IMG/VR virus record: IMGVR_UViG_3300045988_171205
DNA: 33,587 bases
Direction: 5' to 3' (one strand)
DNA from: a virus
Shown here: piece by piece, positions 1 to 33,587 of the stretch
How the letters are laid out: each line of letters starts with the position of its first letter
Numbering within the stretch: the stretch's first letter is position 1
The notes under the pieces: generated by a model
What the model saw: only the letters and a program-made list of their open reading frames with translations
What the model was told of the DNA's origin: nothing
Database searches by the model: none
Translations under genes and position numbers: made by a program

Positions 1-135
1 ATGAAAGAAACATTTAAAGAAAAAGTTGCTAGTGAATTAAGAGCATTTAGAGCAATATGCATAGATATGATTAAAAATGAATCACAACAGACAGGAGGTA
101 TATATGAAAAAACCAGTAAAAAAACTTTCGGCAAG
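1..135 (+). CDS. small early ORF (44 aa), first gene downstream of the PR-like promoter. Its first 55 nt are duplicated at 33533..33587 at the circular junction
   Basis: ATG at 1 (= 33533) lies 5 nt after GGAGGT (33523-33528) and downstream of TTGACT-17-TATAAT. No recognisable domain. Confidence 0.3.
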
Positions 136-355
136 TGAGACACTTGAAATATTAGATAATCAATGGGCTTCTATTGAAGATATAATGAAACTTGCTTTTA
201 TTGGAGAAACAAGGGCAAGAACTATTGCAAGTAATATTTCAAATAAAGTATTGGAAAAAGGATATATATTGCCAAAGGGATTAATTCCTATGGAATTATT
301 AAAAGAGTATTTAGGCATTAACATTGCTTATTTAAAGAAAGTTAGTGGGAGGTAA
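104..355 (+). CDS. small early protein, possible DNA-binding (Cro/Xis-like) protein
   Basis: ATG at 104 follows an AGGAGG SD (95-100). The longer ORF 77..355 lacks an SD. The 83-aa product has a helix-turn-helix-like segment (ETLEIL...IEDIMKLAFIGETRARTIASNI). Position is immediately after the operator-controlled early promoter. Confidence 0.35.
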   Translation: MKKPVKKLSASETLEILDNQWASIEDIMKLAFIGETRARTIASNISNKVLEKGYILPKGLIPMELLKEYLGINIAYLKKVSGR

Positions 356-360
356 TCAGA

Positions 361-642
361 ATGAAAAAGAAAAAAATTAAAGTTATAAATATATTTAAAT
401 TAATTATTTTAGCTGCTTGTTTAGGATTAATAATTTATGATCTTTATATGATATTAATCTATCCTATAGTCAATAAAGTTTTAGTAAATTGGACTATGTT
501 TGGAGGCTTAACATTTTCTTTAGCAGTAATTATTAGTTTAAATATTATAGAGCAAATAAAAAAGTGTGTCCACTCTTCAAAACGACACACTATAAAAAGG
601 CATTCAATTGCTTTTTACATACTTAATTTTATCACAAATTAA
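361..642 (+). CDS. small membrane protein (2-3 predicted TM segments)
   Basis: Hydrophobic stretches IFKLIILAACLGLIIYDLYMILIYPIV and MFGGLTFSLAVIISLNII. Starts 6 nt after the upstream stop. Confidence 0.45.
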   Translation: MKKKKIKVINIFKLIILAACLGLIIYDLYMILIYPIVNKVLVNWTMFGGLTFSLAVIISLNIIEQIKKCVHSSKRHTIKRHSIAFYILNFITN

Positions 643-686
643 TGTATGTGTCAAATCTTTAGTGGGTTTTGGGGAAAGGAAATAGA

Positions 687-1448
687 ATGGAAGAAAAACC
701 AAATTATTATTCAGTTATACCAGCAATAGTAAGGTATGATAATGAATTAAAACCAAATGAAAAATTACTATATGGTGAAATAACTTCTTTAACCAATAAA
801 AATAATGAATGTTGGGCTACTAATAGTTATTTTGCTAGATTATATAATGTTAACTCTGCAACAATTTCTAGGTGGATCAGTCATTTAAAAGAAAAAGGCT
901 ATGTAGTAGTAGAGTTTATTTATAAAAATGAAACTAAAGAAATAGAAAAAAGAGTTATAAAAATAATAGGAGTTCCTATTAATCAACCAATGAATACCTA
1001 TATGTTAAATAATCAAGAGGTATTGACTGAAAAGTCAAAGGGGTATATACAAAAAAGTCAAGAGGGTATTGACAAAAAAGTCAAAGAGAATAATACAAGT
1101 ATTAATAATACAAGTATTAATATAAAAGAAATAAATAAAGAAAGATTTGAACTATTTTGGAAAGAGTATCCAAAAAAGGTAAATAAGTTTAAATCTGAAG
1201 AATGGTTTAATAAAAATAATTTAACAGATGAACAATTCGATTTAATTATAACTAAACTTAAAAAGTTTAAAGACACATCTGATTGGAAAAAAGATAATGG
1301 CAAATATATACCTTATCCTATAACCTGGTTAAATCAAAAAAGATGGGAAGATGAAGTAATAACAATATCAGAAAGCAATAATCCTAATAATATCGTTAAA
1401 TATTCAGATGAATGGTGGAATAAGTTAGGAAGTGATTCAAATGACTAA
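687..1448 (+). CDS. phage replication initiator / replisome organizer: N-terminal HTH DnaD-like domain plus conserved phage C-terminal domain
   Basis: ATG 687 follows GGGGAAAGGA. The track start 669 is TTG. N-terminus YYSVIPAIVRYDNELKPNEKLLYGEITSL...NSATISRWISHLKEKGYV is HTH-like. C-terminus FELFWKEYPKK...KYIPYPITWLNQKRWEDE matches the conserved C-terminal domain of phage replication proteins. Iteron-like repeats sit inside the gene. Confidence 0.55.
   Translation: MEEKPNYYSVIPAIVRYDNELKPNEKLLYGEITSLTNKNNECWATNSYFARLYNVNSATISRWISHLKEKGYVVVEFIYKNETKEIEKRVIKIIGVPINQPMNTYMLNNQEVLTEKSKGYIQKSQEGIDKKVKENNTSINNTSINIKEINKERFELFWKEYPKKVNKFKSEEWFNKNNLTDEQFDLIITKLKKFKDTSDWKKDNGKYIPYPITWLNQKRWEDEVITISESNNPNNIVKYSDEWWNKLGSDSND
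1013..1130. repeat. iteron-like tandem repeats (three ~23-bp units AAAAAGTCAARGRGKTAT... at 1029-1096 plus a partial unit, then 2 x 15-bp AATACAAGTATTAAT) inside the replisome organizer gene. Candidate phage origin of replication
   Basis: Direct reading: gaaaagtcaaaggggtatatac / aaaaaagtcaagagggtattgac / aaaaaagtcaaagagaataatac. GTCAA...TTGAC inverted elements are present. Confidence 0.5.
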
Positions 1449-1983
1449 AGAGCAAACAAAGAATCTCTTTAGAAGAATTAAATCTCATTATCAAGAGTTC
1501 ACTGTAGATGACTTTAAAGTTGATGAATGGTATAAAGAACTTAGAGATTATGATTATGATGATGTTACGAAGAGATTTGAGCTTCATCTTAATTCTGAAG
1601 ATTATGGACAAGTTATTCCTAAACTATGGTTTTTGAAAAAAGGACTTATAACTATTGGTGAAAAAAAAGAATCTAAAGTTTTTAAGTCTCAGGTAATATG
1701 TCAAATATGTGGTGAGCCGATACCTTTAAGAGGTTATGACATTCACTATTCAAAATGTTCCGCTATTGATTATATGCAAAAACAAATTAAAAAGATTTAT
1801 GGCAAAGATACACCTCGTGAATTATTAGAGAGAATGACAGATGAAGAATTTAATATTAAATATAACACTTTATTATCTATAGTTCAAAATAAAACTAATG
1901 ATCTCTTTCAAAAAAGATTAATCGAAGAAATATTACATCCAGGAACTGGCTTAACCGTTAATGAGGTTGTAAAGAATATATGA
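1441..1983 (+). CDS. putative replicative-helicase loader (SPP1 G39P-like N-terminal domain) with C-terminal Cys-rich zinc-ribbon-like segment
   Basis: ATG 1441 lies 8 nt after AGGAAG and overlaps the upstream stop. KEQTKNLFRRIKSHYQEFTVDD...EWYKELRDYDYDDV...IPKLWFL resembles the G39P loader/inhibitor family. CQICGEP...YSKC motif is present. Position is directly after the replisome organizer. Confidence 0.45.
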   Translation: MTKEQTKNLFRRIKSHYQEFTVDDFKVDEWYKELRDYDYDDVTKRFELHLNSEDYGQVIPKLWFLKKGLITIGEKKESKVFKSQVICQICGEPIPLRGYDIHYSKCSAIDYMQKQIKKIYGKDTPRELLERMTDEEFNIKYNTLLSIVQNKTNDLFQKRLIEEILHPGTGLTVNEVVKNI

Positions 1984-2327
1984 TTAGTTATGATGATTTA
2001 TATGAACTAATTCCTAATGACAGATTTATTACTAAAGCTGAATTAATTCAATTAACAGGTTTAAGTGATAGAACACTAAGAGATATGGTTAGTCATATCA
2101 AAATGAGCAAAACAATCATTAGCAACTGTGATAAAAGAGGATATAAAAGAGGAAAAGGAACTGAATTATTAAAAACTATAGATGATATAGAATATGAACT
2201 TGGAATAGTTAAGAAATCTATTAAAGAAATTAACTCAAGAAAAAAAGTATATAACAAACAACTTAGACAATATATCGCTTATATGAAGGTATTAGAAAAA
2301 AGATTGGAGGAATTAAAGAATGGGTAA
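1980..2327 (+). CDS. hypothetical early protein
   Basis: ORF overlaps the upstream stop by 4 nt (translational coupling). No domain recognised. Confidence 0.4.
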   Translation: MISYDDLYELIPNDRFITKAELIQLTGLSDRTLRDMVSHIKMSKTIISNCDKRGYKRGKGTELLKTIDDIEYELGIVKKSIKEINSRKKVYNKQLRQYIAYMKVLEKRLEELKNG

Positions 2328-2562
2328 AGAGATAGTTACTATAGATAGTATTTCATTAGAAATTGCTAAATTATTTAGACTTGAGAGAAAAATTGTTGAA
2401 TTAAGTGCTTCAATAAAAGCGGATCTTGCAGCAAAAGAAAAGTTAAAAAAACAACTTTTTGAAAAGAAGAAAAAAATCTATGAAATGAGAAAGTCCTTAA
2501 TTGAAAGAGGAATATTAAAAGAAGATGAAAAGATAGATAAAGAGGGAGGTAAAAAATGTTAA
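2320..2562 (+). CDS. hypothetical coiled-coil protein
   Basis: GGAGG SD upstream. K/E-rich heptad-like sequence. Confidence 0.4.
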   Translation: MGKEIVTIDSISLEIAKLFRLERKIVELSASIKADLAAKEKLKKQLFEKKKKIYEMRKSLIERGILKEDEKIDKEGGKKC

Positions 2563-3056
2563 ATCTATTTAGAATAAAAAAAGAATATCAAGAAGAAGTT
2601 TCTGCTAATGCTAGTCTTAAAGATAAAATTAATAATTTGAATAAGGAACTGGAAAAAACAAATGCAGAGTTAGGTTTGAAAAATTTAGATAATTATCGGT
2701 TGACTAAAGAAATTCATCGTAAAAATGAACTTATTGAATCTAAAGTACAAGAAAATATTTGTTTAGAAAATAAATTAAATATGTTAAATCAAAAATATCA
2801 AAAATTGATTGGAAGAGTAGGAGGTTTAACAAAACAAAGAAATGCTTCATTTCAAACAATAAATATATTTAAAGATATGCTTGCTTTTAAAGATAGAGAT
2901 CTAAAACAAGCGGCAACTATAATTCAAAACTTAAATATAGAAATGAAAAGTTTAAAAAATAGACCAACAATGAAAGAACTTAAAGAATATGAAATAACTA
3001 GGAAATCGCCTAGAAAAAATAAAAAAAATGATGAAGGAGGAAAAGAAAATGTTTAA
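2556..3056 (+). CDS. hypothetical coiled-coil protein
   Basis: GAGGGAGG SD directly upstream. Long predicted coiled coil. Confidence 0.45.
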   Translation: MLNLFRIKKEYQEEVSANASLKDKINNLNKELEKTNAELGLKNLDNYRLTKEIHRKNELIESKVQENICLENKLNMLNQKYQKLIGRVGGLTKQRNASFQTINIFKDMLAFKDRDLKQAATIIQNLNIEMKSLKNRPTMKELKEYEITRKSPRKNKKNDEGGKENV

Positions 3057-3318
3057 AATTACTAGTGTTAAAACTCAAAGATTAGAAGAAAAGGAAGGAT
3101 CAAAACTAATTGGCTTAGCAAGTGTAGTTGTTGAAAACTGTTTTGCTATTGAAGATATTAGAATAATTGATGGTGATAAGGGAATGTTTATAGCATTTCC
3201 TAGTAGAAAACAATCTACTGGAGAATTTAAAGATGTTTGTCATCCAATTAATACTGAAACAAGAAAAATGTTTGAAGAAGTTATATTTTCTGATTTTAAC
3301 AATAAAGAAGAAGAATAG
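3049..3318 (+). CDS. spoVG: SpoVG-family regulatory protein homolog
   Basis: ATG 3049 follows GAAGGAGGAAAAG. The product aligns along its length with Bacillus SpoVG (IGLASVVVENCFAIEDIRIIDGDKGMFIAFPSRKQSTGEFKDVCHPINTETR versus [41 protein letters not shown].HPIN). Confidence 0.8.
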   Translation: MFKITSVKTQRLEEKEGSKLIGLASVVVENCFAIEDIRIIDGDKGMFIAFPSRKQSTGEFKDVCHPINTETRKMFEEVIFSDFNNKEEE

Positions 3319-3319
3319 T

Positions 3320-3580
3320 ATGAATAAATTGGAAAAGGTTGCTTTAGCAGTACCATTTGTATTAAAACTAAAAATACAAAATAATAGTTTGAAAAGTCAA
3401 AATGAATCATTAAAAAGTACTATTCAGGATGAACTATATAAAACATTTATGAATAAACTTGGTGAGCCTCAAGAAATTGAAAGACTAAAAAAAGAAAATA
3501 GAAACTTAAGAAAAAAAGTAAAAGAACTTAATCAAATGATAAAATCAGAAGCTTATCGAAATGTTAAAAAAAGAAAGTAG
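3320..3580 (+). CDS. hypothetical coiled-coil protein
   Basis: ATG at 3320 immediately after the spoVG stop. The track ORF 3233.. begins inside the spoVG frame overlap. Confidence 0.35.
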   Translation: MNKLEKVALAVPFVLKLKIQNNSLKSQNESLKSTIQDELYKTFMNKLGEPQEIERLKKENRNLRKKVKELNQMIKSEAYRNVKKRK

Positions 3581-3803
3581 GTATCTTATGTTAGATAAAA
3601 ATAAAAAAGATAGATTAGAAGAATTATTAAAAATTGTTTCTATATCTGATGAAGAATTAGAAAAATTAACTTATAAAGAGAAACAAAAATATTATAGAGC
3701 AAAAAATAAATTATGCAAAGTTGTATTTGTTTCAAGAAATAAACAAGGAAAAGGATTAACTTATAGAAAGCCTAAGGAGGTAAGAAATGAAAGAATCGCA
3801 TGA
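3561..3803 (+). CDS. hypothetical protein
   Basis: ORF ends in AAGGAGG, the SD of the next gene. Alternative start is 3588. Confidence 0.35.
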   Translation: MLKKESRYLMLDKNKKDRLEELLKIVSISDEELEKLTYKEKQKYYRAKNKLCKVVFVSRNKQGKGLTYRKPKEVRNERIA

Positions 3804-4386
3804 TATAAAAAGTTTAAATATCAATGTACCTAAAAAAAGTCATTTTACTTCAAAAGGAAATCTGTATCATTGTACTTTTGATCTAATTACAAATAAAAGG
3901 TTGTCTGAAACTGAAAGAACAGTTATACAACAACTTATCAAAAACAATTTATTATTGACAGAAAATGATTCTAAATCCACTGTAAGTAACTTGATCAAAA
4001 TGTGTGAAGATTATCAATTTGAAATAGCAAGATTAAAAAAAGAATTAAGAGAGAAAAAATCAGATGAAGATTTTGTTCCTCTTATAGGTATCATAAAGTC
4101 AGAAGATGATGAATATTTATTTGTTCAATATGATATTTTAGGAATTATTAAAATACCAAAATTGGAATTGACTATATTTAAATTGAAAAATAGTGATGAA
4201 TGTTTTTATAAAACTTTTGGCTTTCAATGGTCTCCAAGTAATGATTTAATTAGTAAAGCAGCCTGTGAAATGTTATTTCAAGTTGCAAAAAACTTTGGTT
4301 CTTGGTGTGCAGAAATATTTACAAAAACAACTTCACTTTTCTCTAGTCCATTTAATAAAGAGAAAACAGATAAAAATGATAAATGA
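3787..4386 (+). CDS. hypothetical protein
   Basis: AAGGAGG SD upstream. 199-aa ORF in an AT-rich genome. Confidence 0.5.
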   Translation: MKESHDIKSLNINVPKKSHFTSKGNLYHCTFDLITNKRLSETERTVIQQLIKNNLLLTENDSKSTVSNLIKMCEDYQFEIARLKKELREKKSDEDFVPLIGIIKSEDDEYLFVQYDILGIIKIPKLELTIFKLKNSDECFYKTFGFQWSPSNDLISKAACEMLFQVAKNFGSWCAEIFTKTTSLFSSPFNKEKTDKNDK

Positions 4387-4507
4387 AGTACTGAAAAAAT
4401 TAAATAAGTTGATAGCAGATGAGCCAAAAATTGGCTCTCTGATATCTGTAATTTTCCTCTTTATTCTAATTGCAATTCTAATGTTAATGTCTATTATCTT
4501 TAATTAA
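4376..4507 (+). CDS. small hydrophobic peptide (43 aa, one TM segment)
   Basis: ATG 4376 overlaps the upstream stop. SLISVIFLFILIAILMLMSIIF is hydrophobic. Confidence 0.3.
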   Translation: MINEVLKKLNKLIADEPKIGSLISVIFLFILIAILMLMSIIFN

Positions 4508-4510
4508 AAT

Positions 4511-4894
4511 ATGTTTTTAATTGAAGAAATAAAGTCTATAATCGGCAAGTTAGATGAAATAGATGATTATTGTGATTCTTTATCAGAGAAAATTAGTCAA
4601 GAAGATCTAAAAGAACAAGATTTATTACATCTAATTGAAAACGAAAAATTAACAACATTTGAATGTTATAGAGTAATTAAGAAAATGAAAAAAATAAGAG
4701 AAGAGAGAAGAAAAATAAAACATGATATTGAAATAGCATCATCATTTAATAAGAGTAAAAACAAACTTATTGCAAAAGAATATAGAAAATTTTTAATAGC
4801 AGATTTGTATAAGAGAGAAAAGCAAATAGGAATAAAGTATAACAATAAATATTACACTTCAGAGGAAATTAAAAAAATTATAAAGAGGAGTTAG
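4511..4894 (+). CDS. hypothetical protein
   Basis: ORF tightly packed with neighbours. K/E-rich C-terminus. Confidence 0.4.
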   Translation: MFLIEEIKSIIGKLDEIDDYCDSLSEKISQEDLKEQDLLHLIENEKLTTFECYRVIKKMKKIREERRKIKHDIEIASSFNKSKNKLIAKEYRKFLIADLYKREKQIGIKYNNKYYTSEEIKKIIKRS

Positions 4895-4896
4895 AT

Positions 4897-5067
4897 ATGG
4901 AAGATGAATTAATAAAAACAATGGAAATATTTAAGATAGAAAATAGACTAGAAATATTAAATAAAAAATTGGAATATTCATTACCATTTGAAAAATGCTA
5001 TATAAGTTTTGAAATAATAAAATTAAAAGAAAAGAGGAACAAAAATGAAAATAAAAGAATTAGATGA
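4897..5067 (+). CDS. small hypothetical protein (56 aa)
   Basis: AAGAGGAG SD lies 7 nt upstream of ATG 4897. Confidence 0.3.
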   Translation: MEDELIKTMEIFKIENRLEILNKKLEYSLPFEKCYISFEIIKLKEKRNKNENKRIR

Positions 5068-5200
5068 ATTAATAAAAATAACCGCAAAGTTAAAGAAACA
5101 ACCAGATATAGAAGAATTTGATGATAATGATACAATAGATGATTTTATAGATTTAGTTAAAAATTATAAAGATTTTTTACACGAAGATGAAGAGGTGTAA
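5045..5200 (+). CDS. small acidic hypothetical protein (51 aa)
   Basis: AAAGAGGAACAAAAATG. Overlaps the previous ORF end. Confidence 0.3.
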   Translation: MKIKELDELIKITAKLKKQPDIEEFDDNDTIDDFIDLVKNYKDFLHEDEEV

Positions 5201-5308
5201 GTAATGATAATGATATATTTTCTGTAATTAGAGTTAAAGATGTATTAAACAAATATAAAGAAATAATAGGCACTGATACGAATGTCGGTAGCAAGGGAGG
5301 AAACGAAG

Positions 5309-5680
5309 ATGAAAACAATAGTATTTGATTTTGATGGTGTTATACATACTGGTTATAATGGTTGGAAAGATGGATCTATTTATGGTGAAATTGACACAAA
5401 TATTATTGACTATATAAAAATACTTATGAAAGATTATTATGTTGTTATATCAAGTAATAGACCAGCTAAACAAATAGTAGAACATATGAAAAAGTTAGAC
5501 TTAGGTGTTGAATTTGAAATATTTAATAAAGACTTAGATAAAAATATGTATTGGAATAAAAAAGGAATTGTTGGAGTAACAAACGAAAAAGCAGTAGGAA
5601 TTCTTTACATTGATGATAGAGGTTACAGATATAGTAATTTAGAAGAATTAAAAATGTTTATAGATAATTTAGGAGAGTGA
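5309..5680 (+). CDS. HAD-superfamily phosphatase/nucleotidase-like protein
   Basis: ATG 5309 follows AAGGGAGG. HAD motif I is FDFDGVIH, motif II VVISSNR, motif III Lys NKKGIVG, motif IV LYIDDRGY. Confidence 0.5.
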   Translation: MKTIVFDFDGVIHTGYNGWKDGSIYGEIDTNIIDYIKILMKDYYVVISSNRPAKQIVEHMKKLDLGVEFEIFNKDLDKNMYWNKKGIVGVTNEKAVGILYIDDRGYRYSNLEELKMFIDNLGE

Positions 5681-5686
5681 TAAATA

Positions 5687-6187
5687 ATGAAATTTAAAGT
5701 AGGAGATAAAGTAATATTAAATAAAAAAATAAAAGATTTTAAGTATGGTCGTGGTTTTGTTAGTTATGATGAGTTAGGAATAATAAAAGGAATAAATGAA
5801 TACCAAGAAATAATAGTTGATTTTCTATCTTGCGATGATTGGAGAGGTTTAGAAAAAGAATTAATATTAGTATCATCAAATAGTAAAAAAACATTCTTCA
5901 AAAAATTACCAAATGATTATACAGGAACAATAGAAGTAGAAAATGGTTATATAGTAGAAAAAGAAATACTAGATGAAGAAGAAAAAGAATATTTAAGTGC
6001 GGTTATTAGACCATTTAGAGATAGGGTTAGATTTATTGCAAAGCGTAGTAACGATGAAGAATATATATTTATTTCAATAAAAAGTGATGCATCATTACCA
6101 TTCCCTTTTTTTAAAAAAGGCACTATGTATAAAGGTATGGAAGCAGATAAAAAATATACACTAAAGGAGTTAGGTTTAGATGAATAA
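5687..6187 (+). CDS. hypothetical protein
   Basis: GGAGAG SD. 166-aa ORF. Confidence 0.45.
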   Translation: MKFKVGDKVILNKKIKDFKYGRGFVSYDELGIIKGINEYQEIIVDFLSCDDWRGLEKELILVSSNSKKTFFKKLPNDYTGTIEVENGYIVEKEILDEEEKEYLSAVIRPFRDRVRFIAKRSNDEEYIFISIKSDASLPFPFFKKGTMYKGMEADKKYTLKELGLDE

Positions 6188-6410
6188 AGATTTAATTGAA
6201 TTTTATGAAAGTAAAAAACAAAAAATTGAAAGAGAAATCCAAGATTTAAACGAGGTTGGTAGAAAATCTCCTAAAAGAGTAAATAGACTTATAGAAATAG
6301 ATTATATTTTAGAGGGATTAGAAGCAAGTCAAATAATTCAAAAATTAAGAAAAGAAAATCATGATTTAAGATGTAGATTAGAAAGAGAAGGAATAGATTT
6401 AGGAGAGTGA
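6180..6410 (+). CDS. hypothetical coiled-coil protein
   Basis: Overlaps the upstream stop (ATGAATAA). GGAG upstream. Confidence 0.4.
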   Translation: MNKDLIEFYESKKQKIEREIQDLNEVGRKSPKRVNRLIEIDYILEGLEASQIIQKLRKENHDLRCRLEREGIDLGE

Positions 6411-6416
6411 TAAGTA

Positions 6417-6686
6417 ATGACTGCTAAAGAGATGTTTGAAATGTTAGGGTATAGACTTGTAGAAGTTGAAAATCCCATAACAGGGGGAATTTACGAATAC
6501 GATATTCAATATGAAAAGTTTGATGGTAGTTTTTATCAACAAATTCTATTTAATAATTCAACAAAATTAATGCATACAAGTTGTGAACTATTTAATAAAA
6601 CAATAGATTTTATATGTTATACGCCCGAATTGTTACAAGCTATCAATAAACAGGTAGAGGAACTAGGATGGAATAAGGAGGACTAA
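6417..6686 (+). CDS. hypothetical protein
   Basis: GGAGAGTGATAAGTAATG. 89 aa. Confidence 0.4.
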   Translation: MTAKEMFEMLGYRLVEVENPITGGIYEYDIQYEKFDGSFYQQILFNNSTKLMHTSCELFNKTIDFICYTPELLQAINKQVEELGWNKED

Positions 6687-6777
6687 ATGTTTATATTATA
6701 TATACCATTAATATTCTGGGGAGTTATTGGTATAGGAGCAATTATTGGATTAATTATGATGATAAAGGGGTGGAAGG

Positions 6778-6984
6778 ATGAATAAGAAAAACAAAATAAT
6801 TATGAGGGCAATCAGTTGGAGAAAAAATCCTGTTGAAAGATTGTTTTGTAAACACGAATATCAATATTATACTAATAATAATCCATTATTAGTAAGTGGA
6901 CAACCTGTTTATCATATTTGCAAAAAATGTGGCAAATATGATAAAACATTATTTTGGGAATATGAAGGAATGGGATTTAAATAA
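6778..6984 (+). CDS. Cys4 zinc-ribbon protein
   Basis: CKHEY...HICKKCGKYD. GGAAGGATG start context. Confidence 0.4.
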   Translation: MNKKNKIIMRAISWRKNPVERLFCKHEYQYYTNNNPLLVSGQPVYHICKKCGKYDKTLFWEYEGMGFK

Positions 6985-7282
6985 AATGACTAAAGAAGAG
7001 TTAAAGTTATATATGCATAAATCTTGTGAAAATATTTTAAAAAAACTAGCAGAAAACCCTGATGAAATGCTTAATTTGAGTGATTTACAAGAAAAATATA
7101 ATAATCTTTTAAAAGAAAAAATTGAGTTAAAAAGACAAATAAAAAAACAAAATGAAGTAATTAATAAAGCAATAAAATATATAAATGAAAATGTATTTTT
7201 AGATGATAATGGTTGTGGCGGTTATTGGTGGGAAATTGCTGATAAAGATAAGTTATTAGATATATTAAAAGAGGTGGAATAA
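6962..7282 (+). CDS. hypothetical protein
   Basis: Same frame as track ORF 6896..7282. Start uncertain (6962 or 6986). Confidence 0.35.
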   Translation: MKEWDLNKMTKEELKLYMHKSCENILKKLAENPDEMLNLSDLQEKYNNLLKEKIELKRQIKKQNEVINKAIKYINENVFLDDNGCGGYWWEIADKDKLLDILKEVE

Positions 7283-7546
7283 ATGAGTAAAGAAGAAATT
7301 GAAGACTATTTAAAAAGAGTTGATGAGTTGGAGACTAAACTAACGGGAGAAGATAAAGAAACTTACGATTGGTTAATTTATGGCTATCATAAATGTATCG
7401 AATTATTAAATGAAGCAGAACAACAATGTAAAAGACAAAAAGAAGTAATAGATAAAATAAACCGTATTTTAAACAACCAAATTAATTATAGAGAGTTTGT
7501 AGATATCGTAAATGCTATTGAAGATGTAGTTAAAGAGGTGGAATAA
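7283..7546 (+). CDS. hypothetical protein
   Basis: GAGGTGGAATAAATG. Translationally coupled. Confidence 0.4.
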   Translation: MSKEEIEDYLKRVDELETKLTGEDKETYDWLIYGYHKCIELLNEAEQQCKRQKEVIDKINRILNNQINYREFVDIVNAIEDVVKEVE

Positions 7547-7887
7547 TGAGTATATATGAAGCAAGTATAACTAATCCTAAAAAGCAACTAGAATTTTATA
7601 AAGATTTATCAGAACAATTACAACGAGAAAATAAAAAAATAAAGAAACAACTTGAAGAATGTTATTGTAATAGAACGGATTGTTCATCAAGAATAAAAAA
7701 TAGCAAAAAATATGATAGTTTAGTTCAAACTCAAGAAGCTCAACAAAAAGAGTTTATAAATTATTTAGAAGCCGAAATAAATAAATGTCAAAGTAATATT
7801 TTTGCAGATGGTGTAAAATATGGCTTTCAATTATCATTATCAAAATATAAAGAGATAATAGGAGAATTAGATGACAAAATCGATTAA
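7546..7887 (+). CDS. hypothetical protein
   Basis: ATG overlaps the upstream TAA (GGAATAATGAG). Same GAGGTGGAATAA context as the previous gene. Confidence 0.4.
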   Translation: MSIYEASITNPKKQLEFYKDLSEQLQRENKKIKKQLEECYCNRTDCSSRIKNSKKYDSLVQTQEAQQKEFINYLEAEINKCQSNIFADGVKYGFQLSLSKYKEIIGELDDKID

Positions 7888-8230
7888 AACTTGTGAAGAA
7901 TTATCAAAGAACACAACAAAGGCAGCAAAATATCTAAAACTTGTTACATCAGAAGAGCATCATGCTGTGGTTAAAGAACATCCGAGAATAAAACATATTA
8001 ACATTACAAATGCTAGTATTATCAAGGGTATGAGCGATGAAACAAAACATAATTTTGCTAATTGTTGCATTGCAAATAGAATAGAACCAGAAGAGGTTAT
8101 TGAAACTATAACCAAAATAGCAAATATAGCAATCAATTGTTCAATAGACTTATGTAACAAATATTTTGAGACTTCAGCTGGTAAGGAATATCTAAATATG
8201 AGGAAAAGAATTGATAGAATAGGAAAATAA
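7871..8230 (+). CDS. hypothetical protein
   Basis: Overlapping start. Cys-containing 119-aa product. Followed by a 125-bp extremely AT-rich intergenic region. Confidence 0.4.
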   Translation: MTKSIKTCEELSKNTTKAAKYLKLVTSEEHHAVVKEHPRIKHINITNASIIKGMSDETKHNFANCCIANRIEPEEVIETITKIANIAINCSIDLCNKYFETSAGKEYLNMRKRIDRIGK

Positions 8231-8355
8231 GAAAAAAATATTAAACGAAACAATTGATATTTTTTAATAAATATAGATTTTTATATGAAAAATAATAAAA
8301 ATAATATATAAATTATTGAATATTTTAAGAATTGTTTATGGAGGTAAATGAATAG

Positions 8356-8640
8356 GTGAAAAAAGAAGAATTAAAAGATTTTTTATATAGCGGTAAAAAT
8401 CAAGAATTAGCTTATCGAAATGAAGTATCCGCATGTTTAAGTGCGATATTAGAAATATTAATGCAAGAAGATTTAACTACTTTTGATAAATTTAAAGAAC
8501 TTAAAAAAAAATACATTGAAGAAATTCAAAATCAACAAATAGAGGCATTGACCGATGAAGATATAGAAAATATTAAAGCTGCTAGCAAATTTAATGATCT
8601 ATTTGAAAATTATTTTAAGAAGGAAAGTGAATATAAATGA
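8356..8640 (+). CDS. hypothetical protein (GTG start)
   Basis: GGAGGT lies 12 nt upstream of GTG 8356. First gene after the AT-rich intergenic region. Confidence 0.35.
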   Translation: MKKEELKDFLYSGKNQELAYRNEVSACLSAILEILMQEDLTTFDKFKELKKKYIEEIQNQQIEALTDEDIENIKAASKFNDLFENYFKKESEYK

Positions 8641-8945
8641 GTTTAGATATAGGAGTAAGAGCAACAAGAGAAGTTGAGATATTTGATAGGAATATTACTT
8701 ATAATCTTTCAAAAATGTACTATAAATGTATTCCTGGAGGTTTCAGAGCATTAGATGGTATGAGTTGTAAAGAAGCATTACCAATTTTACAAAAAGCCAT
8801 TGAAGATTTAATAGTGAATCAAGAGGAGTATGAAAAGCTAAATCCTGAAAATGGTTGGGGGACTTATTATGATTTATTAAAAGCAATTAAAGCTATGAGA
8901 AATTGTTGTGAAGATAATCCAGATGGAATTATTGATGTATGTTAG
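8637..8945 (+). CDS. hypothetical protein
   Basis: ATGA overlap with the upstream gene. Confidence 0.4.
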   Translation: MSLDIGVRATREVEIFDRNITYNLSKMYYKCIPGGFRALDGMSCKEALPILQKAIEDLIVNQEEYEKLNPENGWGTYYDLLKAIKAMRNCCEDNPDGIIDVC

Positions 8946-8960
8946 GAGGTGAATAAATAA

Positions 8961-9224
8961 ATGAGATTAATTACATGTGATATATGTGGTAAAGAAATAA
9001 CCAAAAGTTATCAAACGGTTACTGATTTTGACCAATTTTATGATGTATGTAAAGAATGTGAAAAAAAGTTTAATTCTTATAAAAAAGAAAAAGAGAAACT
9101 CTATAGTTCAATAAAAAAAGAATTTGATATTAAATTTAATAAAAAAGAAAAAGAACTACAAGAAAAATACGGTATTAAATTTATTAAAAACACTACTGAA
9201 AATCATAAAAACTATTTTGCATAA
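8961..9224 (+). CDS. Cys4 zinc-ribbon protein
   Basis: AGGAGGTG SD. CDICGKEI...CKECEKKF. Confidence 0.45.
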   Translation: MRLITCDICGKEITKSYQTVTDFDQFYDVCKECEKKFNSYKKEKEKLYSSIKKEFDIKFNKKEKELQEKYGIKFIKNTTENHKNYFA

Positions 9225-9347
9225 AAAATAAGACTTAAAGCCTTATAAAATAAAAGAAAAATAGATATAAATATAGTGCAATATAATAATATACATATCT
9301 TGCATTAAATAAATAGAGAGAAGGGAGGGTATATATTAGTTGATATT

Positions 9348-10208
9348 ATGACTAAAGAAAATCTAAAAGAAAAGAAAAAAGAGTTTATAGAAATGTTAAA
9401 ATTAGAAGAATTGGCTCAAAAAACTCTAGTAAGTTATGAAAATGCAATTGATAAATTCATTGATTTTGTAGATAATGATTTTACTTTAAGTAAGAGTCTA
9501 ATGATTGATTGGAAACATAGTCTAATTGAAAAATATTCAATAAAAAGCAGAAATCAATATATAGTTGTCATTAATAAGTTTTTAAAATTTCTTGGTTATG
9601 GTGATTCTGAAAATAAAGATAAAGATTATAGGATAAAACAATTTAAAGAGCAGTCAAAATCAGTCTTGGAAGAACAGATTGAAATACAAGAACATAAAAG
9701 AATGCTTAGATGGGCTAAAAAAATGAATATGATGGATATGTTCTATATTATTCAAATATTTGCTCATGTAGGTGCCAGAATAGAAGAACTAAAATATTTT
9801 ACTGTTGAAAATCTAGATAGTAATTATATAAAAGGGGCTTATAACAAAGGCAAAGAAAGAGTCCTTATAATGACTAACGAATTAAAGAGGGATCTTAAGC
9901 ACTACTGTAAGGATCATAAAATAAAGAGTGGCTATATCTTTATTAGTCCTGTAAATGAAAATCAAATGTTAAATAATTCTACTATTTGGAGGAGACTAAA
10001 AAAAATAGCAAGAAGTGCAAAAATTAATCCTAAAAAAATCCATCCACATGCTTGGAGACATCTCTTTGCTAAACAATGTAAAGAAAATGGAATTGATTTA
10101 GATGAATTAGCGGATATTTTAGGTCATAAAGATATAAATACAACAGCAATATATACTAAAACCTCAATGAAAGAAAAGAAAAATAAATTAGAAAGGATTA
10201 GATATTAG
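9348..10208 (+). CDS. tyrosine-type site-specific recombinase (XerC/XerD-like, second recombinase in the genome)
   Basis: SAM-like N-terminal domain. Catalytic signature VGARIEEL (R), HPHAWRHLFA (H-x-x-R), LGHKDINTTAIYTK (H...Y). Poor translation signals: a GAAGGGAGGG SD is present but lies 20 nt from the ATG. Confidence 0.8.
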   Translation: MTKENLKEKKKEFIEMLKLEELAQKTLVSYENAIDKFIDFVDNDFTLSKSLMIDWKHSLIEKYSIKSRNQYIVVINKFLKFLGYGDSENKDKDYRIKQFKEQSKSVLEEQIEIQEHKRMLRWAKKMNMMDMFYIIQIFAHVGARIEELKYFTVENLDSNYIKGAYNKGKERVLIMTNELKRDLKHYCKDHKIKSGYIFISPVNENQMLNNSTIWRRLKKIARSAKINPKKIHPHAWRHLFAKQCKENGIDLDELADILGHKDINTTAIYTKTSMKEKKNKLERIRY

Positions 10209-10307
10209 ATGAGTAATGGAGTATTAATTACATTAATTATATGTACTACAATATTAATATTAGCTTGGATCGGCAGCAAAAATAAATAGGAAAGATGGAG
10301 GCTTAAG

Positions 10308-10760
10308 ATGAATTATAAGAAATATTTTGTTACATATTATAATTACAAACAAGCCAAAATAAAATTACAGAACATCCAAAATGAAATAGCAGATATTATA
10401 AGTGCAATGTTATCTACAACTTCTCAAATGAGAGAGGTTGTTAATAGTAATAAGTCAAGTAATGATAAGATGATGGAATTAACAACTAGAAAAATAGAAT
10501 TAGATTCAAAAGAAGAATTAGCAAAAGAATTATTAGGTGTATATAATAGACAAATGCTAGATGCAGAAAAAGAATTAAAAGATAGTAAAGAGACTAAAGA
10601 TATTATTTATTATAAATACTTTATACAACATATTAAAGTTAAAGAAATATCAAAAGATATAGCATTTGCAAGAGAATATACTTACGATTTATTAAAACAA
10701 ATTAAGAGTGATATAGCAAAAATTGAACAGGAACTTATTAAAAAAAATAAAAAAAAGTAA
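10308..10760 (+). CDS. putative late-gene transcriptional activator (ArpU/RinA-like)
   Basis: About 150 aa. C-terminal sigma region-4-like segment IIYYKYFIQHIKVKEISKDIAFAREYTYDLLKQI. Position immediately upstream of the HNH-terS-terL packaging genes is the conserved location for this family. Confidence 0.45.
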   Translation: MNYKKYFVTYYNYKQAKIKLQNIQNEIADIISAMLSTTSQMREVVNSNKSSNDKMMELTTRKIELDSKEELAKELLGVYNRQMLDAEKELKDSKETKDIIYYKYFIQHIKVKEISKDIAFAREYTYDLLKQIKSDIAKIEQELIKKNKKK

Positions 10761-10764
10761 AGTT

Positions 10765-10806
10765 CTTACAAAATCTTACAAAATCTTACAAAACTTGTGT
10801 TACAAT
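10765..10806 (+). promoter_or_regulatory. candidate activator-dependent late promoter: 3 x 10-bp direct repeats TCTTACAAAA (10765-10794) followed by extended -10 TGtTACAAT (10798-10806). No good -35
   Basis: Direct reading. Repeats are in 10-bp helical register and abut the -10. Confidence 0.45.
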
Positions 10807-10830
10807 GGTATCATGGAAGTATTCCAAAGG

Positions 10831-10859
10831 GACAGTAGAAAATAACTATTGTCTTTTTT
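10831..10859 (+). terminator. intrinsic terminator-like hairpin (GACAGTAG-7nt-CTATTGTC plus T6) in the leader between the late promoter and the HNH gene
   Basis: 8-bp stem with one G.U pair followed by TTTTTT. Lies about 20 nt downstream of the predicted late transcription start. Confidence 0.4.
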
Positions 10860-10881
10860 AATTGTTAGGGAGATGGTGATC

Positions 10882-11271
10882 ATGTTAAAGACTTGTAGTC
10901 ACTGTGGTATAGTGCCACAAGATCATATATGTCCTTATAGAAAGTATAAAAATAAAGATAATAGTGATGCAGCGGATAGATTCAGAAGAAGTACACGATG
11001 GACAAAGAAGAGTATAGAGATAAGAGAAAGAGATAAATACTTATGTCAGGTTTGTATAAACAAGTTATACAATACGATTAATGTTTATAACTATAATAAG
11101 TTAGAGGTACATCACATCGTACCAATTAACGAAGATTATAACAAACGATTAGACAATGATAATCTCATCACTCTATGTAACTATCATCATAAGATGGCTG
11201 ATTCAGGAGCTATACCTAGAAAGCTATTAAGCGATATAGTCTTAGGTATCCCCCCTACCATTGAAGAGTAA
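10882..11271 (+). CDS. HNH homing-type endonuclease (packaging-associated)
   Basis: CSHCG...C, then EVHHIVPI...NLITLCNYHHKMADSG (HNH motif). AGGGAG lies 9 nt upstream of ATG 10882. Located next to terS. Confidence 0.75.
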   Translation: MLKTCSHCGIVPQDHICPYRKYKNKDNSDAADRFRRSTRWTKKSIEIRERDKYLCQVCINKLYNTINVYNYNKLEVHHIVPINEDYNKRLDNDNLITLCNYHHKMADSGAIPRKLLSDIVLGIPPTIEE

Positions 11272-11290
11272 TTTCTTTTTAAAGGTAAAA

Positions 11291-11317
11291 GACCCCACCT
11301 ATCCACTCTGTTCACAC
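11291..11317. other. candidate cos region: unusually GC-rich tract GACCCCACCTATCCACTCTGTTCACAC between the HNH and terS genes
   Basis: Local GC richness in a very AT-rich genome. Position between HNH endonuclease and the P27-type small terminase matches HK97-like cos phages. Confidence 0.3.
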
Positions 11318-11361
11318 AAAATATAATTTCTCGTATGTTTTTTTGGAAAGGAGTGTTGGAA

Positions 11362-11706
11362 ATGAGTTTGGATGAGCAAGCAAGTGAAATATTGAAGATT
11401 GCTGAACAACATGGAGTAGAGCAAAACTTTTTATTCTTAACTACATTCAAAAGATATCAAGTTCAACTTAAGATTCTTAGTGATTTAAAAGAAAAGATAA
11501 ATGAGAGTGGAGCATTGGTAACAAAAGAATATGTTAAAGGAAGAAAGAACTTATATACTAATCCAGCAATCAGTGAATTTAATAAAACTTCGACTGCTGC
11601 TAATCAGACAGTTGCAATTCTAATTAAAATTATTAAATCATTGAGAACTGATGAGGGTGAAGAAGAGAATGAGGACGAGTTGTTAAAGGCATTAGGAATT
11701 AGATAA
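11362..11706 (+). CDS. terS: terminase small subunit (P27 family)
   Basis: GGAAAGGAG SD. SLDEQASEILKIAEQ...FKRYQVQLKILSDLKEKINESGALV...YTNPAISEFNKTSTAANQTVAIL has P27-family TerS architecture. Confidence 0.65.
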   Translation: MSLDEQASEILKIAEQHGVEQNFLFLTTFKRYQVQLKILSDLKEKINESGALVTKEYVKGRKNLYTNPAISEFNKTSTAANQTVAILIKIIKSLRTDEGEEENEDELLKALGIR

Positions 11707-13397
11707 TGGACAATAAAGCATACAAATATGCTAAATGGTGTCTTCGTTCGAAGTATGTACCTAAATATGTTAAAAAGCAATGTAAAGAGTTTATTAAAAT
11801 TGCAAATGGTAAAGATAAGAAATATTATCTTAATGAAGAGAAAGTAAAACAAATAGAAAATATATTAAAATTGTTAATAATGCCAAAAGGATTAAAAGCG
11901 GGTACACCATTATATGAGTGTACTTGTAATTATCAATGGCTTTTTTATATTTCTATTCTGGCGGTGGTTAGAAGAGATAATCCAGAAAAAAGAAAGTATG
12001 AGACAGCAATTTTAGAAATAGCAAGAAAAAACTTTAAGACCTATACTATAGCGACACTGTTTATCTTGCTTTTTTTAATGGAGCCAAAGTTTAGTAAGTT
12101 TTATTCTGTTGCTCCAGATGGTGCTTTATCTAGAGAAGTTAAAAATGCAATCGAGGAAACATTAAAATCAAGTCCTATGCTCTATCTTCATAAAGATACT
12201 CCGAGATTTAAGATTTTAAGAGATTCGATAGAATTTCTTTTAAAGGGAAGTAAATATTTTCCTTTAAATTATTCAAATTCTCGTATGGATGGTAAACTTC
12301 CAAATGTTTTCTTGGCAGATGAGGTTGGAGCATTACCAAATTCTTATGCAATCGAAGCAATGAGATCTGGACAATTAAACATATTAAATAAATTAGGTTG
12401 TATTATTTCAACTAAATATCCGACCGCTGATAATCCACTTGAAGATGAGGTTTCTTATTCAAAAAGAGTTTTAGATAAACTTGAAAAAGATGAAACTATA
12501 TTTGCATTGTTGTATGAGCCTGATAATCCAAAAAATTGGACTGATGATGATATTATTCTTAAGCAAGCAAACCCTGTAGCATTGGAGATTCCTGAAATAT
12601 GGCAAGATCTATTGAAAAAAAGGGCTAGAGCAATAGCAATAGAAAATTCAAGAGAAAATTTTCTTACTAAACATTGTAATATTATTTATCAAGGTCAGGG
12701 AACTGAATCTTATGTTGATATCAATGATGTCTTACAATGCAAAGTATCTCATATAGATTGGTCTGGTAGAGAAGTTTATTTAGGTGTTGACCTTTCAATG
12801 TCAAACGATAATTGTTCTGTTGGAATGGTTGCCGAAGATGATGGAAAAATACTAGCTGATGCAATTGCATTTATTCCAGAAGGAAGAATTGATGAAAAAA
12901 CACAATTTGAAAAAATAAATTATAGAAATTTTATAGAATCATTAAAATGTATTGCATGTGGAAATAAGACTGTTGATTATGCTGTTATAGAGGATTTTGT
13001 TTTTCATATAGAACAAAAATATAATGTTAAGATAAAAGCTCTTGGCTATGATAGATATAATGCGATGTCTTCTGCACAAAAATGGGAAAGTGGAGATGGT
13101 GGTAAATACGATGGTATAAATTGTGTACAGATTCGACAACATTCCGATACTTTGCATTCTCCAACAAAGTTACTATTTGAAAAAATATCTAATAGAGAGT
13201 TTCAATATGAAGATAATAAGTTGCTTGAAATTAATTTTCAAAATGCAAGATGTACTTTTGATACAAATATGAATCGATATGTAACAAAGAAAAAATCTAG
13301 AGGAAAAGTAGATATGGTAGTCTCATTAATCAATGCTTGTTATCTACTTGAGCAAGATGTTATCTTTGAAGATGGATTCATAGTGCAAACTTTCTAG
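11706..13397 (+). CDS. terL: terminase large subunit (Terminase_1/HK97-like) with a deviant Walker A (ARKNFKT)
   Basis: 563 aa directly after terS with an ATGA overlap. N-terminal region matches the Terminase_1 layout (QW...; RKNxKT P-loop position). C-terminal nuclease part has D-rich motifs. Confidence 0.75.
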   Translation: MDNKAYKYAKWCLRSKYVPKYVKKQCKEFIKIANGKDKKYYLNEEKVKQIENILKLLIMPKGLKAGTPLYECTCNYQWLFYISILAVVRRDNPEKRKYETAILEIARKNFKTYTIATLFILLFLMEPKFSKFYSVAPDGALSREVKNAIEETLKSSPMLYLHKDTPRFKILRDSIEFLLKGSKYFPLNYSNSRMDGKLPNVFLADEVGALPNSYAIEAMRSGQLNILNKLGCIISTKYPTADNPLEDEVSYSKRVLDKLEKDETIFALLYEPDNPKNWTDDDIILKQANPVALEIPEIWQDLLKKRARAIAIENSRENFLTKHCNIIYQGQGTESYVDINDVLQCKVSHIDWSGREVYLGVDLSMSNDNCSVGMVAEDDGKILADAIAFIPEGRIDEKTQFEKINYRNFIESLKCIACGNKTVDYAVIEDFVFHIEQKYNVKIKALGYDRYNAMSSAQKWESGDGGKYDGINCVQIRQHSDTLHSPTKLLFEKISNREFQYEDNKLLEINFQNARCTFDTNMNRYVTKKKSRGKVDMVVSLINACYLLEQDVIFEDGFIVQTF

Positions 13398-13414
13398 GAA
13401 GGAGGTGATAGTAA

Positions 13415-14707
13415 ATGAAGATTTTTAATTTATTTTCAAAAAATAAAAGAGATGAAACAGAAGCTAATGCTGAATCTTTAGAAGACCCACTATTGAATGT
13501 TATTTTAAAAGATACTGTAGTTGATAGAGATGTTGCATTGTCTATTCCAGTAATAAGTAGTTCGGTTAATTTGATTTGTGACACATTTGCAATGATACCT
13601 TTTAAACTATATAAGACCGTTAAAAATAAAGACAAACTTAAAGCAGAAGAAGTTTATGATGATCCTAGAGTTCGTATTATCAACGATGATACAAAAGATA
13701 AACTTGATGGATTTCAAATGAAAAGGGCAATGTGTGAAGATTACTTATTAGGTAAGGGTGGCTATGCATACATTAAAAAAATAAAGAATCAATTTTCTGG
13801 TTTGTTTTATGTAGAAGATAAAGAAGTTACAATTAATAAAAATTATGATCCAATATATAAGTCTTACAAGATATTAATAAAAGGCGAGGAATATGATGAT
13901 TATAACTTTATCAAACTTTTGAGAAATACCAAAGATGGTGCTAGTGGAAGAGGTTTGGTTAATGAAATATCTACAGCAATAAAAACTGCTCGTCAAAGAT
14001 TATTGTATGAATATGATTTGATTCTTACTGGTGGCTCTCGTAAAGGTTTTCTAAAATCTCCAAAACATCTCGATGAGAAATCATTAAAGGCATTAAAAAA
14101 GGCTTGGGAAGATTATTATTTAGGAAATGCTAATACAGTTGTATTAAACGATGGATTAGAGTTTGATGAAGCAAGTAATACTTCTAAAGAAAATGAATTA
14201 AATGAAAAAAATATAACTTTTATCAGTGAAATAAAAGATATATTTCACATATCTAGTGATTATAACAATTTTATAAAGAGTGCTATAATGCCTATTGCTA
14301 CTGCATTTACCACTGCCTTAAATAGAGATTTTTTACTCGAAAAAGAGAAAGAATCTTTTTATTTTGCTCCTGATTTCAATGAATTGTTAAAAGGATTAAT
14401 GAAAGAAAGATTTGAGGCTTATAAAATTGCTATAGAAACAGGATTTAAGACAAGAAATGAGATTCGTTATATGGAAGATGATGATGCTTTACCAGGATTA
14501 GATATGGTTAATTTAGGACTTGGTGATGTTTTATTAAATCCAGAAACTGGTGAGATTTATGTTCCTAATACGAACAAGTTAATTAAAATGGGCGAGTCTG
14601 GAACTGTTGATAAAAATATAAATATTGATAATTCACCTGATACTGATAAAAATGTTAATTCAAATATAGATGGTGAAGGAGGTGATATAAATGCACATAG
14701 AGATTAG
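13415..14707 (+). CDS. portal protein (HK97 family)
   Basis: AGGAAGGAGGTG SD. 430 aa. Position after terL. N-terminus ALSIPVISSSVNLICDTFAMIPFKLYK resembles HK97-type portals. Confidence 0.7.
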   Translation: MKIFNLFSKNKRDETEANAESLEDPLLNVILKDTVVDRDVALSIPVISSSVNLICDTFAMIPFKLYKTVKNKDKLKAEEVYDDPRVRIINDDTKDKLDGFQMKRAMCEDYLLGKGGYAYIKKIKNQFSGLFYVEDKEVTINKNYDPIYKSYKILIKGEEYDDYNFIKLLRNTKDGASGRGLVNEISTAIKTARQRLLYEYDLILTGGSRKGFLKSPKHLDEKSLKALKKAWEDYYLGNANTVVLNDGLEFDEASNTSKENELNEKNITFISEIKDIFHISSDYNNFIKSAIMPIATAFTTALNRDFLLEKEKESFYFAPDFNELLKGLMKERFEAYKIAIETGFKTRNEIRYMEDDDALPGLDMVNLGLGDVLLNPETGEIYVPNTNKLIKMGESGTVDKNINIDNSPDTDKNVNSNIDGEGGDINAHRD

Positions 14708-15491
14708 AGAAGATTCTGTTGTCATTACTGGATATGTTAATGCTGTTGAAAGATACTCAAAGCCTATTAAGGAATCTTTACATGGAAAGATAAGAACTTT
14801 CATTGAAAGAATTAGATCCGGAGTATTTAAAAGTGCATTGCAGAGAAACGATGATGTAAAAGTTCTTTTAAATCATGATGAAAATAGAGAATTGGCTACA
14901 ACAAAAGATGGAACTGCAATTCTCGAAGAAGATAACATAGGTCTTAGAGCAGAAGTAACTATTACAGATAAAGATGTAATAGAAAAGGCTAAAAACAATA
15001 AATTAGTTGGTTGGAGTTTTGGCTTTTATGCTAATTCTGATGAGTTAGGTAAAGATGGTAATAGTGAAACAAGAACAGTTACTAGTTTAGATTTGTTAGA
15101 AGTATCTATATTAGATGATACAAAGTCGCCTGCTTATTATGGTACAAGCATAGAAGCAAGAAGTGAAAATGAAAAGGTCGTTGAATATAGAGCATCTACT
15201 ATTGCGGAAATCGAAGAAGAAGCAAGAAAAAAACATAAGGCTGTTGATAAAAAAGAAGATAACAACTGGGATGAAATTACCAAAGAACATGAATTAATCA
15301 ACATTGAAAAGGAAGAAAAGAAAATAAAATTAGTAGCAGAAATGATTGCAGATATCATTCTTGAGAAATTAAAAGAAGGTGCTGATGAAAAAAAGACAAT
15401 ACCTGAAAATTCAGCCGCAGAAGAAGAAGGCAATAGAGCCTTTGATTATTCTTCTTATGAAGATAGATTAAGAAGATTAAAAAAAATCTAA
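14691..15491 (+). CDS. prohead maturation protease (HK97 family, S78-like)
   Basis: VVITGYVNAVERYS...LLNHDENRELATTKDG...GLRAEV matches the HK97 prohead protease family. Overlaps the portal end. Acidic C-terminus. Confidence 0.65.
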   Translation: MHIEIREDSVVITGYVNAVERYSKPIKESLHGKIRTFIERIRSGVFKSALQRNDDVKVLLNHDENRELATTKDGTAILEEDNIGLRAEVTITDKDVIEKAKNNKLVGWSFGFYANSDELGKDGNSETRTVTSLDLLEVSILDDTKSPAYYGTSIEARSENEKVVEYRASTIAEIEEEARKKHKAVDKKEDNNWDEITKEHELINIEKEEKKIKLVAEMIADIILEKLKEGADEKKTIPENSAAEEEGNRAFDYSSYEDRLRRLKKI

Positions 15492-15529
15492 ACATTTGTG
15501 TTAAGAAAAAAAGAAGGAGGAGATAAAAC

Positions 15530-16723
15530 ATGAATAAAAAAGGTTTAGAAGAAAAAAGAAATGATTTAAGACAAGAAATGACAGATATTTTAAATAATTC
15601 AAAAAAAGAAAATCGCGTAATGTCAGAAGAAGAAGTTGCAAGATTTGATGAAATTGAAAAAGAAATTAATTCAATAGATGCAACTCTAGAAAGGGAAAAT
15701 AAAATTGAAAAGATGGAAGAAAAGTCAGAAAAGACAGAGGATGAATCTGAACTAACTGCTGCTGAAAAAAGAATGTATACTTCAGTAGAAGAAAGAAATG
15801 ATTATAATGCTTTTGCAGAGTATATTAGAAGTCAAACTCTAAAAACAAATAGGGCAGATGCAAGTAATCTAACTAAAACTGATAATGGTGCTGTTATTCC
15901 TAAAACAATTGTTGATAAAATAATTGAAAAAGTAGAAGAAATTTCACCTGTTTATAGACTTGCTACTCATTATGATATTCCAGGAACAGTAAATATACCT
16001 ACAGAAGATACTTCTACTGATAGTGTTACTGTTGGTTATGCTACAGAGTTTACTGATTTAACATCACATAGTAATAAGTTTGGTACTATTGAGTTAACAG
16101 GATTCTTATATGGTGCATTAACAAAGATCAGTAGATCATTATTAAAAAATAGTAACTTCAAATTAACAAATTGGGTAATTAATAAAATGGCAAAGAAAAT
16201 TGCTAAGTTTATTGAAGGTGAGTTATTAAATGGAACTACATCTAAAGTAAGCGGTGTTGTAGGATCTTACGACTCTACTAATATGAAAAAGGTTTTAGCA
16301 AGCAAATCTGCTATTACTGCTGATGAGTTAATTGAAACTCAAGATTTAGTAATTGATTCTTATCAAGCAGATTCTATTTGGGTTATGAATAGAGCAACAA
16401 GAACTGCTATTAAAAAATTAAAAGATAGTAATAATAACTATTTACTAAATAGAGATCTTTCATCTAAATATGGATATACTCTTTTAGGAAAAGATGTTTA
16501 TGTTTCTGATAATGTTTCTAAATTAGGTACAGCATCTGCTAATGTTATTTTCTATGGTGATTTTAGTGGACTAGCAGTAAAAGAAAGTGAAAAAACAGAA
16601 ATTCAAATCCTAGATCAGTTATTTGCAGCACAACATGCAATTGGTATAGTTGCTTGGGGTGAAATAGATGCTAAAGTAGAAGATAAGCAAAAAATTGCTG
16701 TCGTTACAGCACCAGCAGCTTAA
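15530..16723 (+). CDS. major capsid protein (HK97 fold) with N-terminal coiled-coil delta/scaffold domain
   Basis: AAGAAGGAGGAG SD. 397 aa. Position after the protease. N-terminal about 100 aa E/K-rich coiled coil. Confidence 0.7.
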   Translation: MNKKGLEEKRNDLRQEMTDILNNSKKENRVMSEEEVARFDEIEKEINSIDATLERENKIEKMEEKSEKTEDESELTAAEKRMYTSVEERNDYNAFAEYIRSQTLKTNRADASNLTKTDNGAVIPKTIVDKIIEKVEEISPVYRLATHYDIPGTVNIPTEDTSTDSVTVGYATEFTDLTSHSNKFGTIELTGFLYGALTKISRSLLKNSNFKLTNWVINKMAKKIAKFIEGELLNGTTSKVSGVVGSYDSTNMKKVLASKSAITADELIETQDLVIDSYQADSIWVMNRATRTAIKKLKDSNNNYLLNRDLSSKYGYTLLGKDVYVSDNVSKLGTASANVIFYGDFSGLAVKESEKTEIQILDQLFAAQHAIGIVAWGEIDAKVEDKQKIAVVTAPAA

Positions 16724-16740
16724 TTTAGGAGGTCTTAATA

Positions 16741-17160
16741 ATGAAATATGAAGCTATTGAAAGTTTTAGCGGAATTATTTCTATGGCAAAGGGCGAAATT
16801 AGGGATATTCCTAATGATGCCCTAGTCAAAGACTTAATGAAGGCTAAACTAATAAAAAAATATACACCAACTGATGAAAAAATATTAAAAGATGAGTTGG
16901 AATCTGCTAATTCACTTATAAATGAGTTAACTGAAGAAAATAAAATGCTAAAAGAGCAAATAGAGGAATTATCTACTATTAACAAAGAAAGTGAAAAAAC
17001 AGATGATACACTAGTATCAGATGAAGAAGCAGAAAAAAAGTTATCAGAAGATGAAAAAATAGATGATACACTAGTATCAGATGAAGAAGCAGAAAAAAAG
17101 TTATCAGAAGATGAAAAAATAGATGATACATCAACTGATAATAAGAAAAATAAAAAATAA
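16741..17160 (+). CDS. acidic hypothetical head-associated protein with internal 20-aa tandem repeats
   Basis: AGGAGGTC SD. Contains the 60-bp tandem DNA repeat. Confidence 0.45.
   Translation: MKYEAIESFSGIISMAKGEIRDIPNDALVKDLMKAKLIKKYTPTDEKILKDELESANSLINELTEENKMLKEQIEELSTINKESEKTDDTLVSDEEAEKKLSEDEKIDDTLVSDEEAEKKLSEDEKIDDTSTDNKKNKK
16992..17130. repeat. 60-bp perfect tandem repeat, about 2.3 copies, in-frame (encodes KTDDTLVSDEEAEKKLSEDEKIDDT repeats)
   Basis: Lines 16992-17051 and 17052-17111 are identical; a third partial copy follows. Confidence 0.8.
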
Positions 17161-17181
17161 CCTCATAAAGGAGGGAAAAAT

Positions 17182-17499
17182 ATGAAAAAAGTTAGTGATA
17201 TAACTTATCAAGATATTGCAAACTATATCAGAGTTGATGTAACTGATGATAAGTTATTACAAGAAGAGTTAAATATATATTTAAATATCGCTAAAGACTT
17301 TATATCTAATTATACAGGAATACCTATAGAAACTAAAGAAAAAGATAGTGAATCATTGGATGATTATGCAGATTTTATTATCGTTGTATATATTCTTTGC
17401 CAAGATATGTATGATAATAGAACTATGTATGTTGATGGTAAGAATGTAAATAGAGTTGTAGAAACAATTCTAAATATGCATAGGAGAAATCTTTTATGA
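17182..17499 (+). CDS. head-tail connector protein (gp6-like, Phage_connect_1)
   Basis: AAGGAGGG SD. ITYQDIANYIRVDVTDDKLLQEELNIYLNIAKDFISNYTG matches the gp6-like connector N-terminal motif. Confidence 0.55.
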   Translation: MKKVSDITYQDIANYIRVDVTDDKLLQEELNIYLNIAKDFISNYTGIPIETKEKDSESLDDYADFIIVVYILCQDMYDNRTMYVDGKNVNRVVETILNMHRRNLL

Positions 17500-17834
17500 G
17501 TTCAATTGTTAAAAATCCAGGAGAATATAATAAAAAAATCAAAATCATTAGTATAAAAGATTCAGAAGACAATGCAGGATTCAAAATACCCGAAGAAGTA
17601 ATTGTTTTGGAGCCTTTCGCTAAGGTTAAAACTACAAAAGGTTATAAACTTATTTCAAATAATACTGATTTTGAGAAAGCCTATACCAATTTTACGATTA
17701 GATATCCAAAAGTTGAAATAACAAGAGATATGAATATCATATACAACAATAAAAAGTATTCAATAGAGTATTTGAATAATGTAGATGAAGAAAATATCGA
17801 ATTAGAAATTCAGGCAAAGGTTGTAAACAAGTAA
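17496..17834 (+). CDS. head closure / head-tail adaptor protein (SPP1 gp16-like family)
   Basis: FTIRYPKVEITRDMNIIYNNKKYSIEYLNNVDEENIELEIQA fits the head-tail joining family signature. ATGA overlap. Confidence 0.55.
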   Translation: MSSIVKNPGEYNKKIKIISIKDSEDNAGFKIPEEVIVLEPFAKVKTTKGYKLISNNTDFEKAYTNFTIRYPKVEITRDMNIIYNNKKYSIEYLNNVDEENIELEIQAKVVNK

Positions 17835-18259
17835 TGGCAAGATTTGTTGAAGAATTACCGAATAATCTTATTAAACAATTTAAAGGTTTAGAGGAGAATG
17901 CGGAAAAAATGATTGGTGAAATGACACAAGAAGGTGCTAATGTTGCTTATAAGAATATTGTTAGCAATATGAAAAAATCTTTTAAGACAACAAAATCTTT
18001 AGAAAAAGGTTTGAAAATAACACGCGTATATAAGACACCAAAAGATGGTGGAATAAATACACATGTTGGCTTTTATGGATATGATGGTATAAAAACAAAA
18101 AAGTATCCAAAAGGAAAACCTATTCCATTAAAGGCGATGGCTCGTGAATATGGAACTCCAACTGAAGAAAAAAAACCCTTCTTGAGAAAGTCTTTTAAAA
18201 AGAAAGAAATTGAAATGGCAATGACAAAAGTTCAAGAGAAATATATAGGTGATAACTAA
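17834..18259 (+). CDS. tail/neck component (HK97 gp10-like or tail terminator, uncertain)
   Basis: Position in the conserved head-tail joining gene order. ATG overlaps the upstream stop. Confidence 0.35.
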   Translation: MARFVEELPNNLIKQFKGLEENAEKMIGEMTQEGANVAYKNIVSNMKKSFKTTKSLEKGLKITRVYKTPKDGGINTHVGFYGYDGIKTKKYPKGKPIPLKAMAREYGTPTEEKKPFLRKSFKKKEIEMAMTKVQEKYIGDN

Positions 18260-18612
18260 TGAATGAAGAAGTAAAATCAATTTTAGGTAATGAAATAATT
18301 GTTGATAAAGTAAAAATACCTGTAGAACACTTAAAGTATAAAGGAAGCAAAAAAACTTTTATAACTTGGAAATTACTAGATGAAACTCCTGAACTTTGTG
18401 CTAATGATGATGATTTATGTAGTGTATGTCCTTTAGATATAGATATATATAGTGATAAAAATTATTTAAATATTCTAAAAAAAGTAAAACAAATGATGAA
18501 AGAAAACGACTGGGTTTGGAGTGGTGATAGTTCAGAAATGTTAGATGACGATACTGGACTATATCATAAAACCTGTTCATTTGAGAAAGAGAGGATGATA
18601 GAAAATGGCTAG
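18259..18612 (+). CDS. hypothetical tail-completion-region protein
   Basis: Synteny only. Confidence 0.35.
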   Translation: MNEEVKSILGNEIIVDKVKIPVEHLKYKGSKKTFITWKLLDETPELCANDDDLCSVCPLDIDIYSDKNYLNILKKVKQMMKENDWVWSGDSSEMLDDDTGLYHKTCSFEKERMIENG

Positions 18613-19189
18613 AGTCGGTTTTAAGATAGCAAAATATAATTTACATGATGAAGAAGCAGGTAAACTTAAAGCATTAACTGGTAATAGTGTACCTGTATTT
18701 GAAAAAGTGATAGACGAAAAATTTAGTCCAAATTATGCGAATGCAGAATTATATGCAAATGATGGTTTAGCAGAACATGATGATTCATTTATTGATGGAA
18801 CATTAAGCATTACTATAGCAGATGATGAAGATAAATTCGTTGCAACAATATTTGGTCAAACTATAACTACTGAAGGTGAAGTAACATCAAATGAAAATGA
18901 TATTGCACCAGAATTAAGTTATGGTCACATAGTTCCTAAAATGTATAATGGCTCAAAGAAATATAAAGTTGAATTTTTTCCTAGAGTAAGATTTACAAAA
19001 ATAACTAGTGATAATAAAACAAAAGGTCAAAGTATTGAATTTAATACTTCTTCACTTGAGGGAAAAGTAATGAGACTTGAGAAAGCCTTTAATGGTTTAA
19101 AAGAAGGAGACTGGGAAAAAAATCAAACATTTGATACACTTTCTGCTGCAACTACTTATTTAGATGGTTTATTATCACCATCAGCATAG
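18605..19189 (+). CDS. major tail protein
   Basis: 194 aa. Position before the chaperone/TMP. Followed by a strong terminator, typical of highly expressed tail tube genes. Confidence 0.5.
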   Translation: MARVGFKIAKYNLHDEEAGKLKALTGNSVPVFEKVIDEKFSPNYANAELYANDGLAEHDDSFIDGTLSITIADDEDKFVATIFGQTITTEGEVTSNENDIAPELSYGHIVPKMYNGSKKYKVEFFPRVRFTKITSDNKTKGQSIEFNTSSLEGKVMRLEKAFNGLKEGDWEKNQTFDTLSAATTYLDGLLSPSA

Positions 19190-19198
19190 GAGGGAAAA

Positions 19199-19366
19199 AT
19201 GATTAATGTAAAAGTAATTAGTATGTTTAAAGATAAAGATACTAAAGAATTGTATAAAGTTGATAAAGAATTAACTGTATCTAAGGATAGATATAAAGAA
19301 ATAAAAGATTATGTTAAAGTAATCGATAATAACAAAAAAGAAAATCAAAATAAGGCAGAAGATTAA
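19199..19366 (+). CDS. small K-rich hypothetical protein (55 aa)
   Basis: AGGAGGG SD lies 5 nt upstream of ATG. Its stop is embedded in the terminator hairpin. Confidence 0.35.
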   Translation: MINVKVISMFKDKDTKELYKVDKELTVSKDRYKEIKDYVKVIDNNKKENQNKAED

Positions 19367-19392
19367 TATCAATTTTCTGCCTTTATTTTTTT
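19354..19392 (+). terminator. rho-independent terminator (GGCAGAA-14nt-TTCTGCC plus T-rich tail)
   Basis: Perfect 7-bp GC-containing stem followed by TTTATTTTTTT. Confidence 0.6.
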
Positions 19393-19406
19393 AGGAGGAA
19401 TATAAA

Positions 19407-19760
19407 ATGAAAGATAAAATGGTTCACTTCGTAACTGAAAATAGAACTTATCCATTGTGTTTTAATTTGAATGTTATGGAAGAAATACAAGATCAATATG
19501 GTTCTATATCTGCCTGGGGAGAAAAAGTGTCTAGCAACAAATCAGAGCCAAATATAAAAGATTTGAAAAATGGTCTTATGATCATGATTAATGAAGGAAT
19601 TGAAATTGAAAATGAAATAGAAGGAAACAATAATCCTTTATTGAATTCAAAACAAGTAGGAAGAATAATTTCAGAAATTGGTTTTGATGAAATACTAAAA
19701 AAAGTTATGGAAACTGCTAAGAATTCAACTAATACTGGTGAAACTCAAAAAAACATGTAA
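19407..19760 (+). CDS. tail assembly chaperone (gpG-like)
   Basis: AGGAGGAAT SD. 117 aa acidic protein between the major tail and tape measure genes. Ends with the slippery heptamer A_AAA_AAC in the correct phase. Confidence 0.5.
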   Translation: MKDKMVHFVTENRTYPLCFNLNVMEEIQDQYGSISAWGEKVSSNKSEPNIKDLKNGLMIMINEGIEIENEIEGNNNPLLNSKQVGRIISEIGFDEILKKVMETAKNSTNTGETQKNM

Positions 19761-19798
19761 TCCACGAGAACTATGATGATGAGATAGATTTCTCGTGG
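19748..19798 (+). other. candidate -1 programmed frameshift signal: A_AAA_AAC (19748-19754), 7-nt spacer, 9-bp perfect hairpin CCACGAGAA-19nt-TTCTCGTGG (19762-19798), then TTTTATTTT
   Basis: Heptamer is in XXXYYYZ phase with the chaperone frame. The -1 frame is open for only 19 codons, then three stops occur (19808, 19844, 19853). Confidence 0.4.
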
Positions 19799-19998
19799 TT
19801 TTATTTTGTAGGTCATACCTTACTACTTTACTCTGATAAAGAAATAGGTAGAATGACATTTTGTAAATTTTTTAAATTATACAAACAATATAAAAATCAT
19901 TACGATTTTAAATTAAGTAAAACAACTTATCGTGAATTGGAAGAAATAAACAGTCATGATGGTGAATTTTTACCTGATTAGAAGGGAGGTAAAAACAA

Positions 19999-22230
19999 AT
20001 GGCAAAAGGAAGTTCTTTTGGAGGAACAGTCAAACTTAATGGTGAAGATGAATACAAAAAGGCTTTAAGAGATATTACTAGCAATTTAAAATTAGTCTCA
20101 AGTGAGTTAAAACTAACAAACACTGAATTTTCAAATGGAGACAAAAATATAAAGCAAGCCAAAACTTCTTATGATTCTATGAAGAATACATTACAATCAC
20201 AGAAAGATAAAGTCAAAGAGTTAAAAGAAGCTCTTAGCAAAATGGAAAAAGAATATGGTAGTAATAATGAAACAGTTAGACTATTTAAAACACAACTAAA
20301 TAATGCAGAAAATCAATTAAAGCAAATGGAAGATGCCACCGATAAAGGCAATAAAGAACTCAAAGAAATGAAAAAAGGTTTTGAAGATGCGGGAGATGGA
20401 GCATTAAAATTTAGCGATGTACTTAAGGCAAATGTTTTGGGTGATGTAATTGTTGGAGGACTAAAAAAAATTGGTAGTGCAACATTAGAAATTGGAAAAG
20501 CTTTTTTAGATGTTGGTAAACAAGCATTAGATAGTTATGCTAATTATGAACAGTTAGTAGGTGGTGTAGAGACACTATTTAAAGATAGTGCAAATATTGT
20601 TGAGGACTATGCCAATAATGCATATAAAAATGCTGGTTTATCCGCAAATGATTACATGGAGACGGTAACATCTTTTTCGGCGAGTTTATTACAGAGTTTA
20701 AATAATGATACTGCCAAAAGTGCGGAGGTTGCAGATATGGCAATTACTGATATGTCTGATAATGCCAATAAAATGGGGACAGATATGTCTATGATACAAA
20801 ATGCTTATCAAGGGTTCGCAAAACAAAACTATACAATGTTAGATAACTTGAAATTAGGTTATGGTGGAACAAAATCAGAAATGGAAAGGTTGTTAGCAGA
20901 TGCTGAAAAAATAAGTGGTATAAAATATGATATTTCAAGTTTTGCTGACATAACACAAGCAATACATGTAATGCAAGAGGAAATGGGAATAACAGGAACA
21001 ACTGCAAAAGAAGCAGGAACCACTATAGAAGGATCAATAAACTCGATGAAAAGTGCTTGGCAAAATCTCTTAACAGATCTTGCAAATGGTGGTAAAAATA
21101 TGGGTTCGCTAATTGAAAATCTTATGACCACGATATTTGGTGATGGAACAGAGACTAATTTGGGTGTATTTGGGAATGTTTTACCAGTAATTCAAAATAT
21201 AGTATCAAGTTTTGCTGATGTTATTCCAAATATTGTGGATAAATTAATGGAGCATTTGCCATATTTATTAGATGCTGCATCAGAAATAATAATGTCGTTG
21301 GTTTATGGAATTACAGAAAATATTCCTGCATTAATGCCTGTAATAAGTGATTTAGTTGGAAATATTTTACAATATATCATCGAAAGTTTACCGATTATTA
21401 TTAATTCTGGTGTTCAAATAATATTAGCATTAGTTCAAGGAATAGGAGAAAGTTTGCCTACATTAATACCTGCACTTGTGGATGCAGTAGTTTTAATAGT
21501 AGAAACTTTAATTGACAATATAGATTTGATTATAGATGCAGGTATCCAGTTAATTTTAGGACTTGCTGATGGACTTATAGAGGCACTACCCAGATTAATT
21601 GACAAAGTACCAGAAATAATTGAAAAACTATTTGATGCTTTTATTAGAAATTTTCCTAAAATAGTAGAGGCAGGAGGACAATTGATAGGTAAATTGATTG
21701 TTGGTATAATTGGATCTTTAGGAACATTATATAGTAGGGTTCCTGAGATTATACATACTGTAGTTAAAGGGATTTCTAGTGGCTATCAGACAATAAAAAA
21801 TGCAGGCTTAAATCTTGTGGCAGGCATATGGGAAGGTATATCTGGAAGCCTGGGCTGGATCAAAAATAAAATAAAAGGATGGGTAGGGAATGTTACTAAA
21901 TTTATTAAAAATCTGTTTGGTATTCATTCGCCATCTAAATTATTTAAAGATGAGATAGGAACAAACTTAGCACTTGGTATTGGCGAAGGGTTTACTGATA
22001 CAATGACTGATGTTCAACAAGAGATGGCAGATGCAATTCCTACAAAATTTGATACAACAATAAATTCAAGAATTGGTAACAATAGTTATCAAAATGTTGC
22101 AAATTCAGGTTCATTTGATAATATGGTAATTGCCTTTAAAACTGCTTTAAAAGATGTCAAAGTTATAATGGATGAAAAAGAAATGGGGACATTTGTTACA
22201 AATGCTGTGGAAGAGGTGGTATATTCATGA
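19999..22230 (+). CDS. tail tape measure protein
   Basis: GAAGGGAGGT SD. 743 aa. N-terminal coiled coil. Long stretches of repetitive hydrophobic segments (IIESLPIIINSGVQIILALVQGIGESLPTLIPALVD...) typical of TMPs. Confidence 0.75.
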   Translation: MAKGSSFGGTVKLNGEDEYKKALRDITSNLKLVSSELKLTNTEFSNGDKNIKQAKTSYDSMKNTLQSQKDKVKELKEALSKMEKEYGSNNETVRLFKTQLNNAENQLKQMEDATDKGNKELKEMKKGFEDAGDGALKFSDVLKANVLGDVIVGGLKKIGSATLEIGKAFLDVGKQALDSYANYEQLVGGVETLFKDSANIVEDYANNAYKNAGLSANDYMETVTSFSASLLQSLNNDTAKSAEVADMAITDMSDNANKMGTDMSMIQNAYQGFAKQNYTMLDNLKLGYGGTKSEMERLLADAEKISGIKYDISSFADITQAIHVMQEEMGITGTTAKEAGTTIEGSINSMKSAWQNLLTDLANGGKNMGSLIENLMTTIFGDGTETNLGVFGNVLPVIQNIVSSFADVIPNIVDKLMEHLPYLLDAASEIIMSLVYGITENIPALMPVISDLVGNILQYIIESLPIIINSGVQIILALVQGIGESLPTLIPALVDAVVLIVETLIDNIDLIIDAGIQLILGLADGLIEALPRLIDKVPEIIEKLFDAFIRNFPKIVEAGGQLIGKLIVGIIGSLGTLYSRVPEIIHTVVKGISSGYQTIKNAGLNLVAGIWEGISGSLGWIKNKIKGWVGNVTKFIKNLFGIHSPSKLFKDEIGTNLALGIGEGFTDTMTDVQQEMADAIPTKFDTTINSRIGNNSYQNVANSGSFDNMVIAFKTALKDVKVIMDEKEMGTFVTNAVEEVVYS

Positions 22231-22925
22231 GTAATAGTATAACTTTTAAGGGTATTAGTAGCAATACTATATCTGGTCTATTAATTAGTGAATTACCACC
22301 TATTACTAAGCCTAAAATGAGAGTAAAAGAAACTGTTATAGATGGTGTTGATGGTTCTTTATTAGAAGACTTAGGATATGAATCATATTCTAAAAAATTG
22401 AATATAGGTTTAACAAGAAATTTTGATATAGATAAAATAATTGAATATTTCAATGGTGAAGGAAATGTAACATTTAGTAATGAATCTGATAAGTATTATA
22501 AAGCAAAAATAGTTGATTCTATTGATTTTAATAGATTGATAAGATTTAGAAAGGCTGATGTTAATTTTATAGTTCAACCATATAAATATAAATTAAATGA
22601 ATCTAAAGTAGATGTAACTATAACTAATCAAAATGAAGTAAAAGTGACAAATGTAGGCTTAGAGGTATCTAAACCTATAATTACTTTATATGGTAGTGGT
22701 GAGTTACATTTTTACTTAAATACAGTAGAAATTTTTAAATATAATTTTGATACAGATGGACAAGTAGTTATTGATAGTGAAAAGGAAGATGCTTATTTAA
22801 ATGGTGTATTAAAAAATAGACAAATGTTAGGCGAATTTCCACTTTTAAAAAGTGGCGAAAATACAATTACTTGGACTGGAACATTAACAAGAATAATAAT
22901 TGATCCAAAAAGTAGGTGGTTATAA
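22227..22925 (+). CDS. distal tail protein (Dit, siphovirus tail component)
   Basis: Overlaps the TMP stop. 232 aa. Conserved position. Confidence 0.55.
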   Translation: MSNSITFKGISSNTISGLLISELPPITKPKMRVKETVIDGVDGSLLEDLGYESYSKKLNIGLTRNFDIDKIIEYFNGEGNVTFSNESDKYYKAKIVDSIDFNRLIRFRKADVNFIVQPYKYKLNESKVDVTITNQNEVKVTNVGLEVSKPIITLYGSGELHFYLNTVEIFKYNFDTDGQVVIDSEKEDAYLNGVLKNRQMLGEFPLLKSGENTITWTGTLTRIIIDPKSRWL

Positions 22926-25597
22926 TGATAAGGGTATATGATTCTAGTGAAAAATTATTTAATAATAATGGAATTAAAATATTACATCCTTTATCTGCGA
23001 TTGTTTTTAAGGAGGACAATGGTGATTATTATATTGAAGTAGAAGATTCTATTGAAAAAGTTGATTATTATCAAGCAAGTATGATAATCAATTGTCCTAC
23101 ACCTTTTCCGGAGGGAAATCAGTCATTTAGAATAGTAAAAATAGACAAAACCAATTCAAGAGTAAAGGTTAAGGCTAATCATGTTTATTTTGATACTGAT
23201 AATTACATGATAGATGACAAATATATAGTCGATAAAGATTGTAATTATGCACTAGATTATCTTAACAAAAATTGTGATGTTGAAACACCATTTACAACTA
23301 ATTCAGATGTTACTAGCACTAATTCTTATAGATGTGTTAGGAAATTATTAAGTGAAGCAATTACCACTTTGATTGATAGATGGGGAGGTCATTTAGTAAG
23401 AGATAATTTCAATATAAGTATAAAACAAAATATTGGTGTTGACAGAGGAGTGGTTGTAAAATACAGAAAAAATATTACTAGTATAAAGGCAGAAGAAGTA
23501 TGGGACAATGTTGTCACAAAAATTATGCCAGTTGGTAAAGATGGTCTATTACTTCCAGAAAAATATTTAGAAGTTAAAGATAAATTGTATGATATTCCTT
23601 TTTCAAAAATTGTAAAAATAGATCAAGATCTAAAACAAGAAGAAAATGAATCTGATGAAGATTTTACAGAAAGATTGATTGCAAATTTAAGATTAAAAGC
23701 CAAAAGTTATTTAGAAGAAAATAAGTATCCGAAGGTAAATTATAATTTGTCCGCTAACTTGGACAATATAACTGATGTAGGAGATACAATCTATGTTGAC
23801 CATCCTAAATTAAATATAAAAATGACAACAAATGTCATTTCGGTAAAGTGGGATGTAATTAGTAAGAAATACAAAAATATCGAATTTGGTAATTTCAGAA
23901 ACAAATTAAAAGACTTATTGAAAAATATGAATACTATTGCCAATGAAATTTCCAAAGATTTGACAAACGAAACAAAATCATTTTTAGAAAAAGAACTTAT
24001 AGATGCCACTAATAAAATATGGGGTACTTTAGGAAATTCATTTGTAATTTATGAGGGAGATAAAATATTAATTGTAGATAAATTACCAAAAGAACAAGCA
24101 AAAAATGTTATTTTGATGAATAATGGTGGTATCGGTTTCAGCAATACTGGTATTAATGGTACATTTGTAACTGCTTGGACTATTGATGGTGGCTTTAATG
24201 CTAACTTTATTACTTCTGGAAAAATAGATACTTCTTTAATTGAAGGATATGATAATTTGGCTTTGTCAGTAAATAAATTGGTTGATGTTACTAGAACTTT
24301 AACTGCTAATAATTATATCGAAATTACAGATGCTGTTAAAGGTAGTGTTCTTTATTTATCAATAAAAGGAAATTTATCCTTGTTATTTTTATCAAATCAA
24401 ACTTTTTTAGGAAGCAATACTTTTTTTAAGAATTCTAATTTAATAATTGAAGATATTAATGGGAACAAGAGAGAAATTAAAACCAATTTAAAAAGGCTTA
24501 ATGTTTTAAATGATATTTATGATGAATTTATAGTTGATTACACAGGAACATATATAATTCGTAGAATTGGTGTAAATAATGATTTAAGTTTATATGAATT
24601 AGATGAGGAAATTAGAGAAGAATTACCTTTATTAAAAATTGAATTAAATGAAGGATATAACAAAATATACTTGAAATCATTTTCTGATTTAACTTATACT
24701 CTTAAATATGCAAAAAAGAACGATTATACTGATATATTTACAACTAGAATAGAAATGAATTCATCTATAGCATTAAATAATGAAAACATAGATCTAAAAT
24801 TGCTAAAGAAGACGGATAAAGATAATATTATCGCTCAAATAAATTTGAGTACTGAAAAGGCTGAAGATGGTTCTTTTATACAAATAGAAGCGGATAAAAT
24901 TAATTTAAAAGGAAAGAAAATTAATCTTACATCTGATGAAATGGATATTGATAGTAATAAATTCAAAGTTACTAAAGAAGGGCAGGTAACTTGCGAAGAT
25001 ATAATCATCAACAGTGGAAAAATTGATTTAATTGATGATTCTCAAAATCCAAGTTTAACTATGAAAAGTTTAATATCTACTGGAGGACAAACAGAAGAAA
25101 TTTCCTCAATGAAACTGTTAGGTAATGGAATGAATGTTCAAATGTCTTCAAATGTTTATTTATTAGCATATATGCACAGAGGACTTCCAGCAGTAATGAT
25201 GAGTGATGGAAAAGACTTTACAAGTGTATTTTCTTCCGGTATAACAACTCCAGTGCTTACTCAAACATCTTTAGAAAGTAGTAAGAAAAATTTTAAAAAG
25301 TTCACAAATGCAATTGAAGAAATAATGGTAACTGATATTTATCAATATAATCTAAAATCTGAAAATGATGATCATAAAAAACATTTAGGATTTGTTATTG
25401 GTGATAAATATAATTATTCACATACAATTACTTCTGTTGATGATGATGGAAAAGAAATAGGTGTTGACAATTATTCAATGACTGCATTATGTCTACAAGC
25501 TATTAAAGAACAACAGCTTATTATTGAAAAATTAAAATTAAAGATAAAAGAATTGGAGGTAAAGATAAATGGAAGCAATAGTAAAAAAAGAGTTTAA
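22916..25597 (+). CDS. tail-associated protein / tail tip (Tal, prophage tail endopeptidase family) with C-terminal intramolecular chaperone (S74-like) domain
   Basis: 893 aa after Dit. N-terminus IRVYDSSEKLFNNNGIKILHPLSAIVFKEDNGDYYIEVE resembles the Tal N-terminal domain. C-terminus HLGFVIGDKYNYSH...GVDNYSMTALCLQAIKEQQLIIEKLKLKIKELE matches the auto-cleaving chaperone domain. Confidence 0.6.
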   Translation: MVIMIRVYDSSEKLFNNNGIKILHPLSAIVFKEDNGDYYIEVEDSIEKVDYYQASMIINCPTPFPEGNQSFRIVKIDKTNSRVKVKANHVYFDTDNYMIDDKYIVDKDCNYALDYLNKNCDVETPFTTNSDVTSTNSYRCVRKLLSEAITTLIDRWGGHLVRDNFNISIKQNIGVDRGVVVKYRKNITSIKAEEVWDNVVTKIMPVGKDGLLLPEKYLEVKDKLYDIPFSKIVKIDQDLKQEENESDEDFTERLIANLRLKAKSYLEENKYPKVNYNLSANLDNITDVGDTIYVDHPKLNIKMTTNVISVKWDVISKKYKNIEFGNFRNKLKDLLKNMNTIANEISKDLTNETKSFLEKELIDATNKIWGTLGNSFVIYEGDKILIVDKLPKEQAKNVILMNNGGIGFSNTGINGTFVTAWTIDGGFNANFITSGKIDTSLIEGYDNLALSVNKLVDVTRTLTANNYIEITDAVKGSVLYLSIKGNLSLLFLSNQTFLGSNTFFKNSNLIIEDINGNKREIKTNLKRLNVLNDIYDEFIVDYTGTYIIRRIGVNNDLSLYELDEEIREELPLLKIELNEGYNKIYLKSFSDLTYTLKYAKKNDYTDIFTTRIEMNSSIALNNENIDLKLLKKTDKDNIIAQINLSTEKAEDGSFIQIEADKINLKGKKINLTSDEMDIDSNKFKVTKEGQVTCEDIIINSGKIDLIDDSQNPSLTMKSLISTGGQTEEISSMKLLGNGMNVQMSSNVYLLAYMHRGLPAVMMSDGKDFTSVFSSGITTPVLTQTSLESSKKNFKKFTNAIEEIMVTDIYQYNLKSENDDHKKHLGFVIGDKYNYSHTITSVDDDGKEIGVDNYSMTALCLQAIKEQQLIIEKLKLKIKELEVKINGSNSKKRV

Positions 25598-25769
25598 GGA
25601 TTTGCCAGATACTTCTACACCATTTGAGTCGGAATGGTTTAATGGCTTTCAAGATAAAATCATAGCAAATTTTAATGAAATAAAAACGAAATTAGATAGT
25701 ATTGATACTAAATTAGCAAAAACCTTAACATATACAGAAGTATCAGAAAATAGTGAAAGTAATACATAA
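25569..25769 (+). CDS. small hypothetical tail-region protein
   Basis: TTGGAGGTAAAGATAAATG. Overlaps the Tal 3' end in another frame. Confidence 0.4.
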   Translation: MEAIVKKEFKDLPDTSTPFESEWFNGFQDKIIANFNEIKTKLDSIDTKLAKTLTYTEVSENSESNT

Positions 25770-25817
25770 AAAAGAAAGGATTTGATAAAATGAAAAAAGT
25801 AAACTACAAGTTAATGA

Positions 25818-25826
25818 GGGGGGGGG
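25818..25826. repeat. G9 homopolymeric tract
   Basis: gagggggggggttgc read directly. Unique in this AT-rich genome. Lies in the intergenic region upstream of the tail fibre genes. Confidence 0.85.
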
Positions 25827-25923
25827 TTGCATTATTTAGCAATTCTTCTCAAAAGAGAAAGGAGGGAAGTATTTAATTTAATTAATACTTCTACTTCTTT
25901 TTATTCAATGGTAGGTGACTACT

Positions 25924-26379
25924 ATGAATGATATACCAGTTCAATTATATGACAAAGATGGTAATCCTGCATATCCTAGACCTTATTATAGAATCGGTGA
26001 TTTTTTAGAAAGCACTAATCCCAACAATCCAGGTGACGATGGATATATTGGGACATGGGAATTATATGGAAAAGGTAGGGTAACAGTCTGTATAGATCCT
26101 AATGATTCTAATTTTAATACCATAGGTAAGGAAATAGGTGAAAGTACACATACATTAACTGTTGATGAAATGCCCAAGCATAAACATGAAGGACTGCATT
26201 GGAATACTAATGAAACACCTATAACACTAGGGAAAACTGCTGGTACTTATTATGGGATTGAATATGCAAATGGGGATAACATTGCCGATGGTATAGCTAC
26301 AAATTATGCGGGTGGAGGGCAATCACATAATAACATTCAAAAATCAATAGTAGTCTATCGTTGGAGAAGAATAGCATAA
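25924..26379 (+). CDS. tail fibre protein with phage tail-collar domain
   Basis: AGGTGA SD. GESTHTLTVDEMPKHKHEG...GGGQSHNNIQKS matches the tail collar domain signature (G..H.L...E.P.H.H...GG...H.N.QP). Confidence 0.6.
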   Translation: MNDIPVQLYDKDGNPAYPRPYYRIGDFLESTNPNNPGDDGYIGTWELYGKGRVTVCIDPNDSNFNTIGKEIGESTHTLTVDEMPKHKHEGLHWNTNETPITLGKTAGTYYGIEYANGDNIADGIATNYAGGGQSHNNIQKSIVVYRWRRIA

Positions 26380-26396
26380 TAAATAATGCTATTAAT

Positions 26397-26837
26397 ATGA
26401 ATAAAACAAAAATAGATTTAAATGATAATTTGATATTAAAAAGCGAAAATATTGAATATAAAAACAATATTCTTACAGATTTTTTAGATAATAATACTAT
26501 TTATGATTCTGGAACAAATAGTAATGGAAATTGGATTCGATATAAAAATGGAATTATGATTTGTATAAAGAAAATAAAATTTACAAATGTAGTTATTGAT
26601 AAAGTATGGGGAAGTGTTTATGAAACTGCTAATGTAGTTAATTTTGGCAATTATGCACAAGAATTTATAGAAATACCTAGTGTATCTATTGATTTGGCTG
26701 ATGGTTCAACTTGCTTTTGTGAATCTTTTTCAGGAAGAACAAAAAAGTCAATTGGTAGCACATGGTTATGGAAGCCTGCAGTTGAAGCAGATGGTACAAT
26801 GACATTTGATATAATAGCAATTGGTAAATGGAAGTAG
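26397..26837 (+). CDS. putative distal tail fibre / receptor-binding protein (paralog A)
   Basis: Begins MNKTKIDLNDNLILKSENIE, shared with the next gene. Follows the collar-domain fibre gene. Confidence 0.4.
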   Translation: MNKTKIDLNDNLILKSENIEYKNNILTDFLDNNTIYDSGTNSNGNWIRYKNGIMICIKKIKFTNVVIDKVWGSVYETANVVNFGNYAQEFIEIPSVSIDLADGSTCFCESFSGRTKKSIGSTWLWKPAVEADGTMTFDIIAIGKWK

Positions 26838-26862
26838 AAAAAATAGATTAAATACAAAAATA

Positions 26863-27336
26863 ATGCAAAATAAAACAATAGTTAATTTAGATAATAATTT
26901 AATATTAGGTGCAGATAATGTGGAAAAAAATATTGTTACATTAACATTGTCTGCTGATCAAAGTATTAAAAATTCAGATGAAACAATAGTTGCCTTTAAT
27001 AAATATTTAAAAAAAGGTTCTAAACTTGAATTTGATAGTTCTAATCATTCTATAAAAATCGGCGATGATATTTCAAGAATAAAAATAAATATGAATGCTT
27101 TCGCCAAGAATGCAACAACAGATTGGCTTTGGTTTAAGATTTTTAAAAATGGTGTAAAAACTGATTTTACAAGTATGGTTGGAAAAATAGGAGCTTGGAG
27201 TTCTACAAGTATTAGTCCATGTATTTTAGATGTTAAAAAGGGTGATTATATACAATTGATTGTTCAATATGGAACTGCTAATTCCGAACATTACGTCAGA
27301 TATGATGGTACTAATTTGACAGTAGAAGCAGTTTAG
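26863..27336 (+). CDS. putative distal tail fibre / receptor-binding protein (paralog B)
   Basis: Begins MQNKTIVNLDNNLILGADNVE. Same N-terminal motif as the upstream gene, divergent remainder. Confidence 0.4.
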   Translation: MQNKTIVNLDNNLILGADNVEKNIVTLTLSADQSIKNSDETIVAFNKYLKKGSKLEFDSSNHSIKIGDDISRIKINMNAFAKNATTDWLWFKIFKNGVKTDFTSMVGKIGAWSSTSISPCILDVKKGDYIQLIVQYGTANSEHYVRYDGTNLTVEAV

Positions 27337-27347
27337 AAAGGAATAAT

Positions 27348-27644
27348 ATGGAAAAAGAAGAATTAGAAATATTAGTAGAGACGGAGCAGAGAAGTAAATC
27401 TAATACAAAAAGATTAGATAAGTTGGAATTGAAAGTTGATGATATTCATAATCTTGCTTTATCTGTTCAGGCAATGGCTACGGAAATGAAAGCAATGCGA
27501 GAAGATATGACAAATATAGACAATCGAGTATTAGCAATCGAAGCTAAGCCCAGCAAAAAATTAGATTCTATTTGGGGATTTGTAGTGTCGGCTTTTGTGG
27601 GTGGAGTTATAGCATTTATATTTGTAAAATTAGGAATGAAGTAG
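27348..27644 (+). CDS. xhlA: XhlA-family haemolysin-like lysis protein (coiled coil plus C-terminal TM)
   Basis: 98 aa. Coiled-coil N-terminus and C-terminal TM helix IWGFVVSAFVGGVIAFIFV. Position directly upstream of holin and endolysin. Confidence 0.55.
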   Translation: MEKEELEILVETEQRSKSNTKRLDKLELKVDDIHNLALSVQAMATEMKAMREDMTNIDNRVLAIEAKPSKKLDSIWGFVVSAFVGGVIAFIFVKLGMK

Positions 27645-27656
27645 GAGGTGATTTAG

Positions 27657-27914
27657 ATGGATATTACAACAATTATGACTTTAGTAACAATTTTGGTTAC
27701 TTATGTGTGTGGTTTAATTGCTAAAAAGCATCCTAAATTTAACAATAAATTAATACCAGTGCAAAACTTATTAATAGGTATAATAGTAGCAATTATCAAT
27801 TACATAATGACCAAAGATTTTAATGCTTCGATTATGGTAGCAGGTTTGCTTACTGGTGGAGCATATGATCTTGGAAAAAATATAAATGATTTGTTAAAGA
27901 AAGAAGGTAATTAG
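27657..27914 (+). CDS. holin (phiLC3/SPP1-like small holin)
   Basis: GGAGGTG SD. Two TM segments. Charged C-terminus KNINDLLKKEGN. Precedes the endolysin. Confidence 0.65.
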   Translation: MDITTIMTLVTILVTYVCGLIAKKHPKFNNKLIPVQNLLIGIIVAIINYIMTKDFNASIMVAGLLTGGAYDLGKNINDLLKKEGN

Positions 27915-27982
27915 TATGGAAGAAATTAAAATTACAGAAGAAATGGAATTGGAATTAAGTAATGGTAAGGGAGATGAAGTAG

Positions 27983-28936
27983 ATGAGTAAGTCAAGTCTA
28001 ACACAAAAAGTAGTACCTGCTGATGAAGGTAACTATACTAAAGGTAGAAGCGGTAGAAACATTGAGGCAATAACCATTCATCATATGGCTGGAAGATTAA
28101 CTGCAGAACAGTGTGGAAGAATATTTCAAGCAAAAGGTAGATATGGCTCTAGTCACTATGGTGTAGGTTATGATGGCAGTATTGCTAATTATGTTGATGA
28201 AGAAGATACCGCTTGGACAAACTCTAATTGGGATAGCAATTGTAAATCAATAACTATCGAAATATCAGACAATGATAATTCATGGTATGTTAACGACATC
28301 ACTCTAAATGCTGTTATTAAATTGGTTGCAGATATTGCTAAGAGAAGAGGACTAAGAACATTAGTACCAGGGAAGAACTTAACTTGGCATAGTATGTTTA
28401 CTAATACCACTTGCCCTGGAGATTATCTAAGAAGTAAAATGCAATATATTGCTGATGAGGCTAACAAAATTAATAATGAAAGTACATCAAATGAAGTCAA
28501 TGTTTATTATATGGCTAGAACTAAAAAGCATGGCTGGTTAAAAGAAGTAAAAAATCTAGAGGATTATGCTGGTTACGAGAATAGTCCTATAACTGGTCTT
28601 GCCATTAAAGTAGATAAAGGCTCTGTTAGATATAGAGTACACATAAAAGAAATTAAAGATAATAATGGAAATATAATAGTTAAAGGAAGATGGCTTCCTT
28701 ATGTTACTGATTATAACATAAAAGATAAGATAAATGGCTATGCTGGTAATGGCAATATAATCGATTGTGTAGAAGTTTACTATTATACTCCTAAAAATAT
28801 TAGACCATACAAAAAAGCTAAATATAAAGTAAATAATTATCCTTATCAATATGATAATGAAAAAACCAAAGGACAAGATGGTTATGCTGGTGTATATGGA
28901 GTAACTGCTACAAAATTTCAGATTATTATAGAATAA
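27983..28936 (+). CDS. endolysin: N-acetylmuramoyl-L-alanine amidase (Amidase_2/PGRP domain) with C-terminal cell-wall-binding region
   Basis: EAITIHHMAG...SSHYGVGYDGSI...NSNCKSITIEI...TWHSMFTNTTCPGDY are Amidase_2 zinc-ligand motifs. About 150-aa C-terminal domain. Confidence 0.8.
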   Translation: MSKSSLTQKVVPADEGNYTKGRSGRNIEAITIHHMAGRLTAEQCGRIFQAKGRYGSSHYGVGYDGSIANYVDEEDTAWTNSNWDSNCKSITIEISDNDNSWYVNDITLNAVIKLVADIAKRRGLRTLVPGKNLTWHSMFTNTTCPGDYLRSKMQYIADEANKINNESTSNEVNVYYMARTKKHGWLKEVKNLEDYAGYENSPITGLAIKVDKGSVRYRVHIKEIKDNNGNIIVKGRWLPYVTDYNIKDKINGYAGNGNIIDCVEVYYYTPKNIRPYKKAKYKVNNYPYQYDNEKTKGQDGYAGVYGVTATKFQIIIE

Positions 28937-28940
28937 AATA

Positions 28941-28975
28941 AAAGAGGAATTTGACTAATGGTCTTTTTCCTCTTT
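28941..28975. terminator. bidirectional terminator hairpin (AAAGAGGAA-17nt-TTCCTCTTT plus T-run) between the convergent endolysin and RHH genes
   Basis: 9-bp stem. T-run on + side, A-run on the other. Confidence 0.55.
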
Positions 28976-29158
28976 TTTTAATTTTCCTCTTTTTAGATAA
29001 TCGAATGCTATTCTAACAAAATCAGATCCAGATAAATTGTGCTTTTTGAGTTCTCTATCAAGATTTTCTTTTTCTTCTTTTTTTAACTCTACTTTAAATT
29101 GTTTATAATTTTCTTTTTTCCAATCTTTGATGTATTCTTTTTGATTAAAATCACTCAT
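28955..29158 (-). CDS. ribbon-helix-helix (CopG/Arc-like) transcriptional regulator
   Basis: Strong SD AGGAGGG 5 nt before ATG. KQFKVELKKEEKENLDRELKKHNLSGSDFVRIAFDYL fits the beta-strand/helix A/G-x-S/T/helix B pattern of RHH proteins. Confidence 0.5.
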   Translation of the reverse strand: MSDFNQKEYIKDWKKENYKQFKVELKKEEKENLDRELKKHNLSGSDFVRIAFDYLKRGKLKKEEKDH

Positions 29159-29187
29159 TTTATCCCTCCTAATATTATTTTACTACA

Positions 29188-29243
29188 TTTAGTACTAAAA
29201 ATCAAGAAAAAGTATTGACATATAGTACTAAATGTGATATAAT
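29188..29243 (+). promoter_or_regulatory. operator-controlled consensus promoter: TTGACA (29215-29220), 17 bp, TGaTATAAT (29235-29243). Two copies of palindromic TAGTACTAAA (29190-29199 and 29223-29232); one perfect 12-bp palindrome TTTAGTACTAAA
   Basis: Direct reading. The second palindrome lies inside the promoter spacer. A divergent minus-strand promoter (TTGATT-17-TAAAAT) overlaps the first palindrome. Confidence 0.6.
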
Positions 29244-29286
29244 TAATATGTAAGATAAAGAAAGAATCTTACAGAAAGGAGAAGTA

Positions 29287-29406
29287 ATGAACAATATAAA
29301 GAAAAAGCCAATTCGTAATTTAACTTTAGCTGAGTGTTACGAATTAGCAAATCAAGGCTATATCTTTATTAAATATAAAAATATAGTTATTGTAGGAAAG
29401 GAGTAA
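29287..29406 (+). CDS. 39-aa peptide expressed from the consensus promoter
   Basis: AAAGGAGAAGTAATG. 3' end overlaps a 10-bp stem hairpin GTAGGAAAGG-8nt-CCTTTTCCTAC. Confidence 0.35.
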   Translation: MNNIKKKPIRNLTLAECYELANQGYIFIKYKNIVIVGKE

Positions 29407-29574
29407 AATCCTTTTCCTACTAAAATTATATAATAGTTCGTTACAAATGTCAAATGAAAAAGATAATTAAAGGGGTAAAATTGGTTTTAGCAATTTATAA
29501 AAATTCAAGTGATAAATATGTTCCTATTTATGATGGTGAATATGTTGTTGATTTTGGAAAGGTGGCTCAATAAT

Positions 29575-30291
29575 ATGGAAAGTAGGGTTACTAGATATTC
29601 CAGAAAAAACAAATTAAAAAGAAAGATGACAAAATTATTTAAGAGTATTTTGAAGAATATGATTTATTTAATAGTTGGGATATTTTCTGCAATGTATTTT
29701 GGATTGAAAGTATTTAATAGATTGATTGAGAAACTATTTAATAAATTGCCTAGAGTAATGAAAGTAGCAATAATCTATTTATTAATTATTAATGTAGGGT
29801 TAGATATTTATAGCATGTTCGGAAAAAATGGCAAAGAAATACAAATATCTTTGAATGATATAAAACTCTCTTCTATACCTACATATATTCCACCAGTTGA
29901 AGAAAAAGAAGAAGTATGTCCTTTTGATAGTATTTCTTGTAAAATATCAGATAAGGGAAAAGAAATAGGTTTAAGCGATGAGCAAATACTAATATCAATT
30001 GCTATTTCTCAGCATGAAACTGGAAACTATACATCTTATGCTTTTAGAGAACTTAATAATGTTGGTGGTATGATGTGCAATAGTGGTTTAAGATCATATG
30101 ATTCACTAGATGATGGCATAGAAGCCTATCTAAATAATTTAAAGTATAATTACTTTGATATAGGATTAGACACTTTAGAAAAAATTCAGCCTAAATATTG
30201 TCCAATAGGAGCCGAAAACGATCCTAAAGGTTTAAATAAATATTGGTTAAGTGGTACTCAAAGGAAATATAATGAATTAATAGGAAAATAA
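29575..30291 (+). CDS. membrane-anchored peptidoglycan hydrolase-like protein (two N-terminal TM helices plus GH73/glucosaminidase-like domain)
   Basis: AISQHETGNYTSYAFRELNNVGGMM...LRSYDSLDDGIEAYLNNLKYNY parallels the AALESGWGxS...NNLFGIK...YxSYxES GH73 signature including the catalytic Glu. Start uncertain (29509 or 29575). Confidence 0.45.
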   Translation: MESRVTRYSRKNKLKRKMTKLFKSILKNMIYLIVGIFSAMYFGLKVFNRLIEKLFNKLPRVMKVAIIYLLIINVGLDIYSMFGKNGKEIQISLNDIKLSSIPTYIPPVEEKEEVCPFDSISCKISDKGKEIGLSDEQILISIAISQHETGNYTSYAFRELNNVGGMMCNSGLRSYDSLDDGIEAYLNNLKYNYFDIGLDTLEKIQPKYCPIGAENDPKGLNKYWLSGTQRKYNELIGK

Positions 30292-30560
30292 ATGAATTTT
30301 TACATCTTATTTACATCTTAAAAAAATATAAAATAATATTATTAAATATCTATTTTAACCTCATTTTATCGCAAAATATAAGGTAATATTATAAAATATA
30401 ATTAAATAATCTATATCTTTATTTTCTCATCACCTGCTCCAAATGAAAATAAACCCTTAAAATATAAGGGTTTTTATTATTTTATATAACTTTTACATCT
30501 TATTTTTTATAATTTTATATAACTTTTACATCTTATTTACATCTTATTTTTTATAATTCT
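30292..30560. other. candidate attP region: direct repeats TTTTACATCTTATTTACATCTTA (30297-30319 and 30524-30546), tandem TTATATAACTTTTACATCTTATTTT copies, and a hairpin AACCCTTA-AAATAT-TAAGGGTT (30454-30475)
   Basis: Repeats read directly. Lies in a noncoding region immediately 3' of the integrase gene. Confidence 0.45.
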
Positions 30561-31627
30561 AATTTATTTAGTCCTTCTGATATTACAAATTTATCGCTTT
30601 CAAATAGATGTGAATATGTTTCTATTACTGTTGTTTCTGTATCTCCAATTCTTGTTGCTACTTGTTTAATTGTGTAGTTCATACTTCTTAAAAGAGTTAC
30701 ATGTGAATGTCTAAACTCGTGAATAGTTATCCTTTTTACATTTGCTTTTTTTATATAACTTTCTTTTTTTCTAGTTATTGTTGTTCTAGATAATGGAACA
30801 ATATCACCGAAGATAAACATTTCATTATTGAATCCATATATTTTTGATTTTTGAATATATAAATCATCTAATAGTTTAATAACATTATTTGGAATATCTA
30901 CTTTTCTATATGAATTACTTGTTTTTGGTGTTGTTATTTTACCACTTTTATTATAGCTCTTATTAATATTTATAATTTTATTGTTATAGTCCTTCCACTT
31001 TAAAGCTTGAAGTTCTCCTATTCTAAGTCCAGCAAAATATAAAAGTGAAAAGAGAGTTTTATATTCTAAATCATCTACCTGATTCATGAATTGTTTATAT
31101 TCATCTAGATTCCATACCTGATATTCTTTTGGTGGTGTTACACCACATTGAATAGTTTTTATTTTATTGAATATTGGTATGTTAAGATCATATATTTCAA
31201 TACCTGTTCTTAAAATAGACTTGAAATAGGTTATTACACTGTTTTGAGTTTTAATATTTAATTTTGAAATATTATTTTTCATTTCTTCAAATTGAATAAT
31301 ACTAATCTTGCTTACCATTGTTTTTTTAAATACTGGCAAGATATGTTTAGTAATTCTATTTTTTGTATTTTCATAGGTTTCCTCTTTATTCTTTTTTTTA
31401 TATTCTTTTAAATATATTAATGTTAATGATTCAAAATCTAAATCTTTTTGTTTTTCATAATTCATTAAAAATGTTCTTTCAGCATCTTGTGCTTCTGCTT
31501 TTGTTAAGAACATTTTAGAAGTCTTTTGTTTTCTACTTCCATTAAGATCATTGTAGTAAGTTCTAAAGTACCAACTTCTACCATCTTTTGAATACTTTTT
31601 TTTATTTTTTTCTTTATAAATTGCCAT
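30551..31627 (-). CDS. int: tyrosine integrase (phage integrase family with N-terminal arm-binding domain)
   Basis: AIYKEKNKKKYSKDGRSWYFRTYY (AP2-like arm-binding N-terminus). GLRIGEL, HEFRHSHVTLL and IETYSH catalytic motifs. Confidence 0.85.
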   Translation of the reverse strand: MAIYKEKNKKKYSKDGRSWYFRTYYNDLNGSRKQKTSKMFLTKAEAQDAERTFLMNYEKQKDLDFESLTLIYLKEYKKKNKEETYENTKNRITKHILPVFKKTMVSKISIIQFEEMKNNISKLNIKTQNSVITYFKSILRTGIEIYDLNIPIFNKIKTIQCGVTPPKEYQVWNLDEYKQFMNQVDDLEYKTLFSLLYFAGLRIGELQALKWKDYNNKIININKSYNKSGKITTPKTSNSYRKVDIPNNVIKLLDDLYIQKSKIYGFNNEMFIFGDIVPLSRTTITRKKESYIKKANVKRITIHEFRHSHVTLLRSMNYTIKQVATRIGDTETTVIETYSHLFESDKFVISEGLNKLEL

Positions 31628-31732
31628 TTTTTAACCTCCAATTATTTACATATTTATTTGTTTTTGATATAATTAGAGTGCATAGAAAAAAAGATTGTCT
31701 GTTGTGATTCAATTTTATTTTTATGCACTATT

Positions 31733-31765
31733 CTAGTACCTATTGCAGTAGGTACTAGTTTTTTT
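31733..31765 (+). terminator. hairpin CTAGTACCTA-TTGCAG-TAGGTACTAG followed by T7 between the exonuclease gene and int
   Basis: Perfect 10-bp stem. Orientation of the T-run is + strand; may act bidirectionally. Confidence 0.4.
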
Positions 31766-32684
31766 AATTTAATTCTTCAATTATCTCTCCAGTGTTTTCA
31801 TCCATAATTACAATTTTTTTCTTTTGTGTTGAATTTAAATATAATTGATATACTTTTGAACAAGTTTCACAATCATCTAAAGCCCTATGAGAATCATAAT
31901 TTAATCCTAAATACTCTTTTAGTGTAGCTAATTTATAATTTTCAATACTTTCTCTTGGAATGATTCTTTTTGCTAAGGTAACAGTGTCAATTATTTTATT
32001 ATTACATAATTCTTTTTTATTTCTATAACATTCACTTGCTAACATTTTAATATCATAAGGTGCATTATGTGCCACTAAAGTTAAATCTTCAATAAAATCA
32101 AAAAATTGTGGTATTACTTCATTAATAGTAGGTTTGTCTTTTAAATCTTCTTGTTTTATGCCTGTTAACTGTGTTATAAATGGATTTATTACTTCTTTCG
32201 GATTAATTAGTGTAGAAAAAGTTTCTACTTTTTTATTATCAATAAATTTAATAGCAGATATTTCTATTATTTTGTCACAACTTGGATCTAATCCAGTAGT
32301 CTCTGTATCAAATACGACATAATCCTTAACAATTTTATTTGTTCTTCTTTTTGTATAAGAATCATACCATACAGCTTCTGGAACAAAGTTTCTTTCAATT
32401 TTATCTAAAAGTGAGTTCCCACATTTTGTGCAGAATTTGTTTTCTCTTTTGTTTTTTTCACCACAATACATACATATTTTAAATTTTGTATAATCTATTT
32501 CTTCTTTTATACTAATAATTTTAAATATATCTATTATCCATCCTATACAAAAAAGTCCGCATGTACAAAAATAAAGAATTCCTAGTCCAATTTTTTTATT
32601 ATAAAAATGATGTAATCCAAACCATCCTCCGAGAACACATAATATTAATGAAACTTCTTTATTTTTAATTTTATAATTTATCAT
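31764..32684 (-). CDS. TM2-domain membrane protein fused to zinc ribbon and DEDDh 3'-5' exonuclease (DnaQ/epsilon-like) domain
   Basis: GGWFGLHHFYNKKIGLGILYFCTCGLFCIGWIIDIF is TM2-like. CMYCGEKN...CTKCGN is a zinc ribbon. Exo I is VVFDTETTGLD, Exo II VAHNAPYDIKML, Exo III YDSHRALDDCE. Start overlaps the ImmA stop by 14 nt. Confidence 0.65.
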   Translation of the reverse strand: MINYKIKNKEVSLILCVLGGWFGLHHFYNKKIGLGILYFCTCGLFCIGWIIDIFKIISIKEEIDYTKFKICMYCGEKNKRENKFCTKCGNSLLDKIERNFVPEAVWYDSYTKRRTNKIVKDYVVFDTETTGLDPSCDKIIEISAIKFIDNKKVETFSTLINPKEVINPFITQLTGIKQEDLKDKPTINEVIPQFFDFIEDLTLVAHNAPYDIKMLASECYRNKKELCNNKIIDTVTLAKRIIPRESIENYKLATLKEYLGLNYDSHRALDDCETCSKVYQLYLNSTQKKKIVIMDENTGEIIEELN

Positions 32685-33009
32685 AATCTTTCTCCTCCTT
32701 TATAGTTTCTATTATGAAGTTAAGATATTTGTCAGCTTCATCTTCATACTTTTCAATATAAAAAGCAAACATATCTTTATTTAATTGTTTTAACTGACTT
32801 AATTCTATATGGGCTAATTCATGTAATATAGTCTTTTTTCTTTTGTAATATGATAATTCTTTATTTATGAATATATTATATATATTCTCATAACTAAATA
32901 CAAATCCATTAATTCCATCTGGCAAATCAATTATTGTTATACAAGCATTATAGTAGTTAAGTAATTCTTGTTGTGTTATTTCCCTTTTTAATAAACTAAT
33001 TATATTCAT
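32671..33009 (-). CDS. immA: ImmA/IrrE-family zinc metalloprotease (anti-repressor protease)
   Basis: HEXXH motif ILHELAHIEL. Size and position immediately downstream of the XRE repressor match the ImmR/ImmA arrangement. Confidence 0.6.
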   Translation of the reverse strand: MNIISLLKREITQQELLNYYNACITIIDLPDGINGFVFSYENIYNIFINKELSYYKRKKTILHELAHIELSQLKQLNKDMFAFYIEKYEDEADKYLNFIIETIKEEKDYDKL

Positions 33010-33052
33010 ACTTTTTACTCCTTATCTATAAAAAGTACCTGTACTAGCATAC

Positions 33053-33418
33053 TTATTCTTCTTTTCCTAATTGTTTATCAATATCTTTTCTTCTTTTCTC
33101 TATTATAAACTTTATATATTGTTTATCATCCTCTGTAAGAATATTCTTATTTTTATCGAATAATAACTCTAATTCATCGAAAGAATTAGTTTCTTTTTTT
33201 TCTAGGTCTGTCCCGGTCAAATTAGCCACACTAATATTTAGAGCTTCAGCAACATCAAAAATATTATCTAATGATGGTGATATTTCTTCGTTTTCCCATC
33301 TGGCAATGGTAGTCTGATTTACATTTGCAAGTTCTGCTAATTTGTTTTGAGAAAGTTTCTTTTTTTCTCTAAGAAATTTAAGATTTTTACTAAATAGACT
33401 CATAAAATACCTCCTCAC
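33053..33418 (-). CDS. XRE-family HTH repressor (cI/ImmR-like)
   Basis: LSQNKLAELANVNQTTIARWENEEISPSLDNIFDVAEALNISVANL is a canonical XRE HTH. GAGGAGG SD. Divergent from the early promoter. Confidence 0.8.
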   Translation of the reverse strand: MRRYFMSLFSKNLKFLREKKKLSQNKLAELANVNQTTIARWENEEISPSLDNIFDVAEALNISVANLTGTDLEKKETNSFDELELLFDKNKNILTEDDKQYIKFIIEKRRKDIDKQLGKEE

Positions 33419-33461
33419 ACATTAATAATAGCATAAAAACATTAAGAAAGCAACATTTTTT

Positions 33462-33512
33462 ATGTTTTTTTGCATTTTTAGTATTGACTTCTGCAAAAAA
33501 ACATAGTATAAT
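33462..33512 (+). promoter_or_regulatory. early rightward promoter TTGACT (33484-33489), 17 bp, TATAAT (33507-33512), flanked by a perfect 13-bp inverted repeat ATGTTTTTTTGCA (33462-33474) / TGCAAAAAAACAT (33492-33504). Related half-site GCATAAAAACAT at 33431-33442
   Basis: Direct reading. The second operator copy overlaps the spacer and -10. Confidence 0.6.
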
Positions 33513-33532
33513 GAAGACGATAGGAGGTAGAC

Positions 33533-33587
33533 ATGAAAGAAACATTTAAAGAAAAAGTTGCTAGTGAATTAAGAGCATTTAGAGCAA
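33533..33587. repeat. 55-bp exact duplicate of positions 1..55 (assembly overlap of a circular molecule)
   Basis: Base-for-base identity read directly. Confidence 0.9.

Follow-up and report, generated by a model that had tools for sequence, protein, structure and literature searches.

The window, by which we mean the whole 33,587-nt stretch of viral DNA analysed here, is the 33.6 kb, 27% GC genome of a temperate, siphophage-like phage, and it encodes a complete Xer-like tyrosine recombinase next to a 28-bp candidate core-type site. The enzyme and the site very probably form a real pair, judging by the recurrence of the site beside homologues of the gene in many phages, its variable centre and arm variants that follow the clades of the recombinase. 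The broader proposal, that an active Xer/Cre-type recombinase acts on the 28-bp site and recombines copies of the phage genome, for example in multimer resolution, is held at about even confidence. A recombinase and its probable 28-bp target could be defined from sequence alone, and the pair occurs widely among temperate phages whose hosts are uncultured gut Bacilli and Mollicutes-like bacteria, which makes it a candidate orthogonal Cre-like tool for AT-rich Firmicutes. Coordinates of the features are listed in Table 1.

Table 1. Positions in the window of the recombinase gene, the candidate site and the elements around them.
Feature	Position	Strand	Remarks
Motif AAAAACTATTT	9207-9217	+	
Motif TAAAAAATAAG	9222-9232	+	includes the stop codon of ORF 8961-9224
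Motif AAAGCCTTATAAAATA	9237-9252	+	
Conserved non-coding block upstream of the site	9207-9276	+	A-tract-rich motifs
Recombinase core-type site (candidate)	9277-9304	+	28 bp; single copy
Left arm TGCAATATAAT	9277-9287	+	contains the hexamer TATAAT, 9282-9287
Variable centre AATATA	9288-9293	+	
Right arm CATATCTTGCA	9294-9304	+	imperfect inverse of the left arm
Conserved leader AAATAAATAGAGAG	9305-9329	+	ends in the Shine-Dalgarno sequence GAAGGGAGGG (9320-9329); part of the unit repeated in relatives
Shine-Dalgarno (SD) sequence GGGAGGG	9323-9329	+	within the conserved unit
SD-ATG spacer, 18 nt	9330-9347	+	lineage-specific insertion of ~11 nt
Simple (Xer-type) tyrosine recombinase gene	9348-10208	+	286 aa; SAM-like core-binding and catalytic domains
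Weak site-like 28-mer TGTACTACAAT-ATTAAT-ATTAGCTTGGA	10242-10269	+	34 nt past the recombinase stop codon, inside the 26-aa ORF 10209-10289
Endolysin	27983-28936		
Canonical integrase	30551-31627	-	Arm-DNA-bind_4, SAM_3 and catalytic domains

A Xer-like recombinase at the boundary of early and late genes

Replication and early genes occupy the + strand up to position 9224, and the recombinase gene comes next, followed by a 26-aa ORF, a 150-aa ORF, an HNH endonuclease gene, TerS, TerL, portal and the remaining late genes. The lysogeny module is read leftward and comprises the canonical integrase, a TM2/zinc-ribbon/RNase_T exonuclease fusion, an ImmA-like protease and the repressor. An earlier, sequence-only reading of this DNA had described the recombinase as embedded in the early region and as distinct from the integrase adjacent to attP. 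The distinction was borne out, the integrase being another gene on the opposite strand with an arm-binding domain; as for its position, the recombinase gene is indeed separate from attP, but it sits at the early/late boundary and not deep inside the early region. By its HNH and terminase genes, the window phage appears to be a cos phage, and a GenBank DNA search returned no close phage relatives. Neither Pfam nor PHROG gave support for any family for the 150-aa ORF, and a role for it as a RinA-like late activator is no more than a guess from its position.

The protein of 286 amino acids matched the Pfam family Phage_integrase (PF00589) at 1.9e-23, and Phage_int_SAM_4, SAM_1 and PF00589 together filled its entire length, leaving no arm-binding domain. 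A SAM-like core-binding domain joined to a catalytic domain, with no arm-binding domain, is the architecture of the simple (Xer-type) tyrosine recombinases. All six catalytic residues of the tyrosine recombinase superfamily (R144, K169, H234, R237, H260 and Y269) are present, in agreement with the earlier description of a complete R-H-R-H-Y enzyme, and they were invariant among aligned homologues down to 43% identity. Because of this invariance, we take the enzyme family to be under selection for catalysis, which speaks against the decayed or domesticated integrase remnant that the earlier reading had named as its own possible refutation.

Among NCBIfam models the best match was XerA, with 142.3 bits against a cut-off of 220, and the scores for XerD (101.6 against 329.6), XerC (96.3 against 335) and XerS (44.1 against 267) also fell far under the cut-offs of these equivalog families. 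Since the cut-offs of all the named Xer families were missed, the protein is, on its profile scores, assigned to none of XerA, XerC, XerD and XerS but filed as a Xer-like simple tyrosine recombinase. The closest solved structures in a PDB sequence search were archaeal XerA 4a8e (7.8e-24), XerA 5hxy and XerD 1a0p. Matches at E<=1e-10 were obtained for 1270 database proteins, and a recombinase profile identified relatives in 235 IMG/VR stretches. Full-length matches in GenBank proteins did not exceed 30% identity, and one unannotated fragment was 41% identical over 57% of the query. The nearest plasmid homologues (<=36% identity) were plasmid-borne tyrosine recombinases and were uninformative about function.

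A 28-bp site kept beside the recombinase gene

The inverted repeat that had been reported upstream of the gene, TGCAATATAA-(8)-ATATCTTGCA, is present exactly where it had been placed, and its arms are complementary at 8 of 10 positions. It lies 44 nt upstream of the recombinase start codon and has the ~11-bp imperfect inverted arms and the 6-8 bp centre of a Xer/dif-type site; on the comparative data we favour a parse of 11-6-11 over one of 10-8-10. Within the window, the arm motif was not enriched (33 matches, with 27.6 expected), inverted-repeat pairs were common (27 in 1.3 kb), and neither strand around the site, folded as RNA or DNA, was more stable than shuffled sequence. Because such repeats are common in DNA of 27% GC, the window alone gives no significance to the repeat.

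Motif and PWM scans of the window detected no second full site and no clusters of half-sites. The site is therefore present in a single copy across the whole window, in accord with the earlier statement that partner sites were lacking, and the search for a second copy within this genome, which had been proposed as a check, found none. The second-best PWM match in the window was the weak 28-mer at 10242-10269, with a score of 12.1 compared with a 95% null quantile of 8.8. In L009 and L012 a variant scored 15.0, and the 28-mer was missing in L023, the relative with an 83% identical recombinase. This marginal match could be the decayed remains of a second site or a product of chance.

Comparison with other phages gave a consensus 28-mer of TGCAATATAAT, six variable bases and (C/G)(A/T)TATCTTGCA. 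In IMG/VR loci whose recombinases are 64-83% identical to that of the window, the same 28-mer was found 19-46 nt upstream of the start codon in diverged flanks, so that gene and site are linked as a single module in the clade of the window; in those with recombinases 64-77% identical, TerL was merely 22-27% identical. In other clades the site lay within 0.1-3.7 kb of the recombinase gene. We searched for the pattern TGCAATATAAT-N9-ATCTTGCA in IMG/VR, in one GTDB genome per species (185,579 genomes) and, with a slightly relaxed pattern, in metagenomes, and obtained 44 viral loci, 35 genome loci and 44 metagenome loci, respectively. Wherever the stretch reached far enough, the neighbour of a match with the extended right arm was a homologue, 41-100% identical and encoded on the strand of the site; for about a dozen extended-arm matches the stored stretch was cut off near the site. 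Pattern matches with no homologue in view mostly lacked the extended arm too, and look like chance. The site was seen with no recombinase in view in L061 and L103, where the contig ends 886 nt upstream, and in L094, where the stored stretch begins just 485 nt upstream of the site.

A sample chosen by the recombinase avoids the bias of a search by site. From the 235 IMG/VR relatives, 80 were fetched and yielded 59 loci not identical to the window, with homologues of 41-100% identity. A site-like 28-mer was present in 51 of the 59, always on the strand of the gene, while shuffled DNA gave ~3 matches per 570 kb when both strands were scanned at a similar threshold.

The six central positions varied between loci (AATATA, ATAATA, ATAGTA, ATTGTG, ATTATG, GTTGGG and others), as would be expected of a crossover region. 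The left arm was more conserved than the right across clades, and the type of right arm followed the recombinase tree even where the site was 0.4-2.3 kb from the gene: CATATCTTGCA was found only in the clade of the window, its sisters had GTTATCTTGCA, and separate deep clades were marked by CATTCGTTGCA and GTTATATTGCA. Linked co-inheritance alone could yield this correlation between clade and arm. Taken together, the retention of the repeat beside homologues, its variable centre and its clade-specific arms give strong, if indirect, backing to the earlier suggestion that it resembles a recombinase core site.

Conservation was not confined to the 28-mer. An alignment of 68 dereplicated units from different phages contained conserved blocks over ~100 nt upstream of the site, with AAAAAGTATC, TAAAAAATA and AAAsCCTTATAAATA in register across the units, and a downstream consensus across loci of t..AaTA.a.ag..aaAAagg.Gg. 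The stretch 9207-9276 is thus a candidate accessory or promoter-proximal region, and the unit may hold recombination accessory DNA, a promoter, or both. RNAalifold on the 68 upstream units returned no consensus structure (energy 0.0), the stretch 9207-9276 of the window folded no better than its shuffles, and there was no match in Rfam. Compensatory changes in a hairpin, which had seemed visible by eye, were unsupported by the consensus folding of the 68 units.

Possible roles of the recombinase and its site

According to the reading that we prefer, each arm of the site (TGCAATATAAT and CATATCTTGCA) would bind one recombinase monomer, and strands would be exchanged across the variable centre of 6-8 bp. 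Since the genome has one site, the only productive reaction would be between two genome copies. Dimers or multimers formed by replication or by homologous recombination could be converted to monomers in this way and, equally, the genomes of two co-resident phages could be crossed at the site, that is, at the early/late junction. With a site that includes TATAAT and is located in the leader of its own gene, the bound recombinase would probably limit its own expression as well. No recombinant junction, circle or dimer was seen in the assemblies examined. The benefit of multimer resolution is unclear for an apparent cos phage with HNH and terminase genes that integrates by means of another enzyme, since many cos phages package their DNA from concatemers. 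The conserved DNA, with ~100 nt upstream and the leader down to the SD, exceeds a minimal core site and could have a transcriptional role.

Gene-plus-site modules are a known form of single-recombinase resolution, as in XerS/difSL and XerA/dif (PMC5357621). In those systems of streptococci and lactococci and of some archaea, as in the window, a lone simple recombinase of ~280-360 aa is encoded directly beside a site with imperfect inverted arms of ~11 bp and a short centre. The phage module differs from them in its carrier, which is not a chromosome terminus, in the sequence of its site and in the ~100 nt of conserved DNA upstream of the core; in the GTDB species genomes the site was found only in phage-type contexts. 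Xer/dif proper resolves chromosome dimers at the replication terminus under the control of FtsK. Cre/loxP of P1 likewise pairs a phage-encoded tyrosine recombinase with one nearby cognate site, and by acting between genome copies it keeps P1 monomeric (PMC2409434). The P1 prophage is a plasmid, whereas the window phage has a canonical integrase and integrates, and loxP has the layout 13-8-13. Membership of the Cre/loxP family was also not indicated by the sequence, as no Cre chain was present among the PDB sequence matches at E<=1e-3 and the arms are of 10-11 bp.

In cer/psi with XerCD, and in TnpI/IRS of Tn4430, the core forms one end of a longer conserved stretch directly preceding the recombinase gene, where binding could also be autoregulatory; accessory DNA on one side of the core binds accessory factors and imposes selectivity for resolution. 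The upstream blocks described here are conserved over ~100 nt, and compared with cer/psi and IRS no binding factor, repeated arm-like motif or structure signal was identified in them. Other classes of enzyme fit less well. The protein lacks the arm-binding domain of a lambda-type integrase, and the site is found unsplit inside an integrated prophage, unlike attP. A tyrosine invertase of the FimB/FimE or Rci-like type is not indicated by the single site of the window, by the second sites of relatives, which are direct and never inverted, or by the NCBIfam invertase models, which reached 23 bits against a cut-off of ~221. The invertible switch proposed in the earlier reading is therefore not borne out, there being one site in the window and no inverted partner, and a role as partner of a directionality factor found no support either. 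A protelomerase such as TelN or TelK is at variance with a protein of 286 aa, imperfect arms and a centre, AATATA(C), that is not palindromic.

Extra Xer-like recombinases outside the lysogeny module, in lytic modules, are known from other phages, among them Tyrovirus gp50 and gp13 of Erysipelothrix phage SE-1. Beside the gene of Tyrovirus gp50 there is an 11-6-11 inverted repeat, and the function of this repeat is given as unknown (PMC9703825). In SE-1 a canonical integrase is accompanied by a Xer-like early gene of 30% identity, and the 28-mer was not seen, by eye, near gp13. Both proteins differ from the recombinase of the window in being only 25-30% identical to it, and the site sequences, hosts and genome sizes differ as well. 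The present pair provides a testable case of why some temperate, and even virulent, phages carry such extra recombinases outside the lysogeny module. A search of an incomplete literature collection gave no description of the recombinase family or its site.

It is the presence of two direct sites in a sister clade, and nothing else, that keeps excision under consideration. In this clade, with recombinases 53-59% identical, every recombinase gene lay between two sites in direct orientation, 999-3561 nt apart (L068, L166, L107, L067, L044, L076, L028, L145, L150, L157, L161 and L162), of which the upstream site always contained TATAAT and the downstream site always TATAAC. The two units of a pair were homologous over ~130 nt, from about -80 nt to the SD, at 89-96%, and in several lineages the central 6 bp were identical within the pair and different between lineages (ATTGTG/ATTGTG, ATTATG/ATTATG). 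Between two-site phages with flanks 93-99% identical, the cargo between the sites differed, and the recombinases were just 81% identical at the DNA level. One-sided forms, with the site either ~30 nt upstream or ~80-95 nt downstream of the gene, both occurred in other clades. A pure resolution system should not tolerate two direct sites in one genome. The two-site pattern would arise if a circular cassette of gene plus site integrated and later lost one of its sites, and it could also result if a regulatory unit was duplicated and homologous exchange then took place.

The recombinase gene could on these grounds belong to a self-excising and possibly mobile or exchangeable cassette, of which the window holds a fixed derivative with a decayed downstream site, an explanation that we regard as doubtful. 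The constant pairing of direct sites in the sister clade, the centres matched in several lineages, and the differing cargo between near-identical flanks are what it would lead one to expect; so is the smallest case, L068, whose layout of site, 30 nt, gene, 79 nt and site is that of an integrated circle of ~1 kb, with the one-sided forms in other clades. Among phages whose structural modules are unrelated, the recombinase gene is also the best conserved, and the window has its weak relic at 10242-10269. Against these observations, flank BLAST among the loci and a search via the neighbouring 150-aa gene revealed no pairs of empty and filled sites, and the site expected as the product of excision, T-ATTGTG-ATT, was absent among ~120 site-bearing loci. 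Three gene-carrying contigs of ~1 kb, which might have been circular mini-elements, were simple fragments with no terminal overlap. No close relative lacking the recombinase was found, as 13 of the 13 identified via the neighbouring gene carried it. Moreover, the paired units share ~130 nt and not 28, for which duplication and homologous exchange could account, and the relic in the window barely exceeds background and is missing from the 83% relative. The wider notion of a natural 'floxed' cassette system in phages, in which two direct copies of a unit of ~135 nt bracket the gene and its cargo and the window phage is a one-sited, fixed descendant, seems rather unlikely to us. If it were true, the excised circle could enter other site-carrying phages, or cassettes could be swapped between co-resident phages, or excision could fuse the active upstream half-site and promoter to the genes past the second site, including the putative late regulator. 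Were the two-site arrangement active, it would let phage mosaicism arise by a site-specific route or genes be switched by recombination; of the whole system, these cassettes of the sister clade most merit experiment.

The unit of ~135 nt may instead be mainly the promoter or operator of a middle transcription unit at the early-late boundary, with the protein acting chiefly as a DNA-binding regulator and recombination being incidental. The site is always intergenic and oriented with the downstream genes, with a leader and SD after it whatever gene comes next; the invariant left arm, better conserved than the right, contains TATAAT and follows A-tract-rich DNA; and the TATAAC of every second copy would disable a -10 element while the rest is kept. 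We nevertheless consider this quite unlikely, as a mere DNA-binding regulator would not need the six catalytic residues that are invariant across the family. A sigma-70 promoter at the site was also rejected, since no -35 or extended -10 element lies at the right spacing and a consensus promoter scan gave 36 matches with 27 expected, which is not an enrichment. Another possibility is that the enzyme serves as an additional integrase, with the site as its attP, for an alternative chromosomal location, which would agree with the usual layout of an integrase gene beside attP and with the existence of simple Xer-like integrases that have no arm sites. It is very improbable in view of a 350-kb gut contig whose integrated prophage has the gene order of the window and carries, in its middle part, an identical site with a gene 83% identical to that of the window: because the site is intact inside an integrated prophage, it is not an attP in use. 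In addition, a complete canonical integrase with an arm-binding domain is encoded beside the repressor module, and the scan of 185,579 species genomes (named hosts being uncultured Bacilli, Tenericutes, Mollicutes and Mycoplasma MAGs and Herbinix hemicellulosilytica) showed the extended site only with phage-type flanking blocks, the loci with no detected homologue being cut near the site. The same scan led us to discard the idea that the site is a copy of a host dif of that sequence. A chance repeat in AT-rich DNA next to an inactive integrase remnant would explain why the arm motif is not enriched and why similar repeats abound in the window. We give this practically no credence, as the gene is full-length with catalytic residues conserved family-wide and dozens of independent phages have the 28-mer next to a homologue.

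Translation signals of the recombinase gene

The ATG at 9348 is the sole canonical in-frame start downstream of the TAA at 9306. The earlier reading had pointed to a strong SD far from this ATG and had suggested a deliberately weak or unusual initiation. The long gap is real (18 nt), but a deliberate design is not indicated, as the gap stems from an insertion of ~11 nt in this lineage, which was evident from alignment with L022, L187 and L188. Relatives with recombinases 68-83% identical start ~8-10 nt from the same SD, with TTG (83%), GTG (68%) or ATG (70%), and the 18-nt gap is, on this alignment, not a feature of the family. No significant RNA structure was detected in the region of the spacer, 9330-9347.

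An out-of-frame ORF of three codons, TTG ATA TTA TGA, at 9340-9351 overlaps the ATG, and its first codon (9340) corresponds in the alignment to the TTG at which the 83% relative starts. Translational coupling through this ORF was considered and is weakened by the near-identical relatives L038 and L054, in which the TTG is replaced by TTA and the ORF is lost. A long gap between SD and start codon is also present in L183, whose recombinase is 77% identical.

Paired sites around the recombinase in related phages

In four related phages (L028, L068, L166 and L107), the recombinase and variable cargo are bracketed by two copies of the candidate core site, the 28-mer upstream of the Xer-like gene, in direct repeat. 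The two units, that is, the sites together with their conserved flanking DNA, are homologous over ~130 nt, and the upstream site carries TATAAT where the downstream site carries TATAAC. Positions of these sites, and of the other features described here, are collected in the table.

Positions of features in the window and in related loci (each locus in its own coordinates)
Feature	Sequence	Position	Strand or orientation	Remarks
Zinc-ribbon-like ORF	window	8961-9224
Direct repeat, 34 nt	window	9112-9190	+	79% identity, 45-nt spacing
Hydrophobic 26-aa ORF	window	10209-10289	+	weak Hok/Gef match, E=0.004
150-aa ORF	window	10308-10760	+	between recombinase and HNH/terminase genes
Terminator-like hairpin	window	10826-10858	+	between 150-aa ORF and HNH gene
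260-aa ORF	window	29509-30291	+	between endolysin and integrase
TM2 membrane domain, zinc ribbon and RNase_T/DEDD exonuclease fusion, 306 aa	window	31764-32684	-
Two sites	L028	1236, 4776	site-forward
Two sites	L068	6096, 7095	site-forward
Two sites	L166	9620, 11132	site-forward
Two sites	L107	1152, 3571	site-forward
463-aa tyrosine recombinase	L088	4138-5529	site-forward	early region, lytic strand
463-aa tyrosine recombinase	L100	6462-7853	site-forward	early region, lytic strand

Two contigs of the MAG CAMOSQ01 (L089 and L096) were also examined at the site. One stops precisely at the site's outer edge; in the other, 27 nt separate the start of the stored stretch from the same site. Should the start of this second stretch coincide with the end of its contig, the contigs would share a 55-nt overlap, which would resemble an assembly-graph branch at the site; either a mixture of strains or a repeat could give rise to such a branch.

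A different inverted repeat and additional recombinases

The 28-mer was absent within the fetched locus of L020 and L021 (~6 kb on each side for L021), whose recombinase is 64% identical. A different inverted repeat, TTGCGTT-TAGTTAT-AACGCAA, lies ~40-70 nt before the recombinase start codon in these loci. Some related phages encode an additional tyrosine recombinase of 463 aa alongside the Xer-like gene, with an HTH-like region at the N-terminus and an extension at the C-terminus.

Surroundings of the recombinase gene in the window

The 34-nt direct repeat falls within the zinc-ribbon-like ORF, immediately 5' of the conserved unit. At the other end of the gene, the hydrophobic 26-aa ORF follows the recombinase stop codon with no gap (TAGATG), and near-identical relatives also keep this small ORF. 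Searches of Pfam and PHROG returned no match for the 150-aa ORF that follows, and its homologues, with 31-49% identity, come after the recombinase in other phages. Late activators are usually found at the position that this ORF occupies. The hairpin beyond it was the sole terminator-like hairpin detected between 8000 and 12000.

The lysogeny module and its surroundings

The gene for the 306-aa fusion protein is flanked by the canonical integrase on one side and the ImmA/repressor pair on the other, and a membrane-anchored exonuclease encoded in the lysogeny module could serve in exclusion or defence. The sole match to the 260-aa ORF was a weak one to glucosaminidase, below the cut-off (E=1.8e-4). 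The placement of this ORF, close to the expected attP region, is moron-like.

Follow-up and report, generated by a model that had tools for sequence, protein, structure and literature searches.

The window analyzed here, a stretch of 33,587 nt, is the complete circular genome (26.9% GC) of a temperate phage of low-GC gut bacteria, and it carries a portable four-gene cassette between its amidase endolysin and its integrase (28955-30445; Table 1). The cassette comprises an RHH gene on the minus strand, two small open reading frames termed pepA and pepB, and a gene for a putative membrane-anchored GH73-fold hydrolase. Judged from its sequence, the whole can be read as a portable accessory unit that would place a cell-wall-breaching payload under two layers of negative control; we put the probability of this reading at roughly 45%. 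A first-pass annotation had proposed a self-contained cargo cassette, controlled by a repressor and operators of its own, whose payload is a GH73-like hydrolase anchored in the membrane. Every element that it listed was found in the sequence, and the proposal appears sound. pepB, the promoter P_anti, and the antisense RNA predicted to arise from P_anti had escaped that annotation and are described here.

Cassette Layout, Boundaries, and Distribution

The possibility that the region is a mere extension of the late operon was not borne out: a T-run hairpin lies 3′ of the endolysin, the RHH gene intervenes on the opposite strand, and the cassette moves among phages with different endolysins (Amidase_2, Amidase_3, and LysM-containing) and recombinases. 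Membership in the lysis cassette would imply late-gene co-transcription without private regulation, whereas a terminator hairpin, an opposite-strand RHH gene, and a promoter with its own operators were found. The upstream hairpin, read from the sequence as AAAGAGGAA...TTCCTCTTTTTTT, probably acts as a bidirectional terminator insulating the cassette from the late operon. It was not flagged by a simple scan because its loop exceeds 8 nt, and two related loci (L006 and L009) display a different hairpin and T-run at the equivalent position. Chance is excluded as an explanation of the layout, since perfect TTGACA-N17-TATAAT occurs twice in the window against 0.03 expected and the whole arrangement recurs in diverged loci.

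Table 1. Coordinates of cassette features in the 33,587-nt window
Feature	Position	Strand	Remarks
Hairpin with T/A runs	28940..28982		Between endolysin stop (28936) and RHH gene 3′ end
CopG-like RHH repressor (predicted), 67 aa	28955..29158	-	Weak concordant RHH matches; β-strand/operator co-variation
P_rhh, weaker leftward promoter, TTGATT-17-TAAAAT	29177..29205	-	9/12 match; O1 in spacer
Operator O1, perfect palindrome TTTAGTACTAAA	29188..29199		In P_rhh spacer
P_cargo, TTGACA-17-TGaTATAAT, extended -10	29215..29243	+	12/12 match
Operator O2 (TATAGTACTAAA)	29221..29232		Within P_cargo spacer; center 33 bp from O1 center
Cargo mRNA 5′-terminal stem-loop (GUAAGA...UCUUAC)	29250..29272	+	Begins at predicted transcription start
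pepA, 39-aa hydrophilic leader ORF	29287..29406	+	Strong ribosome-binding site; found in all long-type loci
Antisense RNA terminator	29296..29348	-	12-bp stem (29307-29348), then UUUUUCUUUAU (29306-29296); helix 3, 99.2% paired
Predicted cis-antisense RNA, ~120 nt, three stem-loops	29300..29418	-	Complementary to pepA codons 5-39 and stop-codon hairpin
pepA-stop hairpin	29392..29420		Stop codon in loop; antisense RNA 5′ stem-loop on other strand
P_anti, TTGACA-17-TATAAT	29425..29453	-	12/12 match; faces P_cargo; -35 box abuts pepB start codon
pepB, 39 aa	29454..29573	+	Stop one base 5′ of hydrolase ATG
Membrane-anchored GH73-fold glucosaminidase (predicted), 238 aa	29575..30291	+	Pfam, fold model, homologues
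Conserved cassette 3′ untranslated part	30292..30441	+	Reaches recombination junction ...CACCTGCTCCA
Bidirectional intrinsic terminator	30451..30473		Between cassette and integrase gene

Hundreds of gut phages carry the cassette as a conserved unit (331 hydrolase homologues; 66 representatives at E <1e-30), and the order RHH(-)/pepA/pepB/hydrolase directly 3′ of the endolysin is retained in diverged phages. Short-type cassettes are devoid of RHH, pepA, and the antisense RNA and keep a strong promoter; tight local gating is thus not universal. One locus (L039) has lost the RHH gene and carries a frameshift in pepA and a weakened -10 box (TATGCT), with P_anti and its terminator kept. Truncated alleles also exist in nature and, together with L039, support a need to limit expression. 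Hydrolase relatives are also found in other phages, within their early regions, and among the genes of conjugation operons: 569 plasmid records match, of which 349 are conjugative, and the phage protein shares 29% identity over 212 aa (E 5e-17) with the TrsG-position hydrolase of a Macrococcus trs conjugation operon.

Database searches placed little of the region. Rfam at a permissive E-value returned no family for 28800-30700, PADLOC, queried with all four proteins to a limit of E 1, gave zero matches, NCBIfam gave nothing meaningful for the cassette proteins, and megablast found the region in none of 50,697 phage records. The tblastn matches in Erysipelothrix phage SE-1 and in unverified Listeria phage records are short, unannotated fragments and uninformative.

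Divergent Promoters, Operators, and a Putative RHH Repressor

Rightward transcription of the cassette is predicted to start at P_cargo, in which TTGACA (29215-29220) and TATAAT (29238-29243) are separated by a 17-nt spacer bearing TG at 29235-36. The earlier description of a textbook sigma-A promoter was confirmed by the 12/12 match, and the hexamers are conserved in all compared loci, with a variable spacer. P_rhh is the mirror image of P_cargo within an inverted repeat, and alignment identified its equivalents as TTGATT-17-TATAAT in L009 and TTGTTT-17-TATAAT in L006. The only two 12/12 promoters in the genome are P_cargo and P_anti, which face each other. The arms of the stem-loop at the predicted P_cargo transcript start are invariant in long-type and short-type loci; this element probably serves as an mRNA stabilizer.

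Two palindromic operators had been annotated at a spacing of about 33 bp, and indeed one lies in each spacer of the back-to-back promoters. Both are GTAC-centered and form part of a 15-nt direct repeat and of a 29-nt inverted repeat, the latter spanning both divergent promoters. A search of the whole 33.6 kb located TAGTACTAAA without mismatch only at 29188-29199 and 29223-32. Control of other phage promoters by the RHH protein was rejected, as operator copies are absent elsewhere in the window. A CopG-like RHH dimer would read the GTAC-centered palindrome and, because the palindrome sits in the 17-nt spacer of both promoters, should repress P_cargo as well as its own promoter.

Assignment of the repressor to the RHH fold draws on several concordant weak matches, although the window protein itself falls below Pfam thresholds (RHH_1, 12.4 bits where 20.5 are required; NikA-like, a weak match at E 0.029). 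Its best cassette relative matches RHH_1 at E 7.5e-5, five homologues carry a precomputed match to PF10723 (RepB-RCR_reg), and the family profile retrieves ORF56 of pRN1, an RHH protein, from the PDB at E 0.0045. The predicted β-strand, KQFKVELK (residues 19-26), is followed by helices at residues ~27-39 and 44-57. A low-confidence monomer model (pLDDT 70) contains the two helices and a further helix where the β-strand is expected, and its top four Foldseek matches are CopG-DNA complexes at E about 1, which is not significant.

Co-variation between the predicted β-strand and the operator is stronger evidence than these profile matches. Strand variants pair one-to-one with operator variants in five classes, each motif occurring twice per locus, in both promoter spacers: KQFKVEL with TAGTACTAAATGT, KQFKVYL with AGTAGTACTACTT, KIFKADL with CGTACGGTTG, KSFRVDL with TGTACGATATGTG, and KTFKVDL with TTAGTACGAA. 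Such pairing suggests that residues of the RHH strand recognize the operator.

pepA and a Predicted Antisense RNA

The excess of third-codon-position changes in pepA (349/293/668 pairwise differences at positions 1/2/3) indicates that this ORF, previously annotated as a 39-aa peptide, is translated. The peptide is Lys-rich, without a hydrophobic stretch or transmembrane segment, and its profile gave no RHH or other family match, with chance-level results only against PDB, Pfam, and PHROGs. A hairpin following pepA, as annotated earlier, is present, but it does not qualify as a sense-strand terminator since the U-run is absent on that strand; transcription attenuation on the sense strand was rejected for the same reason. 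The hairpin carries compensatory changes in one locus (L035). A role for its 3′ arm as an anti-ribosome-binding site for the hydrolase was likewise rejected, given the absence of covariation: the arm changes in L035 and the ribosome-binding site does not.

On the opposite strand, the same region is predicted to encode a cis-antisense RNA. P_anti is found in 14/14 distinct long-type loci with an invariant -10 box, spacing fixed at 17 nt, and a diverged spacer sequence, and in these loci a terminator follows ~120 nt downstream. Across the proposed helices, 96.1% of alignment cells are paired (34-45% in slid controls), with 11 compensated pairs and no equal among 500 shuffles, counts that are not independent events because the compared loci are related. 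G·U cells valid in one orientation alone number 23 for the antisense and 0 for the sense strand. The U-tract of the antisense terminator is encoded by Lys codons of pepA. This conserved terminator, ~120 nt downstream of P_anti, led to rejection of the antisense transcript as the RHH mRNA.

pepB and the Putative Membrane-Anchored Hydrolase

pepB is the constant partner of the hydrolase, and an excess of third-codon-position changes again indicates translation. It overlaps, in another frame, 66 nt that had been assigned to the hydrolase. A ribosome-binding site precedes pepB in short-type loci and is absent in long-type loci. The pepB profile gave chance-level matches only against PDB, Pfam, and PHROGs, and these profile searches detected no relation to known inhibitors.

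The hydrolase had been annotated as a 260-aa protein starting at GTG 29509. Although this ORF exists mechanically, the gene starts at ATG 29575 and encodes 238 aa, as homologues are 238-254 aa long and gene callers use the equivalent ATG. The protein consists of a basic N-terminus (net +10), hydrophobic helices at residues 28-47 and 63-82, a disordered acidic linker (84-111), and a catalytic domain (113-238). A GH73 signature with catalytic Glu, claimed at first pass, is supported by several lines of evidence for a predicted glucosaminidase. Pfam Glucosaminidase (PF01832) is matched, but at 22.7 bits (E 1.7e-4) the hydrolase misses the gathering threshold of 30.2; some relatives do attain it, P0230 with an unmarked match and an S. 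aureus plasmid homologue with 39 bits. The GH73 domain of Ecd09610 (PDB 8yxk) is matched at E 3e-11 with the single sequence and 1.3e-15 with the family profile. The structural model (pLDDT >90 over residues 113-238) points to a GH73 fold, and its top Foldseek matches are 8yxk, LytB (7pj3/7pj4), Auto (3fi7), AtlE (4pi9), and AtlA (7qfu). Glu148, in an HETGN motif, is invariant in 38 sequences; its counterparts in the alignments are the Glu of IHETGN (8yxk) and that of SESNWG (a conjugation homologue), and by analogy with other GH73 enzymes it is presumably the proton donor. Four Cys are invariant as well. A copy of a tail lysin was rejected as the origin of the payload, as a GH73 paralogue is absent elsewhere in the phage.

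The topology of the protein can be argued in two directions. Two hydrophobic helices are indeed present, and we prefer this wording to the "two-TM" of the first-pass annotation. In the model they form a hairpin, and with the basic N-terminus the simplest predicted topology would leave the catalytic domain in the cytoplasm, against an outward-facing reading. Relatives with a single N-terminal anchor or signal peptide, together with the acidic linker, instead suggest that the domain faces outward. The genomic contexts of these single-anchor relatives lie mostly on short contigs.

Relationship to Known Systems

Plasmid copy-control circuits combine protein and RNA repressors, as in pMV158 (CopG and RNAII), pIP501 (CopR and RNAIII), and R1 (CopB and CopA with the tap leader peptide). 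The cassette resembles them in directing a putative CopG-type RHH repressor and a structured cis-antisense RNA of ~100 nt at the same operon. The likeness extends to the repressor, whose best model fold matches are CopG (E about 1) and whose relatives match RepB-RCR_reg, and possibly to the leader-peptide logic of tap/repA, through a presumed coupling of pepA to the downstream genes. The target, however, is not a replication initiator. The hok/sok system comprises an mRNA that is stable and structured, a leader ORF, and a short cis-antisense RNA transcribed from a strong promoter. Its effector, a small hydrophobic peptide, sets it apart from the cassette, which has a 238-aa enzyme in that role and a protein repressor in addition.

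In layout, the cassette is immI-like without being a member of that system. In the immunity I region ("ant moron") of Salmonella phage P22, which comprises mnt, arc, ant, and sar, ant is controlled by two protein repressors and the sar RNA (PMC2629481). Like P22 immI, the cassette is inserted close to where the late genes end and is expressed independently of them, with a divergently encoded RHH repressor (Mnt in P22) and an operator at back-to-back promoters. Sequence comparison also finds the small first gene, the intra-operon promoter for an antisense RNA (here a predicted transcript), and then the payload. The payload differs, being a wall hydrolase with a 39-aa partner rather than an antirepressor, and it is the leader ORF that the antisense RNA overlaps, rather than the payload ribosome-binding site. 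An Arc-like second repressor is not established, since pepA has no RHH similarity. The cassette host is Gram-positive, and the resemblance is one of architecture, without sequence homology.

The VirB1-like enzymes of Gram-positive conjugative type IV secretion systems, which are thought to open local wall breaches from the membrane side (PMC11753425), offer the nearest parallel to the payload. The proteins compared, namely those at the TrsG/TraG position of pSK41-like trs operons, TcpG of pCW3, CwlT, and PrgK, likewise place an N-terminal membrane anchor before a glycosidase domain of the same subfamily, with shared motifs around the Glu (ESxWG / HETGN) and in KY(A/C)P(I/V)GA.NDP..LN..W. The phage protein differs in having a single catalytic domain, without CHAP, NlpC/P60, or M23; in its extra conserved basic N-terminus, second hydrophobic helix, four family-specific Cys, and micro-protein partner; and in having no secretion-system genes nearby. 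The closest solved structure is Ecd09610 of C. difficile (8yxk; 34% identity, Foldseek E 2e-6), and the isolated domain has been shown to be lytic (PMC9405191). Ecd09610 and the CWH of phage phiMMP01 are, however, large soluble tail- or prophage-associated two-domain lysins lacking the membrane anchor, the C-x6-C motif, and Cys168/Cys209.

Proposed Mechanism and Alternative Readings

In the reading that we favor, the P_cargo transcript would begin with the 5′ stem-loop and carry pepA, pepB, and the hydrolase in turn. P_anti, presumably constitutive, would fire toward P_cargo and yield a structured antisense RNA of ~120 nt, complementary to nearly the whole of pepA and bounded by a terminator of its own. 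This RNA may clear leaky transcripts by forming a duplex with them, by causing their cleavage, or by keeping pepA from being translated. As long-type pepB has lost its ribosome-binding site, ribosomes arriving from pepA would be needed to translate pepB and the hydrolase; against such coupling, the 47-nt gap from the pepA stop to the pepB start is far for re-initiation. At full activity, transcription from P_cargo would pass through P_anti and occlude it and, combined with the other controls, produce a sharp OFF/ON switch, so that the cassette would be OFF in an established lysogen. It would fire when the RHH protein is absent or inactivated, most plausibly, by comparison with P22 immI, in a burst just after the genome enters a cell without a cassette of the same operator specificity; P_anti, however, equals P_cargo in strength and could blunt this burst. 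The payload, a putative membrane-tethered GH73-fold N-acetylglucosaminidase homologous to the VirB1-like hydrolases of Gram-positive conjugation systems, would turn its catalytic domain outward and cut glycan strands in the innermost wall layer beside the membrane. From within the cytoplasm, pepB may act on the enzyme's basic N-terminal portion, which is conserved.

A wall-degrading enzyme under two negative regulators would also suit a suicide module for abortive infection or prophage addiction, which we regard as unlikely. The hydrolase would then be a toxin restrained by a labile antisense RNA and the repressor, with pepB as inhibitor or immunity factor; upon host transcription shut-off by another phage, or upon prophage loss, the stabilized mRNA would outlive its inhibitors and the wall damage would kill the cell. 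The 5′ stabilizer hairpin, leader ORF, and strong-promoter cis-antisense RNA match the design logic of hok/sok, the prophage-end location is typical of defense cargo, and the diversity of operator specificities recalls immunity systems. Truncated alleles, and the weak promoter that accompanies RHH loss, point the same way. A lethal product is nevertheless hard to square with short-type cassettes, where a strong promoter drives pepB and the hydrolase without an adjacent repressor or antisense RNA. Lability of the RNA or of the RHH protein is an assumption, pepB has no detectable kinship to known inhibitors, and PADLOC and NCBIfam gave no match. It is doubtful, too, that the cassette is a conditional self-wounding module of gut Bacilli phages, in which RHH and antisense gating (type II plus type I toxin-antitoxin logic) and control by pepB from the cytoplasm would govern a conjugation-derived tethered glucosaminidase for abortive infection, prophage addiction, or non-lytic envelope crossing.

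Lysogenic conversion or superinfection exclusion would require low, steady expression from the prophage, with the regulators setting only the dose; remodeling of the inner wall or peptidoglycan binding would then alter cell separation or wall turnover, or block phage entry. The classic moron position, the cassette's own sigma-A-type promoter and terminators, the strong promoter of short-type cassettes, and strong purifying selection over hundreds of phages speak for this reading. We hold it to be improbable, as a perfect promoter occluded by an operator, plus an antisense RNA, favors OFF over steady expression and the invariant catalytic Glu favors catalysis over mere binding. Literature searches, moreover, yielded no exclusion protein with a GH73 domain and no precedent for prophage membrane-anchored GH73 proteins or exclusion hydrolases.

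Quite improbable, in our estimate, is a lysis accessory, that is, a second lysin inserted as an N-in/C-in hairpin that reaches the wall after the holin permeabilizes the membrane. The cassette always adjoins an XhlA-like/holin/amidase cassette, a glycosidase would complement the amidase, the modeled helical hairpin and N-terminal net charge of +10 would favor C-in, and the small upstream-encoded protein recalls Gp1-LysA of mycobacteriophage Ms6. Set against this, a terminator and an opposite-strand gene part the hydrolase from the endolysin, the promoter is host-type with a private repressor rather than late, the single anchor or signal peptide of relatives puts the domain outside, some relatives are encoded by early-region genes of other phages or belong to conjugation operons, and truncated alleles show the gene to be dispensable. 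An independent type I toxin-antitoxin system, with pepA and the antisense RNA as its two members and the hydrolase operon as an unrelated neighbor downstream, is very improbable: the small ORF is wholly overlapped by a structured cis-antisense RNA, but pepA is hydrophilic, Lys-rich, and without a transmembrane segment, unlike a small hydrophobic toxin, one promoter and one mRNA serve pepA, pepB, and the hydrolase alike, L039 retains P_anti and its terminator beside a frameshifted pepA, and insertion of the block removed the pepB ribosome-binding site, tying the block to downstream expression.

Significance

Among uncultured low-GC Bacilli of the gut and rumen, the cassette is carried by hundreds of phages and prophages, and its four proteins have no informative database names. 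Its putative regulatory device is compact and portable: perfect promoters that face each other, a leader ORF, and a structured antisense RNA are combined with a repressor whose operator specificities fall into five orthogonal classes. This device may represent a Gram-positive counterpart of P22 immI and could serve as a synthetic-biology part. Phages appear to have acquired, outside lysis cassette and virion, a conjugation-type membrane-anchored wall-breaching enzyme, which raises the question of why a temperate phage would need such tightly controlled nicking of the wall from within. pepB represents a further conserved micro-protein family, one whose partner is defined.

Architecture and Setting of the Cassette

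Comparative sequence analysis gives good support to the reading that the cassette at 28955-30445 combines P22 immI-like control with a VirB1-like GH73 enzyme. The first-pass annotation had described a ribbon-helix-helix (RHH) regulator gene, a promoter, a 39-aa peptide ORF, and a GH73-like hydrolase gene; all the features it listed are present in the sequence, and the observation is confirmed. Its interpretation is likewise supported, with corrections to the hydrolase start codon and for two components that it had missed, a second small gene (pepB) and a predicted antisense RNA. The antisense layer is a new element of the cassette.

Features of the cassette and of its genomic surroundings
Feature	Coordinates	Strand	Remarks
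Terminal direct repeat	1-55; 33533-33587		55 bp
Second tyrosine-recombinase-like gene	9348-10208	+	PHROG integrase, E 2e-32
XhlA/"hemolysin"-like coiled-coil protein	27348-27644	+	C-terminal transmembrane segment; PHROG 937, E 1.6e-9
Holin	27657-27914
Amidase_2 endolysin	27983-28936
RHH (putative CopG-like repressor gene)	28955-29158	-	67 aa
Leftward promoter	29205-29177	-	TTGATT-17-TAAAAT
P_cargo (forward promoter)	29215-29243	+	TTGACA, 17 nt, TGaTATAAT
pepA (leader ORF)	29287-29406	+	39 aa
P_anti (antisense promoter)	29453-29425	-	TTGACA 29453-29448, TATAAT 29430-29425; 12/12; in 47-nt pepA-pepB gap
pepB	29454-29573	+	39 aa
Hydrolase	29575-30291	+	238 aa
26-nt direct repeats	30295-30320; 30521-30546
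38-nt repeat family	30480-30561		adjoins integrase stop
Tyrosine integrase	30551-31627	-	right of cassette
TM2 membrane domain (N-terminal), zinc ribbon, DEDDh (RNase_T) exonuclease fusion	31764-32684	-	306 aa; lysogeny module

The terminal direct repeat marks the window as a complete, circularly assembled phage genome of ~33.5 kb, with a GC content of 26.9%. It codes for a replication initiator, terminase, portal, major head protein, tape-measure protein, and tail protein, and this content, together with the lysis, integrase, and repressor genes, identifies a temperate, siphovirus-type phage. The XhlA-like gene comes before that of the holin, which makes this a PBSX-type lysis cassette (xhlA, holin, amidase). 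Also to the right of the hydrolase cassette are genes for an ImmA-like protease and an XRE repressor; the hydrolase cassette sits between the lysis and lysogeny modules. The TM2/zinc-ribbon/exonuclease fusion is an unusual membrane-anchored nuclease that could have an exclusion or defence function. The second recombinase-like gene lies mid-genome, a long way from the att-side integrase; the packaging genes are downstream of it.

Hydrolase homologues numbered 331 at E 1e-3 or better in a 5.8-billion-protein set, and a representative library gave 66 matches below 1e-30 and 2086 below 1e-3. Metagenome-assembled genomes from human gut and ruminants, labelled Bacilli or Erysipelotrichaceae, are the source of the related loci. 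The order endolysin, RHH (minus strand), pepA, pepB, hydrolase recurs in every long contig, located at a prophage end beside host genes or beside a serine recombinase that takes the place of the tyrosine integrase. Among close relatives, homology stops at ~30441 (...CACCTGCTCCA), a sharp breakpoint common to many of them, beyond which the sequence is unrelated and different lysogeny modules start; in L003 and L047, serine-recombinase modules replace the tyrosine integrase. Just past this junction each phage has its own terminator-like hairpin. An extension of the late operon is excluded on three grounds: a terminator, a gene on the opposite strand, and movement of the cassette between phages. 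Near the right boundary, the 26-nt repeats (AAyTTTTACATCTTATTTACATCTTA) lie on either side of 200 bp containing a bidirectional terminator, and exactly 30321-30520 is missing from the relative L031, which carries the same integrase. These and the 38-nt repeats may serve as integrase arm sites or mark a hotspot of recombination.

The hydrolase had been assigned a GTG start at 29509, which adds 22 codons overlapping pepB in another frame; homologues of 238-254 aa are called from the ATG equivalent to 29575 instead. pepB, whose stop lies one base upstream of that ATG, is kept in every locus examined, with an in-frame indel, and its differences by codon position (993/761/1443) are in excess at the third. 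Many assemblies call it as a stand-alone gene of 38-43 aa, and it is never fused.

Alongside this long type of cassette, a short type occurs at four loci (L022, L036, L042, and L043) and at the distant L051, behind an Amidase_3 endolysin. Here the endolysin terminator is followed by a strong promoter with an operator, then by pepB, which has a good ribosome-binding site, and the hydrolase; RHH, pepA, and the antisense promoter are absent. The core is therefore pepB plus the hydrolase, to which RHH, pepA, the hairpin, and P_anti are added as a control block. A 5′ hairpin is kept in three of the four short-type loci (GTAAGA...TCTTAC in L022 and L043, ATAAGA...TCTTAG in L036). One or two tiny ORFs are inserted between pepB and the hydrolase in L036 and L051; such insertions in short-type cassettes encode 28 aa or a 59-aa transmembrane protein with several Cys.

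A Putative RHH Repressor and Its Operators

Profile matches to the 67-aa protein are weak and all point in one direction, suggesting an RHH fold. The window protein itself matched RHH_1 at E 0.16, a NikA-like family at E 0.029, and the PHROG "transcriptional repressor" at E 9e-4; its best cassette relative reached E 7.5e-5 against RHH_1, and five homologues carry a precomputed RepB-RCR_reg (CopG-like) match. Searched against the PDB, the family profile retrieved the RHH protein ORF56 of pRN1 as top match (E 0.0045). A monomer model of modest quality (pLDDT 70) had CopG-DNA complexes as its top four fold matches, at E about 1.

The strongest argument for a repressor is the pairing of protein and DNA variants. 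Five variants of the predicted DNA-reading beta-strand are each paired with their own operator sequence: KQFKVEL with TAGTACTAAATGT, KQFKVYL with AGTAGTACTACTT, KIFKADL with CGTACGGTTG, KSFRVDL with TGTACGATATGTG, and KTFKVDL with TTAGTACGAA. Per locus, the operator always occurs once in each promoter spacer, and the -35 and -10 boxes are constant. This looks like the pattern expected of a specific repressor-operator pair under diversifying selection. Within the window, a whole-genome scan found TAGTACTAAA without mismatch only at 29188-29199 and 29223-29232. Both copies belong to a 15-nt direct repeat, 33 bp apart, and a 29-nt inverted repeat makes the leftward promoter mirror the rightward one, thereby placing one operator in the spacer of each. 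Perfect TTGACA-N17-TATAAT promoters number two in 33.6 kb versus 0.03 expected. The other promoters near consensus (11/12) lie at 33484-33512 (+), 31645-31673 (+), 626-654 (-), and 544-572 (-); the one at 33484, which adjoins the XRE repressor gene, is a candidate for an early lytic promoter.

A Predicted Antisense Layer and the Proposed Control

All 14 distinct long-type sequences carry P_anti, with an invariant -10 box, a spacing fixed at 17 nt, and a diverged spacer sequence. The transcript is predicted to start at ~29418, where the complement of the pepA-stop hairpin begins, and ~120 nt downstream lies a 12-bp stem followed by UUUUUCUUUAU, encoded by pepA Lys codons. It is predicted to fold into three stem-loops. 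Over ten diverged sequences 96.1% of cells pair, with compensatory changes in 11 pairs; none of 500 shuffles reached the observed pairing, and slid controls were 34-45% paired. Read as antisense, the two terminator-proximal helices have 257 of 260 cells canonical, versus 234 of 260 when read as sense. Across all three helices, 33 G.U cells are valid only as antisense (23 of them in the two terminator-proximal helices) versus five only as sense, all in the 5′ stem-loop. Both counts favour the antisense orientation and thus argue for selection on the minus-strand transcript. No Rfam family matched over 28800-30700. On the opposite strand pepA is evidently translated, judging from a perfect ribosome-binding site, a length of 39-41 codons everywhere, and its differences by codon position (349/293/668).

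In the proposed control, RHH binding at the predicted GTAC-centred operators O2 and O1 would occlude both divergent promoters. P_anti is not under operator control, as the genome holds no further operator copies, so its antisense RNA should be constitutive; it would pair with nearly all of pepA, from 12-13 nt past the AUG. Short-type pepB starts read AAAGGAGG-N7-ATG; in the long type the P_anti -35 box stands in place of the ribosome-binding site (...AAAGTCAA then ATG), and translation downstream should therefore depend on ribosomes having translated pepA. P_cargo and P_anti, both perfect, face each other 181 bp apart, and de-repressed P_cargo would transcribe through P_anti. The expected outcome is a tight OFF state with a sharp switch to ON. 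This control is reminiscent of plasmid circuits in which a CopG-type repressor acts together with a countertranscript. Its layout also matches that of P22 immI, with its mnt, arc, ant, and sar (PMC2629481). If the analogy extends to timing, genome entry into a cell without a matching RHH would switch the cassette on, and in an established lysogen it would stay silent.

A VirB1-like GH73 Hydrolase

The hydrolase model (mean pLDDT 82) comprises a long helix (4-57), a second helix (60-82), a disordered acidic linker (84-111), and a confident domain (113-238). Ecd09610 of C. difficile has a GH73 glucosaminidase domain (8yxk) that is lytic by itself (PMC9405191), and the hydrolase domain matches it with phmmer E 3e-11, profile E 1.3e-15, and Foldseek E 2e-6; LytB, Auto, AtlE, and AtlA are the next fold matches. 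The GH73 assignment of the first-pass annotation is supported by the match to 8yxk; the expected Pfam Glucosaminidase hit stayed below threshold (22.7 vs 30.2 bits). Glu148 (HETGN) is invariant across the family, as are four family-specific cysteines (C115, C122, C168, and C209).

The nearest annotated relatives lie on Gram-positive plasmids (569 matching records, 349 of them conjugative). They include a Macrococcus protein at the TrsG position of a trs operon (E 5e-17; 29% identity across 212 aa, with the anchor included) and an S. aureus glucosaminidase+CHAP protein beside TcpE-family, ATPase, and other transfer genes. Both belong to the VirB1-like enzymes of Gram-positive conjugation, which are thought to open the wall locally for channel assembly (PMC11753425). 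The same catalytic core occurs in ~200-250-aa proteins with a single N-terminal anchor or signal peptide, and in very large tail-type proteins.

A topology with both helices crossing the membrane would leave the catalytic domain in the cytoplasm. Net charge is +10 for the N-terminus, +3 for the inter-helix loop, and -1 for the linker after the helices. The domain is placed outside in the conjugation enzymes and in all relatives with a single anchor or a signal peptide. We consider an outward-facing domain probable, in which case only one of the helices would cross the membrane completely. On this reading the cytoplasm would hold both pepB and the conserved basic motif RVxRYSKKNRxKR at the N-terminus, making the two candidate partners. 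Every family member observed with this N-terminus has pepB alongside; in the one relative with a single anchor that could be checked, no pepB lay upstream.

Biological Role

Defence models matched none of the four cassette proteins, and no literature precedent was found for a prophage membrane-anchored GH73 protein or an exclusion hydrolase. Double negative control, natural truncated alleles, and changes in one locus together suggest that expression must be limited. Premature stops shorten the relatives P0038 (149 aa, 19 members) and P0067 (138 aa), and an in-frame deletion removes residues 86-127 from P0003; L039 has lost RHH, its pepA is frameshifted, and its -10 box is weakened to TATGCT, with P_anti, pepB, and the hydrolase intact. 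Outright lethality is argued against by the short type, which lacks a local repressor. We rank highest a gated, transient breach of the wall upon entry or de-repression, followed by a suicide or addiction module, and then by dose-controlled lysogenic conversion or exclusion. Last comes an accessory lysin dependent on the holin.

In unrelated phages (L053-L056), relatives of the catalytic domain with a single anchor sit outside lysis cassettes, among numerous small genes of the early or replication regions. Glucosaminidases that are anchored in the membrane and encoded away from lysis modules may be a more general theme among phages.

What the first reader, a model, noticed from the sequence alone, without database searches (positions are those of the whole stretch)
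31764..32684. Repressor-operon gene encoding a membrane-anchored DnaQ-like exonuclease (TM2 domain + zinc ribbon + DEDDh): candidate prophage defence or superinfection-exclusion nuclease
The 306-aa product combines three modules. The N-terminus is a TM2-type double-TM module (GGWFGLHHFY...GWIIDIF). A C4 zinc ribbon follows. The C-terminus carries all three motifs of a DEDDh 3'-5' exonuclease (DTETTG, HNAPYD, H-x4-D). Its start overlaps the stop of the ImmA-like gene by 14 nt. Together with the XRE repressor it sits in a single minus-strand operon ending at a hairpin before int, so it should be expressed in the lysogen. This is the classical slot for prophage superinfection-exclusion and defence genes. 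I do not know this domain combination as a described defence family. A nuclease held at the membrane could attack incoming phage DNA ends during injection, or act as an abortive-infection effector.
Basis: partly seen in the sequence, partly recalled or inferred. Interest (0 to 1): 0.75.

Follow-up and report, generated by a model that had tools for sequence, protein, structure and literature searches.

The report
Membrane-anchored exonuclease in phage repressor operon
A temperate gut phage carries, in the same operon as its repressor, a gene for a DNA-end-chewing enzyme anchored to the cell membrane; it belongs to a previously undescribed family that probably destroys foreign DNA as it enters a lysogenic cell, but this function has not been tested.

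Summary
ORF 31764..32684(-) encodes a 306-aa protein with a TM2 two-helix anchor, a C4 zinc ribbon and a complete DEDDh 3'-5' exonuclease. It overlaps the ImmA gene by 14 nt, downstream of the XRE repressor and upstream of int. The window is a whole circular temperate phage genome.

About 46-48 protein clusters share the fusion. The catalytic residues and the TM2 core are invariant; the zinc ribbon is optional. All 10 non-redundant fusions with readable context lie between a Cro/CI-type repressor and a recombinase, on unrelated phage backbones.

Very close exo domains carry other membrane anchors, or zinc-ribbon modules, in the same slot. Sibling phages with a 99% identical integrase hold a Bro-N/PDC-S13 protein, or nothing, there. 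TM-less DEDDh+BRCT relatives occupy the same slot in S. aureus PVL phages, pneumococcal prophages and Campylobacter CJIE4, where the protein was detected in lysogens.

Best reading: a lysogen-expressed, membrane-tethered exonuclease that attacks free 3' ends of incoming DNA. Whether the target is superinfecting phage DNA or transforming ssDNA is unresolved. The concept resembles SNIPE, with unrelated domains. The "terminator" hairpin has its T-run on the opposite strand.

The parts
33425..33453 (-). Candidate sigma-70 promoter of the repressor operon (TTGCTT-17-TATTAT), divergent from a + strand promoter-like site at 33484-33512
   Evidence: Regex on the sequence; the + strand site comes. These are consensus matches only.
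33053..33403 (-). XRE/Cro-CI-type HTH repressor, 116 aa from ATG 33403 after a GAGGAGG ribosome-binding site
   Evidence: HTH_3 E 1e-15; RstR-like; PHROG transcriptional repressor families.
32671..33009 (-). ImmA/IrrE-like metalloprotease (HELAH motif), 112 aa
   Evidence: Peptidase_M78 E 4.5e-9; PHROG 87 metalloprotease.
31764..32684 (-). TM2 / zinc ribbon / DEDDh exonuclease gene, 306 aa plus stop; an AAGGAGGAG ribosome-binding site lies upstream; 14-nt overlap with the ImmA gene
32523..32666 (-). TM2 two-helix membrane anchor (aa 7-54); G20, G23, H25, Y38, G43 and D52 are invariant in the family
   Evidence: Pfam; alignment A1; AF2 helices 9-28 and 32-57.
32409..32474 (-). C4 zinc ribbon (aa 71-92; C71, C74, C85, C88); an optional module in the family
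31848..32318 (-). DEDDh 3'-5' exonuclease domain (aa 123-279); D126, E128, D211, H266 and D271 are invariant
31767..31823 (-). Conserved acidic C-terminal tail (aa 288-306, KKKIVIMDENTGEIIEELN), predicted as a beta-hairpin; function unknown
   Evidence: Shared by about 12 of 30 TM2 fusions and by variants with other anchors; AF2 strands 291-294 and 301-305 at pLDDT 58-75.
31733..31758 (.). 11-bp-stem hairpin between the exo gene and int; its T7 run is on the + strand
30551..31627 (-). Tyrosine integrase, 358 aa
   Evidence: Phage_integrase, SAM-like and Arm-DNA-binding domains.

Best explanation
This is an accessory (moron-type) gene of a temperate phage, transcribed with the repressor and therefore made in the lysogen. 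Its product is held in the cytoplasmic membrane by a TM2 helical hairpin. A flexible linker, here containing a zinc ribbon, presents an active DEDDh 3'-5' DNA exonuclease on the cytoplasmic face. I propose that it attacks the free 3' end of linear DNA as that DNA emerges into the cell. The main proposed target is the leading end of a superinfecting phage genome. Removing a 3' cohesive overhang, or the 3' tails needed for recombinational circularisation, would block circularisation. Self DNA would be spared for two reasons: the chromosome and the resident prophage have no free ends, and the tether keeps the enzyme away from replication forks. Shown here: the domain architecture, the conserved catalytic site, the conserved repressor-to-recombinase position, the interchangeable anchors and the swappable slot. 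Inferred: expression in the lysogen, cytoplasmic orientation, DNA as the substrate, and the exclusion phenotype.
For: Domains and motifs are confirmed. All five catalytic residues and the TM2 core are invariant across 30 fusions of 43-81% identity. All 10 non-redundant fusions lie after a Cro/CI-type repressor and before a tyrosine or serine recombinase, with XRE+ImmA, XRE alone or S24-CI repressors and with different replication modules. Exo genes of housekeeping type in species-representative genomes show this context in 1 of 68 cases. Exo domains 66-84% identical to TM2-bearing ones carry other membrane anchors (N-terminal one- or two-pass, or a C-terminal anchor in P0062) or zinc-ribbon modules. 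The three alternative-anchor variants I looked up sit in the same slot, so tethering or localisation is the selected feature. SNIPE shows the same pattern of diversified N-terminal anchors. Sibling phages with a 99% identical Int carry a full-length PADLOC candidate PDC-S13 (Bro-N) protein, or nothing, in that slot; one relative adds a MazF-like gene. The closest solved structures are DNA 3'-end exonucleases: PolC exo, Cas2-DnaQ, DinG exo, epsilon and ExoX. Charge distribution favours N-in/C-in, as do a basic 105-aa N-terminal extension in P0071, a C-terminal anchor in P0062 and TM-less relatives in the same slot. A copy on an L. salivarius megaplasmid, next to Fic and a second exonuclease, argues for a general anti-invader role rather than a prophage-specific one.
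Against: There is no functional data for any family member. DnaQ-like enzymes prefer single-stranded or frayed 3' ends, whereas phage DNA enters as a duplex, possibly shielded by the tape-measure conduit or by end-bound proteins. No PADLOC or PHROG defence or exclusion family matches beyond the exo domain. The alternative cargo PDC-S13 is itself only a candidate defence gene. Topology rests on charge counts and analogy, and TM helix 1 is only moderately hydrophobic. The host is uncultured and unnamed. TM-less BRCT relatives in the same slot show that tethering is not essential for whatever the wider exonuclease group does.
Confidence: 0.4

Rival explanations
1. The target is transforming or conjugative ssDNA rather than phage DNA. 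In Gram-positive bacteria, transforming ssDNA enters through ComEC with its 3' end leading (my own knowledge, from Mejean and Claverys on S. pneumoniae). A 3'-5' exonuclease tethered at the inner face of the membrane would degrade it on entry. That would protect the prophage from deletion by transformation ("chromosomal curing").
For: The enzyme's polarity and its preference for ssDNA 3' ends fit this substrate best. Nucleases carried by mobile elements that degrade transforming DNA are established: Dns, CJE0566, CJE1441, IdeA and SxnA. In CJIE4, the cassette repressor / ORF7 / DEDDh exonuclease / ORF9 / KAP is allelic with the cassette holding the anti-transformation DNase CJE1441, and both are expressed in lysogens. 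Relatives are common in prophages of the highly transformable S. pneumoniae. Transformation deletes pneumococcal prophages efficiently. [quoted passage not shown]
Against: Whether this host is competent is unknown. Exo relatives occur in phages of C. difficile, C. tetani and S. aureus, which are not known as strongly transformable. The known anti-transformation DNases act outside the cytoplasm and are unrelated endonucleases. A copy on a megaplasmid is not threatened by chromosomal curing.
Confidence: 0.25
2. It is a co-regulator of the lysis-lysogeny switch. By trimming ssDNA or 3' ends, it would tune the signal (RecA-ssDNA, or ssDNA sensed by ImmA) that triggers induction, or it would process the phage's own DNA ends during establishment of lysogeny.
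For: The gene is translationally coupled to ImmA here. In pneumococcal prophages, the lysogeny-module accessory genes szaL and spaL act as co-regulators of activation, interacting with the DprA/RecA pathways, and ImmA may respond to ssDNA.
Against: The fusion is found with S24-CI repressors and with XRE alone, without ImmA, and the gene order relative to ImmA varies. Sibling phages with the same switch and integrase lack the gene altogether. Membrane tethering and anchor swapping have no obvious role in sensing cytoplasmic signals.
Confidence: 0.12
3. It is an abortive-infection effector. The tethered nuclease would be inactive until infection releases or activates it, and would then degrade host and phage DNA and kill the cell.
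For: SNIPE lacking its TM anchor is toxic. The conserved C-terminal tail could be autoinhibitory.
Against: An exonuclease needs free ends and is a poor killer of a cell with a circular chromosome. No sensor or partner gene is conserved next to it. There is no protease site or release mechanism in evidence.
Confidence: 0.07
4. The substrate is RNA or a short oligonucleotide rather than DNA. Examples would be nanoRNA or linearised cyclic-oligonucleotide signals, turned over at the membrane to modulate host signalling or defence.
For: The DEDDh superfamily includes RNase T, Orn and Rv2179c-like RNases. There is a weak Rv2179c-like Pfam hit, E 5.9e-8, and RNase T structures are recovered at lower rank.
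Against: The best sequence and structure matches are all DNA exonucleases. Related phage exos are fused to modules that bind DNA or DNA ends: BRCT, an OB fold, a topoisomerase zinc finger and Cas2.
Confidence: 0.05

Closest known systems
SNIPE (Saxton et al., bioRxiv 10.1101/2025.11.03.685801)
   Same: It is a nuclease anchored in the cytoplasmic membrane with the catalytic domain in the cytoplasm. It acts on phage DNA during entry, the tether prevents self-damage, and the N-terminal anchors are diversified among homologs.
   Different: SNIPE is a single-pass TM protein with DUF4041 and a GIY-YIG endonuclease; none of these domains is present here. SNIPE is a chromosomal defence gene studied in E. 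coli, whereas this gene is cargo of a phage repressor operon in Firmicutes. This enzyme is an exonuclease and needs a free 3' end. SNIPE's function has been demonstrated; this one's has not.
Superinfection-exclusion genes in the int-repressor region of Gram-positive siphophages (lactococcal Sie2009, S. thermophilus TP-J34 Ltp; my own knowledge)
   Same: They occupy the same genomic slot, are expressed in the lysogen, are membrane-associated, and act at the DNA-entry step.
   Different: Those proteins are small membrane proteins or lipoproteins with no enzymatic domain, and they block injection. No sequence similarity to them was detected, and no Sie family appeared among the PHROG hits.
DEDDh+BRCT exonucleases of lysogeny modules (S. 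aureus phi2958PVL gp05, pneumococcal IPP prophages, C. jejuni CJIE4 ORF8)
   Same: They have the same exo superfamily domain and the same position downstream of the repressor and upstream of int. CJIE4 ORF8 protein was detected in lysogens.
   Different: They are soluble, with a C-terminal BRCT domain in place of an N-terminal membrane anchor. The exo domains are only about 30-40% identical. Their function is also unknown, and they are often annotated as "DNA ligase" or "Pol III epsilon".
Prophage and ICE nucleases that block natural transformation (CJIE1 Dns, CJE0566, CJE1441, IdeA, SxnA)
   Same: They are nucleases encoded by mobile elements, expressed from the integrated element, that destroy incoming DNA. 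The CJE1441 cassette is allelic with a DEDDh exo cassette.
   Different: They are secreted or periplasmic non-specific endonucleases and are unrelated in fold.
Proofreading and trimming DEDDh exonucleases (PolC exo domain, DnaQ epsilon, Cas2-DnaQ, DinG exo, ExoX)
   Same: They share the fold and the catalytic motifs. Target-normalised TM-scores are 0.79-0.87 for the Cas2-DnaQ domain (8h2f), epsilon (2ido) and ExoX (4fzy), and identity is 29-39%.
   Different: The protein falls below every equivalog cutoff (for example TIGR01406: 105 bits against 222.7). It has no polymerase, helicase or Cas2 partner domain, it is membrane-anchored, and it is encoded by a phage lysogeny operon.
Mammalian TREX1 (my own knowledge)
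   Same: It is a DEDDh 3'-5' DNA exonuclease tethered to a membrane (the ER) by a TM segment, and it clears unwanted cytosolic DNA.
   Different: Its anchor is C-terminal, it is eukaryotic, and it arose independently. The comparison is an analogy only.

Membership tests
DEDDh (DnaQ-like) 3'-5' exonuclease superfamily, Pfam RNase_T PF00929 | Profile match above the gathering score | tested here: met
   134.6 bits against a cutoff of 24, aa 123-279, covering the full-length model 1-164.
DEDDh (DnaQ-like) 3'-5' exonuclease superfamily, Pfam RNase_T PF00929 | Exo I DxE, Exo II D and Exo III Hx4D catalytic residues | tested here: met
   D126, E128, D211, H266 and D271 are present and invariant in 30 homologs.
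DEDDh (DnaQ-like) 3'-5' exonuclease superfamily, Pfam RNase_T PF00929 | RNase H-like exonuclease fold | tested here: met
   The AF2 model has pLDDT above 90 over the domain. Foldseek matches 8h2f, 2ido and 4fzy with target-normalised TM-scores of 0.79-0.87.
DEDDh (DnaQ-like) 3'-5' exonuclease superfamily, Pfam RNase_T PF00929 | Metal-dependent 3'-5' exonuclease activity | not testable with these tools
   This needs biochemistry.
TM2 domain (PF05154) | Profile match above the gathering score, with the conserved G-x2-G-x-H ... Y ... G ... W-x2-D core | tested here: met
   53.7 bits against a cutoff of 27.9. G20, G23, H25, Y38, G43 and D52 are invariant.
TM2 domain (PF05154) | Two membrane-spanning helices, both termini on the same side | tested here: inconclusive
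   AF2 gives two helical segments. Helix 2 is strongly hydrophobic, while helix 1 averages about 1.2 on the Kyte-Doolittle scale. K+R counts are 2.4 and 3.3 in the flanks against 1.7 in the loop. No dedicated topology predictor or experiment was available.
Zinc ribbon (PF13240) | Two CxxC knuckles and a profile match | tested here: met
   C71/C74 and C85/C88 are present. The score is 25.1 bits against a cutoff of 25. The module is absent from about 19 of 30 family members. Metal binding was not tested.
SNIPE | DUF4041 domain and GIY-YIG nuclease domain | tested here: not met
   Neither domain appears among the Pfam hits. The defining domains are as given.
SNIPE | Cleaves phage DNA during injection; depends on the membrane anchor | not testable with these tools
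   This needs experiments.
PADLOC candidate PDC-S48 | Full-length match to the 411- or 512-aa models | tested here: not met
   Only model positions 4-174 (the exo domain) match. The same is true of ten longer relatives.
DNA polymerase III epsilon / PolC proofreading subunit | Score above the NCBIfam equivalog cutoffs; polymerase-binding C-terminus or PolC context | tested here: not met
   TIGR01406 scores 105 bits against 222.7, PRK05711 103 against 196, and PolC 155 against 873. Only the domain-level model TIGR00573 passes. The context is a phage lysogeny operon.
CRISPR-associated DEDDh (PADLOC PDLC01247) | Association with cas genes or fusion to Cas2 | tested here: not met
   The domain model matches (7e-43), but the gene is flanked by ImmA and int and there is no Cas2 domain. 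The rest of the window was not scanned for cas genes.
Gram-positive prophage Sie proteins (Sie2009 / Ltp type) | Location between the repressor and int; membrane association | tested here: met
   Membrane association is predicted only.
Gram-positive prophage Sie proteins (Sie2009 / Ltp type) | Sequence homology to known Sie families; blocks DNA injection | tested here: not met
   No superinfection-exclusion family appears among the PHROG hits. The phenotype is not testable here.

The most novel reading that the evidence does not exclude
Temperate phages of Firmicutes carry a large, undescribed class of "entry-gate" exonucleases. A conserved DEDDh chassis is joined to interchangeable localisation modules: TM2, other membrane anchors, zinc ribbons and, more distantly, BRCT. 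These enzymes would tell foreign from self by DNA topology (a free 3' end) together with position at the membrane, not by sequence or modification. They would either exclude superinfecting phages or be the first cytoplasmic-face nucleases that defeat transformation-mediated prophage curing. The class would include uncharacterised genes in S. aureus PVL phages and pneumococcal prophages.
Probability: 0.3. Interest if true: 0.8.

Novelty: new variant of a known kind. Interest (0 to 1): 0.62.

Why it matters
If the proposed function is right, this is a second, independently evolved case of membrane-localised nuclease immunity after SNIPE, built from an exonuclease rather than an endonuclease. Self/non-self discrimination would then rest on DNA ends and location. 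It would give a function to a recurrent but ignored gene in the repressor-integrase region of many temperate phages, including soluble relatives in clinically important S. aureus PVL phages and pneumococcal prophages that are now mislabelled "DNA ligase" or "Pol III epsilon". It also bears on the open question of how prophages resist removal by natural transformation. The family gives directly testable constructs: wild type, D126A/E128A, a TM2 deletion and anchor swaps. A cultured carrier exists on a Ligilactobacillus salivarius megaplasmid.

Tried and rejected
- **Housekeeping protein:** rejected. Only 2 of the 80 best loci in species-representative genomes are full-length fusions, and both lie next to integrases. 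The roughly 180-aa standalone exos, PolC and DinG-like proteins have unrelated contexts.
- **Membership of PDC-S48:** rejected, because only the exo domain matches.
- **Obligate functional coupling to ImmA:** rejected. The fusion also follows S24-CI or lone XRE repressors, and the gene order varies.
- **The hairpin as the operon terminator:** not supported; its T-run is on the + strand.
- **Literature:** searches for TM2+exonuclease, DEDDh defence with a TM anchor, PDC-S48, lysogeny-module exonuclease, DnaQ-like prophage anti-phage genes and TM2 in phages found no description of the fusion. One "TM2 domain" paper referred to the second TM helix of Cap1 and was irrelevant, as was the C. clostridioforme prophage paper.
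- **Host identity:** a flanking GerM gene gave only unnamed metagenomic hits.
- **afdb50 fold search:** the library was unavailable. BFVD gave matches to the exo domain only.
- **Rfam on the window:** no hits.
- **Nucleotide search of phage records:** only a 276-nt tape-measure segment matched, to lactococcal phages.
- **Not used:** The search of protein representatives, because an exo-dominated profile would not have been specific.
Full report
**What is there.** The ORF at 31764..32684 on the minus strand encodes 306 aa. Pfam assigns TM2 (PF05154, aa 7-54, E 2.3e-14), a zinc ribbon (aa 71-92, 25.1 bits against a cutoff of 25) and RNase_T/DEDDh (PF00929, aa 123-279, E 6.2e-39). The three exonuclease motifs sit at 126 (DTETTG), 206 (HNAPYD) and 266 (HRALDD), and the four ribbon cysteines at 71, 74, 85 and 88. 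The start codon overlaps the upstream ImmA-like gene (32671..33009, Peptidase_M78) by 14 nt. Above that lies an XRE HTH gene (33053..33403), and below lies a tyrosine integrase (30551..31627).

**The window.** The first 55 nt equal the last 55 nt, so this is a circularly assembled contig: a complete temperate phage genome of about 33.5 kb with 26.9% GC. The repressor gene faces a divergent + strand promoter-like site (33484-33512). A minus-strand TTGCTT-17-TATTAT candidate lies at 33453..33425. This is the usual layout of a lysogeny switch. XRE, ImmA and the exonuclease gene are separated by 43 nt and by a 14-nt overlap, with no terminator-like site between them, so co-transcription is likely. 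The hairpin at 31733-31758 between the exo gene and int is real, but its T-run is on the + strand. It is not a canonical terminator for the operon, and read-through into int cannot be excluded.

**The family.** A search of the protein collection found 728 relatives. About 46-48 clusters at 90% identity carry both TM2 and the exonuclease; the closest, at 96% identity, has 162 member sequences. In an alignment of 30 fusions at 43-81% identity, all five catalytic residues (D126, E128, D211, H266, D271) and the TM2 core (G20, G23, H25, Y38, G43, D52) are invariant. The zinc ribbon is present in about 11 of the 30, and in one member it lies N-terminal to TM2, so it is an optional module. Two further conserved elements appeared. 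One is a pre-exo segment (NPYxNAVPxxxYxxAYxxRK). The other is an acidic C-terminal tail (KKKIxIxDxxTGExxEExN), present in this protein. An AlphaFold2 model has mean pLDDT 87.7 and predicts the tail as a beta-hairpin.

**Genomic context.** I fetched 194 loci and annotated neighbours in the first 177 plus the window, using locally built HMMs for XRE, ImmA and integrase. All 10 non-redundant TM2 fusions lie one or two genes downstream of a Cro/CI-type HTH gene on the same strand and upstream of a recombinase. Nine of the ten were found by the HMMs for each neighbour, and Pfam completed the remaining cases as HTH_26 and a large serine recombinase. The repressor may be XRE with ImmA, XRE alone or an S24 LexA-like CI. 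The order relative to ImmA varies, and the replication modules differ. The closest homolog is integrated at two or more different host sites and also occurs as a circular permutation. Exo genes of housekeeping type in species-representative genomes (standalone proteins of about 180 aa, PolC, DinG-like) show the repressor context in 1 of 68 cases.

**Interchangeable anchors.** Proteins whose exo domain is 66-84% identical to TM2-bearing members lack TM2. Some carry another module that anchors them in the membrane: a different two-helix N-terminal anchor (P0038, P0034), a single hydrophobic hairpin (the P0041 group), one or two N-terminal helices with a long acidic linker (the P0063 group) or a C-terminal multi-helix anchor (P0062). 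Others carry DUF4428-type zinc ribbons without a membrane segment. On a tree of the exo domain alone these types are interleaved with TM2 types; for example P0027 is 84% identical to P0007 and P0020 is 78% identical to P0001. The three alternative-anchor variants I looked up occupy the same repressor-to-integrase slot. The selected feature is therefore a conserved exonuclease joined to a replaceable localisation module, most often a membrane tether.

**The slot is a cargo slot.** Phages whose integrase is 98-99% identical to the window's carry different genes between the repressor and int. The alternatives are nothing, a 285-aa Bro-N protein that matches the PADLOC candidate PDC-S13 at full length (E 3e-109), a truncated form of that protein, or the TM2 exonuclease. 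One relative has a MazF/PemK-like gene next to the exonuclease.

**A wider pattern in cultured phages.** In viral contigs, 35 of 54 non-redundant exo genes of any architecture follow an XRE gene. The TM-less form is DEDDh plus BRCT. It occurs directly after the repressor in S. aureus phi2958PVL, where it is annotated "DNA ligase". It occurs next to int in pneumococcal IPP prophages, and after CI in Campylobacter CJIE4. For CJIE4, a published proteomic study detected this exonuclease (ORF8) in uninduced lysogens. The same study showed that its cassette is allelic with the cassette containing the DNase CJE1441, which blocks natural transformation (PMC3995785). A TM2 exonuclease also exists in a cultured organism, on Ligilactobacillus salivarius megaplasmids. 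It sits in a cluster with an XRE gene, a DEDDh+BRCT gene, an S24 peptidase and Fic, and the RefSeq start codon cuts off its TM2 domain.

**Enzyme and topology.** The nearest solved proteins by sequence and fold all remove nucleotides from DNA 3' ends: the PolC exonuclease domain (2p1j), the Cas2-DnaQ domain of S. thermophilus (8h2f, target-normalised TM-score 0.87), the S. aureus DinG exo domain, E. coli epsilon and ExoX. RNase T ranks lower. No equivalog model of NCBIfam is reached. Several observations favour a cytoplasmic exo domain. Basic residues are more frequent in the two flanks (2.4 and 3.3) than in the loop (1.7). One member has a 105-aa basic extension before TM2, another has the ribbon before TM2, and P0062 has the anchor at the C-terminus. 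Soluble relatives occupy the same slot. This remains a prediction: helix 1 is only moderately hydrophobic and no topology predictor was available.

**Mechanism.** I commit to the following, at confidence about 0.4. The protein is made in the lysogen, sits in the membrane with the exonuclease inside the cell, and degrades free 3' ends of linear DNA at the point of entry. The primary proposed target is a superinfecting phage genome. Loss of a 3' cohesive overhang, or of the 3' tails needed for recombinational circularisation, would be fatal to that genome. The chromosome and prophage have no ends, and the tether keeps the enzyme away from replication forks. The architecture, conservation, context, anchor exchange and slot variability are shown. 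Expression, orientation, substrate and phenotype are inferred.

**Rivals.**
- The main rival (0.25) keeps the same chemistry but makes transforming ssDNA the target. In Gram-positive bacteria this DNA enters 3' end first (my own knowledge), and its destruction would protect the prophage from chromosomal curing. Precedents for nucleases of mobile elements that degrade transforming DNA, and the CJIE4 allelism, support this. [quoted passage not shown]
- A role as co-regulator of induction (0.12) is weakened by the lack of coupling to any one repressor type and by sibling phages that lack the gene.
- Abortive infection (0.07) and an RNA or oligonucleotide substrate (0.05) fit the data poorly.

**Comparison with what is known.** The closest described concept is SNIPE, a membrane-bound nuclease that cleaves phage DNA during injection and whose N-terminal anchors are diversified. 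This protein is not a member: it lacks DUF4041 and GIY-YIG, and it is an exonuclease in a phage operon. It occupies the classical slot of Gram-positive Sie proteins but shares no similarity with them. It matches PDC-S48 and the CRISPR-associated DEDDh model only through the exo domain. Seven of my nine literature searches were aimed at the fusion or its function, and none found a description of it.

**Novelty and interest.** I rate it a new variant of a known kind: membrane-localised nuclease immunity and prophage accessory exclusion genes. Interest is 0.62. It is a well-supported, undescribed and testable family with relatives in clinically important phages, but its function is not demonstrated and the concept already has a precedent.

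Noticed in passing
window 1-55 and 33533-33587: There is an exact 55-nt terminal direct repeat. The window is a circularly assembled contig, that is, a complete temperate phage genome of about 33.5 kb with 26.9% GC.
   Followed up: partly
window 31645-31765, + strand: This is a candidate small antisense RNA between the exo stop codon and the int start codon. A strong promoter-like site (TTTACA-17-TATAAT with an upstream TG, 11 of 12 matches) is followed by two hairpins and a T7 run. The 91-nt fold is -30.7 kcal/mol with z = -6.2. The region is conserved in a relative whose integrase differs. There is no Rfam match.
   Followed up: partly
window 30292-30550: This is an attP-like region downstream of int. 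TTTACATCTTATTT occurs three times (30299, 30492, 30525), which may be arm-type integrase sites, and there is a bidirectional terminator-like hairpin at 30451-30473.
   Followed up: no
L178, L180, L181, L184 at 3651-4508; L183 at 588-1130; L179: Sibling phages with a 99% identical integrase carry a 285-aa Bro-N protein (a full-length match to the PADLOC candidate PDC-S13, E 3e-109), a 180-aa internally deleted form of it, or nothing in place of the TM2 exonuclease.
   Followed up: yes
L185 5956-7008 (L. salivarius megaplasmid NZ_CP117984.1): A 350-aa TM2 + exonuclease ORF is present in a cultured species. The RefSeq CDS starts at locus position 6157 and omits the TM2 domain. Its neighbours are an XRE gene, a DEDDh+BRCT exonuclease, an S24 peptidase and Fic.
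   Followed up: partly
L186 3543-4463 (S. aureus phage phi2958PVL gp05); L187 3492-4415; L188 3381-4424: DEDDh+BRCT exonucleases lie directly downstream of the repressor in PVL phages (annotated "DNA ligase"), in pneumococcal prophages and in CJIE4. Their function is unknown. CJIE4 ORF8 protein was detected in lysogens.
   Followed up: partly
proteins P0034, P0040, P0046 (relatives, not in the window): A segment N-terminal to the exo domain shares a GLFHxGC / TTYYPE-like motif in all three. In P0034 it matches Phage_min_cap2, the SPP1 gp7 family, weakly (22 bits, below the cutoff; P0046 gave no hit and P0040 was not scanned). It may be a phage-mimicking targeting module.
   Followed up: no
window 29509-30291, + strand: A 260-aa ORF lies after the lysis genes, with N-terminal hydrophobic segments and a sub-threshold glucosaminidase match (22.6 bits against a cutoff of 30.2).
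   Followed up: no
L105-L107, L112; proteins P0066-P0071: This is a sub-family with TM2, the exonuclease and an extra C-terminal domain of about 145 aa. By inspection of the sequences that domain resembles the C-terminal region of C. tetani phage phiCT9441A gp78. It has no Pfam match.
   Followed up: no
window 20740-21015: A 276-nt stretch of the tape-measure gene is 78-80% identical to lactococcal P335-type phages. It is the only nucleotide-level similarity to any deposited phage record.
   Followed up: no
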